Shown: piece by piece, positions 1 to 45,309 of the stretch
Layout: every line of letters begins with the position of its first letter
How positions within the stretch are numbered: the stretch's first letter is position 1
Assembly (NCBI GenBank): GCA_043823315.1
Contig: JBDRAU010000082.1
Coordinates: forward strand, 1 to 45,309
DNA length: 45,309 nucleotides
Direction of reading: 5' to 3'
Source: a bacterium
GTDB taxonomy: Bacteria > Patescibacteriota > UBA1384 > DTJR01
Translations under genes and position numbers: made by a program
The notes under the pieces: generated by a model
What the model was told of the DNA's origin: nothing
What the model saw: the letters and a program-made list of their open reading frames with translations, nothing else
The model's database searches: none

Positions 1-148
1 AGATGAGTTCAACCAAAAGTTGATTGAGTATCTCATATGGTACAATACTCAAAGAGTACATAAAGCGCTTCACAACCAAACGCCCATTGATTATCTACTA
101 AAAGTTCTCCCAGAGTCTCATATGTATGCAACCCATACATACTGTTGA
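1..148 (+). mobile_element. 3' end of a DDE (integrase-core / rve-type) transposase gene, truncated by the window edge
   Basis: The frame starting at nt 2 reads DEFNQKLIEYLIWYNTQRVHKALHNQTPIDYLLKVLPESHMYATHTYC*, with stop TGA at 146-148. The W-YN-x-R-x-H-x-x-L-x-x-x-TP pattern is the conserved C-terminal tail of rve-domain IS transposases. Confidence 0.6.
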
Positions 149-172
149 CAAACAAAACAAATACGATATAAT
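145..172 (+). promoter_or_regulatory. Consensus sigma70-type promoter (TTGACA-N16-TATAAT)
   Basis: Perfect TTGACA at 145-150 overlaps the transposase stop codon. Perfect TATAAT lies at 167-172 after a 16-nt spacer. Confidence 0.45.
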
Positions 173-240
173 CAACTAAGACAAATTTAATACGTAATAA
201 CTAGTGCTTTTCGCAAACTGCTAATACTGCAGGAGGGTTA

Positions 241-270
241 GCTTGCTGTGTGCAAGCGTTTTGTGTTTTG
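241..270 (+). terminator. Intrinsic-terminator/attenuator-like hairpin plus T-tract in the rpoB upstream region
   Basis: Stem GCTTGC (241-246) pairs with GCAAGC (252-257) around loop TGTGT. GTTTTGTGTTTTG follows at 258-270. Confidence 0.4.
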
Positions 271-376
271 GTAACAAATTCTGATATATCAGACGATACG
301 TTGGGTAAAAATAAAGACTCCGGAAATTTAACTAAAAAATAAATAGTTCAAAAAATAGAAGAGTTGGATTCTATTT

Positions 377-3300
377 ATGGGCTCTGAAGGGGTAAAATCA
401 CAAATGGCCAAAAAAGAACGCCAGAAGAAAGAGTACACTTTCTTTACAAAAGATGATGTCAAAGTTGAGTTGCCAAACTTAATCGAAATACAGAAGAGTT
501 CATATAGGTGGCTTTTTGAAGAGGGAATCAAAGAGTTACTCGACGAAATATCTCCGGTAGATGATTTTACCGGGGAGGCGATGAATTTGGAATTCGGTTC
601 ATTCGGACTGGGAGAGCCAAAAGTTGACGAAATGACCGCCAGAAGCAGAAATCTGACTTTCAAGGCTCCGCTGATGTGCGATGTTATTTTAACCAACAAA
701 ATTACTAAAAAGAACAAGGCCTCGAAGGTTTTTCTCGGTGATTTTCCCGTCATGACCGATCGGGGTACTTTTATTATAAATGGAATTGAAAGAGTCGTCG
801 TTTCTCAAATTGTCCGATCATATGGTGTTATCTTCGTTGTGGACAATACCGGCGGTAAGAAATTGTTTGGTGCTAAATTAATTCCGTCGCGCGGCGCATG
901 GCTCGAGTTTGAAACTTCAAATCGCGGCGTCATTTCTGTCAAGGTAGATAGAAAAAGAAAAATTCCCGTTACAACTTTTCTAAAAGCGATGGGGATGAAG
1001 TCAAATGAGGAAATTGCTAGAAAGTTTGCCGATGTTGATGATAATCCCGAGATGAAATATATCGAGCAAACAATATCTAAGGATTCTGCCAAAGATCAAG
1101 ACAGCGCCTTGGTAGAAGTCTACAAGAGGATCAGACCAGGTGATTTGGCAACAGCCGAAGCGGCAAAAGTCTTCATAGATGCACTTTTCTTTAATCCCAA
1201 GAGATATGATCTCGGTAAGGTTGGACGATATAAAGCCAACAAGAGACTTGATATCAACGTAAAAGAAGACATTGCTGGAAGAATTCTCAGGCTTGACGAT
1301 GTTATCGAAATAATTAGAGAGATAATCAGATTGAACAATGACCCGATGGCAGAGCCAGATGATATCGATCATTTAAAAAACAGACGCGTAAGAGCGGTTG
1401 GCGAACTCGTCCAATCACGTCTTAGAGTTGGATTTTTGAGAATGGAAAGAATTATCAAGGACAGAATGAGCGTCGTGGAGACCGAAACTGCCACTCCGGC
1501 TCAGCTTGTAAACTCAAGGCCGATAGTGGCAGTTTTGCAAGAGTTTTTTGCTTCTAGCCAAATGTCCCAATTTATGAACCAAACCAATCCACTTTCGGAG
1601 CTTGAACACAAAAGAACCCTTTCAGCTACCGGCCCGGGTGGACTCTCGCGCGAAAGAGCAGGGTTTGAAGTTAGAGACGTCCATCAATCTCACTATGGAA
1701 GAATTTGTCCAATCGAAACACCCGAAGGTCCAAACATCGGACTGGTTGGATATCTGGCCTCATATGGAAAAGTTAACGATTACGGTTTTATCGAAACACC
1801 TTACTTGGTTGTTGAGCAAAAAAAATCAAGACCAAAGGCAACCAAAAGGATAGTTTATTTAGATGCTTCGGAAGAAGAAAAATCAGTTATTGCTCCGGCA
1901 TCAACCAAAAAAGACAAAGATGGTTACTTAATAGGAAAGCGCGTACCAGTTAGAAAATTCGGCTCTCCTTCGATTGAAAATATTTCAAGCATTCAGTATA
2001 TGGACGTTTCGCCCAAACAAATCGCATCTATCACAACCGCCCTGATTCCCTTCATTGAGCATGACGACGCCGTACGCGCCAACATGGGATCGAATATGCA
2101 ACGACAAGCTGTTCCGGTTATTAAAACCGAAGCACCGATTGTTGGAACAGGAATGGAAGCTGATGCAGCAAAATCATCGGGGCACATTGTTCTTTCTCCC
2201 GTTAACGGAAAAGTAGAAGAGGCGTCAGGCGATAAAGTTGTTATAAAAGATTCAAGTGGAAAAAAGCACACTTCCTTTATCGAAAAATTTACTCGCTCGA
2301 ATCAGGGCACATGTATAAACCAAAAAATTATTGTTGAATCAGGAGACTCCGTAAAGAAGGGTGATGTAATTGCTGACGGTCCCGGAACGGACAGTGGCTA
2401 TTTGGCTCTTGGTAGAAATGTCCTGGTTGCATTTATGAGCTACCGAGGCGGAAACTACGAAGATGCTATTCTCATCTCGGACCGCCTAGTCAGAGAAGAC
2501 GTCTTAACTTCGATTCATATTGAAAAATACTCAATTGAAATTAGAGATACTAAGCTCGGCCCTGAAATAATTACTCGCGACATTCCAAATGTCGGTGAAG
2601 AAGCTCTTTCCAATTTGGATGAAAACGGTGTTGTTCTTGTCGGAGCGGAAGTTGAAGCGGGTGACATCTTGGTTGGAAAAATCTCACCCAAGGGGGAAAC
2701 AGAATTATCCGTCGAGGAAAAACTGCTTCGAGCCATCTTTGGAGAAAAAGCCAAGGATGTTAAAGATTCATCCCTAAGATTGCCACATGGCGAAAAAGGA
2801 AAAGTTATTGATATAAAACTATTTTCAAAAGATGCCGATGATGAACTGCCAGAAGGTGTAAACCAAATGGTGGAAGTATCGGTCGCACAAATGCGAAAAA
2901 TCTCAGTCGGTGACAAACTTGCTGGAAGACATGGAAACAAGGGTGTAATTTCGACCGTTTTGCCTGCTGAAGACCTGCCTTATCTTGAAGACGGAACTCC
3001 GGTTGACATAATCTTGAATCCGCTCGGAGTAGTTTCCAGAATGAACTTAGGGCAAATACTTGAAACACATCTCGGGCTTGCAGTTAATAGACTCGATATG
3101 ATGGTCGCCACTCCTGTGTTTGATGGTGTGAGTGTCGATAAAATAAAGGAATTATTGAAGCAGGCAGGCTTTTCAGAGGACGGAAAGATGACCCTCTATG
3201 ATGGTAAGACGGGCGAAGCTTTTGAATCGCCGGTAACCGTAGGACACAAATACATCTTGAAGCTTGCTCACCTTGTTGACGATAAAATGCACGCCAGATC

Positions 3301-3766
3301 TGTTGGACCATATTCTATGGTTACCCAGCAGCCACTTGGCGGAAAAGCCCAATTTGGAGGTCAGAGATTTGGGGAAATGGAAGTTTGGGCTCTCGAGGCT
3401 TACGGCGCCGCTCATATCTTGCAGGAAATGCTTACCATCAAATCGGACGATGTTACCGGAAGATCACGGGCTTATGAATCTATTATCAGAGGCGAAAAAA
3501 TCGAGAAACCGTCTGTTCCGGCTTCGTTTAATGTCTTAGTCAGAGAACTTCAAGGATTGGCACTCTCTCCTGAGATGATTGGCGGAATAGAGCAGGTAAC
3601 CGAGGAAGAATATAAAGCCAGAACCCTACCAAGAAGAGAGGTTTTCCCCGAGAGAGAAACTACCGATGATAGTGAAAAAGAGGATCGTGAACTAACCGAG
3701 ATTTTAGCAGGTCAGGAGCAAAATCCACCCCAAGAAGAAAGCATAGACAAGGAGGAAAATGAATAA
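377..3766 (+). CDS. rpoB: DNA-directed RNA polymerase subunit beta
   Basis: 1129-aa ORF with beta-subunit signatures GPGGLSRERAGFEVRDVH, NMQRQAVP, GRHGNKGV and GGQRFGEMEVWALEAYGAA, plus an acidic C-terminal tail. ATG 404 (MAKKERQ...) is an alternative start preceded by GAAGGGG. Confidence 0.97.
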   Translation: MGSEGVKSQMAKKERQKKEYTFFTKDDVKVELPNLIEIQKSSYRWLFEEGIKELLDEISPVDDFTGEAMNLEFGSFGLGEPKVDEMTARSRNLTFKAPLMCDVILTNKITKKNKASKVFLGDFPVMTDRGTFIINGIERVVVSQIVRSYGVIFVVDNTGGKKLFGAKLIPSRGAWLEFETSNRGVISVKVDRKRKIPVTTFLKAMGMKSNEEIARKFADVDDNPEMKYIEQTISKDSAKDQDSALVEVYKRIRPGDLATAEAAKVFIDALFFNPKRYDLGKVGRYKANKRLDINVKEDIAGRILRLDDVIEIIREIIRLNNDPMAEPDDIDHLKNRRVRAVGELVQSRLRVGFLRMERIIKDRMSVVETETATPAQLVNSRPIVAVLQEFFASSQMSQFMNQTNPLSELEHKRTLSATGPGGLSRERAGFEVRDVHQSHYGRICPIETPEGPNIGLVGYLASYGKVNDYGFIETPYLVVEQKKSRPKATKRIVYLDASEEEKSVIAPASTKKDKDGYLIGKRVPVRKFGSPSIENISSIQYMDVSPKQIASITTALIPFIEHDDAVRANMGSNMQRQAVPVIKTEAPIVGTGMEADAAKSSGHIVLSPVNGKVEEASGDKVVIKDSSGKKHTSFIEKFTRSNQGTCINQKIIVESGDSVKKGDVIADGPGTDSGYLALGRNVLVAFMSYRGGNYEDAILISDRLVREDVLTSIHIEKYSIEIRDTKLGPEIITRDIPNVGEEALSNLDENGVVLVGAEVEAGDILVGKISPKGETELSVEEKLLRAIFGEKAKDVKDSSLRLPHGEKGKVIDIKLFSKDADDELPEGVNQMVEVSVAQMRKISVGDKLAGRHGNKGVISTVLPAEDLPYLEDGTPVDIILNPLGVVSRMNLGQILETHLGLAVNRLDMMVATPVFDGVSVDKIKELLKQAGFSEDGKMTLYDGKTGEAFESPVTVGHKYILKLAHLVDDKMHARSVGPYSMVTQQPLGGKAQFGGQRFGEMEVWALEAYGAAHILQEMLTIKSDDVTGRSRAYESIIRGEKIEKPSVPASFNVLVRELQGLALSPEMIGGIEQVTEEEYKARTLPRREVFPERETTDDSEKEDRELTEILAGQEQNPPQEESIDKEENE

Positions 3767-6700
3767 TCGATCCGCAAAAGTTCAAAAAGACGTTGTGCTT
3801 AAAGATTTTGATAAAATCAAACTGCAAATAGCTTCTCCCGAAGAGATTATTGAGTGGTCTTATGGAGAAATAACCAAGCCGGAGACTATTAACTATCGAA
3901 CTCAAAAACCCGAACGCGATGGGTTATTTGACGAAAGAGTTTTTGGACCGGTCAAGGACTGGGAGTGTTATTGCGGAAAATACAAGAAAATTCGCTATAA
4001 GGGTGTAATTTGTGATCGCTGCGGAGTTGAAGTAACAAGGTCCCAAGTAAGACGTGAACGGATGGGGCACATAGAACTCGTTGTTCCGGTTGTGCATGTT
4101 TGGTATATCCGAGGCGGCAGCGGAGTTATTTCAACTGTTCTCGATATGACAATTTCCGATATCGAGTCCGTAGCTTATTTTGCCGCTTTCGTTGTAATTT
4201 CAGTGAATGAAGAGCTCAAAGCCCAATCCTTGGAGCAGCTGCAGAAGGAGTTCGATGAAGCCAAAAAAGATCCTAGGTTTAAAAACAACGAAATTGCGCT
4301 AAGTAAACTAGAAGCTTCTTTTAAGGCTTCAAGAAGCGAGCTTCAGTCAATCCAATACAAGAAGGTCCTAAGTGAAAGCGAGTACACCTCTATCTCATTG
4401 AAATACGGAAATGTTGCCAAAGTTGCAATCGGTGCAGAGGCAATTCTAGAGCTTCTCAAAAACACCGACTTGAACAATGAGATCAAAAATCGTGAGGGGC
4501 GCTTAGAGGGTAGTATTACAGCCAATAGAAAGAAGTTGCTTAGATCGCTTAAAGTATTTAAAGATATGAAGTCAGCCGGCATAAAACCGGAGTGGTTAAT
4601 TATAAAGAACCTTCCTGTTATTCCACCTGATTTAAGACCGATGGTTCAGCTTGACGGAGGGAGATTTGCCGCCTCCGACTTAAATGATCTGTACAGAAGA
4701 GTGTTGAACAGAAATAATCGTCTTAAAAAACTTCTTACAGCGGGAGCCCCGGAAGTTATCTGCAGAAACGAAAAGAGAATGTTGCAGGAGGCTGTGGACG
4801 CTCTTCTTGATAATTCAGCGCGACGCGGAAGAGCTGCAGTTGCCGGAAACCAGAGAAAACTACGAAGCCTATCTGATATCCTAAGGGGTAAACAGGGCAG
4901 ATTCAGACAAAACCTGCTTGGTAAAAGAGTCGATTATTCGGGCCGTTCAGTTATTGTTATCGGACCGGATCTCGAGCTTCATCAATGTGGAATTCCTAAG
5001 GTAATGGCCCTCGAACTATTCAAAACATTTGTCATCGCTAAATTAATTAGCGAGGGTCACGTCTACAACGTCAAGAATGCTACAAAGCTTATCGAACAGA
5101 AAGATCCAGTCGTCTGGGATGTTCTGGAGCAAGTTACTGCAGGTCATTATGTTATGCTTAATCGCGCTCCGACCTTGCACCGGCTCGGAATCCAAGCATT
5201 CCTTCCGGTTTTAATTGAAGGAAAAGCTATTCAGATTCATCCGCTTGTTTGTCAGGCATTTAACGCTGACTTTGACGGCGACCAAATGGCTGTCCACGTT
5301 CCTCTTTCCGACAATGCCAAAAAAGAGGCAGGCGAGATAATGCTTTCGAGTAAAAACCTGTTAAAGCCCGCCTCGGGAGAGCCGATTGTGACTCCTCGAT
5401 TTGATATGATTTTGGGCTGTTATTACATAACCGATATGAAGATGGATACTGACAGGCCAAAAACCTATTCGGGTAAAAATGAAGCTATTATGGCATGGCA
5501 GACAGGCAATATAAGACTCAAGACCACTATGAGATTAAGAACCGATGATGAAATCCGGGAGACCGATACTGAGGTAAGCGAGAAAGACGATCACAGAATA
5601 ATTGAGACATGCGTAGGGAGAATTCTGTTCAACAATATCCTTCCTGACGGTTTTGGATTTATAAACAAGGCCATAGACGCTAAAGTAATGAAAAGCATTG
5701 TCTCTGAAGTTTTCAAGTTGCACGGTAGTGAAACGACCGCCAAACTGCTAGATAAAGTAAAATCACTCGGTTTTGAGTATGCAACAATATCTGGAATGTC
5801 AATCGGAATCGACGATATTGAAGTTCCAGATGAAAAAGAAGGAATAGTCAAAAAGACTCAAGAAAAAATTGACGAAACTGAAACACTGCATCGCCGAGGA
5901 TTAATTACACCTGACGAAAAACGAATTAAATCGATTGATTACTGGTCAGAGGCACGAACGCAAATAGAAAAGAAGATGATGGAAAATTATTCACTGGATA
6001 ATCCGGTTTTAACTTATGTTAATTCCGGAACAAGGGGCTCCGTTGCTCAACTTATCCAGATGGCAGGGATGAAGGGTCTGGTTGTTAACCCAGCCGGTGA
6101 AATAATTGAAATCCCGATTATTTCAAACTATCGAGAAGGTTTGACGGTATTCGAATACTTTATCTCTTCGCACGGTTCGAGGAAGGGTCGATCTGACACT
6201 TCGCTTCGAACCTCCGATGCCGGTTACCTTACCAGAAGACTCGTTGATGTGGCCCAGGAAATAATCGTAAGAAACAATGACTGCAAAACAGAGGATGGGA
6301 TAGAAATGATAAGGGCTGAATCAGAAGACTTTGGCGAGAGCTTCCAGGATCGAATAGATGGAAGAATTGCCGCTAAAGCAGTTAAAGTTAAGAATAAAAC
6401 TTTAGTCAAATCAGGAGAAGAAATTACCAAAGTATTATCAATTGAAATTGCCAAGAGTGATGTTGAATCTGTGGTGGTTAGATCAGTGGCATACTGTAAG
6501 GAAACCTATGGAGTTTGTCAGAAATGTTATGGTCGCGATTTGGCAACCGGTACGATAGTAGAAAAAGGAGTTACGGTCGGAGTAATTGCCGCCCAGGCGA
6601 TTGGCGAACCGGGTACCCAGCTTACCATGAAAACATTCCATCTTGGAGGAGTTTCCGGTGAAGACATAACATCCGGACTTCCGAGAGTTGAAGAGCTTTT

Positions 6701-7547
6701 TGAAGCAAGACGTCCTAAATATGAAGCACCTATTTCCGAGATTGCGGGACTTGTTGAAATTACTAAGGGACGTGAAGGAGCTATTATCGATGTCGTTTCT
6801 GATGATGACATGAGAGAGGAGATCGAGATTCCGGACGGATACGAGTTGGTAGTAAAGAGCGGCGATGAAGTAAAGGCTAAAAAGGCCGTTGCAGTTTGCA
6901 AAGACAAAAAAGCGATCAGAACAAACATTCCAGGACAAGTAAGTTTGTCAAAAGGTAAAATACAGGTTACTTCGCGGGACAAAATATCCGCAAATTATGT
7001 CGTTAATCCCGGCTTAACAATCTATGTCAAAGCTGGCGATAAGGTTGAAAAGGGACAGGTTTTGGCTGAAGGCCATCTCAACCTTTCAACGCTTCTTAGG
7101 TTGCGTAGCTCACAGGATGTAATAAAATACATGATTCGCGAAATTAAATCGATCTATATGTCCCAGGGTCAGACAATTAATGACAAGCATCTTGAGGTCA
7201 TTATTAGACAAAACTTGTCGAAACTACGCGTTATCGATGAGGGAGATAGTGAATTGATACCAGGACAGGTTATTGATTTGCTAGAGCTGAACCAAGAAAA
7301 CGAGAAACTCCAAAAAGCCAAGAAAAAAGAGGCCAAAGCCGAGCAAATCATAATGGGTATTACGAGAGTTGCCTTGAAGACAGAGAGCTTCTTATCGGCC
7401 GCTTCCTTCCAGGAAACAACCGGAGTATTGATCAATGCAGCTATTCGAGGTTCGGTAGATGAACTCAAAGGGTTGAAAGAGAACGTGATTATTGGTAAAC
7501 TAATTCCCGCTGGTACAGGCCTTAAGCCCAGCAAGGAAAAAAAGTAA
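3759..7547 (+). CDS. rpoC: DNA-directed RNA polymerase subunit beta'
   Basis: 1262-aa ORF with the catalytic [12 protein letters not shown] motif, an N-terminal Zn motif [23 protein letters not shown], and the bridge-helix/trigger-loop region. It overlaps the rpoB stop by 8 nt (ATGAATAA). Confidence 0.97.
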
Positions 7548-7969
7548 TGCCAACAGTCAATCAACTTATTAAGTCAGGAAGAAAGTCAATATCCAAAAAA
7601 AGCAAGAGTCCGGCACTCGCGAAAAATTTTAATTTCCTGAAAAACAAGCCTACAAATGCCCAGAAATCCAATCCTTTCAAGAGAGGCGTTTGCACTAAAG
7701 TAACAACCATGACACCCAAGAAACCAAACTCAGCTTTGCGCAAGATTGCCAAAGTCCGGCTCACTAATGGTCAGGAAATTACGGCATATATCCCAGGCAT
7801 CGGACACAACCTGCGGGAACACTCGGTTGTCTTGATTCGCGGTGGAAGGGTTAAGGACTTGCCTGGCGTTAGGTATCACATTGTCAGGGGTAAACTTGAT
7901 ACCCAAGGGGTGCAGAAGCGCATGAAATCAAGAAGTAAATATGGTGTAAAGAAAGAAGCTAGGAAGTAA
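7547..7969 (+). CDS. rpsL: 30S ribosomal protein S12
   Basis: Contains [10 protein letters not shown] and [18 protein letters not shown]. It carries the Firmicute-type insertion after SPAL. The start overlaps the rpoC stop (TAATG). Confidence 0.96.
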
Positions 7970-8446
7970 ATGAGAGGAAATAATTACTATAAAAAGAGAT
8001 TAATTGCTCCAGACGAACGGTTTGGCTCTACTTCTGTAAGTAAATTTATCAATTATATAATGGAGCGTGGAAAAAAATCCATTGCCAAAAAACTCGTATA
8101 TGATTCGCTTGACGAAGCGGCAAAAGTTCTCAAAAAAGAGCCCCTTGATGTTTTTAATGCGGTCTTGTCTGCAATCGCTCCTTCAGTTGAAGTTAGAAGT
8201 CGTAGAATCGGTGGGGCCAACTATCAAGTTCCGATTGAAGTTCGAGAACCAAGACGCACAGCGCTAGCGATGCGATGGATAATCGCTGCTGCGAAAAGCA
8301 AAAAAGGAATGCCCATGCATAAGCGGTTAGCGACTGAATTTCAGGATATTCTGAGCGGAACAGGGGCAGCGATCAAAAAACGCGAGGATACTCATCGAAT
8401 GGCCGAAGCAAATCGTGCTTTTGCCCATTTCGCCAAAATGAGATAA
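7970..8446 (+). CDS. rpsG: 30S ribosomal protein S7
   Basis: 158 aa with VEVRSRRIGGANYQVP and the ANRAFAHF C-terminus. It sits in the canonical str-operon position. Confidence 0.95.
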   Translation: MRGNNYYKKRLIAPDERFGSTSVSKFINYIMERGKKSIAKKLVYDSLDEAAKVLKKEPLDVFNAVLSAIAPSVEVRSRRIGGANYQVPIEVREPRRTALAMRWIIAAAKSKKGMPMHKRLATEFQDILSGTGAAIKKREDTHRMAEANRAFAHFAKMR

Positions 8447-8486
8447 GTGAATTGTCAGGGGGTAATTTTTAAGATTTGGTAAATTT

Positions 8487-10592
8487 ATGTCAAGAGAATA
8501 TACGCTGGAAAGAACAAGAAATATCGGGATAATCGCTCACATTGATGCGGGAAAAACCACCGTAACAGAGCGCGTACTTTTCTATACCGGTAAAAAACAC
8601 AAGATAGGTGAAGTTCATGAAGGCCAAGCGGAAATGGACTGGATGGAACAGGAGAAAGAGCGCGGTATTACCATTACCTCTGCAGCAACGACTTGTTTTT
8701 GGGCTCCTCGAGAAGAAAAAGCCAAAGACACCAGAATCAATATTATCGACACTCCGGGACATGTTGATTTCACCGTTGAGGTCGAGAGATCTCTTCGCGT
8801 TCTTGATGGCGGAGTGGTTGTATTTGACGGCGTTGCAGGAGTTGAGCCGCAAAGCGAAACTGTCTGGAGACAAGCTGACAAGTACTCGGTGCCAAGGATC
8901 TGCTTTATAAATAAGTTAGACAGAATGGGAGCTGATTTTTACAAAAGCTATCAAAGTATCTTGGATAAATTGGGGGCGAATGCAGTTCCAGTTCAGATTC
9001 CAATTGGCAGTGAAGACAAATTATCGGGCATTATTGATTTAGTTAAAATGCAAGCTTTTATGTTTAAAGATGATTTGGGAAGAGAGACCCAAAAGACAGA
9101 AATTTCTTCAGAAAACCTAGAAGAAGCAAAAAAATGGCGTTCTCATCTCGAAGAAAAAGTAGCAGAAACGAGTGAGGAACTCCTGAATAATTATCTGGCT
9201 AACGAAACCCTTAACTTAGATGAATTAAGAGAGGGAATCAGACAAGCAACAATAAAAAACGAACTCGTACCGGTATTGACCGGATCGGCTCTTAAAAACA
9301 AAGGAGTACAGCTTCTGCTTGATGCAGTTGTTGATTATTTGCCAAGTCCTCTTGAGGTTCCTCCGATGCATGGAAAAATGTTAAAAACCGAAGAGGATGT
9401 CGAGATCAAAACTAACGATGACGACAGCTTCTGTGCTTTAGCGTTTAAGATTGCTACAGATCCTTTCGTGGGAAGACTTTCCTATATTAGAGTATATTCT
9501 GGTGTTTTGAAGTCAGGAAGTTACATTATAAACAGCACAACCGGCGAAAAAGAAAGAGTCGGAAGAATTTTGAGAATGCACGCCAATCATAGAGAAGAAG
9601 TCCAAGCCGTCTATTCTGGGGAAATCGCGGCAATAGTAGGACTTAAGAATACCACGACCGGTAATACTCTGTGTGATCCGTCAAGACAAGTAATTCTTGA
9701 ATCGATAATTTTCCCTGAACCAGTCATTCAAATTGCTATTGAACCGAAAACAAAAGCCGATCAAGCCAAAATGGGCCTGGCGCTCGCGAAGCTTGCAGAA
9801 GAGGATCCGACCTTTAGAATTACCTCAAATAATGAAACAAATCAGACCTTAATTTCAGGGATGGGAGAACTTCATTTGGAAATTATCGTCGATAGGATGA
9901 AGAGAGAATTTAGGGTTGAGGCCAATGTCGGAGCACCGCAAGTAGCATATCGTGAAACGATCGTTGAGGGAACAAAAGCAGAGGGTAAATTCATTAGGCA
10001 ATCCGGTGGACGAGGTCAATACGGGCACGTATTTATCGAGATGCAACCAAAAGAACGCGGGACTGGAAACGAATTTATTAATAAAATTTTCGGTGGATCT
10101 ATTCCAAGAGAGTTTATTCCTGCCTGTGAAGACGGTATAAACGGGGCTCTTGATAAGGGAGTAATTGCTGGATACCCGGTAGTTGATGTCGCAGTTACTT
10201 TATATGACGGATCCTATCATGATGTTGACTCCTCGGAGCTTGCCTTCCAAATAGCATCTTCGATGGCTCTTCAAAATGCGGTAAAAAATGCTAAACCAGT
10301 AATTTTGGAACCGATTATGAAGGTTGAGGCCATAACTCCTGAAGAATTCATGGGTGATGTACTCGGAGACCTTAACTCAAAAAGAGCTCAAATCGGAACG
10401 GTTGAAGATCGCGGAAACGCCAAGGCAATTCCGGCAGAGGTTCCCCTCGGAGAAATGTTTGGATATGCCACTTCGCTTAGGTCAATTACACAGGGTCGGG
10501 CGAGTTATACGATGGAGTTTTTAAAGTATGAAATTGTGCCATCTAATATTGCTTCTTCTATTATTGAGGGAAGAAAAGTTTCCACAAGTTGA
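8487..10592 (+). CDS. fusA: Elongation factor G
   Basis: 701 aa with GTPase motifs [17 protein letters not shown] and NKLD, in str-operon order. Confidence 0.96.
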
Positions 10593-10617
10593 CGATTTTG
10601 CGATTATATGGTAAAAT
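10589..10617 (+). promoter_or_regulatory. Candidate tuf promoter (TTGACG-N17-TGgTAAAAT, extended -10)
   Basis: TTGACG at 10589-10594 overlaps the fusA stop. TAAAAT lies at 10612-10617 after a 17-nt spacer, with a TG at 10609-10610. Confidence 0.4.
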
Positions 10618-10656
10618 AAATTGAAAATTTAACGTAGAAAGAAAAAATTAAAACAC

Positions 10657-10679
10657 GGTTTTCGGAAGAAGCGAAAACC
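10657..10679 (+). repeat. Leader hairpin GGTTTTCG-GAAGAAG-CGAAAACC, same module as the hairpin inside the repeat family
   Basis: Perfect 8-bp stem at 10657-10664/10672-10679. The architecture GGTTTnnG / 7-nt purine-rich loop / CnnAAACC / T(T/A)AT matches the copies at 37370, 37470 and 40583. Confidence 0.5.
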
Positions 10680-10706
10680 TTATCCACACGAAAGGAAGGA
10701 TACGAA

Positions 10707-11891
10707 ATGGCTGCAAAGTTTGAAAGAACAAAACCCCACGTCAATGTTGGTACGATTGGTCATGTAGACCACGGAAAAACCACCTTGACAGCTGCAATCA
10801 CCCAAGTTTTGTCAAAAAAAGGCTTGGCTGAAGCAAGAAAATTCGAAGATATCGATAACGCTCCTGAAGAAAAAGAGCGTGGTATTACTATTGCCACATC
10901 TCATCAGGAGTATGAATCTGAAAAAAGACATTATGCCCACGTTGACTGTCCCGGACATGCTGATTACGTCAAAAACATGATCACCGGAGCTGCCCAAATG
11001 GATGCTGCTATTTTAGTAGTCTCGGCAGCTGATGGCCCAATGCCTCAAACCCGAGAACACATCGTTTTGGCCAAGCAAGTCGGAGTTCCATCTATTATTG
11101 TTTTTATGAATAAAGTTGATCAAGTGTCAGATAAAGAGTTGCTCGACCTGGTTGAAATGGAAATAAGAGATCTTCTGACAAAATATGAGTACCCGGGCTC
11201 AGAAGTACCCATTATCAAGGGATCAGCACTCAAGGCCCTCGAAGGCGATGCTGAAGCAGAAGCATCTATTATGGAACTCGTTAAGGCTATGGATGATTAT
11301 ATTCCAGAACCAAAAAGAGATGTTGACAAGCCATTCTTAATGCCAGTTGAGGACGTTTTTTCTATTAAGGGTAGAGGAACGGTTGCAACCGGTAGAATTG
11401 AAAGAGGCATAGTCAAAGTTAATGAAGAGATTGAGCTTGTCGGTATTAAACCTACTAAAAAAGTTGTTGTAACCGGAGTTGAAATGTTCAGAAAACAACT
11501 CGATGAAGGTCAAGCCGGAGACAACGTCGGACTTCTTCTTAGAGGAATCGAAAGGGATGACATCGAAAGAGGACAGGTTGCTGCCAAACCTGGTTCCGTT
11601 ACTCCTCACACCGAGTTTGAGGCTGAAGTTTATATCTTGAGTAAAGATGAAGGTGGAAGACATTCTTCTTTTACCAAGGGTTATAAACCGCAGTTTTATG
11701 TCAGAACTACTGATGTTACAGGAGAAGTTACAAAGCTTAGCTCAGGCGCAGAAATGGTAATGCCGGGAGATACAGTCAATGTATCAGTTAAATTGATTGT
11801 TCCTGTTGCAATGGAAGATCAGATGAGGTTTGCAATTCGAGAAGGTGGTAAGACAGTTGGAGCAGGCGTAGTAACAAAAATAATCAAGTAA
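10707..11891 (+). CDS. tuf: Elongation factor Tu
   Basis: 394 aa with [18 protein letters not shown] and NKVD motifs. Confidence 0.97.
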
Positions 11892-11918
11892 AAAAGAATT
11901 AATAAATCGTACATTAAA

Positions 11919-12239
11919 ATGCCCAAGTCTAGCTCAAGTGAAAAAATCAGGATAAAAATCAGAGGATATGATTACCGGATTCTTGATAAATCCGTTAAAC
12001 ATATTATCGAAACCGTTGAAAGAACCGGAGCAAAGATCATTGGCCCCATTCCTTTGCCGACTGAAATCCAAAAGATGACGGTTCTGAAGAGTACGTTCGT
12101 CCATAAGGATTCCCGCGATCAATACGAAATCAGGGTACATAAGAGACTGCTAGATGTAGTTGAGATAAATAATCGTACGATTGATCAGCTGATGAACATC
12201 GAACTTCCTGCTGGTATTGACATAGAGGTAAAAACCTAA
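11919..12239 (+). CDS. rpsJ: 30S ribosomal protein S10
   Basis: 106 aa. IRIKIRGYDYRILD and HKDSRDQYEIRVHKRL are typical of S10. It is the first gene of the S10 operon. Confidence 0.95.
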   Translation: MPKSSSSEKIRIKIRGYDYRILDKSVKHIIETVERTGAKIIGPIPLPTEIQKMTVLKSTFVHKDSRDQYEIRVHKRLLDVVEINNRTIDQLMNIELPAGIDIEVKT

Positions 12240-12337
12240 GACAATTAGGCAATCCGGTTCCAATAAAAGGAGCCGGCTGCGTAACTATCTTAAAGCAAAA
12301 TTAGTTACTACCCGAATAATGCACTGAGTTAAACAGA

Positions 12338-12955
12338 GTGTTTTTGGGTAAAGGTTTAATAGTGAAGATTTTTGCCACAAAAGTTGGCACAACACATCAT
12401 TATCTCGAAAATGGCAAACATCAAGTTGTTACTGTTTTAAAATTGAAAAAAACCGTAGTTGCGAAATTCAAAAATAAGAAAAAAGACGGTTATGATGCAA
12501 TCGTACTAGTGCAGGATAACGAAAAAGCGAAAATAAAAAAATCCGTTCAAGGCGCCTTTAAAAACCTATCACCATCGAAGATTATTGAGGAGAAAACAGA
12601 CATTAAAGGCAAGAAAGTTGGCGAAGAGTACACGATTGATAGTTTAAACGAAACTGATAAGATAAATATTTTGTCAAAATCAAAAGGTAAGGGATTTCAG
12701 GGCACGATCAAAAGACATAATTTCAACACCGGTCCCAAGACACACGGCTCACGAAACTATAGACGTCCAGGTTCAATTGGTATGACAACTCCTTCAAGGG
12801 TACCGCTCGGAAAGAAAATGGCCGGTCACATGGGCGATGACAGGATTACACTTAGAAATGTAAAAATCGAAAAAATTGACAAAAAGCTAAATACCATTTG
12901 GGTCGCGGGTCATGTTCCGGGAGCAAACAAATCATCGATTGTGGTAATAAAATGA
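12338..12955 (+). CDS. rplC: 50S ribosomal protein L3
   Basis: Contains [23 protein letters not shown] and [14 protein letters not shown]. The start is GTG at 12338; GTG at 12362 is an alternative. Confidence 0.93.
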
Positions 12956-13584
12956 AATTAAAAATCCCTTATTACAATTCCGAGGCAGCGCCGCAAGAGC
13001 CCATTATCATAGAAGTTAACGATAAATTTAAAGAAGTTAATGCTAGTTTGGTATCCCAAGCTCTTCACGTCGAGAGAAATAAAACCGAATTCAAAAGCGG
13101 GCTTACTAAAACTAGATCCGACGTACGTGGCGGTGGGAAAAAGCCCTGGAAACAAAAAGGGACAGGTCGTGCTAGAGCCGGATCGAATAGGTCACCGCTT
13201 TGGAGAGGTGGTGGAATAACATTTGGCCCAGATGGACAAAAGAAAAACCTTCAAATACCCCAGAAAATGAAACAAATGGCGATACTATCTATGGTTGTCC
13301 ACAAGGCCATAGAAAAAGAATTATCGGTCATTGAAAAAATAGAAGTTGCAGATAACAAAACCAAGAATGCTGCAAAAATGATCGAAAAAATTAACAGTGC
13401 TAAACGAGTTATATTGGTAACAGATATTGGCGAAAAGGGGAGTATAATCGCTTGGAGAAATCTGCCACTTGTTGAGCTTAGAAACAATGGAGATCTGGCT
13501 TTAAATGACTTAAACTCAACAAAAATGGTTATTTTTACAAAGACGGCTTTTGGTCAAATCGAAGGAAGGCTTAAGGTAAAATGA
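12952..13584 (+). CDS. rplD: 50S ribosomal protein L4
   Basis: Contains [36 protein letters not shown] place the start at ATG 12952, which overlaps the rplC stop as ATGA, rather than at the 12898 start in the ORF track. Confidence 0.93.
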
Positions 13585-13940
13585 GAAAAATAAGCCCATA
13601 CATTACAGAAAAATCCGTAGATCTTGCCAAGCAGGGTAAATTTACATTGAAGGTTGATTTTAACGCAACTCGTGACGAGATACGCAGTTTAGTAAAGAAA
13701 TATTACCTGGTAAATCCAATTTCCATAAATATCATCAAAGGTAAATATTTGCACTCAACAAAACACAGGAAACAATTTAACGATAGGGGTGTGAAAAAAG
13801 CGTTAGTACATCTTGAAAAAGGAAAAATGATTCCTGGGTTTGAGTTCGAGACAGAAGACAAAAAAAGTAAACAAGCTAAAAAAATTGATAAAAACAAAGC
13901 TAAAAAAATAAAAGAGACAAAAGATGTTAAAACAAGTTAA
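13581..13940 (+). CDS. rplW: 50S ribosomal protein L23, with Lys-rich C-terminal extension
   Basis: L23 core is [23 protein letters not shown]...[10 protein letters not shown]. The tail is [26 protein letters not shown]. Confidence 0.9.
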
Positions 13941-14751
13941 AAGACTTACAAGCGGATACTTTGAAGGAAGCTTCGAAGTAAGATCGGATTTAAACAAGCT
14001 TAGAAAAGTTAAGTCTTTAACGATGAGGTTAAAAAAGAACAATGGGCGCGACGATACCGGCAGAATCAGTTCAAGGCACCTCGGAGGCGGAGCGAAAAAA
14101 ATTTATAGAGTCATTTCGGACTTGTCTGATATAAAAACACCCTCTAAGGTAATAGATATCCAATATGACCCGAATCGATCAGCTAACATCGCCCTCCTAG
14201 AAACCGAGGATGGCAGAAAGAGATATATCATCTCTCCGGAAAAATTAAAAATAGGATCGGTTATTTCATATAAAGAAGAGGAAAACCTGAAAACCGGCGA
14301 TAGAGCAATGCTTAAAAATATTCCGGTTGGATCAAGCGTTCATGATATCGAAATTTTACCTTACTCGAAGGGTAAGTTCGCTCGTTCTGCTGGAACATTC
14401 GCAACGCTGATGGCGATAGAAGAAGGTTATGCACTTTTAAAAATGCCCTCTGGAGAACTTCGTGAAGTTCATGAGAAATGTTTAGCAAGTTTAGGGCAGG
14501 TTTCAGCAATTGATCACGGTAATGTTAGGATTGGAAAGGCCGGACGGATGCGCCACATGGGTAAAAGACCTACGGTTCGCGGTAAAGCTATGCATCCTGC
14601 AGCTCATCCTCATGGTGGCGGTGAAGGCGTGAATCCGATAGGTTTGAAATATCCCAAAACCCCTTGGGGGAAAATCGCAATAGGTAAAAAAACCCGCGCC
14701 AAGAAACTTTCGGACAAATATATAATAAGCCGTCGAAAGAAGAAGAGGTAA
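13924..14751 (+). CDS. rplB: 50S ribosomal protein L2
   Basis: Contains [19 protein letters not shown] and [17 protein letters not shown]. Confidence 0.95.
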
Positions 14752-14753
14752 TA

Positions 14754-15041
14754 ATGTCTAGATCACTCAAAAAAGGATTGTTTGTTGATGAAAAGCTGCT
14801 GAAAAAAGTTAATTCAGCTAAAAGCGGTGAAACAATAAAAACATGGTCAAGAAGCTCGATGATAACTCCGGAAATGGTTGGAATCAACATGGCCATACAC
14901 AATGGCAAAGAGCACATAGGCGTGACTATTATTGAAGAGATGGTTGGACACAGACTCGGAGAATTTTCTCCGACAAGAAAATTTAGGAAACATGGCGGAC
15001 GAATGGCCAGAGAACAAGAAAAGACAGAAACAACAAAATAA
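14754..15041 (+). CDS. rpsS: 30S ribosomal protein S19
   Basis: Contains [28 protein letters not shown] and [17 protein letters not shown]. Confidence 0.95.
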
Positions 15042-15044
15042 ATC

Positions 15045-15449
15045 ATGAACAAAATAACAACAGTAGCATTGAGAGAGCAAAGGGTTAGCCCCAAAAAGGC
15101 TAGGCTAATTATGAATTTGATTAGAAATAAACCTGTTGAAGCTGCAAGAAACACACTTTTAAACGCTGACAAGAAAACTGCTAAACTTGCTCTTAACCTC
15201 TTGAAGTCCGCCATTGATAGTGCAAAAGCAAAAAATTTCAAAGAGGAAGATTTGTTTATTAGCGAATCTATTGCCCAAGAAGGCAAGAAAATGAAAAGGT
15301 TTTATATAAGAGCCAGAGGTCGATCAGCAAAGTTTCAGCACAAACAATCGCATCTTAAAATCTCGCTTGCAAAAATTGAGGTCAAAGGAAAGCAAAAAGA
15401 TACGAATAATTCGAAAAAAGATCAAAAAAAGGTAGAAAAAAATGGGTAA
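15045..15449 (+). CDS. rplV: 50S ribosomal protein L22, with Lys-rich C-terminal extension
   Basis: Contains RVSPKKARLIMNLIRNKPVEAA and RARGRSAKFQHKQSHLKI, in operon position. Confidence 0.92.
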   Translation: MNKITTVALREQRVSPKKARLIMNLIRNKPVEAARNTLLNADKKTAKLALNLLKSAIDSAKAKNFKEEDLFISESIAQEGKKMKRFYIRARGRSAKFQHKQSHLKISLAKIEVKGKQKDTNNSKKDQKKVEKNG

Positions 15450-16074
15450 AAAAGTTAATCCTATATCATTTAGACTGTCTGTTTATAACAACTGGAAAAG
15501 CAAGTGGTTTGCGAAAGGTTCTGATTATTCGAAGTATCTTCTAGAGGATGACAAAATTAGGTCTACCATTAAACAAAAAACGGGTCCCCAGGCCGGGATA
15601 TCCGAAGTTTACATCGAGAGAGGCGTGGGAAGATTGGATGTGGTAATTCATACTGCTAGGCCTGGTGTCTTAATTGGAAGAGGCGGAAAACAACTGGAGT
15701 CATTAAGGCTAAGCCTTGCAAGGATTATTAATGAAAAATTCAAACTTGAGATAGTCGAAATTAAAAAGCCCGACCTTGATAGTGCCGTTGTAGCACAGAC
15801 GATCGGAATGCAGATTTCGAAAAGAATGCCATTTAGAAGAGCATCAAAGCAAGCTCTCCAAAGAGTTAAAGATACAGGAGCCAAGGGTGCGATGATAAGA
15901 GTTGCAGGCAGACTTGATGGAGCAATAATTTCCCGTGCAGAGGTTTTCAAATACGGATCTATCCCGCTTTCAACTTTGAGGTGTGACATAAGCTTTGCTA
16001 GGCACGATGCAATCACGACATATGGCATCGTAGGAATAAAGGTTTGGATAAATCTGGGTGAAAAGGTTCAGTAA
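15442..16074 (+). CDS. rpsC: 30S ribosomal protein S3
   Basis: Contains [12 protein letters not shown], the KH-domain [12 protein letters not shown], and [12 protein letters not shown]. Confidence 0.95.
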
Positions 16075-16481
16075 TGTTAATACCTAAAAAACTTAAACAC
16101 AGGAAGCACTTCAGGGGTAAAATGCCCGGCCTTGACATCAGAGGCAGCAAGATTGATTTTGGTAAGTTTGCCATCAAGTCAATTGAGAGAAGTTGGGTCA
16201 CTTCAAGACAGATTGAGGCTGCTAGGCGAGCAATGACACGATACTGCAAAAGAGGCGGTAAGATCTGGGTTAGAATTTTTCCTGATAAAGTGGTTACCGC
16301 AACCCCAGTTGAAGTCGGAATGGGTGGCGGAAAAGGAGCTCCCGATCATTTTGTCTGTGTTGTTCGACCCGGGAGAATTCTTTTTGAGATGGATGGGGTA
16401 AATCTAGAAACAGCTAAAGAAGCCATGAGATTAGCCTCAAGTAAATTACCGGTCAAAACAGTATTCTTGGAGAAACAGTAA
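16074..16481 (+). CDS. rplP: 50S ribosomal protein L16
   Basis: Contains [33 protein letters not shown] and RIFPDKVVT. Confidence 0.95.
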
Positions 16482-16690
16482 TGAAAAATGTAAAAGAATT
16501 AAGGACAGTTGAAATTCGAAAATTAAATACTGATGCCGAAAAAGCAAGAAAGCATTTAATTGATGAAATTGCTAAACTTGCACATAGTGGTAAAAAGAAT
16601 TCCAACACAACGAAAAAATTAAGAAGAGACATTGCGCAGATAGAGACTGTTATAAATGAAAAAGTTAGCGATCAAGTAGAAGGAAAATAA
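16481..16690 (+). CDS. rpmC: 50S ribosomal protein L29
   Basis: 69-aa helical Lys-rich ORF between rplP and rps[15 protein letters not shown] is L29-like. Confidence 0.85.
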
Positions 16691-16923
16691 TGGCTAAAAA
16701 AAGAATTATTGGACAGGTAGTTTCAAAAAGCACCGACACAGTGTGTGTTTTGCATACATATAAAGCCCGGCACAAGCTTTATGGTAAAACAATCAAAAAG
16801 AATAAGAAATATCTGTGTCACGACTCGGGTTCGAGCACAGAAATTGGCATGAATGTGGAAGTTGAAGAATGCGTACCGGTATCAAAACGAAAAAGATTTA
16901 AGGTAGTAAGAATAATAAAATGA
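16690..16923 (+). CDS. rpsQ: 30S ribosomal protein S17
   Basis: 77 aa with [32 protein letters not shown] and SKRKRFKVV. Confidence 0.92.
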
Positions 16924-17288
16924 TACAACCAAATACAAGATTAAAGGTAGCAGACAATACAGGTGCACGCGAAATAATGTGTATTCGAGTTTTGAACCGC
17001 GGATACAGCGAATTCGCCCAGCTCGGTGATGTTTGCGTAGTTTCAGTAAAGTCCGCTAATCCACGAGGAATTGCAAAAAAGAAAGAAATGCACAGAGCTG
17101 TGATCGTAAGGCAGAAAAAAAATTACCATAGGCGTGACGGGTCATCTATCAGGTTTGATGAAAATGCTGCGGTATTAATTAACAATGATAAAACACCCAA
17201 AGGAACAAGAATTTTCGGCCCGATCGCAAGAGAAATTAGAGAAAGAGGCTATTTGAAGATTGTCTCAATGGCTCAGGAAGTAATATAA
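16920..17288 (+). CDS. rplN: 50S ribosomal protein L14
   Basis: Contains [24 protein letters not shown] and [12 protein letters not shown]. Confidence 0.96.
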
Positions 17289-17289
17289 A

Positions 17290-17607
17290 ATGAAGTTTAA
17301 AACTGGCGACCAAGTCATAGTAAGGAGTGGAAAAGATCGGGGTAAAACCGGGAAGATTATTAAAATTGATAAAAACAAAAACAAAGCTATAGTTGACGGA
17401 ATTAATATTTATAAAGCCCATATCAAACCGTCAAACAAATACCCTCAAGGCGGGGTTATCGACAAGAATATGCCTATTGCGCTGTCCAATCTTAATTTTC
17501 TTTGCTCATCCTGTAACAAATCGACGCGAGTAAAATATACCGGTAGCAAAAAGGAAAAAACAAGGATTTGCGTTAAATGCAAGGAGTCAGTCAATGAAGT
17601 TAAATGA
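17290..17607 (+). CDS. rplX: 50S ribosomal protein L24 (KOW domain plus C-terminal CxxC...CxxC zinc ribbon)
   Basis: The KOW motif is GDQVIVRSGKDRGKTGKI. The C-terminal Cys pairs are CSSC-x18-CVKC. Confidence 0.92.
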   Translation: MKFKTGDQVIVRSGKDRGKTGKIIKIDKNKNKAIVDGINIYKAHIKPSNKYPQGGVIDKNMPIALSNLNFLCSSCNKSTRVKYTGSKKEKTRICVKCKESVNEVK

Positions 17608-18127
17608 AAGAGTAAATAAAGAGATTCTTCCAGCTCTTGCAAAAGAGTCTGGGTTTAATTTGATGAGTCTGCCCAATATCGAAAAAGTAATAGTTACTGT
17701 TGGACTGGGGCCGTTTATTGACAGAAAAGACGTGCTTGAGACCATCGAAAAAGAACTCGCCTTGATCACCTCTCAAAAACCAAAAAAGAACATTGCAAAA
17801 AAGTCTATTTCGGGATTTAAGTTGCGTGAAGGACAAATGATTGCGTATCAGGTAACCCTTCGTGGTAAAAGAATGTGGGACTTTATAGAAAAACTGGTCA
17901 ATATTGTACTTCCGAGGTCGAGAAGTTTTGATGGAATTAGCCAGAAATCATTTGACAGCACATCTAATTTAACCATCTCGATCAGGGAGCACATAGATTT
18001 TCCAGAAATCAAGCAAGATGATGTTAAGGAAGTTTGGGGTATGGGAATTACGTTCTCAATAAAAAACAGACACGACAAGGAAAGTGTTGTTAAATTCCTA
18101 ACATCTGTAGGATTCATTTTCAAATAA
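17594..18127 (+). CDS. rplE: 50S ribosomal protein L5
   Basis: Contains NIEKVIVTVGLG, AKKSISGFKLREGQMIAYQVTLRG and GMGITF. Confidence 0.94.
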   Translation: MKLNERVNKEILPALAKESGFNLMSLPNIEKVIVTVGLGPFIDRKDVLETIEKELALITSQKPKKNIAKKSISGFKLREGQMIAYQVTLRGKRMWDFIEKLVNIVLPRSRSFDGISQKSFDSTSNLTISIREHIDFPEIKQDDVKEVWGMGITFSIKNRHDKESVVKFLTSVGFIFK

Positions 18128-18168
18128 GGTAACCTGAAACAATATCGCTAATAAATAAAGAAAGAATC

Positions 18169-18354
18169 ATGGCAAGAAAAGCATTAATCGAAAAAGCAAA
18201 TAAAAAACCAAAATTCTCATCTCGCTTGATAAGGAGATGTGGTAAATGTGGCAGAACACGAAGCTATATGAGGAAGTTTGGTATATGCAGAATCTGTTTT
18301 CGGGAATTAGCTATGAAGGGTGAGATTCCGGGAGTAACAAAATCTTCGTGGTAA
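18169..18354 (+). CDS. rpsN: 30S ribosomal protein S14 type Z (zinc-binding, 61 aa)
   Basis: 61 aa with [26 protein letters not shown], i.e. CxxC...CxxC. Confidence 0.95.
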
Positions 18355-18371
18355 GATAATAGGTAAAATAT

Positions 18372-18740
18372 ATGAATGATACAATTTCGGATTTATTAAC
18401 AAGAATATCAAACGCAAAAAATGCTGGAAAAGCATCCCTTAATTTGCCATATTCAAAAATAAAGATGGGGATATTGGAAGTTTTAAAGACCGAGGGCTAT
18501 ATAGGCACTTATTCAAAACAGGAGCTCAGTATAAGTATCGATTTAACTGGAGCGAGCAAGGATTTTACTAAAATTCGCAGACTTTCAAGGCCTGGGCGAA
18601 GAGAATACGTTAAAAGCAAAAACATAACATTTCCCAAGGGCTATGGATTAGTAATTCTTTCCACGCCCCAGGGAGTATTAAGTGGAAGAAATGCAAAGAA
18701 ATCGGGTACTGGCGGAGAGTTAATATGCGAGGTTTATTAA
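18372..18740 (+). CDS. rpsH: 30S ribosomal protein S8
   Basis: Contains DTISDLLTRISNA, GLVILSTPQGVLSG and GGELICEVY. Confidence 0.94.
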   Translation: MNDTISDLLTRISNAKNAGKASLNLPYSKIKMGILEVLKTEGYIGTYSKQELSISIDLTGASKDFTKIRRLSRPGRREYVKSKNITFPKGYGLVILSTPQGVLSGRNAKKSGTGGELICEVY

Positions 18741-18741
18741 A

Positions 18742-19287
18742 ATGAGCAGAATTGGCAATAAAATTATTGAGATTCCAGAAGCGGTCGAGGTCAGCTTGAA
18801 TGGCCAAGTTCTTGAAGTTAAGTCGCAAGATAAGAAAATTCTCGTTAACCTACATCCCCTCGTAGAGGTTGCGGTTGAGAAAGACACTTTAAAAGTAAGT
18901 AGAAAGAACGAATTAAAACTAGCCAAATCCATTCATGGCTTAATGAGAAGCTTGATTTACAATGCCATCGTCGGAGTAAGCGAAGGGTTCAAAAAGGAAC
19001 TCGAGCTGGTTGGAGTCGGATACAGAGCGCTGGTTGAACGAAATGTTTTAAAGCTAAAAGTTGGCTACTCGCATGAAGTTGAGATAACTGCACCAGAAGG
19101 AATTGACTTAGAAGTCAAAAAGAATATAATCAGCGTTTCGGGTATCGATAAACAACTGGTTGGTCAGATCGCAGCAGACATTAGAGCCGTAAAAAAACCA
19201 GAGCCTTACAAGGGTAAGGGAATAAAATATGTAGGAGAGAAAGTTATAAGAAAAGTTGGAAAAGCTGTAAAGAGTGCCGGAGAGTAA
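18742..19287 (+). CDS. rplF: 50S ribosomal protein L6
   Basis: Contains MSRIGNKIIEIPEAVEV, GVGYRA, GYSHEVEI and EPYKGKGIKY. Confidence 0.95.
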   Translation: MSRIGNKIIEIPEAVEVSLNGQVLEVKSQDKKILVNLHPLVEVAVEKDTLKVSRKNELKLAKSIHGLMRSLIYNAIVGVSEGFKKELELVGVGYRALVERNVLKLKVGYSHEVEITAPEGIDLEVKKNIISVSGIDKQLVGQIAADIRAVKKPEPYKGKGIKYVGEKVIRKVGKAVKSAGE

Positions 19288-19288
19288 T

Positions 19289-19555
19289 ATGAGACAAACA
19301 TTAAAAATATACAAGTCAAATATGGCTATTGAGGCTCAGTTAATAGATGCTGGTAAGACTTTGATTGGTAGAAAATATTACTTTAAAGACAAATCTGAGC
19401 CATCAAAACAAGCGTTCACGCATGGCGAAGATTTTGGTAAGAGCTTGATAGAAAATAAAGTATCTAAGATCACATTTGATAGAAATGGCTCAAGATATCA
19501 TGGATCAGTTAAATCCTTCGCTGAAGGACTCAGGAAATCGGGTATAAACTTTTAA
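19289..19555 (+). CDS. rplR: 50S ribosomal protein L18 (short form lacking the basic N-terminal extension)
   Basis: Contains LKIYKSNMAIEAQLID and FDRNGSRYHGSVKSFAEGLRKSGINF. ATG 19289 follows GGAGAG and the rplF stop. The earliest possible in-frame start is GTG 19274. Confidence 0.88.
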   Translation: MRQTLKIYKSNMAIEAQLIDAGKTLIGRKYYFKDKSEPSKQAFTHGEDFGKSLIENKVSKITFDRNGSRYHGSVKSFAEGLRKSGINF

Positions 19556-19565
19556 GGATAAAAAT

Positions 19566-20015
19566 ATGTCTGAAGAAAAAGTATTTGAAGAGAAAGTAAT
19601 CGAGATAAGCCGTGTTAGTCGTACGGTTAAGGGTGGGAAGAGAATCTCCTTCCGTGCGCTCGTTATAGTTGGCGACAGAAACGGTAAAGTCGGAATGGGG
19701 CTTGGAAAAGCAACCGATGTTTCGATTTCTATAAAAAAAGGCACATCTCAGGCAAAGAAGAAACTACACAAGATATTTTTAACTGAAGGGGGGTCTATAG
19801 GCAAGGAAGTAGAAATCGCATTAAACGCAGCAAAAATTCTGTTAAAGCCGGCACCCGAAGGTACTTCAATCATTGCTGGCGGAGTAGTGCGAAGTGTATG
19901 CGAGTTGTCCGGAATTAAGAATCTCGTCAGTAAGTCTTATGGATCGAACAATAAAATCAATATTGCCAGAGCGACCTTGAAAGCTCTCGATATCTCATCT
20001 GAAGGTGCAAAATGA
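19566..20015 (+). CDS. rpsE: 30S ribosomal protein S5
   Basis: Contains ISRVSRTVKGGKRISFRALVIVGDRNGKVGMGLGKA and GTSIIAGG. Confidence 0.95.
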   Translation: MSEEKVFEEKVIEISRVSRTVKGGKRISFRALVIVGDRNGKVGMGLGKATDVSISIKKGTSQAKKKLHKIFLTEGGSIGKEVEIALNAAKILLKPAPEGTSIIAGGVVRSVCELSGIKNLVSKSYGSNNKINIARATLKALDISSEGAK

Positions 20016-20404
20016 TTAAACTTGTTAAGGTAATTAAAAGAACAAAAAGACTGGGCCGAGGTCCGTCGTCCGGAAAAGGCAAAACTTCTGCTCGAGGTAT
20101 GAACGGACAAAAATCCCGTGCAGGTGCATCGACTGTTCTTAAAAACGGAGGACAGACCAAGTTTTATATCGGCTTGCCAAAAGCAAAGGGTTTTAAAGCC
20201 AGAGAACAAAAATACATCTCCCTAAACGCTGGTAGATTGAATGGACTGTTTAAAGACGGGGAAAAGGTCACAAAGAAAGAAATATTGGACAAACTGAAAA
20301 TATCAGAAAAAGAAAAACCGCTAAAAATATTCTCTCTTAAATCTCTTAAAGCAAAAATCACATTCGATAATTCGATTATATTTTCAAAACCAAGGGAGAA
20401 ATGA
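20012..20404 (+). CDS. rplO: 50S ribosomal protein L15
   Basis: Contains RLGRGPSSGKGKTSARGMNGQKSRAG. It follows rpsE directly with a 4-nt overlap and no rpmD between them. Confidence 0.92.
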   Translation: MIKLVKVIKRTKRLGRGPSSGKGKTSARGMNGQKSRAGASTVLKNGGQTKFYIGLPKAKGFKAREQKYISLNAGRLNGLFKDGEKVTKKEILDKLKISEKEKPLKIFSLKSLKAKITFDNSIIFSKPREK

Positions 20405-21675
20405 TAAATCTTTCGATTCTTAAAAGAATTTTCACCTTAAAAGATCTAAGGAATAAAATTCTTTTCACGGGTTTGATTGTTTTAATATATAGGTTTCTGT
20501 CCCATGTTCCACTGCCGGGAGTTGACACAACCGGCCTACAGAATTTCTTTGAAAATAATCAAGTTTTGGGAATGCTTGATCTTTTTTCAGGTGGTTCGAT
20601 AAGCCGTTTCTCGCTTGTGATGCTTGGAGTTGGACCGTATATAACCTCTTCGATAGTTTTTCAACTCCTCACAATGGCAATTCCCTCTTTGGAAGCACTA
20701 CAAAAGGAAGGGGAGTACGGCAAACAAAAGATCAACCAATACACTAGATACTTATCCGTTCCCCTGGCTGTTGTTGAAGCATACGGATTGATAAGGATTC
20801 TTCAATCCCAGAACGTCCTCTCGGCTTTAACCTCTGCCGACTTGGCCCTAGTGATAGTCAGCGCTGCAGCGGGAAGTGTTTTTCTTATGTGGCTTGGAGA
20901 GATACTATCGGAAAAAGGTATTGGAAACGGGATTTCGCTGATAATTTCCGTTGGAATAATTGCCGGACTTCCTAATCAGATAGCAGCAACCGCCCAGATT
21001 ATAGAAAATCAATACTTAATCGCTGCCGAAATTATATTAGCATTTGTAGCGATGATTGCCTTTATAGTCTTCGTAAATGAGGCAGAAAGAAGGGTACCCG
21101 TAAGTTACGCCAGACGGATAAGGGCCGGTAGGTCGCTTGGGAAAATTGACTCATATCTTCCAATCAAAGCAAATGCAGCAGGTGTTATTCCAATAATTTT
21201 TGCAACCAGCTTGCTTGTTGTCCCAAATGTAGCATCACAAATGCTCCAAACTGCCAAAAGCGAAGCGCTACAAAACATTGGAACTCAAGTCACCAGAATA
21301 TTTTCCGACAATCTATTTTATGGAATAACATTTTTCGTGTTGGTATTTGCATTTACTTTCTTTTACACATCGATTATTTTTCAGCCGAAACAAATGGCCG
21401 AAAATCTTCAAAAACAAGGCGGGTTCATACCGGGAGTTAGGCCCGGCACACAAACCGCAGCATATCTATCAAATATTATTTACAAAGTAACATTTCCCGG
21501 AGCTCTATTCTTGGCTGTTGTCGCGCTTTTTCCCATTCTATTAACACAGGCAACGGGTATACAAACTTTGACAATAGGAGGAACCGGAATCCTAATTATC
21601 GTATCGGTTACCCTAGAGATAGTGCGAACACTCAAAGCTCAACTCGCAATGAGAAGTTATGATGATCTATTATGA
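20401..21675 (+). CDS. secY: Preprotein translocase subunit SecY
   Basis: 424-aa polytopic membrane ORF with GVGPYITSSIVFQLL, GEYGKQKINQYTRY and GISLIISVGI. Confidence 0.95.
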   Translation: MINLSILKRIFTLKDLRNKILFTGLIVLIYRFLSHVPLPGVDTTGLQNFFENNQVLGMLDLFSGGSISRFSLVMLGVGPYITSSIVFQLLTMAIPSLEALQKEGEYGKQKINQYTRYLSVPLAVVEAYGLIRILQSQNVLSALTSADLALVIVSAAAGSVFLMWLGEILSEKGIGNGISLIISVGIIAGLPNQIAATAQIIENQYLIAAEIILAFVAMIAFIVFVNEAERRVPVSYARRIRAGRSLGKIDSYLPIKANAAGVIPIIFATSLLVVPNVASQMLQTAKSEALQNIGTQVTRIFSDNLFYGITFFVLVFAFTFFYTSIIFQPKQMAENLQKQGGFIPGVRPGTQTAAYLSNIIYKVTFPGALFLAVVALFPILLTQATGIQTLTIGGTGILIIVSVTLEIVRTLKAQLAMRSYDDLL

Positions 21676-22412
21676 TAATTGTTAAAGAAAAGGATGAAAT
21701 CTCTAAAATAGCCAAATCGGCCAGGGTCGCCTCTTTTGCTCTAAAAGAAGTAATAAAAAACGTTAAACCCGGGGTAAATTCGCTTGATCTTGATAAAATA
21801 GCAAACAGGATCATTGTGTCACGTGGCGGAAAGCCCTCGTTTTTGGGCTTCAAGGGCTATCCTGCCTCTATTTGTGTTTCCTTAAATGATGAATTGGTTC
21901 ATGGGCTTCCTAACAACAGAAAAATTGCCTCTGGGGACATGGTGAAGGTTGACCTGGGTGTTGAACTAGATGGATATCACTCTGATACCGCAAAAACCGT
22001 ATTTGTAGGCAGACCAAACAAAGATCACTTGAGATTAATGAATGGGGTCAAAACTGCGCTAGAGCAAACGGTGAGATTCATAAAACCAGGCGTTAGGGTG
22101 GGAGAGATCGAGAAAATTACGGGAAAAGTCCTTAAAAAGTATAATTTATCACCTGTACTGACCCTATCAGGCCATGGGATAGGGAAGGATCTTCACGAAG
22201 AGCCATCTATTAAGTCAGACGGTAATCCAAGCGACGGAGAAACCATAAAAGAGGGGATGGTTCTGGCTATTGAACCTATGGCAACTCTTGGCACCGGCAA
22301 AGTCAAATTATCGCATGATGGTTGGTCTATAAAGTCAGTTGACGGATCATTTGCAGCTCACTTTGAACACACGATAGTAGTTACGCAAAATGGCTCCAAA
22401 ATATTGACATAA
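21672..22412 (+). CDS. map: Type I methionine aminopeptidase
   Basis: Contains FKGYPASICVSLNDELVHG, DLGVELDGYHSD, GHGIGKDLHEEP and FEHTIVVT (metal ligands). It follows secY directly with no adk. Confidence 0.93.
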   Translation: MIIVKEKDEISKIAKSARVASFALKEVIKNVKPGVNSLDLDKIANRIIVSRGGKPSFLGFKGYPASICVSLNDELVHGLPNNRKIASGDMVKVDLGVELDGYHSDTAKTVFVGRPNKDHLRLMNGVKTALEQTVRFIKPGVRVGEIEKITGKVLKKYNLSPVLTLSGHGIGKDLHEEPSIKSDGNPSDGETIKEGMVLAIEPMATLGTGKVKLSHDGWSIKSVDGSFAAHFEHTIVVTQNGSKILT

Positions 22413-22460
22413 TAGAGAAGAAATGATAAAATATATAAGTAAAGATTTTGTTAAGGGTGA

Positions 22461-22685
22461 ATGCCAGATAAAGATATTATAGAATTCGAGGGTGAAGTAA
22501 TAGAGGCATTACCTAATGCCCTTTTTAAAATTGCCTTGGATTCGGGACAGGAAATAATGGGGCACCTGAGCGGCAAGATGCGTATGCATTATATAAAACT
22601 GGTAGAAGGAGATAGGGTTCTTGTCGAAATGACTCCTTATGACCTAACCAAGGGTAGGATAAAAAGAAGGATTGATAAAAGATGA
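22461..22685 (+). CDS. infA: Translation initiation factor IF-1
   Basis: 74 aa with [32 protein letters not shown] and [18 protein letters not shown]. Confidence 0.96.
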
Positions 22686-22810
22686 AAGTTAGACCTTCGG
22701 TTAAAAAAATCTGTAATAAGTGCAAGATTGTTAGGCGAAGAGGGAAAAAATCCTCAACTAAAATTATTGTATCTTGCGAGAATCCTCGTCATAAACAGAG
22801 GCAAGGTTAA
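22682..22810 (+). CDS. rpmJ: 50S ribosomal protein L36 (42 aa; not in the ORF track)
   Basis: Hand translation gives [42 protein letters not shown]. The ATG overlaps the infA stop (ATGA). The canonical L36 Zn motif is present, with a 5-aa insertion. Confidence 0.9.
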
Positions 22811-22812
22811 TT

Positions 22813-23199
22813 ATGACAAGAATAGCAGGAGTTAATTTACCGGAAAACAAAAGGGCTGTAATAGCACTGACCTCTATTGAGGGGATCGGTTTATCTACTT
22901 CTAAAAAGATACTCTCTTCACTCAAACTTGACGAATCGCAAAAGCTTTCCAGCGTAACAGAACCTCAAATCGAGCAAATCAGAAACATCATAGAAAAGGA
23001 TTATGTGGTAGAAGGGGATTTAAGAGTCGGGATTACGAACAATTTAAAGAGACTTAAAAATATTGGAACCTACCGAGGACTGAGACATATTAAAAACCTG
23101 CCCGTTCACGGTCAAAGAACAAAGACAAATGCAAGAACCAAACGAGGGAAAAAAATAACAGTAGGATCGGGAAGAAAGAAATCAGCGGAGAAGACATAA
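22813..23199 (+). CDS. rpsM: 30S ribosomal protein S13
   Basis: Contains MTRIAGVNLPENKRAVIALTSIEGIG, YRGLRH and HGQRTKTNART. Confidence 0.95.
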   Translation: MTRIAGVNLPENKRAVIALTSIEGIGLSTSKKILSSLKLDESQKLSSVTEPQIEQIRNIIEKDYVVEGDLRVGITNNLKRLKNIGTYRGLRHIKNLPVHGQRTKTNARTKRGKKITVGSGRKKSAEKT

Positions 23200-23200
23200 A

Positions 23201-23581
23201 ATGGTTAAAAAGACTTCAAAAAAAAAGATCAAGAACATTCCACACGCTAAAGTTTACATTAGTTCGTCTTTCAATAACTCAATCATGAGCGCAACGGATA
23301 AACAGGGAAATGTATTTGCATGGTCGTCAACCGGAACAGCGGGTTTCAAAGGGACAAAAAAATCCACTCCATTTGCCGCGACACAAACAGCCAAAATATT
23401 AATCGACAAGATGCATGAATCGGGAGTGTCCGAAATCGAGGTTTATGTTTCAGGAATTTCAACCGGAAGAGATTCGGCCCTCAGAGCAATTGCAGGAGGC
23501 GGGTTTAAAATAACAAAGATAAAAGATCAAACGCCAATTCCACACAATGGGTGCAGAGCTAAGAAGCCCAGGAGAGTATAA
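23201..23581 (+). CDS. rpsK: 30S ribosomal protein S11
   Basis: Contains AKVYISSSFNNSIMSATD, GFKGTKKSTPFAA and TPIPHNGCRAKKPRRV. Confidence 0.95.
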   Translation: MVKKTSKKKIKNIPHAKVYISSSFNNSIMSATDKQGNVFAWSSTGTAGFKGTKKSTPFAATQTAKILIDKMHESGVSEIEVYVSGISTGRDSALRAIAGGGFKITKIKDQTPIPHNGCRAKKPRRV

Positions 23582-23582
23582 T

Positions 23583-24179
23583 ATGCAAAAACTTGATAAA
23601 TGTAGAATCTGCAGACGCGTTGGTGAAAAACTCTTTTTAAAGGGCGAAAAGTGTAATCTTCCGAGTTGTCCTGTTACAAAGAGACCATATGCCCCGGGGC
23701 AGGTCGGAAATAAGAGACGTCCAAGAAAAGGATCTGATTACTCTAGACAACTGCTTGAAAAACAGAAGGCTCGTGCAATTTATGGTGTAACCGAAAAACA
23801 GATGGCGAACTATTTTGCCCTAGCAAGAAAAACTCGTCACTCAACCGGATCGGAATTGATAAAACTTTTAGAAAATAGACTCGACAACGTTGTATATAAA
23901 GCCGGATGGGCCACAAGTCGCAGAGAAGCCAGACAAATTGTGGCACACGGAAATATCGCCGTAAATGGTAGAATATCAAAGTCTCCTTCGCTACAAACAA
24001 AAATAATTGATACACTGACGCTTAAAACCAATAAAAAAATAGATACAAAGAAAGATGTTCCAGAATTCATCAAGTATTCTAAAGATTTCAAAGAAGTTGA
24101 AATAGTTGCAGAAGTCGATACAGAAAACATTTTATCTAATTTGGATATACAACTAATTATTGAATTTTATTCAAGATAA
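23583..24179 (+). CDS. rpsD: 30S ribosomal protein S4 (zinc-finger form)
   Basis: Begins MQKLDKCRICRRVGEKLFLKGEKCNLPSCP and contains an S4 RNA-binding domain (RLDNVVYKAGWATSRREARQIVAHGNIAVNG). I place the start at ATG 23583 after AGGAGAG, not the in-frame 23547 of the ORF track. Confidence 0.92.
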   Translation: MQKLDKCRICRRVGEKLFLKGEKCNLPSCPVTKRPYAPGQVGNKRRPRKGSDYSRQLLEKQKARAIYGVTEKQMANYFALARKTRHSTGSELIKLLENRLDNVVYKAGWATSRREARQIVAHGNIAVNGRISKSPSLQTKIIDTLTLKTNKKIDTKKDVPEFIKYSKDFKEVEIVAEVDTENILSNLDIQLIIEFYSR

Positions 24180-24190
24180 TAGGAGAGATC

Positions 24191-24976
24191 ATGGATTATA
24201 TTTTGCCCGATTTGAGTCTGCTCAAAATTAACTCAACCTTAAGCGACGAAGGCAACACGGGGGTATTTGAAATTGAGCCGTTACTTCCGGGGTATGGTGT
24301 AACGATCGGCAATAGCTTAAGAAGAGTATTACTTTCCTCCCTGGAAGGATATGCGATAAAAAGTGTCAAAATCGAAGGCGTAGATCATGAATATTCCACC
24401 CTCAAAGGTATGAAGGAAGATATTGTAGATCTCATTTTAAACTTGAAAATGGCAAGGTTTCGATTGAATGATGTTGGTAGTGCCAAACTCGAGTTGTCGG
24501 TCAAGGGCCCAAAGGATGTGACCTTAAATGATTTCAAAAAGTCTTCAGACGTTGAAATAGTCTCGGTAAATCATCATCTTGCAACACTTGAGAAAGGTGG
24601 AAAAATTGATTTAACCATCGAGGTTGATAAAGGCAGGGGTTATATTCCTGTAGAGAAAAGAACTGAAGAAAAACTTCCAATCGGAACTATAATGGTTGAC
24701 AGCATATATACTCCGGTGAAAAAGGTACGATTCGATGTTGAAAATGCTCGCGTTGGTGGAATGACCAACTACAACAAGCTCATAATTGAAATTACTACCG
24801 ACGGTTCATTGTCCCCACAAGAGTCGCTCGATACAGCATGCAAGATAGTTAATGAACACTTGAGTGTTATCTCTTCTGCTATGAGTGATCTTGCTACGCC
24901 GTCAAAAAAAGCGAAGAAACAGAAAACGATCAAAACCAAAACTAAAAAAACGACTAAAGCTAAGAAGAAGTCTTAA
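24191..24976 (+). CDS. rpoA: DNA-directed RNA polymerase subunit alpha, N-terminal domain only (no alpha-CTD; Lys-rich tail)
   Basis: 261 aa. The NTD contains PGYGVTIGNSLRRVLLSS and VKKVRFDVENARVGGMTNYNKLIIEITTDGS. After NEHLSVISSA the protein ends with MSDLATPSKKAKKQKTIKTKTKKTTKAKKKS. Confidence 0.93.
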   Translation: MDYILPDLSLLKINSTLSDEGNTGVFEIEPLLPGYGVTIGNSLRRVLLSSLEGYAIKSVKIEGVDHEYSTLKGMKEDIVDLILNLKMARFRLNDVGSAKLELSVKGPKDVTLNDFKKSSDVEIVSVNHHLATLEKGGKIDLTIEVDKGRGYIPVEKRTEEKLPIGTIMVDSIYTPVKKVRFDVENARVGGMTNYNKLIIEITTDGSLSPQESLDTACKIVNEHLSVISSAMSDLATPSKKAKKQKTIKTKTKKTTKAKKKS

Positions 24977-24981
24977 TAACG

Positions 24982-25359
24982 ATGAAGAAGATAAAGCTTT
25001 CCAGAAAGTCACAACAAAAAAAACGTCTAGTAAAAAACTTGCTATCGTCGTTAATTTTGTTTGAAGAAGTCAAAACCACTTCTGCAAAAGCAAAAGCCCT
25101 TAAGCAAGATGGACAAAGGCTTATCAGTAAAATCAAAACAGAAAAAAATGAGGTTAACCTTAAAAGATACATCCACAGCCAGTTATATGGTGGGGCGCGT
25201 GAAAAAGCATATGACAACAGGGATTTGTTCGAAGGTATTGCGATTTACAAGCTTTCAAAACGGTTGGGGGACGGAGCAAATATTGTGATTGTGAAACTGT
25301 CAAAATCAAGTCCTGCAACCATAAAAGATAAAAAAAGCTCCGAGAAAGATAAGAAATGA
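24982..25359 (+). CDS. rplQ: 50S ribosomal protein L17
   Basis: 125 aa following rpoA. LVKNLLSSLILFEEVKTTSAKAKAL is L17-like. Confidence 0.88.
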   Translation: MKKIKLSRKSQQKKRLVKNLLSSLILFEEVKTTSAKAKALKQDGQRLISKIKTEKNEVNLKRYIHSQLYGGAREKAYDNRDLFEGIAIYKLSKRLGDGANIVIVKLSKSSPATIKDKKSSEKDKK

Positions 25360-25715
25360 CCAAAATTTCAATCGATGTTAAAAACATGGCGCTTGGTAGG
25401 GCAGCATCAGAGGTTGCGAAACTTATTATTGGCAAGCATTTGACCGATTATTCGCCAAATAAACTACCCGAAATTCAGGTTGAAGTCGAAAATGTAGATC
25501 AACTTCAATTTAGCGGTAGGAAAATGATTAATAAAAAGTATTTTAAACACAGTGGCTATATAGGTAATTTAAAAGAATACTCACTTGAGGATGAATATAA
25601 ATCAAATCCTAAGGGATTGTTCAGAAAATGCGTTAAAAGCATGCTGCCTAAGAATAAACTAGCCGACCAGATGATAAAGAAACTAATTTTCAAACAACAT
25701 GGTAAAGAAAGCTGA
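25356..25715 (+). CDS. rplM: 50S ribosomal protein L13 (short, 119 aa)
   Basis: Contains LGRAASEVAKLIIGKH, YFKHSGYIGNLK and MLPKNKLADQMIKKL. Confidence 0.9.
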   Translation: MTKISIDVKNMALGRAASEVAKLIIGKHLTDYSPNKLPEIQVEVENVDQLQFSGRKMINKKYFKHSGYIGNLKEYSLEDEYKSNPKGLFRKCVKSMLPKNKLADQMIKKLIFKQHGKES

Positions 25716-26091
25716 ATACCAATTTGGCACAGGAAGAAGAAAGAGCTCGAAAGCCCAAGTAAGGGTTTTTAAAGGTACTGGAAAACTCATTAACACAAAA
25801 AAACCTACTAATGTTTTTTCAGAAAAAGAACTATCTTACATCATGGAGCCTCTAAAATTATTGGGACTTGAGAAAAAATATGACGTATCTTACATCGTCT
25901 CAGGAGGTGGAACAAGCTCTCAACTAGACTCAATCAGACTGGGTCTCTCGCGGGCTGTCTCTAAAACATCAGAGGAGGCCTCTAAAACCCTGAAAAAGGA
26001 AAATCTTTTATCGCGCGATCCAAGAGAAAAAGAGCGCAAAAAGCCAGGCCTTAAGAGAGCCAGGAAAGCTCCTCAGTGGGCCAAGAGATAA
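25699..26091 (+). CDS. rpsI: 30S ribosomal protein S9
   Basis: Contains GTGRRKSSKAQVRV, GGGTSSQLDSIRLGLSRA and the RDPREKERKKPGLKRARKAPQWAKR tail. Confidence 0.95.
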   Translation: MVKKAEYQFGTGRRKSSKAQVRVFKGTGKLINTKKPTNVFSEKELSYIMEPLKLLGLEKKYDVSYIVSGGGTSSQLDSIRLGLSRAVSKTSEEASKTLKKENLLSRDPREKERKKPGLKRARKAPQWAKR

Positions 26092-26394
26092 ATGCAAAAA
26101 AGCATTAGGCGAGAAAAACTTACAGAATATATTAAGCACTCAGTCGACATTTATTTAAGCCAAAATATCGAGAAGCTGGGCTTGGTTCATATTATTGATG
26201 TAAACCTTAGCGAAGATAGTAAAACAGCGTTTGTTTATATATCATGCCCTATCCATCAGAATGAAAAAAAACTAGAAAATAGTATAATCAATGACAGACG
26301 CGATATCTCAGAGATATTTAAGAAAATGTTCAGCAGCAAGTACATCCCGAAAGTGAAAATTGTATGTGTGAAAGAAACCGATGTTAAACTTTAG
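26092..26394 (+). CDS. rbfA: Ribosome-binding factor A-like protein
   Basis: 100 aa. The pattern R-x-KL-x-x-I-x(n)-V-x-LS-x-D-x-K-x-A-x-VY ... KYIPKV resembles RbfA. The match is weak and made by eye only. Confidence 0.45.
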   Translation: MQKSIRREKLTEYIKHSVDIYLSQNIEKLGLVHIIDVNLSEDSKTAFVYISCPIHQNEKKLENSIINDRRDISEIFKKMFSSKYIPKVKIVCVKETDVKL

Positions 26395-26746
26395 TTTATT
26401 TTCGTTAATTTTGATCTCATCCGGCCTTCTATTTGTTATTTTATTTAATACGAACCCTATAGGGTCCAGTAATCTAATTGTTGCAACTTTCTTCATAAGC
26501 TTACTGACTCTTATCTTTGCGCTTACCTCGTTGGTCTATATCCTGATCAAAAGAACAAAATCTAAAACCCTAAATAAAACGCTTGTAATACGAAGGTCGC
26601 TATTCTTCTCACTTGTTATCGTAGGACTTATTTCTTTTTCGGCGTTAAATGTGCTGAATTTTATTTCAGCAATAACTTTCATTATCGCAGTAGTTTTACT
26701 CGAGTTCTTCTTTTCAAGTAAGAAAGTTGAGCAGAACAAAAAATGA
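26381..26746 (+). CDS. Small integral membrane protein (3-4 predicted TM helices), function unknown
   Basis: 121-aa ORF with long hydrophobic runs. It overlaps both neighbouring genes in operon style. Confidence 0.55.
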   Translation: MLNFSLFSLILISSGLLFVILFNTNPIGSSNLIVATFFISLLTLIFALTSLVYILIKRTKSKTLNKTLVIRRSLFFSLVIVGLISFSALNVLNFISAITFIIAVVLLEFFFSSKKVEQNKK

Positions 26747-27678
26747 AAAAAATTTACATTGTTGTATTATTATTTTTAGTTTTGGCCCTAACTATTTATT
26801 TTATTGGGTTTTCTAATAATAAAAATGGTAGTGTACTCGGGTCTTCTGTCAATAATTTTTACCTTGAAAAAACAGTTAAAATTTACCAAAATCCAACCAA
26901 AGATCCAACATCTGTTGATCCGAGAATTTACGCTGATTCAGTAGTTTTAATAGATGCAAAAACAAAGTATCCGCTTTATGTAAAAAATCCCGAAAAACCA
27001 GTTCCTATCGCCAGTATTACCAAAATAATGACAGCTATTATTACGCTAGACAAGTTTGAGCTAGATGAAATTGTCGAAATAAAGAAAGACCAGACGGAAG
27101 TAATTGGATCGAAGGTATTTCTTAAAGAAGGTGAAAAGATTACTGTTGAGAATTTACTGTACTGTCTATTGATGAGCTCTGGAAACGATGCAGCAAAAAC
27201 TCTTGCAACCTTCAAAACATCTCAGGAGGAGTTTATAAAAGCAATGAATGAAAAAGCCAAAGAGCTTGGCCTTAAAAATACTGAATTTAAAGATCCGGCT
27301 GGACTGGACGATACAGGGCACTCCTCGGCTCGTGATATCGCAATATTATTTTCATATGGCCTGAGCCGTAACGACTTTACAAAAATAGTTTCAGCCTCAG
27401 AAAAAACGGTTACATCAGTCGATGGCAGCGAGATACATGAACTTAAAAATTCGAACCGATTAACCACGGGAGAGATCCCCATGGATGGGATTATTGGCGG
27501 AAAGACCGGATTCACGCCAGATGCAGGACACACGCTTGTCAGTGCTGCCGAGAAGGACAGCAACAGGATAGTGGGTGTAGTTCTAAACACTCTAAATTCA
27601 ACTGTCTCAGCAAGTGCCGAGGAGATGAAGAAGCTTCTCGAATGGGGCTTTCAATCATACACCTTTAATCAGCCATGA
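26743..27678 (+). CDS. Serine-type D-Ala-D-Ala carboxypeptidase (peptidase S11, PBP5/6-like)
   Basis: N-terminal signal anchor, with the three penicillin-binding motifs SITK (SxxK), SGN and KTG in the correct order. Confidence 0.8.
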   Translation: MKKIYIVVLLFLVLALTIYFIGFSNNKNGSVLGSSVNNFYLEKTVKIYQNPTKDPTSVDPRIYADSVVLIDAKTKYPLYVKNPEKPVPIASITKIMTAIITLDKFELDEIVEIKKDQTEVIGSKVFLKEGEKITVENLLYCLLMSSGNDAAKTLATFKTSQEEFIKAMNEKAKELGLKNTEFKDPAGLDDTGHSSARDIAILFSYGLSRNDFTKIVSASEKTVTSVDGSEIHELKNSNRLTTGEIPMDGIIGGKTGFTPDAGHTLVSAAEKDSNRIVGVVLNTLNSTVSASAEEMKKLLEWGFQSYTFNQP

Positions 27679-27745
27679 TAATCCCAAAATCTACGAGTTG
27701 TCACTAGTCTATTGACGATCGTGAATTTTGTGTTACTTTCTTTAT

Positions 27746-28453
27746 ATGCAATTATCACCACTTTATCAACTCTTAATATTTATCGAAGACCGCAAAGAGG
27801 CTTCTCTTGATGATTTAAAATTTTTATCACCGGCAGTGTTGAGGGGAATATTGGGAAAAATGGAGGCAATGAAGCTGGTTGAAAAATCAAATTCAGTTAT
27901 AAAAATCTCAAAGGAGGGACAAAATCTGTTAAATAACACGCTAGACTATCTTCACGAAAAGACTATCCATTGGGACGGAAAATGGAGATTTGTTTCTTTT
28001 TCAATTCCAGAGCCAAAACGATCCTTAAGGGATAAACTTAGAAGGTTTCTAGAAGAAAAAGGAGCTAAGATGGTTTTTAATGGATTATGGATATCGCCAC
28101 TTGATATAAGCAGTGGATTAACGATCTTTTCTAAAAAGTCAGGAATTTTCAAAAAAATACTAATCATAGAGTCAAACGAGATTTCAACGGGCATAACCAA
28201 AGAAGAACTTCAAACTCTTTGGAATTTTGATTCATCAAAGCAAGATATATATCAATTTATTAACAAAGCCGAAATTTTCCTAAAGCAGCGTATAAGAGAC
28301 TCTTTCGAAGTTAAAAAGATAATTTTTGAATACGCTCTTATACTAAAATCACAGCCGAAACTACCTATTGAACTATTCCCAAGCGACTGGCCTCAATTTA
28401 GAGCTGGAATATCGTACAGAAAGGTCAAAAGATTGCTTACCCAAAAAGTTTAA
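27746..28453 (+). CDS. PaaX-like winged-helix regulator family protein
   Basis: An N-terminal wHTH-like region is followed by WDGKWRFVSFSIPEPKRSLRDKLRRFLEEKGAKMVFNGLWISP, the typical PaaX-family central motif. I place the start at ATG 27746; the ORF track uses TTG 27728. Confidence 0.45.
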   Translation: MQLSPLYQLLIFIEDRKEASLDDLKFLSPAVLRGILGKMEAMKLVEKSNSVIKISKEGQNLLNNTLDYLHEKTIHWDGKWRFVSFSIPEPKRSLRDKLRRFLEEKGAKMVFNGLWISPLDISSGLTIFSKKSGIFKKILIIESNEISTGITKEELQTLWNFDSSKQDIYQFINKAEIFLKQRIRDSFEVKKIIFEYALILKSQPKLPIELFPSDWPQFRAGISYRKVKRLLTQKV

Positions 28454-29135
28454 CTAATGCCTTAGTCGCAGCGTCCTGTTCCGCCAAATTCTTTGAACTT
28501 CCTTCACCTTCTGTGACTAAGTCCTCACCAACAAAGACTCCGCTGGTAAAATTCTTATTGTGATCAGGACCTTTTTCTTTTATGACTTTATAGTGCGGGG
28601 TCAGCTTGTGGATTTCCTGAACCTTTTCTTGAAGCTCACTCTTAGAATCGATATATAACCTCTCCCTAAGCACCGTATCAACATTGCTAGCAACATTTTC
28701 AATTATAAATTGTTTTGCTGTTTCATACCCCTGATCAAGGTAAATTGCCCCTATCAAAGCCTCGAGAGTATTGGCAAGTATTAAACTCTTTGCTTTTTGC
28801 GAGGATTTTTTTTCTCCAATCGAAAGAAGTAGATAATCATACAAACCAAGTGTGTCAGCTATATCGGAGAGATTCTTTCCTCTTACTAGGGCGCTTCTAA
28901 TTGCAGTAAGTTCACCTTCGTTTTTCTTGTATTTTTCATACAAGAATTCAGTGATAATAAGTTCCAAAACAGCATCTCCGAGAAACTCTAACCTTTCATT
29001 GCTTTCGTTTGCAGTATTGTTTTCATTAAGAAATGATCGATGAACAAAAGCTTTATTTAGGAGCTGCTTGTTTTTAAAATCGATTCCCATCTCTTTCTCA
29101 AGTCCCTCTAGCTTTGTCATTATTTCTTTGTTCAT
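28437..29135 (-). CDS. rnc: Ribonuclease III
   Basis: Contains the RNase III signature NERLEFLGDAVLEL and a C-terminal dsRBD (GPDHNKNF...GEGSSKNLAEQDAA). I place the start at ATG 29135 (MNKEIMTK), just after the nusB stop, not the longer 29201 ORF. Confidence 0.92.
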   Translation of the reverse strand: MNKEIMTKLEGLEKEMGIDFKNKQLLNKAFVHRSFLNENNTANESNERLEFLGDAVLELIITEFLYEKYKKNEGELTAIRSALVRGKNLSDIADTLGLYDYLLLSIGEKKSSQKAKSLILANTLEALIGAIYLDQGYETAKQFIIENVASNVDTVLRERLYIDSKSELQEKVQEIHKLTPHYKVIKEKGPDHNKNFTSGVFVGEDLVTEGEGSSKNLAEQDAATKALVKLFG

Positions 29136-29136
29136 T

Positions 29137-29559
29137 TTATTTATCCTCGCTTTGGTATTTATCACAATTCCTATAAACCGAGCCAAGTACACCATTAACA
29201 AACTTTGAAGACGTTTCCGATCCGAAGGATTTAGCTAATTCTATTGCCTCATTTATGACTACTTTAGGGGGTGTATCGAACTCGTATAGCTCACAAATTG
29301 CCATTCTTAATATATTTCTATCGATAATTGCAACCTGGTTAATTGGCCAATCTGGAGCATATTTTTCTATGTCCTTATCTAAATCTGATTGTTTATCGTG
29401 TGTTTTTTGAGCCAGCTTCTTACCAAAGTCACTGTTTTCGGGGTCTTCGTTGATATTTTTAATATGTCGCTCGAATAAGACTGAAATTTTCGCGTCATGC
29501 CTGAAGTCTGATTCATAAAGCGATTGGAGCGTTATTACTCGGGCGTAGTGCCTATTCAT
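29137..29559 (-). CDS. nusB: Transcription antitermination factor NusB
   Basis: 140 aa with [40 protein letters not shown] and KFVNGVLG. Confidence 0.9.
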
Positions 29560-29788
29560 TGTCTTTGTCTTCTTTGAGTTGCTCTTCCACTTTTTTCTTC
29601 TTAATTATATCTGATTTGATATCGACTACTTTTTTACCTTTGTAGAACCCACAATTGAAGCATACCTTGTGCGGGATTGTCTTATTTTTGCAGTTCGTAC
29701 AGACAATGAGAGTTTTTTCGCGAAGCGCATCCTTACTTTGTCTGTTTCCGGACCTCGTCGATGTCATTCTTTTTTTTGGTTCTGCCAT
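29552..29788 (-). CDS. rpmF: 50S ribosomal protein L32 (zinc-ribbon form, C-terminal extension)
   Basis: Begins [18 protein letters not shown] and contains [22 protein letters not shown]. Confidence 0.9.
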
Positions 29789-29855
29789 ATTTACCTTTCC
29801 TTCCGTTTGGCTGCGCCATCAGCGGAAAGTCCTTTTTACGGGATGATTATTAGTT

Positions 29856-32339
29856 TTATACTACAAAGTTTACTATTTTGCCCTTTACAAAAATCGTTTT
29901 TTTAATTGTTCTGCCAACTAAGTGTTTCTTTATATTATCGAGTTTTTTTGCCTCTCCTACGATATTTTCTTCTTCCCCTTCGAAGTTAAGCAAAGCTCTG
30001 AATTTTCCATTTATTTGGACAGAATATATTGGAATTTTTGAAACAACCCTAACTTCAGGCCAACTACTATGAAAGATGGATTTTTCATTTAATTGCAAAA
30101 ACAAAGACTCACTCATGTGGGGCGCAAAGGGCGTGAGAAGCGTAAGAAATTCATTCCACTGCGATTTACCCAGTTTGCTGATGTCGTTATCGTTTGAAAA
30201 CTTCATCAGATCAGATACACCGGTGTTGAATAAGTTCTTTTCAATTTTCTCTGTTATGTTATTTGTCAGCCCTTGAAGATCGGCAGATGAATTGCTTTTT
30301 TGTGGTTTAAAGTTACTATAAATTTTTTCTAAAAACTTTCTTGTTCCTTTTATACCCTTAGTATTCCAAGTAGCACTTTGATCAAATGGGCCAATAAATA
30401 GCTCGTACATCCTCAAGGCATCAGCACCGTACTCATCAACTAACCCATCGGGGTTTACTACGTTTCCCTTGGACTTAGACATCTTTTGATTATCGGGACC
30501 CAGTATCAAGCCAACATTCCTGAGTTTTTTGAATGGCTCCACACTTTTAACTGCCTTTATATCAAAGAGGAATTTATGCCAAAATCTGGCGTACAGCAGG
30601 TGTAAAACCGCGTGTTCTGCTCCACCAATATAAAAATCTACGGGCAAGAAGTATTTATCGGCATTTTCAGAAATCAGCTCATTGTTATTTTTTGGGTCGG
30701 TAAATCTAAGGTAGTACCAAGAGGAACCTGCCCAGTTAGGCATAGTGTCAGTTTCTCTTTTTGCCGGTCCACTACAGTTTGGGCACTTTGTATTGACCCA
30801 ACTATCAATTTTGGCCAAAGGAGATTCTCCATCCCCGGTTGGCTCGTAACTTTCGATCTCAGGAAGCTCTAATGGCAAATCTTTTTCGTCAAGAGGAACC
30901 ACTCCGCATTTTTCGCAGTGCACGATCGGGATCGGTTCACCCCAATACCTTTGTCTCGAAAACACCCAGTCGCGGAGTTTGTAATTTATCGCAAATTTTC
31001 CGTGACCATTATCAATAAGTTTTTCAGTAATTTTCTTTTTGGCATCTTCGGAAGTCAGCCCATCAAATTCTTCGGAATTAATCAAAACACCGTAATCGAT
31101 AAATGCTTCTTCCGGATCTTTTAATTTTAAATTGTTATTTTGATCTTTGATTTTTGCACTTTGAATTACTTCAATTATTTCGATATTGTATTTTTTGGCA
31201 AATTTATAATCTCTGTCGTCATGCGCAGGAACTGCCATTACGGCGCCCGTACCATAAGATTCTAAAACGTAATCGGCAATCCAGATTTTTATTTCATTAC
31301 CGTTGATTGGGTTGATAGCCATAACTCCTTCAAGCTTGACCCCAGTTTTTTCCTTCTCAAGCTCGGCTCTTTCAAGATCAGATTTGTTCTTGATTTTCTC
31401 AATGTATTCTTCGACTTCGCTATAATTTGAGATCTTATCTTGTAATGATTTAACTAATTTATGCTCTGGCGCAAGGACAACATAGGTACAGCCAAATAAA
31501 GTATCGGCACGGGTAGTGTAAACCTCAATGCTACCCGCATTGTCATTGCGAGGAGGCTGATGACAATCAGGCGACGCGGCAATCCCTTCACAAGATTGCT
31601 TTGCTTCCTGCCTGCCGGCAGGCATGGCGCTCGCAATGACATCAAAACGAATATTACTTCCTTCACTGCGACCTATCCAGTTTCTCTGCATCTCTTTGAT
31701 TGCTTCGGGCCAGTCCAGTTCGTCAATATCATCCAAAAGCCGGTCGGCATATTCGGTAATTTTTAATACCCACTGTTTGAGTTTTTTCCTCTCCGCACGC
31801 GTATGGCACCTCACGCATTCACCACTTTGAACCTCTTCATTGGCGAGACCGGTTTTACATGAAGGACAAAAATTTATTTCAATATCGTCTTGATAAGCCA
31901 AGCCTTTTTCAAACAATTTTAGAAAAATCCATTGTGTCCACTTGTAATATTGTGGGTCAGTTGTGTCAATTTCTCGCGACCAATCATACGAATAACCAAG
32001 TGACTTTAATTGCTCCTTAAAATTTTTTATATTTGTCTTGACGACTTCCTGTGGATTCTTTTTGACCTTGATCGCATAGTTTTCAGCCGGTAGTCCAAAA
32101 GCGTCCCATCCCATTGGATGTAAAACATTATAACCCTTCAACCTCATATAATGAGCTATAGCATCGGAGGCACTGTAGCCCTTTGCATGGCCGACATGGA
32201 GACCTTCTCCGGAAGGGTAGGGAAACATATCTAAAATATAATATTTCTCTTTGTCTTTATCTAAATTACACTCAAAAGTTTTATTATCTTTCCAAAACCT
32301 TTGAATTTCGTTCTCTATTTTTTTGTGATTGTATTTCAT
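29856..32339 (-). CDS. leuS: Leucine--tRNA ligase, carrying an in-frame 33-codon repeat-element insertion
   Basis: 827 aa with the HIGH motif (GLHVGHAKGY), the KMSKS motif (QKMSKSKGN), and the CP1 editing-domain entry motif VYTTRADTLFG. Confidence 0.96.
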   Translation of the reverse strand: MKYNHKKIENEIQRFWKDNKTFECNLDKDKEKYYILDMFPYPSGEGLHVGHAKGYSASDAIAHYMRLKGYNVLHPMGWDAFGLPAENYAIKVKKNPQEVVKTNIKNFKEQLKSLGYSYDWSREIDTTDPQYYKWTQWIFLKLFEKGLAYQDDIEINFCPSCKTGLANEEVQSGECVRCHTRAERKKLKQWVLKITEYADRLLDDIDELDWPEAIKEMQRNWIGRSEGSNIRFDVIASAMPAGRQEAKQSCEGIAASPDCHQPPRNDNAGSIEVYTTRADTLFGCTYVVLAPEHKLVKSLQDKISNYSEVEEYIEKIKNKSDLERAELEKEKTGVKLEGVMAINPINGNEIKIWIADYVLESYGTGAVMAVPAHDDRDYKFAKKYNIEIIEVIQSAKIKDQNNNLKLKDPEEAFIDYGVLINSEEFDGLTSEDAKKKITEKLIDNGHGKFAINYKLRDWVFSRQRYWGEPIPIVHCEKCGVVPLDEKDLPLELPEIESYEPTGDGESPLAKIDSWVNTKCPNCSGPAKRETDTMPNWAGSSWYYLRFTDPKNNNELISENADKYFLPVDFYIGGAEHAVLHLLYARFWHKFLFDIKAVKSVEPFKKLRNVGLILGPDNQKMSKSKGNVVNPDGLVDEYGADALRMYELFIGPFDQSATWNTKGIKGTRKFLEKIYSNFKPQKSNSSADLQGLTNNITEKIEKNLFNTGVSDLMKFSNDNDISKLGKSQWNEFLTLLTPFAPHMSESLFLQLNEKSIFHSSWPEVRVVSKIPIYSVQINGKFRALLNFEGEEENIVGEAKKLDNIKKHLVGRTIKKTIFVKGKIVNFVV
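31542..31640 (-). repeat. 99-nt palindromic MITE/REP-like element inserted in-frame in leuS (codons 234-266)
   Basis: The termini GTCATTGCGAGG (31542-31553) and GCTCGCAATGAC (31629-31640) are inverted repeats. The inner motifs CGCGGCAATCCC and AGATTGCT match the intergenic repeat family. Length is 99 nt, or 33 codons: VIASAMPAGRQEAKQSCEGIAASPDCHQPPRND. Confidence 0.85.
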
Positions 32340-32497
32340 TGTCTAAATATACATTTTTTTTCGACTGGATTTGCCATCGAGTCCTCGCTTGCTAGCTCGG
32401 CTCTCCGGCCGGCCTCGGCGCCGTCGCGCCTCCGGCTTCAAATACATCTGCCCCAACTAAATTTCTGCCAGGCAGTAAACTGCCTGTCGGAAATTTC

Positions 32498-32572
32498 TGG
32501 TGGACCCGACTGGATTTGAACCAGCGACCTCCTGCATGCCATGCAGATGCTCTACCGCTGAGCTACGAGCCC
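32498..32572 (-). tRNA. tRNA-Ala (anticodon GGC), CCA encoded
   Basis: The reverse complement GGGCTCGTAGCTCAGCGGTAGAGCATCTGCATGGCATGCAGGAGGTCGCTGGTTCAAATCCAGTCGGGTCCACCA folds by hand into a cloverleaf. The anticodon loop is AUGGCAU, and the G3:U70 alanine identity pair is present. Confidence 0.9.
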
Positions 32573-32676
32573 AAACATATTTATTTTACGATTGTTATCT
32601 GTATTCACGTCGGGGCTACGAGCCCATCAACTAGTAACAGATTTTACCACAACTACTCCTGTTTTTCAACGATTTT

Positions 32677-34194
32677 TCAAATTAAAGATTCATCAAAATA
32701 TTTTGGGCTTTCAAATCCCGATAATTTTAAACAAGTCGAAGCCACATTACTTAATCTGCCACCATTTTTAATTCTAATTGACTTGTCTTGATCAACGATT
32801 ATGAAGGGAACCGGATTATTAGTATGTTCTGTATCAATTCCGCCATAAACGGGGTTCACCATTTGTTCCACGTTGCCATGATCGGCAGTAATAACCAAGG
32901 TAGTCTGAGTATCCAGACAAACCTGCGCCAGCTCTTTTAAGAGAGCGTCTATGGTTGATACCGCAGCTAATGCTGCCCTGAAGTCTCCGGTGTGTCCCAC
33001 CATGTCACCGTTTGCAAAGTTGCAGATATAAAAGTGATAATCAGAATTCTTAATATGTGAAACTAAAGCATTTTTTACTCCCTCTGCAGACATCTGCGGT
33101 TTCTGCGCATAAGAAGCAACAGAAGGGGATGGTATTAACAATCTATCCTCAAGTTTATACGGTGACTGTCTATTGCCATTAATAAAAAAAGTAACATGAG
33201 CAAATTTCTCAGTTTCCGCAATATGAAATTGCTTTAAATTATTAATCGCATAAAAACCTCCAATAGTATTGTCGATCGGTTTTGGAGCGAAGACAGACTT
33301 AGATGGAATGTTTAGTTCTTTTTCGATTCCATAGGGAATAAATGTTATTAAATTTAACTTTACAGTCTTGTTTCTTTTGAATCTATTGAAGTTATTGCTC
33401 ATCAGCGCTTGCGTCATTTGTCTAGTGCGATCAGATCTGAAATTGAAAAATATTAACGTGTCATCGTCTTGGAATCGAGCTGTATTGTTAATTATTATCG
33501 GAGATAAATATTCGTCTGTTTCACCCTCTCTATATGCTTGAGACATTGCGGAAAGGGCGTTTGTGGACTTCCTTCCTGTGCCAAACAGTAAGGCGTTGTA
33601 AGCCGCTAATGTTCTTAGCCAATTTCCTTTTCGGTCAAGCATAACCCTACCCATTATTGTAGCTATTTTGCCACAGCCGTTCTTGTTACAGGCTTTTTCA
33701 ACCTCATTAATCAAGTCGAGCCCATGATATGGCGCATTATCTCTCCCGTCTGTAAATAGATGAAGGAAAACCTTTTGATGTTTTAGTTCGCAGCTTAATT
33801 TAATCAGAGCTAAAAGATGATTAATATTAGCGTGGATACTTGCATCCGAGAGAATACCAAGTAAGTGCAAATTAGTTCCTTTTTGTTTAGATCCCTGGAT
33901 TGCTTCAATTAAGACTTTATTTTTAAAAAAATCTCCATCCTCTATGGATTTATTGATTACGGAAACAGCTTGTTCAATTATGTTTCCCGATCCCAGATTC
34001 ATATGTCCGACCTCTGAATTACCTACCTCATCTCCGGGTAATCCCACAAATGTACCCGATGCCTCCACGGTAGTGTTGGGGTATGTACGAAGCAATTTAT
34101 AAAAATTTGCCGGTCTTGCAGTTGAGACAGCATTACCCCCCCAGCTAGCAGCCACTCCCCAGCCATCCAAAATAATTAATGCTAGTTTTTTCAT
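32677..34194 (-). CDS. gpmI: 2,3-bisphosphoglycerate-independent phosphoglycerate mutase paralog (divergent copy)
   Basis: 505 aa with LIILDGWG, GNSEVGH (catalytic Ser), TDGRD, NFRSDR, FANGDMVGHTG, ITADHGN and EHTNNPVPF. Substrate-pocket motifs deviate: ASIHAN replaces GGVHSH, and VMLDRKGNWLR replaces YAMDRDKRWDR. Confidence 0.85.
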   Translation of the reverse strand: MKKLALIILDGWGVAASWGGNAVSTARPANFYKLLRTYPNTTVEASGTFVGLPGDEVGNSEVGHMNLGSGNIIEQAVSVINKSIEDGDFFKNKVLIEAIQGSKQKGTNLHLLGILSDASIHANINHLLALIKLSCELKHQKVFLHLFTDGRDNAPYHGLDLINEVEKACNKNGCGKIATIMGRVMLDRKGNWLRTLAAYNALLFGTGRKSTNALSAMSQAYREGETDEYLSPIIINNTARFQDDDTLIFFNFRSDRTRQMTQALMSNNFNRFKRNKTVKLNLITFIPYGIEKELNIPSKSVFAPKPIDNTIGGFYAINNLKQFHIAETEKFAHVTFFINGNRQSPYKLEDRLLIPSPSVASYAQKPQMSAEGVKNALVSHIKNSDYHFYICNFANGDMVGHTGDFRAALAAVSTIDALLKELAQVCLDTQTTLVITADHGNVEQMVNPVYGGIDTEHTNNPVPFIIVDQDKSIRIKNGGRLSNVASTCLKLSGFESPKYFDESLI

Positions 34195-35739
34195 TTAGCT
34201 CATCATCGATTTTAAATTTATGCCTGTCATTTCCTTCGGCTTACTAATACCCAAAGAATCTAGGACTGTTGGTGCAATATCAGCCAAAATCCCAATCGGA
34301 TCTTGGTTAAAAAAGTGCTCTTTATTGATGAGTTTCTTTTTCCTTTTTAAACTGCAGTTAATAAATGGGACAGGACTCAAAGAGTGTTCCTTGTTTGGTT
34401 TGCCCGATGCAAAATCTACCATCTCATCACAATTACCATGGTCGGATGTAATAAAAACATCATAATCGTTATGTAGAAGCGCCCCAACGCACTTACCCAG
34501 GGAATTGTCCAAGATGGTCAAGGCCTTTTTCGTTGCCTCAAAATTTCCAGAATGTCCGACCATGTCACCGTTAGCAAAATTAGCAGCGATAAAATTATAT
34601 CCCTTGCTTGATGCTTTAATTATTTCGTTTGAGATTTCTATTACTCTCATTTGTGGAAAAACATCGTAACTGGCTAATTTTTTGCTTGGAATTAAAATAT
34701 CCTCTTCTAGATGAAACTTTGTTCGATTTCCTCCAGAGAAGAAATAGGTTATGTGTGCAAACTTCTCGGTTTCAGCAATGTGAAGTTGACTGAGAGAATT
34801 TTTCGAGATTATTTCGCTTATGGGAAGTGTTAGTGAGTTAGTCTCGGGATTATTAAGTTCTATATTTGAAAAAAGTACGTTCAGCCCGAGGTTGTCATCG
34901 TATGTCGTCATCGAAAAAAAGTTTTGACAAAGACTTGTCCGTTTAATTTCTTTCAGGGATTTATCGACAAATGCTCTTGTAATTTGTACTGCCCTGTCGG
35001 AACGGTAGTTCGTAAAAATCATTACATCTTTTACGGGATCGAAAACCTTTCCCCCTAATGACACAGGGTCAAAGAATTCGTCTGTTTTTCCTGTCTTGTA
35101 ACTATCAGCAATAATATCTTCTGGTTTTACGATGGAGTTTTCCTTTCTTGTAATGGCATCATAGGCTGCTTGGGTTCTGTCCCAATTTTTATCCCTGTCC
35201 ATAGCGTAGAAGCGCCCCATGATTGAGCCGAAAGTTATCAGTTTTCCAACCTCTTTTTTTATTTGATCGAGAAACAAATTAGCAGATTTTTCTCCGACAT
35301 CTCTTCCATCGCAAATAATGTGCAAAACGATCTCTGCCTTTGGTCGAAGGCTTTTAATTATTTTTACGAGTCCCAATAGGTGTTTGATGTGACCATGCAC
35401 GCCTCCATTCGACATCAGAAAAAGCAGATGTACTTTTGAGCCATGATCTACTAAATTGAGTATTTTTATCAATTTAGACTTCTTTGCAATAGAGCCGTCG
35501 GTTATCGATTTAGTTATCTGCGGTAAGTCTTGCAGAACAATTCTTCCCATTCCAATTGTTGTGTGTCCGACTTCTGAACTTCCAAATTCACCCCACGGCA
35601 ACCCAACCTCCTCGGCTGAAGCTTTTAGCAAGCAATTAGGGAAATTTTCTACCATCAAATCAATATTCGGAGTTTTAGCGTTCAAAACAGCATTTCCCGT
35701 AACTTCTGGGGTTATACCAAAACCATCCAATATCAACAA
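34195..35739 (-). CDS. gpmI: 2,3-bisphosphoglycerate-independent phosphoglycerate mutase (canonical-looking copy)
   Basis: 514 aa with LLILDGFG, SSEVGH, NGGVHGH, CDGRD, GRFYAMDRDKNWDR, NYRSDR, FANGDMVGHSG, TSDHGN and EHSLSPVPF. The TTG start lies 18 nt after GGAGGG, so a non-canonical start further upstream (..INKVALLILDGFG) is possible. Confidence 0.9.
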   Translation of the reverse strand: MLILDGFGITPEVTGNAVLNAKTPNIDLMVENFPNCLLKASAEEVGLPWGEFGSSEVGHTTIGMGRIVLQDLPQITKSITDGSIAKKSKLIKILNLVDHGSKVHLLFLMSNGGVHGHIKHLLGLVKIIKSLRPKAEIVLHIICDGRDVGEKSANLFLDQIKKEVGKLITFGSIMGRFYAMDRDKNWDRTQAAYDAITRKENSIVKPEDIIADSYKTGKTDEFFDPVSLGGKVFDPVKDVMIFTNYRSDRAVQITRAFVDKSLKEIKRTSLCQNFFSMTTYDDNLGLNVLFSNIELNNPETNSLTLPISEIISKNSLSQLHIAETEKFAHITYFFSGGNRTKFHLEEDILIPSKKLASYDVFPQMRVIEISNEIIKASSKGYNFIAANFANGDMVGHSGNFEATKKALTILDNSLGKCVGALLHNDYDVFITSDHGNCDEMVDFASGKPNKEHSLSPVPFINCSLKRKKKLINKEHFFNQDPIGILADIAPTVLDSLGISKPKEMTGINLKSMMS

Positions 35740-35946
35740 AGCTACCTTATTGATTATCCCTCCTTCAAGGACGTATTTATATATAAAGGTTTGTCTTTAT
35801 CTTATCCGAGGACGGCTCTGTTGTAAACTACTGTATATATACAAATACGATATTTAAATGAAGGTGTTGGGGTTGATAGTTATTACTAAATAAAATAATA
35901 TTGAGTTGGAGTTATAATAAAAGATGGTTTTATTAGTGGAGGAAAA

Positions 35947-36726
35947 GTGAATATAGATTTAAGTGAAAAAATAGGACTATCGGTCACGCTCAACAAGGAG
36001 AATCGTCTTGAATTTGGCGCAGATGTCAAATTCGATGGAGAATCTATTAGAAGCATGGCAGATCTATCCGTTGTCGCTGCCGATGAAAACCTTAAACTTG
36101 ATAACGCTCCAGCATATTTTATGTATCGCAATGTTCACAAACAAGAAGACGAAGCAAAGCTAGTCGAAAATAAACAACGCTTTGACTTAACAGTTATTCC
36201 TCGGAACAGTCTTGGGGAAGAATTCATTAAAACCTCAGGACACTACCATCCCGAGAAACCCGGAACTGGCGTTGAATATCCCGAGCTCTACTATGTGATT
36301 TCAGGTCAAGCGACCTATCTAATGCAAAAGCACGAAAAGGACGGGTCGATCAGCGATGTGATTATTTCAAGAGTTAAGCCCGGCGAGGCAATCATAATGC
36401 CCTTGAACTACGGACATGTCACTATCAACGAACTTGACGAACCGCTAGTTATGGCTAACTGGGTGGAATCAAGTTTCTCCTCGGTATATGGCGATTACGA
36501 AAAAAAGAGAGGTGCGGCTTATTATCTAAAAACAGACGGGTTTGAAAAGAATCCTAACTACGAAAATGTGCCCGAGCTCAAAACTATGACAACGAATCCA
36601 TTGTCAATTATGGATCTGAAGGATACGCTAATTTATAGTTACGTAAATAAAATCGACAAAATTGAGTTAATTGCCAAACCGGAACTCCATCTCGATGATT
36701 TTAAGGTTGAAAATTTATTTAAATAA
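35947..36726 (+). CDS. Cupin-type (archaeal-type) glucose-6-phosphate isomerase family protein
   Basis: Contains LTVIPRNSLGEEFIKTSGHYHPEKPGTGVEYPELYYVISGQA and IIMPLNYGHVTINELDEPL. These match the T-x-GH-x-H...E and P-x-x-x-H-x-x-x-N metal motifs of Pyrococcus-type cPGI. The start is GTG after GGAGG. Confidence 0.6.
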   Translation: MNIDLSEKIGLSVTLNKENRLEFGADVKFDGESIRSMADLSVVAADENLKLDNAPAYFMYRNVHKQEDEAKLVENKQRFDLTVIPRNSLGEEFIKTSGHYHPEKPGTGVEYPELYYVISGQATYLMQKHEKDGSISDVIISRVKPGEAIIMPLNYGHVTINELDEPLVMANWVESSFSSVYGDYEKKRGAAYYLKTDGFEKNPNYENVPELKTMTTNPLSIMDLKDTLIYSYVNKIDKIELIAKPELHLDDFKVENLFK

Positions 36727-37197
36727 AAAAAATACTTACCCAAAAGTAAATATTATTTTTGGTAGAGTAACTGGGCCTGTTGCTTTTTGAACCAGTTACT
36801 GGGCTTTTCAAATAGCGTGAAAATGTTATTATACTAATATGAAAACATTCTTATTTATTGATGGCTTTTTCTTCACGTTTCCCTTACGGAATGTCTTTTA
36901 AAACCAACAAGCGTATTGTATTAGATTATCAGAAGTATTTTGTCAAAAAGGCATTGCCTCTATTTAAGAAAAAGCCAAAATACTTGCAGATTATTGATAT
37001 AGATGAGGATGTTAAAGTTTTGCATGTATAGAAAGACCCGACGCTCATCACGTCGGGTAAGTAATTTCAATATACTACAAATTTTCGCTAATGTCAACTG
37101 TTTGAAAGCATTAGCGTACCAATTATCGTCTGAAAAATTACCCTTATTCTTCCCTAATGTATCCTCTGTAAAAGGAGGATACATAACTTTATAAAAC

Positions 37198-37560
37198 GTC
37201 ATTGCGCGGTACTCCAACCTGCCCGCCCGCCTGCAGCGTTGCAGCAACTTCGGGCAGGCAATGCTTAAAGCATAACTTTTGCAGGCGGGAACAATCTGGA
37301 TTGCCACACCCAGTAGGACTCGCGATGACAAAGGGAAGGTGTCATTGCGCGGTTGGTTTGTCATTGCGCGGTTTTGGGGCGGAACCAAAACCTAATGTTT
37401 CCTCGAAGCAATCTGTTCAGATCGCCGCGCCAGTAGGCTCGCGATGACAAAGGGGAGTTGTCATTGCGCGGTTTGCGAGTGGAGCGCAAACCTAATGCTA
37501 TTACTCCGCGGCAATCCCTCACTGTTTATATTAGATTGCTTCTCTATGCTCGCGATGACA
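37198..37560. repeat. Cluster 1 of GTCATTGCG-type palindromic repeats (about 4 elements)
   Basis: GTCATTGCGCGG occurs at 37198, 37341, 37360 and 37460. The inverted end CTCGCGATGACA occurs at 37319, 37439 and 37549. Elements span 37198-37330, 37360-37450 and 37460-37560. Confidence 0.9.
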
Positions 37561-37671
37561 ACACTTCGGACATTCTGCTGACTTGCAACAGCCAAAAAGT
37601 GTCAACAAAAAACCAGCTCTTGACTGGTTAGATTCGAACTAAATTATTTAGTCTATGCTAATTAAAAGGTT

Positions 37672-37758
37672 TGGTGGGGATGGAGAGATTCGAACTCTCA
37701 TGGACTAACGCCCAATGGTTTTTGAGACCATCCTGTATACCAGTTCCAGCACATCCCC
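37672..37758 (-). tRNA. tRNA-Leu (anticodon CAA), type II with long variable arm, CCA encoded
   Basis: The reverse complement GGGGATGTGCTGGAACTGGTATACAGGATGGTCTCAAAAACCATTGGGCGTTAGTCCATGAGAGTTCGAATCTCTCCATCCCCACCA has anticodon stem ATGGT/ACCAT with loop CUCAAAA. The T-arm is GAGAG-TTCGAAT-CTCTC. Confidence 0.88.
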
Positions 37759-37782
37759 GCACCTGTTATTTTAGCAAGATTA

Positions 37783-38343
37783 TTAGGGAAATGGAAGTTC
37801 CCCTGCGCGAATAACCCTAGGTTCGTTAGTTCTAATGTCAACAACGGTAGAAGGTTTTCGGGGTTTAAAGGATGGGTGTTCTATAATTAAATCCGCCTTA
37901 AGGTAAATCTTGGCGTGAAGGTTTTTTATACTTGTGGCTGGATTTGTTCCGGTTAAATTTGCTGAGGTGGCGGTAGTTGGTTTTCCAAAAGCCCCTGTAA
38001 TTTCCGTTATTATTGTATTTTTGGGAATTCGTACCGATGCATCGTCTGAAATTATGAAAGTAAATGGTCCAGGAAGATATTTCTCCAATATTTTCTCTTG
38101 ATTCTCGGATAACTCGATATATTTTTTCACCATATTTAAATCAGCAAAATTATATGAGAATTTTTGATCGGACCTGCGACCCTTGATGTCTTCTAGTCGC
38201 GTTATGGCTTCTGCGTTTGTCCCATCGACAGCAACTCCATAAACTGTATCCGAAGGGTAAACGACGATGCCACCGCTAGCGAGTACCTTGATTGCCTTAT
38301 CTAAAATTTTCTTATGATTAACTTCTGACAAAACTATCTGCAT
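37783..38343 (-). CDS. tsaC: L-threonylcarbamoyladenylate synthase (TsaC/YrdC/Sua5 family, single domain)
   Basis: 186 aa with LASGGIVVYPSDTVYGVAVD, GKPTTATSANLTG and STVVDI. Confidence 0.85.
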   Translation of the reverse strand: MQIVLSEVNHKKILDKAIKVLASGGIVVYPSDTVYGVAVDGTNAEAITRLEDIKGRRSDQKFSYNFADLNMVKKYIELSENQEKILEKYLPGPFTFIISDDASVRIPKNTIITEITGAFGKPTTATSANLTGTNPATSIKNLHAKIYLKADLIIEHPSFKPRKPSTVVDIRTNEPRVIRAGELPFP

Positions 38344-38426
38344 CTCTTGATTATCTTCTCCTTTAAATATAAAATGGCTTTTGAAGCCATAATCATTCTA
38401 GCTTGAAATTGCGGTCTTGACAATAT

Positions 38427-38502
38427 GGGCCATTAGCTCAGTTGGTAGAGCGCATCATTCGCATTGATGAGGTCGCCGGTTCGAATCCGGCATGGTCCAC
38501 CA
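38427..38502 (+). tRNA. tRNA-Ala (anticodon CGC), CCA encoded
   Basis: GGGCCATTAGCTCAGTTGGTAGAGCGCATCATTCGCATTGATGAGGTCGCCGGTTCGAATCCGGCATGGTCCACCA folds into a canonical cloverleaf. The anticodon loop is UUCGCAU and the G3:U70 pair is present. Confidence 0.92.
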
Positions 38503-38535
38503 ATAATACGCCTATTTTTTTGATACAATAAACCT

Positions 38536-40017
38536 ATGGAAAATAAAAAAGAGCGGGAATCGAGGCAGGACAAGCTTGATGCTATTATTAAATCTGGAAT
38601 AAATCCGTATCCCTCCAAAACCAACCGCAATACCTCGATTCAAAAAGCCAAAAAATCCAAAGATGATAATCTGATTGTTGCAGGTAAAATCGTTTCCGTT
38701 CGTTCTCACGGCAAATCTACATTTATAGATCTTCAGGATGAAAGTGATCTGATCCAGGTTTACTTCAAACTCGACACAATCGGAGAGGAAAAATATACTT
38801 TTCTAAAGAATGTCGAAGTAGGGGATTACATCGAAGCGCGCGGAGGAGTATTTAAAACAAAGACAGGGGAACTGACTATTGCCGCCAAGGACTACGCGAT
38901 TTTATCCAAGTCGCTCCTTCCCGTACCCGATAAGTGGTATGGACTAAAAGATACCGAAATCCGATACCGCAAAAGATATCTCGATCTTATAATGAATCCT
39001 GATGTCAAAAAAAATATCGAGACAAGATCGAAGATAATTGGTACTCTGAGATCCTTCATGCAGGAAAATGGTTTTCTAGAGGTAGAAACACCGATCCTAC
39101 AAGCCATTCCCGGTGGTGCATCAGCCAAACCATTTATCACTAAATACAACATCTTGAAACAGGACATGTATCTTAGGATTGCACCTGAACTATTTCTAAA
39201 GCGGTTAATCGTTGGGGGATTCGAGAAGGTTTTTGAAATTGGGCGCCAATTCAGAAACGAAGGAGTTTCGCACATGCACAATCCAGAATTTACCTCTATC
39301 GAATTTTACTGGGCATACCAGGATTACGAAGGTCTGATGAAGTTTACCGAAGAATTAACAAGCAATTTGGTCGTGGAAGTGAAGGGATCGCTTAAGGTAA
39401 TATATCAAAAAGAAGAACTTAATTTCGCTCCTCCCTATCCACGCATTACCTTCGATGCACTTATCGAAAAGGATTGTGGAATAAACATTTATAAATACCC
39501 AACTTTCGACAAACTTAAAGGAGAAGTACAAAAGAAGAAAATAGATATTGATCTTAAAAATATAAAGGTTTGGCCCAAACTTGTAGATGAGCTTTACAAA
39601 AAAGTATCTCGGCCCAAAATAATACAGCCAACTTTTGTAATAGATCATCCACTCGTACTTGTCCCGCTTGCTAAAGCCAAAGAGGACGAACCGCAAAAAT
39701 CTCAAACTTTTCAACTTGTCTGTGGCGGGGGATTTGAAATTCTTAAAGCATATTCAGAACAAAATGATCCTAAAGTACAAGAGGAAAAGTTTAAAGAGCA
39801 AGTTAAATTGTCCAAAGCAGGATGGGATGAGTCCAACATGATGGATAATGAATATGTAGAAGCCCTGAAGTATGGTATGCCGCCAACGGCCGGATGGGGA
39901 ATGGGGATTGAGAGAATCGCAATGATTTTGACAGACCAGCATTCAATCAAGGAAATTATTGCCTTTCCTACTTTAAAAAACAATTCTTCGACCTCGATAA
40001 AGACCAAGAAGAAGTGA
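38536..40017 (+). CDS. lysS: Lysine--tRNA ligase (class II)
   Basis: 493 aa with an N-terminal OB anticodon-binding domain. Class II motifs are RKRYLDL, FLEVETPIL, FRNEGVSHMHNPEFTSIEFY and GWGMGIERIAM. Confidence 0.95.
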   Translation: MENKKERESRQDKLDAIIKSGINPYPSKTNRNTSIQKAKKSKDDNLIVAGKIVSVRSHGKSTFIDLQDESDLIQVYFKLDTIGEEKYTFLKNVEVGDYIEARGGVFKTKTGELTIAAKDYAILSKSLLPVPDKWYGLKDTEIRYRKRYLDLIMNPDVKKNIETRSKIIGTLRSFMQENGFLEVETPILQAIPGGASAKPFITKYNILKQDMYLRIAPELFLKRLIVGGFEKVFEIGRQFRNEGVSHMHNPEFTSIEFYWAYQDYEGLMKFTEELTSNLVVEVKGSLKVIYQKEELNFAPPYPRITFDALIEKDCGINIYKYPTFDKLKGEVQKKKIDIDLKNIKVWPKLVDELYKKVSRPKIIQPTFVIDHPLVLVPLAKAKEDEPQKSQTFQLVCGGGFEILKAYSEQNDPKVQEEKFKEQVKLSKAGWDESNMMDNEYVEALKYGMPPTAGWGMGIERIAMILTDQHSIKEIIAFPTLKNNSSTSIKTKKK

Positions 40018-40484
40018 TCTATTATTTAGTTGGTGCAATTGTTCTGATGCTTATCGGAATTATAGGTGTTGTCCTTCCCGTACTTCCGGGACTTCCCCTG
40101 ATGTTTGTAGTGGCCCTCGTTTTTCACTTTTTTGTAAAACCTCTCTCGCTTTGGGCAATCGGAGTTTTTGCTTTGATCACTGCCATCTCTTTTTTAATAG
40201 ACCATCTGAGCGGAGTTTTGGGATCAAAGTTTTTTGGCGCAAGTAGAAGGTCCATGCTTATCGGGTTTGTAGCAATGCTGGTCGGACTTATCATATTTCC
40301 ACCATTTGGAGCTATTATTGGCCTTTTTGCAGGAATATTCGCAAGTGAGTTAATTTCTAAAAAAGATGAGCGCAAAGCTCTAAAAGCCGCCTCGGGTGGC
40401 CTTTTGTCTGTTGTCCTAGGCATTATTTTAAATCTAATTCTTGCGATCGGATTCTTTGTAATATTTCTGGTTAGTGCTATTTAG
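40014..40484 (+). CDS. DUF456-family small membrane protein
   Basis: 156 aa with 4 TM helices. The N-terminal GVVLPVLPGLPLMF motif is typical of DUF456. It overlaps the lysS stop. Confidence 0.6.
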   Translation: MIYYLVGAIVLMLIGIIGVVLPVLPGLPLMFVVALVFHFFVKPLSLWAIGVFALITAISFLIDHLSGVLGSKFFGASRRSMLIGFVAMLVGLIIFPPFGAIIGLFAGIFASELISKKDERKALKAASGGLLSVVLGIILNLILAIGFFVIFLVSAI

Positions 40485-40492
40485 TCAACATT

Positions 40493-40703
40493 GTCATTGC
40501 GCCTGCCCACCTTTGGCGGGAGTGTACACACGCGGCAATCTAATTCGGAGCTCAAGCTTCAGTTTGTTTATCGTCATTGCGCGGTTTGGGGGCGGAACCC
40601 AAACCTAATGCGCTTAATCCGAAGCAATCTATGGAGCTCAAACTTCAGCTTGCTTATTGTCATTGCGAGGTAATCCGAAGCAATCTATGGAGCCCAGATT
40701 TTC
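40493..40703. repeat. Cluster 2 of the repeat family, head-to-tail tandem (units about 80, 86 and a partial)
   Basis: GTCATTGCG occurs at 40493, 40573 and 40659. The block (C/A)GCAATCTAaTtCGGAGCTCAAgCTTCAGtTTGtTTATcGTCATTGCG is repeated. Confidence 0.9.
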
Positions 40704-40889
40704 TTGCCCTGCCGTAGCTCGAAGAGCGAAGGAGGGAGCTTGTTCCAGCACACTAAATCGTGAGCTCCGGCTTTTGGAACTTCTCGACTCTCCGGAGTTT
40801 ACCCCGTTTTTATAACGGGGACTTGCTCGAAGAATAAATTCAAAATTTTCTTTTAAATTAAATATCTCAATTGTTTCTCGAGCAAAACA

Positions 40890-40923
40890 ATATGACTAAT
40901 TGACGACCGTCAATTAGTCATAT
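40890..40923. promoter_or_regulatory. 34-nt perfect palindrome (16-bp arms, 2-nt centre) upstream of truB
   Basis: ATATGACTAATTGACG-AC-CGTCAATTAGTCATAT, verified base by base. It lies 45 nt (or 120 nt) upstream of the alternative truB starts. Confidence 0.6.
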
Positions 40924-41042
40924 TTTCTACTTGTTTGTTTAAGCAACGAAAATGATACAATAAATTTATGCTTGACCAAGGAATTTACCCCCACACCAAA
41001 AGTAAAACAAACAATTTCAAACCAAAATCAATCGGTTTTGGT

Positions 41043-41669
41043 ATGGGGGTGTACAACATCTACAAACCCAAAGGCCCAACCTCTTATGACATAATTCGTC
41101 AAATCAAAAGAGATGCAGCCGATAAGAAAATCGGGCACGGTGGTACGCTCGATCCTTTAGCCTCGGGAGTATTGATCGTGGCGATTGGTCGTGAATTTAC
41201 CAAACAGCTTGATGAGATATCACGCGGTGAAAAAGAGTACGAAGCAACCATAAAGCTAGGTCAAACCAGCACCACTCAGGATGAAGAAGGTGAAAAAACA
41301 AATTTTGATGTCGATAAAGTTCCAAACCGAGCAAGTGTCGAGAAAGTCCTAAATGAATTTACTGGCAAAGTAAAGCAAATCCCGTCACAGTTTAGTGCCT
41401 TAAAAATTAAGGGCCAACCTGCTTACAAACTTGCAAGACGCGGAGAAAAGGTAGAACTCAAGGAAAGAGAAATCGAAATCAGGAAAATCGAACTCATAAG
41501 CTATAAATACCCGATACTGAAAATTAGAGTAATATGTTCAAGCGGAACTTACATTCGAACTCTCGCAAACGACATCGGCATTAAACTTAAAACAGGCGGA
41601 TATCTCTCTGATTTGGTTAGAACAAGAGTATCAGGATTTAAACTAGGTGAATCAATAAAAATCGAATAA
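41043..41669 (+). CDS. truB: tRNA pseudouridine(55) synthase, short form without PUA domain
   Basis: Contains YKPKGPTSYDIIRQIK, GHGGTLDPLASGVLIV (catalytic Asp), FSALKIKGQPAYKLAR and GTYIRTLANDIG. I place the start at ATG 41043 (MGVYNIYKPKG); the ORF-track start at 40968 adds 25 atypical residues. Confidence 0.88.
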   Translation: MGVYNIYKPKGPTSYDIIRQIKRDAADKKIGHGGTLDPLASGVLIVAIGREFTKQLDEISRGEKEYEATIKLGQTSTTQDEEGEKTNFDVDKVPNRASVEKVLNEFTGKVKQIPSQFSALKIKGQPAYKLARRGEKVELKEREIEIRKIELISYKYPILKIRVICSSGTYIRTLANDIGIKLKTGGYLSDLVRTRVSGFKLGESIKIE

Positions 41670-41670
41670 T

Positions 41671-42456
41671 ATGTGTATTAGCTTTAAAAAAGGAATGGCT
41701 TCTGAAAAGAGAACTCTAGAATGGTGTCTTGAAAATTATCCGAATCATATAAGGTCAGTTAAGCGAATGATCGGAGCAATCAAGACAAAAATTGACATAA
41801 ATCCTAATTCCAAAATACTCGAGATAGGTGCAGCGCAAGGAATGACTATATTTGCCCTGAAAGGACTTGGATACAAGGACGTTAGCGGAATTGAACCATT
41901 TCGCGAAGCAACAGAAGTTTTAAAAAAATTATCCAGCAAATTAAATATGATAGTTGATATTAAGTGTGAATCTGCCGAAAACACTAATCTAAGACCGAAC
42001 GAATATGATCTAATTATTGCGACAAGCGTTATGGAGCATGTAAGCAATGATCGAAAGGTTTTTGATAAGGTTTTTAAGTCTCTGAAACCTGGTGGGGCTT
42101 TTTATTTCACCTCTGCCTCAACGCTTTGCCTCTACCAGGGCGAAATAAGGCTCTTTCCTTTCTTTAGTTGGTATCCGGATAAACTAAAAAAATCCATAAT
42201 CCTTTGGGCATCCAAAAAGCACCCTGCTTTAGTAAATTATACAAAAACCCCAGCCATCAATTGGTATTCGCCCAGAAAAGTTAGAAAAATTGCCAATAAT
42301 CTTGGATTTAAGCAAATACTCAATAGATGGGACTTAATCACTCCAGAATATGGGGCAAAGAAGAATATCATTGTCAAGATAGGTAAGTCATGTCGGTTAA
42401 TGGGTTTGTTAATAGACTGTGTGATTCCTACGTGTAGGTTCCTCCTGATTAAATAA
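41671..42456 (+). CDS. Class I SAM-dependent methyltransferase
   Basis: Contains motif I ILEIGAAQGMT, the acidic post-I residue in VSGIEP, and motif LKPGGAFYF. Confidence 0.6.
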   Translation: MCISFKKGMASEKRTLEWCLENYPNHIRSVKRMIGAIKTKIDINPNSKILEIGAAQGMTIFALKGLGYKDVSGIEPFREATEVLKKLSSKLNMIVDIKCESAENTNLRPNEYDLIIATSVMEHVSNDRKVFDKVFKSLKPGGAFYFTSASTLCLYQGEIRLFPFFSWYPDKLKKSIILWASKKHPALVNYTKTPAINWYSPRKVRKIANNLGFKQILNRWDLITPEYGAKKNIIVKIGKSCRLMGLLIDCVIPTCRFLLIK

Positions 42457-42498
42457 ATCTAATAATATGAAAAATATGTTGGTGTTTTTGATTATCTA

Positions 42499-42527
42499 GT
42501 GACAAACGTTAAACAATGTGCTATAAT
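42499..42527 (+). promoter_or_regulatory. Candidate csp promoter GTGACA-N17-TGcTATAAT (extended -10)
   Basis: GTGACA lies at 42499-42504 and TATAAT at 42522-42527, preceded by TG at 42519-42520. This leaves a roughly 90-nt AT-rich 5' UTR, as is typical for cold-shock genes. Confidence 0.45.
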
Positions 42528-42620
42528 AAAGTTACATTTTAGTATTAAACAAGTAGCGTAGTCGAACTATTTTTTTAAAAAAGTCTAAATGTAAAAGTAG
42601 TAAATTAAGAGATATATATT

Positions 42621-42875
42621 ATGCAAACAGGAACAATCAAACGTTTGACTGATCGTGGATTCGGTTTCATAGCTATCGAAGGAAATGACAAGGATTTATT
42701 CTTTCATTCCAACGAGCTTAAGGGCGTAACTTTCGAAGAATTGAAAGAGGGCGACAAAGTCCAATTCGAAATTACCGGTAGCGACAAAGGCGACAATGCC
42801 ACGAACGTGTCTAGAGCAGATGCATCAGCACCAGCTGAAGAAGCAGAAGCAACAGACGCGCCAGCAGCCGAATAA
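42621..42875 (+). CDS. cspA: Cold-shock domain protein with Ala/Glu-rich C-terminal tail
   Basis: Begins MQTGTIKRLTDRGFGFIAIEG and contains DLFFHSNEL (RNP1/RNP2-like motifs). Confidence 0.92.
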   Translation: MQTGTIKRLTDRGFGFIAIEGNDKDLFFHSNELKGVTFEELKEGDKVQFEITGSDKGDNATNVSRADASAPAEEAEATDAPAAE

Positions 42876-42891
42876 TTTAATTATTCAAAAC

Positions 42892-42926
42892 AAAAAACGC
42901 CCTTCAGTTAGTCGGGCGTTTTTTGT
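42892..42926. terminator. Bidirectional intrinsic terminator between convergent csp and the zinc-ribbon gene
   Basis: AAAAAACGCCC-TTCAGTTAGTC-GGGCGTTTTTTG: a GC stem is flanked by an A-run on one side and a T-run on the other. Confidence 0.8.
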
Positions 42927-42939
42927 ATTTTTACTCGAT

Positions 42940-43113
42940 TTATTCTTCTTCGGCTTTTTTCTTAGGAAGAATCTTACACATTTTGCAGCCGCAAGTTGTG
43001 CACTCACCCTTGGCCATGCGTCCACCGTTTTTCATAGTTGACACTTCGATATCCTTCATTTCTCGAGTGTCCTTGCATCTCATGCAACGTCCAGTCGTCT
43101 TTTCTTCTGCCAT
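42940..43113 (-). CDS. Small zinc-ribbon protein (DUF5679-like), 57 aa; not in the ORF track
   Basis: Hand translation gives MAEEKTTGRCMRCKDTREMKDIEVSTMKNGGRMAKGECTTCGCKMCKILPKKKAEEE*. GGAGA lies 6 nt upstream of the ATG. The CxxC-x23-CxxC layout resembles DUF5679 proteins. Confidence 0.65.
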   Translation of the reverse strand: MAEEKTTGRCMRCKDTREMKDIEVSTMKNGGRMAKGECTTCGCKMCKILPKKKAEEE

Positions 43114-43244
43114 GTGATCTCCTACGTTATTTTTACCTCTTGAGTATACACAGACAATATTAAACTATCAACTGCATTATCGTCAAATTAAACTTTTGAT
43201 AAAATTCTGGTAAAATACCTTTATAAACATAAGGAGGGTATATT

Positions 43245-43412
43245 ATGTCAATCGTAGAAGAATCGGAATTCAAGGGGAATAAGATGATCGTGATAAAGAA
43301 TAGAGAGGACGATCAGTATCCATTTCAGTTCGGTGTCAAAAAAGCGAAATTAGTTCTAGAGAATATAGAAGAGATCAAGAAGTTTGTCGAGAAATACGAC
43401 AAAGGGGAATAA
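43245..43412 (+). CDS. Small conserved-looking hypothetical protein, 55 aa; not in the ORF track
   Basis: Hand translation gives MSIVEESEFKGNKMIVIKNREDDQYPFQFGVKKAKLVLENIEEIKKFVEKYDKGE*. A strong AAGGAGGG lies 6 nt upstream, and an extended -10 TGgTAAAAT lies at 43208-43216. Confidence 0.55.
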   Translation: MSIVEESEFKGNKMIVIKNREDDQYPFQFGVKKAKLVLENIEEIKKFVEKYDKGE

Positions 43413-43632
43413 GCTACCACCACTCTTATATCGTGTAAATAACTATATCGGCTCTCAAAAGTCCAATATGTTAGCATATGTCAGTAGATTCGCCACACTC
43501 TTGCACTCGTGTTTTTCTTGCTTTATAATTGAAGTAGTTAAGGAGGGTATTGAGGGTAAAAGTCTCTAAAATTTTTCGATATCCCGCCCAAATGTTTAGT
43601 TTGGTGTGGTTTTATGTGCGGTTTTTGGTGGT

Positions 43633-44134
43633 GTCATCCCGCGGTTTATTCTTGTCATTGCGAGCTTTTTCTTCGTCACAGTATGCTTTTTTTCTGTCAT
43701 TGCGAGCCGGTACTCCGGCGCGGCAATCTCACAACCTAGATCGCCACGGCAGTAGCCTCGCGATGACAACAAGGTGTGGTGTCATTGCGCGGAATTTTGT
43801 TGTCATTGCGAGCTCTGCGAAGCAATCTGCTCCGTGTCATCCCGCACCCTCCCCGTGTCATTCTGAGCAACGCGAAGAATCTCTCGCGTATGCGAGCTCT
43901 GGCATTCGCTCCTCGAGTCTGAGCGACCTCGGAGTCGAAGACCAGGGATCCTTATGGATAGATCAGGTTTGCCGCTTAGGAATTTTGCGATTCCACCTCG
44001 CAAAAGCTCTCGCAAACCGCAGGATGACACACAGATTGCCACGTCGCCGAATACGGCTCCTCGCAATGACAACAAGGTGTGGTGTCATTGCGCGGTTGGT
44101 TTGTCATTGCGAGCTAATGCGAAGCAATCTGTGG
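43633..44134. repeat. Cluster 3 of the repeat family: about 500 bp of nested or juxtaposed palindromic elements
   Basis: Core variants are GTCATCCCGCGG (43633), GTCATTGCGAGC (43654, 43696, 43802, 44103), GTCATTGCGCGG (43781, 44084), GTCATCCCGCAC (43846) and GTCATTCTGAGC (43857). Inverted ends lie at 43757-43768 and 44060-44071. Confidence 0.9.
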
Positions 44135-44161
44135 TTTGGTGTGTGTTTGAAAATTAAATCA

Positions 44162-45309
44162 ATGATAAATTTATTGAAAATTGCCTGTGGTGCTGAGCGA
44201 AGTCGAAGCAAAAATTGTGAACTGAAAATTACAAGACAATTATCTTTGATTGTCTTGATTGCCATCACCCTTATCGCCACCCTTACTCCCAATGCCTCTA
44301 TCGCCTCAAGCCAAGTCAACACTACCAAATCCTCCACCGCTGACTGGGATCAGGGGACGAATAATAACTTAAACACCACCTCGGATGAGATGAAGATGAT
44401 GCCGAATCCGAGAACTGCCTGGTACCAGACCGGTGGCACTTGGAACTATCGCAAAAAAATAGTCATTGACCACACCAAAGTTCCAAATACCGACCAGACT
44501 GACTTTCCGGTTCTCATTAACTTAACAACCGACTCCGACCTTGCCTCCAAAGCTCAAGCAAACGGCAACGACATCTTAATAACTTCCGATGACCAAACAA
44601 CTAAACTCTCACACGAGATCGAGTCCTACACCTCCGCCAACGGTGCTTTAGTTCTCTGGGTCAAAATCCCGACCCTCTCCCGCACCTACGACACGACAAT
44701 TTTTATGTACTACGGCAATGCTTCCGCCACCAATCAGCAAAACGCAACAGGGGTGTGGAGCAACGGGTATGCAGGGGTTTGGCATATGGGGGATGCAGGA
44801 CCGACTACTGTGTTAGATTCTACCTCTAATTCCCATACCGGTACCGCAAATGCAGGGGTTACCTTTGGTGCAACAGGAAAAGTTGCAAATGGATTGACAT
44901 TTACTAATACTGGAGGCGTACAAACTGCTTGGATACTGGCAGGATCAGCTCAATTGGATCTCTCTATCTATGTAAATCAAGCAGAAACGACATCAAATCG
45001 AGTAATCTTTGTCGGTGGCAATTCAAGAGAAAATTCTATCTTTTTAGAAAACGGAAATGTGTGTGGCATGATGATCATAGGAGGCAGCGCGTATCAAATA
45101 ACTATAGCAAGTCAAACAACGGGTTCTTGGAAGCGGTATGATCTCACATACGATGGAAGCACCCTGGCAGGTTTTGTAAATGGAGTCCAAACAAATTCTG
45201 CTTCGGTGACAGGCGCAATGACGAACTCCGATTATATCGGAGTGGGGAAAAGCTCAGGTTATTTTAATGGTATTGCAATGAGCGTTGATAATCCAAACAT
45301 CTCCTTCAC
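44162..45309 (+). CDS. Secreted or membrane-anchored DUF2341 plus LamG/concanavalin-like domain protein (5' part; runs off the window)
   Basis: The open frame from ATG 44162 begins MINLLKIACGAERSRSKNCELKITRQLSLIVLIAITLIATL (signal anchor). It continues with WNYRKKIVIDHTKVPNTDQTDFPVLINL...SHEIESY...LWVKIPTLS...IFMYYGN (DUF2341 pattern), then a GVWHMGD...LDSTSN LamG-like region. There is no stop before 45309. Confidence 0.7.
   Translation, partial: MINLLKIACGAERSRSKNCELKITRQLSLIVLIAITLIATLTPNASIASSQVNTTKSSTADWDQGTNNNLNTTSDEMKMMPNPRTAWYQTGGTWNYRKKIVIDHTKVPNTDQTDFPVLINLTTDSDLASKAQANGNDILITSDDQTTKLSHEIESYTSANGALVLWVKIPTLSRTYDTTIFMYYGNASATNQQNATGVWSNGYAGVWHMGDAGPTTVLDSTSNSHTGTANAGVTFGATGKVANGLTFTNTGGVQTAWILAGSAQLDLSIYVNQAETTSNRVIFVGGNSRENSIFLENGNVCGMMIIGGSAYQITIASQTTGSWKRYDLTYDGSTLAGFVNGVQTNSASVTGAMTNSDYIGVGKSSGYFNGIAMSVDNPNISF

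Follow-up and report, generated by a model that had tools for sequence, protein, structure and literature searches.

Results

The window, by which is meant the whole stretch of 45,309 nt analyzed in the present study, carries on its minus strand at 29856–32339 an intact gene, leuS, with an open frame for a leucyl-tRNA synthetase (LeuRS) of 827 aa. The product has the Pfam domains tRNA-synt_1, tRNA-synt_1_2 (the editing domain), and Anticodon_1, matches T. thermophilus LeuRS (1h3n) with an E of 2.6e-210 by phmmer, and retains HVGH (HIGH-type), KMSKS, and a TTRxDT motif whose residues (T275, T276, R277, D279, and T280) are invariant in an alignment of 54 LeuRS. The mean pLDDT of its AlphaFold model is 87.8. 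Contigs from three further samples (ENA ERZ27247128, Logan SRR26275509, and Logan SRR6514274; 4–47 kb long and produced by different assemblers) match the leuS DNA with 100% identity across both gene and insert, and the gene measures 2484 nt in all of them. Two of the three contigs differ from the window by 14–15 SNPs, all outside leuS, which indicates separate strains and assemblies, and base-for-base identity of leuS in three other samples argues that the insert is not a chimera. Presence/absence polymorphism of the insert was not found among the sampled strains.

The insert is an in-frame dimer of two inverted REP units, tags outermost, at 31542–31640 on the minus strand; it is 99 nt long and forms codons 234–266 (VIASAMPAGRQEAKQSCEGIAASPDCHQPPRND, VIAS...PRND), which are 33 codons with zero stops. 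A preliminary description had reported a stop-free, in-frame palindromic element of this length with inverted-repeat ends and interior motifs, and coordinates, motifs, and the intact ORF were all borne out: the ends are exact 11-nt inverted repeats of GTCATTGCGAG (31542–31552 on the plus strand and 31630–31640 on the minus strand), with CGCGGCAATC at 31575–31584 and GATTGCTTTG at 31594–31603 in the interior. The element is palindromic as had been said, but two REP hairpins joined as a dimer describe it better than a single palindromic transposon does. Unit 1, the 5′ unit when read along the gene (31594–31640, minus strand), has a head GTCATTGCGAG at 31630–31640, a distal palindrome GCCTGCCGGCAGGC at 31610–31623, and an inner motif CAAAGCAATC at 31594–31603, and its hairpin is backed by covariation. 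Unit 2, the inverted 3′ unit (31542–31585, plus strand), is recognized from motifs and covariation and has its head GTCATTGCGAG at 31542–31552, a distal hairpin CTGAT-GACA-ATCAG at 31557–31570, and the inner motif CGCGGCAATC at 31575–31584. The insert reads T/GTCAT at both sides (the slash marking the boundary), and it folds at −44.3 kcal/mol as RNA (z −2.4) and −26.5 as DNA (z −2.8). The count of 33 codons stands, but the net gain over the canonical loop is 30 aa and not 33; either the terminal GTC and AAT-GAC take the place of residues of the host protein, or the host gene has lost three codons.

Other identities for the insert were considered and rejected. Inteins have at least ~130 aa, Cys, Ser, or Thr at position 1 and at +1, and a terminal His-Asn, whereas this insert has 33 aa with Val first, Asn-Asp last, and Asn next. 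A group I or II intron was rejected on the basis of Rfam, in which the insert had zero matches at E ≤ 1 and none at the gathering level; the repeat cluster at 37.2 kb gave merely two sub-threshold chance matches. An exact CGAAGCAATC elsewhere in leuS (31698–31707) was judged a chance match and not a part of the element; the protein has PEAI there, as a natural variant within the conserved DWPEPIKEMQ.

The GTCATTGCGAG head occurs 20 times in the window with at most one mismatch, against 0.39 expected and with 0 of 100 shuffles reaching 20, and its matches are concentrated at 37.2, 40.5, and 43.6–44.1 kb. The intergenic copies there have the same architecture as the leuS copy, i.e. head, variable arm, CG(A/C)RGCAATC, spacer, GAT(T/C)GCC, and tail, and these counts and this common architecture uphold the earlier assignment of the leuS element and the three clusters to one family. 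The cluster at 37198–37559 has complete dimers at 37198–37329, 37360–37448, and 37460–37559 and a solo head at 37341; a 142-aa ORF over it is spurious. At 40493–40700 on the plus strand, three half units of families D1, D11, and D13 lie head-to-tail. The third region, 43628–44134, is a REP mosaic upstream of a DUF2341/LamG gene, with a complete dimer at 43696–43767, short units at 43802–43827 and 44103–44129, an inverted unit at 44034–44070, and the related head types GTCATCCCGC and GTCATTCTGAG. A stop-free frame through this mosaic was rejected as a second coding case because the Pfam domains begin at aa 342 and a plausible start and membrane segment come after the cluster. Complete dimers in the window number five, counting the leuS copy, and the intergenic ones are 132, 89, 100, and 72 nt long. 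The base preceding GTCAT is T in most heads, with C at 37197 and 40572, and GCAAT is followed on its 3′ side by C and then T or C (CTC, CTG, CCC). Copies share short motifs alone, with differing arms, and full-length near-identity was not seen. Direct repeats indicative of target-site duplication were absent beside the leuS insert and each of the four intergenic dimers, and also beside the two identical copies in another LeuRS gene (L093, below). No mobilizing enzyme was found in the scanned ORFs of the window, which are most of them and lie outside the ribosomal-protein genes at ~11.9–19.8 kb; a Y1 transposase, a RAYT or IS200-like gene, or an IS was not seen in the scanned parts of the window, nor a RAYT or IS200-like gene in the scanned parts of the fetched loci.

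In each REP unit, a TGTC tag is combined with a basal stem of 5 bp (ATTGC/GCAAT), a small internal loop of GAG/CGAA type, and a variable distal hairpin of 5 to more than 30 nt. Across 138 distinct units, the head and inner bases at stem position 3 covary, with 116 T-A pairs, 21 C-G pairs, and 1 mismatch (Fisher p = 6e-24). The unit-hairpin model paired 100% of cells in an alignment of 26 sequences (A2), with one compensatory pair (UA in 20, CG in 6), and this compensation was matched by 0 of 500 shuffles. A whole-element cloverleaf, suggested by the minimum free energy fold, was dropped as a conserved structure because covariation backs the hairpin of each unit whereas the cloverleaf has no compensation and six A·C breaks, six sequences disrupting its central stem. 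Distal arms folded better than shuffles at p ≤ 0.05 in 57% of 77 distinct cases.

In the protein, codons directly upstream of the insert (...GSNIRFD, 31641–31670, minus strand) encode the first β-strand of the CP1 hairpin, and codons for NAGSIEVYTTRADT (31500–31541, minus strand) encode the return strand (E270–275) and the threonine-rich editing motif. The phmmer alignment to 1h3n breaks at query residues 234/270, equivalent to 236/242 of 1h3n, and the editing threonines of the window protein align with T247/T248/T252. The insert thereby occupies the turn of the first CP1 β-hairpin, 5–8 residues before the editing threonines. In the AlphaFold model, strand E224–236 continues into V234-I235-A236 of the REP head, and residues 240–266, the sole segment with pLDDT below 50, appear as coil between strands 224–236 and 270–275. 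The proposal of a variable surface loop at the editing-domain entrance agrees with both the 1h3n alignment and this low-confidence coil, and the insert is predicted to be, most likely, a floppy or disordered surface loop.

Among the matches listed, LeuRS in genome contigs were no closer than 54% to the window LeuRS and had a canonical loop, from NWIG to TTRxDT, of 30–31 aa. The nearest LeuRS relatives (P0002–P0010, 64–69% identity; locus L007 is syntenic) have an empty canonical loop of 31 aa, as expected for the lineage-specific insert that had been proposed. A protein search with an 80-aa segment around the insert returned just short LeuRS fragments, all insert-free. Repeat-like peptides were present in the CP1 loop of 8 of the 120 closest homologues: the ATTGCGAG type was confirmed from DNA in P0001, P0048, and P0116 and the ATTCCCGC type in P0044, with P0074 and P0111 (ATTCCCGC-like), P0061 (ATTCTGAG-like), and P0046 typed by peptide alone. 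In all, three repeat-like peptide types other than that of the window, one of them DNA-confirmed, occur in the loop in other lineages, and its unrelated occupants include an α/β-hydrolase domain, low-complexity runs, and other repeat families. With a strict peptide signature applied to 240 homologues gathered regardless of inserts, six REP dimers fell in the loop, which is ~1% of the protein, and two elsewhere.

A junction-pattern survey found 79 metagenome loci, of which ~70 were LeuRS of the Candidate Phyla Radiation (CPR) with VIAS/VIAR...KQS...PRND in the same loop. The head sequence, which is outside the search pattern, was exact in 40 of 51 junction-pattern inserts, and these were 57–162 nt long with 21 boundary classes. 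LeuRS inserts lie in several reading frames and all fold well (z −2.6 to −11). Most filled sites have a residual host loop of 9–21 nt as compared with the canonical 30 nt, so these are not clean simple insertions. Shapirobacteria LeuRS that are 92–94% identical have unrelated sequences in the loop, and within this group identical boundaries (F/GTCATT...ATGAC/GTTGAT.AT) recur at six scattered tree positions; at one locus (L135), ~300 nt around the loop form a divergent tract. Vertical descent of one ancient insertion common to the window and P0048 was rejected because P0048 ranks 45th (N-terminal) and 59th (C-terminal) of 59 yet first just downstream of the insert.

The conserved entity is the DNA motif and not the peptide. 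The unit 2 half is 86% identical to that of the P0048 insert (locus L001), and in the right-hand unit 14 of 15 third positions are alike in the window and L001 compared with 10 of 15 first positions; in the flanks third positions agree at 45–50%, and the LeuRS overall are only ~60% identical. Head codons are GTC in 43 of 45, ATT in 44 of 45, and GCG in 42 of 45, against host usage of 18%, 54%, and 31%. L093 has two 100% identical 72-nt dimers at two sites in one LeuRS gene, other CPR contigs have in-frame REP copies in ComEC and FemAB genes, and a SAM_HAT_C ORF contains a REP head. The family is spread across phyla, in CPR, viral contigs (median 64% G+C), and plasmids of Aulosira, Novosphingobium, and Halomonas; the annotation of the Novosphingobium plasmid shows no features in the region. 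At 64% G+C, chance alone produces long open frames, and for this reason the share of viral-contig dimers within ORFs was not taken as evidence. The suggestion that the repeat is or was mobile gains from the many LeuRS lineages with differing boundaries and frames and from the identical 72-nt copies at two sites. Selection for frame-neutral insertions, also suggested, holds as survivorship but not as a property of the element, given the lengths of the intergenic copies in the window and a flat distribution of length modulo 3 in an unselected sample (46/51/44).

Discussion

The overall explanation that we consider best, and regard as probable, is that a REP dimer was inserted in frame in the turn of the CP1 hairpin, where it is tolerated as a passenger loop. 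A non-autonomous palindromic REP dimer, resembling the CGTC/TGTC-tagged superfamily, would have entered the turn of the first CP1 β-hairpin, we infer by a hairpin- or ssDNA-dependent copy-paste process. The ribosome would read through it to give ~30 extra residues in a disordered surface loop beside but outside the editing pocket, GTC ATT GCG (V-I-A) would prolong the host β-strand, and AAT GAC (N-D) would give turn-type residues. The insert would survive because the loop tolerates almost anything and because its length preserves the frame, while the peptide would be a passenger and the nucleic-acid motif would be maintained by hairpin constraint or by homogenization against other copies. The open frame and the conserved gene suggest that the insert is translated, and it would be harmless.

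An alternative explanation could be that the hairpins are retained in leuS for a nucleic-acid role in cis, in pacing or decay of the mRNA or as a site for a REP-binding protein, with the peptide incidental. That the DNA motif is so well conserved between the window and L001 could point to a role as DNA or RNA and not to a neutral passenger, and consistent with this the third positions of the REP-derived half are more conserved than the first, the head codons are far from host usage, the stems are preserved by compensatory change, and every insert folds well. However, intergenic copies of the family are equally conserved, which makes a link to leuS unnecessary, the nearest relatives manage without the insert, and the closely similar Shapirobacteria LeuRS hold unrelated sequences in the loop. 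Should the inserts of the window and L001 be independent, or homogenized against other genomic copies, no constraint from leuS is needed, and we consider this alternative unlikely.

It is also possible, though doubtful, that the element targets the CP1-entry loop through a recombinase, a transposase, or microhomology, so that the hotspot reflects insertion preference and not tolerance. The excess of dimers in the loop over the rest of the protein, the shared boundaries at scattered positions in the Shapirobacteria tree, and the shortened residual host loops could all be read in this way, as could the fact that the canonical loop often encodes [VI]...ND, like the element ends GTC/ATC and AATGAC. 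On the other hand, there were 21 boundary combinations in several reading frames, unrelated inserts in the same loop indicate a permissive site, and neither target duplication nor conserved flank was found beyond T/GTCAT...ATGAC/A, a mere extension of the palindrome. Allele exchange can account for the scattered alleles of Shapirobacteria, in view of the divergent tract of L135.

Co-option of the extra loop as protein, for example in contact with tRNA-Leu or a partner or in modulation of editing, is very improbable. The insert is close to the threonine-rich editing motif, it is fixed in all four assemblies of the population, and a homologous insert is kept in P0048, but it has a pLDDT below 50 with no predicted secondary structure, arm length and sequence vary freely across lineages, conservation tracks the DNA motif and not the amino acids, and the nearest relatives are insert-free. 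Finally, although repeats are a classic cause of misassembly and the inspectable genome is 45 kb only, an assembly chimera or a pseudogene with a second leuS copy can hardly be credited in view of the identical gene from different assemblers in three further samples with SNPs elsewhere, the open frame with catalytic and editing motifs intact, and ~70 other LeuRS genes with a similar insert at the same place.

The tolerated in-frame REP dimer that we favor is not a new phenomenon, since in-frame REP and RPE insertions, including those in tRNA synthetases, were described from 2000 to 2013. Di Nocera, De Gregorio & Rocco (2013, PMC3733652) place Rickettsia RPE-4 and RPE-6, as well as dRS3 of Neisseria, in the CGTC-tagged REP superfamily. 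Its members are short hairpins whose 5′ tag, CGTC or in many copies TGTC or CCTC, is unpaired, with a stem of 8–9 bp starting A-T, T-A, a loop of 4–5 nt, and an unpaired 3′ tail of consensus CCA; most form inverted dimers separated by structured spacers, and they lie in intergenic regions, either in clusters or scattered, with no adjacent transposase (PMC3733652). Intragenic dimers encode 20–30 aa, as in GlyRS-β and IleRS of E. litoralis (VVPAKAGT...IPASAGMT), and the superfamily was reported from five phyla, CPR/Patescibacteria not among them (PMC3733652). The window family is similar in its (T/C)GTC tag, in a stem that starts A-T (ATTGC pairs with GCAAT in 100% of cells over 26 sequences), and in its inverted dimers, five in the window and 57–162 nt long in LeuRS; a transposase alongside was not seen in the scanned parts of the 45-kb window. 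Furthermore, P0044 has a CGTC-1-like type (VIPAEAGIQ...SGMT) in the same LeuRS loop. It differs in that the stem is ATTGC(GAG)/(CGAA)GCAAT and not ATTCCCGC, with 5 conserved bp, an internal loop, and a hypervariable distal hairpin in place of the 8–9 bp stem, whereas its tail, C(T/C)N, is similar to the consensus CCA but not the same. The peptide signatures VIAS, KQS, LAMT, and HCE are absent from the intragenic-REP lists of PMC3733652.

RPEs are palindromes found in housekeeping ORFs as in-frame peptides and deemed compatible with fold and function (Ogata et al. 2000, 2002; summarized in PMC10969869). The leuS insert is likewise an in-frame palindrome in a housekeeping gene at the protein surface, and the host of RPEs is similarly a small-genome, host-dependent bacterium; the insert behaves like an RPE but is not thereby one. 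RPE-1 is ~100–150 bp long with a conserved peptide and occurs only in Rickettsia, whereas here the arms vary, phyla are crossed, and one loop is recurrently occupied. The link between RPEs and the window family is by way of the literature description of RPE-4 and RPE-6 and not RPE sequences. The Rickettsia precedent invoked in the preliminary description was therefore apt, in that the literature places RPE-4 and RPE-6 in the superfamily that the window family resembles, but too narrow, as REP dimers in tRNA-synthetase genes were listed in 2013.

GTAG REPs, REPINs, and BIMEs with RAYT (Nunvar 2010; Bertels & Rainey 2011) are similar in the hairpin with a short unpaired tag, in inverted dimers as the likely mobile unit, in mosaics such as those at 37.2 and 43.6–44.1 kb, and in the lack of target-site duplication, but the tag here is TGTC/CGTC and not GTAG, and no RAYT was found in the scanned window ORFs. 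MITEs such as Correia/NEMIS, ERIC, RUP, and Coxiella QMITE share a size of 60–160 bp, terminal inverted repeats, a non-coding origin, and occasional fusion in frame with host ORFs. They differ in that here there is no target-site duplication, only head, inner, and tail motifs are common to copies within the genome, and half units and solo heads are frequent. We know of no parent IS for the window family. No name for it was found in the searchable literature, where DNA-motif and peptide strings gave unrelated primers or nothing.

What is new is that protein-coding palindromes occur beyond Rickettsia and a few Proteobacteria also in the CPR, here in an essential translation enzyme, and that a REP family is defined which crosses phyla and has a notable recurrent hotspot in one LeuRS loop. 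This position in LeuRS is tolerant of large insertions, up to a whole hydrolase domain. There is also a warning in these data, as repeat-derived segments are scattered through the protein alignments and gene calls of CPR bacteria, for example at 37.2 and 43.6–44.1 kb. The many independent filled and empty sites mean that the insertion chemistry of REPs without a known transposase could be inferred. A more speculative reading, to which we give a low probability, is that the CP1-entry loop of CPR LeuRS is a cassette-like hypervariable site in which several palindrome families are actively and repeatedly installed, swapped, and removed, which would be more than a passive toleration of junk; such turnover may occur via site-directed insertion, exchange of short alleles between lineages, or both. 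If this were true, turnover might matter, for instance by varying a surface next to the editing site that meets phage, toxins, or partners, and the loop would offer dozens of natural replicates for working out how CGTC-type REPs are mobilized without a transposase.

Results

The leuS gene of the window (29856–32339, minus strand) encodes an 827-aa leucyl-tRNA synthetase (LeuRS), and its codons 234–266 (31542–31640, minus strand) form a 99-nt stop-free segment that reads VIASAMPAGRQEAKQSCEGIAASPDCHQPPRND, the ends of which are an exact inverted repeat (GTCATTGCGAG / CTCGCAATGAC) around inner motifs CGCGGCAATC and GATTGCTTTG. With at most one mismatch, the 11-mer end repeat has 20 copies in the window where 0.39 would be expected, and none of 100 shuffles has as many; two of these copies are in leuS, one at 21.6 kb is a probable chance match, and the remainder are in intergenic clusters at 37.2, 40.5, and 43.6–44.1 kb. 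The clusters share the build of the leuS insert, i.e. head, variable arm, CG(A/C)RGCAATC, short spacer, GAT(T/C)GCC(A/G)CG, variable arm, and tail. The insert is present at these coordinates, far above chance, and the preliminary description was right both in its outline of the repeat and in relating it to the three clusters. Mis-assembly, which had been raised as a possible refutation, is contradicted by records of the identical 827-aa protein from four contigs and of a 2484-nt gene that is base-for-base identical in three further contigs, ENA ERZ27247128 (46.7 kb), Logan SRR26275509 (25.7 kb), and Logan SRR6514274 (4.1 kb). The longer two carry 15 and 14 SNPs relative to the window, all of them outside leuS, and therefore are separate strains and assemblies. 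Degeneration to a pseudogene, another objection foreseen, does not fit the retention of HVGH, KMSKS, and the editing-site residues T275, T276, R277, D279, and T280 (invariant across 54 LeuRS), as judged from the 45 kb of genome visible. The insert is not an artefact and leuS is not a dead gene. An exact inner-motif copy (CGAAGCAATC) also lies within leuS at 31698–31707 (minus strand), 58 nt upstream of the insert, where it encodes PEAI of DWPEAIKEMQ; it was judged to be chance, though such a coincidence is unexpected at approximately 0.09 per window.

Comparison with PDB sequences by phmmer aligned residues 2–234 with 3–236 of Thermus thermophilus LeuRS (1h3n) and residues 270–618 with 242–583, breaking precisely at the insert, while TTRADT after the insert aligned with T247, T248, and T252, which we take to be the editing-site threonines of LeuRS. 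In an AlphaFold model (54 sequences; mean pLDDT 87.8, pTM 0.82), residues 240–266 were the only segment with pLDDT below 50, a coil between strands 224–236 and 270–275, with the residues from the REP head (V234, I235, and A236) extending the first strand. The break and the coil uphold the proposed position just before the CP1 editing domain, and the E. coli loop quoted in support of it, FNVNDYDNT, is the same kind of host loop. The distance from NWIG to TTRxDT was 30–31 residues in about 60 of 80 genomes sampled across phyla and within a few residues of this in most others, but 61 in the window LeuRS, so the net gain is 30 residues and the terminal codons of the element apparently replace host loop residues. 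What had been called a 33-aa insertion is accordingly 33 repeat-derived codons but a net gain of only 30 residues.

By minimum free energy the insert folded as a cloverleaf (RNA −44.3 kcal/mol, z −2.4; DNA −26.5, z −2.8), and so did the intergenic dimers. As a conserved structure the cloverleaf was rejected: 26 aligned LeuRS inserts showed zero compensation for it, and its central stem was broken by the same six sequences. In that alignment a two-hairpin model had 100% of cells paired and one compensatory pair (UA 20, CG 6), reached by none of 500 shuffles. Across 138 distinct units drawn from all fetched DNA, the head base (GTCAT[T/C]GCG) covaried with the inner-motif base of the same unit (GC[A/G]ATC), with T-A in 116, C-G in 21, and a mismatch in one (Fisher p = 6e-24), counts that come from related sequences and so are not independent events; C-G units came from several lineages, and among them were intergenic copies of the window itself. 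The segment from head to inner motif was hypervariable in sequence and length and usually a hairpin, and 57% of 77 distinct distal arms (at least 14 nt) outdid their own shuffles at p ≤ 0.05. Based on the covariation and arm-hairpin data, the leuS insert is a dimer, two REP-type hairpins in inverted arrangement with their tags outermost; each unit combines a 5-bp basal stem and an internal loop with a (T/C)GTC tag and a variable distal stem-loop. Neither the leuS copy nor the window's intergenic dimers were flanked by a target-site duplication, Rfam gave no match, and no transposase was seen in the scanned parts of the window.

The nearest LeuRS homologues (P0002–P0010, 64–69% identical, with locus L007 syntenic) all have the canonical empty loop, and this ortholog alignment bears out the suggestion that the 33 aa are lineage-specific. 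A more distant homologue, P0048 (locus L001), has a homologous 102-nt insert with the same codon boundaries. Relative to the window LeuRS, P0048 ranked 45th of 59 over residues 38–233 and 59th of 59 over residues 440–660, yet was closest of all (76.6%, with the P0002 clade at most 62%) over residues 267–330, directly after the insert. The N- and C-terminal regions of the window leuS were closest to P0002–P0010 (80–82%) and the start of its editing domain to P0048, P0025, and P0033 (72–77%). From the region-wise ranks, the window leuS looks mosaic, the CP1 start and insert seeming to have had a history other than that of the enzyme body. Third codon positions in the flanks were 45–50% identical between the window and L001; within the REP unit on the right, the two agreed at 14 of 15 third but only 10 of 15 first positions. 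On these codon comparisons, greater agreement at third than at first positions is the opposite of the pattern that peptide selection would produce. As an alternative to upkeep of the motif as nucleic acid within a tolerated loop, the hairpins may act within leuS.

A junction pattern (CTCGCRATGAY, then within 9–36 nt codons for [FY]TTRxDT), for which we roughly estimate a few chance matches, recovered 79 metagenome contigs, approximately 70 of them LeuRS with VIAS/VIAR...KQS...IA[ST]S...PRND in exactly this loop. The head was exact in 40 of 51 distinct elements, though absent from the search pattern. Elements were 57–162 nt long and all folded well (z −2.6 to −11), with 21 combinations of left and right boundaries, the first half in several reading frames (VIAS, SLR, HCE), and a residual host loop of mostly 9–21 nt compared with the canonical 30 nt. 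Codon choice in the head was GTC in 43/45 (host usage 18%), ATT in 44/45 (54%), and GCG in 42/45 (31%). In three of the metagenomic LeuRS with a REP insert (L126, L154, L162), in-frame stops lie just upstream of it, possibly because the gene is a pseudogene, the frame has shifted, or the repeat was wrongly assembled.

Among the 120 closest homologues of the window LeuRS, gathered regardless of inserts, eight had a repeat-like peptide in the loop. The ATTGCGAG family in P0001, P0048, and P0116 and the ATTCCCGC family, encoding VIPAEAGIQ, in P0044 were confirmed in DNA; the ATTCCCGC family in P0074 and P0111, a ATTCTGAG-like peptide in P0061, and another repeat-like peptide in P0046 were identified by peptide alone. 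No recognisable REP occurred outside the loop in any of these eight protein sets, and a strict dimer signature in 240 homologues was found six times in the loop versus twice elsewhere. An alternative explanation for the hotspot could be targeting of the site instead of tolerance at it. In P0035 and P0204 an alpha/beta-hydrolase domain (PF00561/PF06821) occupies the same loop, and in others low-complexity runs do. P0258 has such a hydrolase domain too, but with a canonical loop, so its domain sits elsewhere, and dozens of CPR LeuRS homologues have a Nudix domain (PF00293) after residue ~401.

In Shapirobacteria, around L135 (protein P0199), the loop was hypervariable, with canonical length in ~40% of 120 homologues; in many it was 3 aa longer and encoded by a TCGATCGTCGA repeat, and others had further repeat-like peptides. 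Loop types SRDVxxNVST (P0205, P0212, P0230, P0283, P0290, P0296) and NPLSAxADISLxKGD (P0214, P0217, P0228, P0232) look repeat-derived, the L167 loop carries two copies of TCGATCGTCGA (SIVDNRSSIK), and that of L168 carries a palindrome that encodes KPFDSFEKLRTKSAQGNSLRE. A REP allele with identical boundaries occurred at six scattered tree positions, and sisters of P0199, 92–94% identical, had quite different inserts. A ~300-nt tract surrounding the loop set L135 apart from its sisters, and inside the loop its closest match was L097, a sequence pattern that looks like exchange of a short allele. The LeuRS of L093/L152 (P0288) contained two 100% identical 72-nt dimers at two CP1 sites (L093 gene nt 717–788 and 882–953); their 5′ flanks were unrelated and neither had a target duplication. 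Of all the evidence, these twins point most directly to recent copy-paste insertion into coding sequence. The same LeuRS has a REP remnant (PRRDAPRNDE) near its N-terminus. Other CPR contigs had in-frame copies in ComEC and FemAB genes, and a SAM_HAT_C ORF contained a REP head.

Exact dimers (GTCATTGCGAG-N45-75-CTCGCAATGAC) occurred in at least 120 putative viral contigs of IMG/VR (L169–L288). Median G+C among the matches listed was 64%, and thus most of these contigs are not from CPR. By blastn the family was also on plasmids of Aulosira, Novosphingobium (18 places), and Halomonas (AP018309.1, NZ_CP017076.1, NZ_CP040452.1; a cyanobacterium and alpha- and gamma-proteobacteria). The family crosses phyla and may travel on mobile DNA. 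Dimer lengths modulo 3 were evenly spread among the IMG/VR matches listed (46/51/44), so the multiple-of-three length in leuS reflects survivorship, not design, in agreement with the window's intergenic dimers (132, 89, 100, and 72 nt). The suggested selection for frame-neutral insertions consequently holds as survivorship but not as a property of the element.

Other features of the window's clusters were noted. At 40493–40700 three REP half units are arranged head to tail instead of inverted, each followed by a conserved ~28-nt spacer (TATGGAGCTCAAACTTCAGCTTGCTTAT). Beside the main family, other head types occur at 43634, 43836, and 43857–43883 (GTCATCCCGC, and GTCATTCTGAG...CGAAGAATC), and the LeuRS loop of P0061 carries an insert of the latter type (VILNEAKRSEES). 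A stop-free frame (43538–45307, plus strand) spans the entire 43.6–44.1 kb cluster and continues into a DUF2341 / Laminin_G_3 protein in which Pfam domains begin only at aa 342; translation probably begins near 44.16 kb, and gene callers could easily extend the gene too far. A 142-aa ORF on the 37.2 kb cluster (36960–37388, minus strand), a called gene in the ENA record (L002 4952–5380), had no Pfam match and is almost certainly spurious. Two paralogous cofactor-independent phosphoglycerate mutase genes (Metalloenzyme + iPGM_N) directly abut at 32677–34194 and 34195–35739 (minus strand).

Discussion

In-frame Rickettsia palindromic elements (RPE) were reported by Ogata and colleagues in 2000–2002, as PMC10969869 summarises, and the CGTC/TGTC-tagged REP superfamily defined by Di Nocera et al. 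2013 (PMC3733652) takes in RPE-4 and RPE-6 along with Neisseria dRS3, making the Rickettsia precedent an apt one. Stems in that superfamily start A-T, T-A, members are mostly inverted dimers without a dedicated transposase, and intragenic dimers of 20–30 aa include some in tRNA-synthetase genes (PMC3733652). The leuS-element family shares the tag, stem start, and dimer form, but not the 8–9-bp stem with a 4–5-nt loop; its peptides are missing from the lists in PMC3733652, and CPR are outside the phyla reported there. No paper describing the family in CPR was found in the literature searched. It acts like RPE or CGTC REP, and we class it as a new family of that kind, outside the four published CGTC families.

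We consider it most likely, with good though not complete confidence, that a REP dimer would have been copied into loop-coding DNA by a hairpin-dependent process, the reading frame kept, the product tolerated as a disordered surface loop, and the DNA motif maintained at the nucleic-acid level. The observation is real and its initial interpretation is supported, and the phenomenon itself has clear precedent. The main interest is the recurrent LeuRS hotspot, which gives a handle on REP mobility.

Follow-up and report, generated by a model that had tools for sequence, protein, structure and literature searches.

The window, a stretch of 45,309 nt, is the rpoB-rpoC-str-S10-spc-alpha region from a Patescibacteria/CPR genome. 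Named relatives of its LeuRS came from Patescibacteria, Komeilibacteria, Paceibacterota and similar groups, the nearest being 64–68% identical. Unit mapping identified at least 17 closed repeat units in the window; those in the three clusters, and a head-to-head pair within leuS that was missing from the list of the original prediction, are given in Table 1. Cluster 1 was located between convergent genes and adjoined the terminator-like hairpin of tRNA-Leu. Cluster 2 started 8 nt 3' of the stop codon of a DUF456 gene and was flanked by two genes on the same strand; its second unit carried one of the long hairpins described below and its third was a short form lacking this long hairpin. In cluster 3, one strain differed by a 33-nt indel at 43909-43941. 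The contigs of public assemblies of the same organism were found to break inside the clusters. The terminus GTCATTGCGMG (at most one mismatch) occurred 23 times in the 45 kb against 0.74 expected, a count that 0 of 100 shuffles reached, and the inner box CGRRGCAATC occurred 21 times in the window against 7.9 expected.

Table 1. Repeat units and hairpins mapped in the window.
Feature	Position	Strand	Description	Basis
Hairpin, tuf leader	10657-10679	+	GGTTTTCG-GAAGAAG-CGAAAACC	sequence
Head-to-head pair, in frame inside leuS	31541..31641		leuS on minus strand; 99 nt, 33 codons, translation VIASAMPAGRQEAKQSCEGIAASPDCHQPPRND	
Cluster 1, element 1, head-to-head pair	37197..37331		left unit begins CGTCATTGCGCGG and has a long palindrome inserted (CCCGCCTGCAG...CTGCAGGCGGG); right unit 37299-37331, minus strand, TGTCATCGCGAGTCCTACTGGGTGTGGCAATCC	sequence, fold z -3.8, unit map
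Cluster 1, truncated solo tag	37340..37358	+	TGTCATTGCGCGGTTGGTT; same truncated form at 43780 and 44083	
Cluster 1, A-type unit	37359..37413	+	TGTC tag, ATTGC/GCAAT lower stem, upper hairpin 37370-37392, TAATG spacer, tail C	
Hairpin	37370-37392		GGTTTTGG-GGCGGAA-CCAAAACC	sequence
Cluster 1, B-type partner unit	37420..37449	-	TGTCATCGCGAG-CC-TACT-GG-CGCGGCGATC; lower stem ATCGC/GCGAT, compensation inside the unit; upper mini-hairpin GCC-TACT-GGC	
Cluster 1, A-type unit	37459..37516	+	upper hairpin 37470-37492 (GGTTTGCG/CGCAAACC)	
Hairpin	37470-37492		GGTTTGCG-AGTGGAG-CGCAAACC	sequence
Cluster 1, B-type partner unit	37531..37560	-	TGTCATCGCGAGCATAGAGAAGCAATCTAA; C/A mismatch in lower stem, decayed look	
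Cluster 2, three same-orientation units	40492..40685	+	40492-40540, 40572-40629, 40658-40685	
Hairpin, cluster 2, second unit	40583-40605		GGTTTGGG-GGCGGAA-CCCAAACC	sequence
Cluster 3	43632..44129		8 or more closed units, and truncated tags	
Cluster 3, ATTGC-type unit	43695-43728	+		
Cluster 3, ATCGC-type unit	43739-43768	-		
Cluster 3, ATTGC-type unit	43801-43827	+		
Cluster 3, sister unit, ATTCT-type	43856-43881	+	ATTCT/AGAAT	
Cluster 3, ATCCT-type unit	43947-44029	-	ATCCT/AGGAT	
Cluster 3, ATTGC-type unit	44034-44071	-		
Cluster 3, ATTGC-type unit	44102-44129	+		

Direct reading of the sequence found the four hairpins of the original prediction in place, together with the element termini and the compensated stem positions it had reported. 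All four hairpins were followed on the 3' side by TAAT or TTAT, and the spacing between the units at 37360 and 37460 was exactly 100 nt, also as reported. The pattern GGTTT-N3-N7-N3-AAACC had four instances in the window, and the inner pairs were complementary at 3/3 positions in every one; in the two instances of the same outer motif with a 5-nt loop, they were complementary at 0/3. A fifth copy, GGTTTGGA-GGTGGAA-TCCAAACC, was identified on a JGI metagenome contig (L025), in an element ~85% identical to that at 37360-37451. Its stem pair 8 was A-T instead of G-C, so that a compensated position was added to positions 6 and 7, for which compensation had been noted and was borne out. Across the five hairpins of eight pairs each, 40 of 40 cells were paired, with five pairs invariant, three changed on both sides and none varying uncompensated. 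Pairing this good was reached by 0 of 500 shuffles, and sliding the partners destroyed the signal.

The sample for this comparison was small because the exact GGTTT subfamily is rare, with five copies in all the data searched, among the matches listed. The metagenome scan, which allowed GCGMGG, gave L025 as the sole further copy of the subfamily among the matches listed. A scan of 185,579 species-representative genomes produced eight matches, all attributable to chance, and the hairpin-bearing subfamily is therefore absent from those representatives; a scan of viral contigs gave no match. The covariation of the internal hairpin supported the claim that structure, not sequence, had been preserved. 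As the hairpin structure is conserved over its sequence, the form that matters is probably a single-stranded nucleic acid. The earlier attribution of function to RNA or single-stranded DNA is therefore upheld with respect to a single-stranded form, and of the two ssDNA appears the likeliest.

The palindrome of ~100 nt had been taken as the basic unit, which the unit map and DNA folds showed to be wrong: each half is one hairpin unit, and the ~100-nt element is two inverted units placed head-to-head with their tags outward. A unit comprises an unpaired 4-nt (C/T)GTC tag, a 5-bp lower stem, a small internal loop, a nested upper hairpin and an unpaired C as tail, with the canonical form GTC-ATTGC-GA-[variable hairpin]-G(A/T/C)(A/G)-GCAAT-C. 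When units were anchored on ATTGCG...GCAAT alone, GTC was found upstream in 80–94% and C downstream in 82–85%; the base 5' of GTC was T in 25 and C in 17 of 50 elements. Lower stems occurred as ATTGC, ATCGC, ATTCT and ATCCT variants and tails as CTC, CCC or CTG. The halves of the lower stem were separated by 10–59 nt, with upper stems of 2–9 bp and loops of 3–7 nt. In the window subfamily, the upper hairpin has 8 bp and a 7-nt purine loop, and is followed by the TAATG spacer.

Three lines of evidence identified the half-element as the unit. In several elements, the right-hand half had ATCGC...GCGAT, by which pairing within the half was kept and pairing between the arms weakened; because this lower-stem compensation (ATTGC/GCAAT versus ATCGC/GCGAT) occurs inside the unit, the hairpin of the half-element is favored. 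Sister families, in the window and in related loci, obey this rule with different stem sequences (ATTCT/AGAAT and ATCCT/AGGAT, and ATTCCCGC/GCGGGAAT in the more distant CPR genome L142). In addition, all three units of cluster 2 point the same way, none being paired with an inverted partner. The mini-hairpin of the right-hand units also covaried, being GCC-TACT-GGC, GGC-TACT-GCC or AGC-TACT-GCT, the last in L025. This explained the GTAG string that had been noted as a terminus, which is the loop of this second small hairpin as seen on the complementary strand; the statement that elements end in GTAGG held for two of the three cluster 1 elements and failed for the third. The predicted folds of single units were modestly better than those of shuffles (z -1.1 to -2.4), the modest scores arising because the 5-bp lower stem closes a loop of 40–43 nt in the hairpin-bearing subfamily.

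The metagenome scan identified at least ~120 loci with units, including at least 55 unique complete head-to-head pairs of 70–243 nt and at least 112 unique half-units. Pairing in the upper hairpin was scored by position alone, working from the outermost bases to the loop, and took no account of energy. Among 88 unique units, 294 of 427 cells were Watson-Crick, against 183 ± 7 in shuffled sets (maximum 209 in 1000 shuffles), and four pair types were present at tiers 4–5. Tandem G/A pairs at tiers 2–3 marked a subclass of units, and the tagged strand had 12 G-T versus 2 T-G pairs. The commonest loop class was C-GNA-G (23 of the 88 units, with GAA, GCA, GTA and GGA all present), a classic stable mini-hairpin loop of DNA. 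Since the upper stem throughout the superfamily is free in sequence and kept in pairing, the compensated hairpin of the window is the local version of a general property.

No target-site duplication was found in 50 elements, in which there was no direct repeat of more than 2 nt beyond chance; cases of AT...AT direct repeats at element ends were mere extensions of the palindrome. Searches of Rfam at the gathering threshold and at E = 10 returned tRNAs and noise only. Scans of the repeat translations against Pfam and NCBIfam gave no match, the concatenated translations gave nothing at E ≤ 1 in a public set of predicted proteins, and literature searches with the DNA word of the repeat and its typical translations returned primer matches or nothing.

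BLAST clustering of the ORFs adjacent to elements did not identify a recurrent family. A GIY-YIG motif search identified a 95-aa ORF in locus L062 between two near-identical unit pairs, whose homologues, 65–82% identical, were from Enterobacterales, Bacteroidota, Marinicella, Spirochaetales, WWE3 and Atribacterota. Small GIY-YIG genes of 95–120 aa had ATTGC-type units on both sides in seven of seven independent loci, all in other organisms (L062, L143-152, L153-162, L163, L164, L165 and L166). Arrays of units were frequent around these genes, with copy number varying between near-identical loci, and at three loci with 10-kb flanks, 10 of 12 units were at most 270 nt from the GIY-YIG gene. Among 75 neighbor ORFs, defined as those within 500 nt of elements at 49 non-redundant loci, no Pfam family other than GIY-YIG occurred twice or more. 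The GIY-YIG proteins at the loci matched Pfam PF01541 only; NCBIfam had no model for them, and the PDB had no structure of their clade, the best match being UPF0213 with E = 0.05. A profile HMM search of the 45-kb window and the strain contigs found no GIY-YIG gene.

The arrangement of units around small GIY-YIG genes resembles that of the Ssn nucleases (cd10448), ~94-aa single-domain GIY-YIG proteins whose genes are flanked by the NTS CGTCATTCCCGCGMAVGCGGGAATCYRG or, more broadly, by the SRM (Chenal et al. 2025, PMC11893778). Ssn binds the hairpin as ssDNA only and cuts a few nt upstream, neither RNA nor dsDNA being a substrate; for SsnA, the three bases preceding the palindrome are important for cleavage, and the C following it for binding. 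Chenal et al. likened the repeat-gene-repeat architecture to an insertion sequence, and their published SRM motif left 29% of ssn loci with no recognized SRM (PMC11893778). The units described here share with the SRM/NTS an unpaired (C/T)GTC tag upstream of a palindrome whose first bases are AT, a conserved C immediately 3' of that palindrome, a cross-phylum distribution in many copies that cluster around genes and seldom lie within them, and positions on both sides of small single-domain GIY-YIG genes, the last at loci of other organisms and not in the window, which has no such gene. As the conserved GTC and C occupy the positions critical for SsnA, we regard the design and the gene association as the same as those of the SRM/Ssn system.

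The units differ from the NTS in their lower stem (ATTGC/GCAAT versus ATTCCCGC/GCGGGAAT), in a bipartite stem with a variable nested hairpin that lengthens the stretch between the lower-stem halves, and in a Patescibacteria/CPR host. Some units, at up to 58 nt or more, also exceed the 20–50 nt hairpin size of the SRM. The SRM string HGTCWYN(0-2)YYVSBRHN(0-5)WNVSBRGN(0-2)RNCYNB gave a single marginal match in the window, on the minus strand at 44029, and matched nothing in L062, L143, L153, L163 or L142, while a control NTS sequence matched. The ATTGC type is therefore an uncatalogued variant, as the published consensus does not match the units. The claim that the family had no formal description was thus true of the ATTGC variant and not of its kind, which had been described as CGTC REPs (2013, PMC3733652) and linked to Ssn (2025, PMC11893778).

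The CGTC-tagged REPs of Di Nocera et al. (2013, PMC3733652), whose members include Neisseria dRS3/NIME and Rickettsia RPE-4 and RPE-6, have CGTC/TGTC tags, stems starting with AT, short tails, head-to-head dimers, complementary stem variants, in-frame copies within genes that include tRNA synthetase genes, and no linked transposase. The units share the tag, the AT-starting stem, a short unpaired tail, a mostly head-to-head dimeric arrangement, alternative complementary stem residues, an in-frame intragenic copy (in leuS) and the lack of a transposase link. CGTC REPs, however, have a continuous stem of 8–9 bp, a loop of 4–5 nt and a 3-nt tail near CCA, and are rarely clustered, whereas the units have a 5-bp lower stem with a nested hairpin and the tails CTC/CCC/CTG, and clusters are the rule. 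The Rickettsia palindromic element RPE-1 (Ogata et al. 2000) is likewise a palindrome of ~100 nt found in frame in essential genes at protein-surface positions; it belongs to another sequence family and another host, and the window has one intragenic copy in 45 kb.

Based on these comparisons, we consider it probable that the clusters are arrays of CGTC/TGTC-tagged REP-like units equivalent to the SRM, and that they are presumed ssDNA targets of an Ssn-type nuclease. By analogy with NTS and SsnA of Neisseria, a unit would fold once the DNA became single-stranded, for example during replication, repair or DNA uptake, and would then be bound by an Ssn-type nuclease, a small single-domain GIY-YIG protein whose gene would lie at another site of the genome or have been lost. 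This enzyme would recognize the sequence of the tag, the lower stem and the tail, and would cleave a few nt upstream. The upper hairpin may be needed as structure only, closing the large loop and steadying the lower stem; as it would merely have to exist, its sequence could drift by compensatory changes at stem positions 6–8. Reading of the outer parts by sequence and of the upper hairpin by structure would explain why the former are invariant and the inner stem covaries. ssDNA recognition and cleavage would be expected in this organism on the same grounds. We also infer that the nuclease, or a mobile ancestor of it, spread the units, because of the IS-like repeat-gene-repeat layout, the distribution of the nuclease across phyla and the absence of target-site duplications.

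A role as transcribed RNA, whether as mRNA stabilizers, terminators, processing sites or small-RNA scaffolds, appears improbable. GNA triloops are typical of DNA and not of RNA hairpins, which we counted against it; head-to-head pairs offer both orientations, and cluster 1 lies between convergent genes beside the terminator-like hairpin of tRNA-Leu. The position of cluster 2, right after a stop codon and between two same-strand genes, would suit an RNA, as would the excess of G-T wobbles over A/C mismatches on the tagged strand and the similar hairpin in the tuf 5' leader. Di Nocera et al. (PMC3733652) also argued that many REPs are transcribed. However, Rfam gave no match at a threshold as loose as E = 10, RNA is not bound by SsnA (PMC11893778), and an RNA role leaves the conserved unpaired GTC tag and the GIY-YIG link unexplained.

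The original prediction proposed that these were REPIN-type elements moved by a RAYT, an IS200/IS605-related enzyme, which now seems very unlikely. The units do resemble REPINs of the GTAG REP type (Bertels and Rainey 2011) in being inverted hairpin doublets that can fold as one long hairpin, and in being non-autonomous, with no target-site duplication and with the cognate gene between repeats. REP stems are known for alternative complementary residues (PMC3733652), and several elements have a GTAG string close to one of their ends. That string, however, is the complement of the CTAC loop of the B-type mini-hairpin and not an unpaired 5' tag, the terminal tag being (C/T)GTC, and CGTC REPs have no linked transposase according to Di Nocera et al. 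(PMC3733652). No Y1 transposase was present in the window and none was recurrent among the 75 neighbor ORFs; the genes flanked by units at 7/7 loci encode a small GIY-YIG nuclease, the only recurrent neighbor, and not a Y1 HUH transposase. By eye, the IS fragment upstream of rpoB had no similarity to the repeat termini.

We give little credence to the palindromes being mechanical products of snap-back or template-switch synthesis with no selection, the compensated differences reflecting independent births. As this explanation would predict, the five GGTTT hairpins are without exception free of wobbles and mismatches. However, four copies have clearly homologous flanks, and the outer five pairs are identical, so the copies descend from one hairpin; many stems of the superfamily also have G-T pairs, G/A pairs and decayed positions, as in drift under structural constraint. 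Least probable of all is a classical MITE, in the sense of a DDE-transposase IS shortened by deletion and moved in trans, for which the ~100-nt size, terminal inverted repeats, clustering and, as the candidate transposase, an rve integrase-core fragment at the window's left end (2-145) could be cited, and which is contradicted by the absence of target-site duplications in 50 elements, a sequence 3' of the transposase stop codon unlike TGTCATTGCG, halves that are themselves hairpins compensated within the half, single units and same-orientation arrays (cluster 2), and the finding of no full-length IS ending in TGTCATTGCGAG inverted repeats in ~0.9 Mb of related loci. None of these four explanations accounts for both the conservation of the unpaired tag and the GIY-YIG link.

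If the units are indeed targets of an Ssn-type nuclease, they would extend the SRM/Ssn-type system to candidate-phyla-radiation genomes, through a widespread repeat variant that the published SRM motif misses. Ssn nucleases were first described in 2025 and are in development as the first site-specific cutters of ssDNA only. The hairpin can be split into parts constrained in sequence and parts apparently kept as structure only, and the copies form a natural series of compensatory mutations from which the positions read by the enzyme may be predicted. In practical terms, such repeats break metagenome assemblies and yield spurious 'hypothetical proteins'.

The in-frame pair within leuS inserts 30–33 extra residues at the entry to the editing domain. 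These residues were absent from T. thermophilus LeuRS and from 13 of 14 aligned homologues; the fourteenth (P0044) had a different insert at the same site. In a syntenic relative (L167), the leuS site was empty and there was no unit in 17 kb. The leuS of L142 carried a CGTC-1/NTS-type unit (TGTC-ATTCCCGC-GGAA-GCGGGAAT-CCA, with a degenerate partner) inserted at the identical nucleotide position, CGTTTTAA^TGTCAT as against CGTTTTGA^TGTCAT in the window. The insertion point common to both families was CGTTTTRA^TGTCAT, in frame. A bolder reading, which we regard as speculative and rather unlikely, is that ATTGC-type units form a distinct cross-phylum class of Ssn targets, with the lower stem read by sequence and the upper hairpin required as structure only, that is actively mobile with a target preference. 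If this reading is correct, and the shared site reflects targeting and not tolerance of a LeuRS loop, it would be the first evidence on how Ssn-linked repeats spread, and the variable upper hairpin would be a freely engineerable part of the substrate in Ssn-based ssDNA tools.

The solitary hairpin in the tuf leader, which had been counted as a fourth copy, is present but has none of the family's tag or flanking boxes. Its likeness to the A-type upper hairpin extends to the ends of the stem, a purine loop of equal length and the T(A/T)AT tail. In L142, the corresponding site upstream of tuf is occupied by an unrelated hairpin. The module could have originated from the tuf-leader hairpin, which could alternatively be a relic or a structure of the host mRNA.

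ATTGC-type hairpin units were found on both sides of small GIY-YIG nuclease genes in loci from several phyla, and the identity of these unit-flanked nucleases across phyla was 65-82%. Among the near-identical loci L143-L152, the number of flanking unit pairs differed, with 2-4 pairs upstream and 1-4 pairs downstream of the GIY-YIG gene.

The leuS gene of the window carries a pair of units in frame. In the leuS of L142, a distant CPR genome, an insert of a different family (the NTS-type ATTCCCGC, about 1807-1882) was located at the identical nucleotide position, and the site was empty in the syntenic relative L167 (4502-6976).

Cluster 3 differed between strains. A 33-nt segment of this cluster, CTCCTCGAGTCTGAGCGACCTCGGAGTCGAAGA (window 43909-43941), was missing in ENA contig ERZ27247128 k141_1686960, which is otherwise 99.99% identical to the window. 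On the right-hand side of this cluster, identity between the two strains falls to about 90%, in a large gene. In addition, contig ends of independent public assemblies of the same organism fell within clusters 1 and 2, indicating that the repeats break short-read assemblies.

The repeats also enter gene calls. Right of cluster 3, a protein of 1058 aa (window 43550-44160; L133 10930-14103) is given a start upstream of the repeats in the public call, and its predicted N-terminus is therefore translated cluster 3; this start has probably been mis-called. A 142-aa ORF (window 36960-37388), for which no family match was identified, is likewise a repeat-derived call.

Cluster 1 lies between a perfect 8-bp hairpin and the terminator-like hairpin of tRNA-Leu(CAA). 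Its location between these two hairpins places it in a convergent gap, which is probably poorly transcribed.

Positions of the features described, in window coordinates unless a locus is named
Feature	Position	Strand	Remark
Assembly contig ends	window 40867 (L010), 37468/40729 (L011) and 37386 (L012)
GIY-YIG loci with flanking units	L062 148-736; L143-L152; L153-L162; L163; L164 9732-10509; L165 9903-10386; L166 5176-5570
In-frame unit pair in leuS	31541-31641	minus	99 nt, translated within LeuRS
fusA-tuf spacer	10590-10706		promoter-like pair, then two hairpins
Perfect 8-bp hairpin ACCCGACG...CGTCGGGT	37036-37058		about 310 nt 3' of the glucose-6-phosphate isomerase gene, whose stop codon is at 36726
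Terminator-like hairpin and T-run	37600-37635		downstream of tRNA-Leu(CAA)
tRNA-Leu(CAA)	37672-37758	minus

In the fusA-tuf spacer, a sigma-70-like TTGACG...TAAAAT pair lies 5' of the GGTTTTCG hairpin, which is followed by a second small hairpin that takes in the Shine-Dalgarno region. The hairpin that L142 carries at this position ahead of tuf is unrelated to the GGTTTTCG hairpin.

An rve-type transposase (IS3/IS481-like; PF13333, E = 3.6e-07) is represented at the very start of the contig by its C-terminal 48 codons (window 1-145), and the sequence 3' of its stop codon had no likeness to the repeat termini. Elsewhere, the genes for S5 and L15 overlap without an intervening L30 gene (window 19566-20404), as expected for candidate-phyla-radiation genomes, and two iPGM-like genes are present as tandem paralogues (window 32677-35739).
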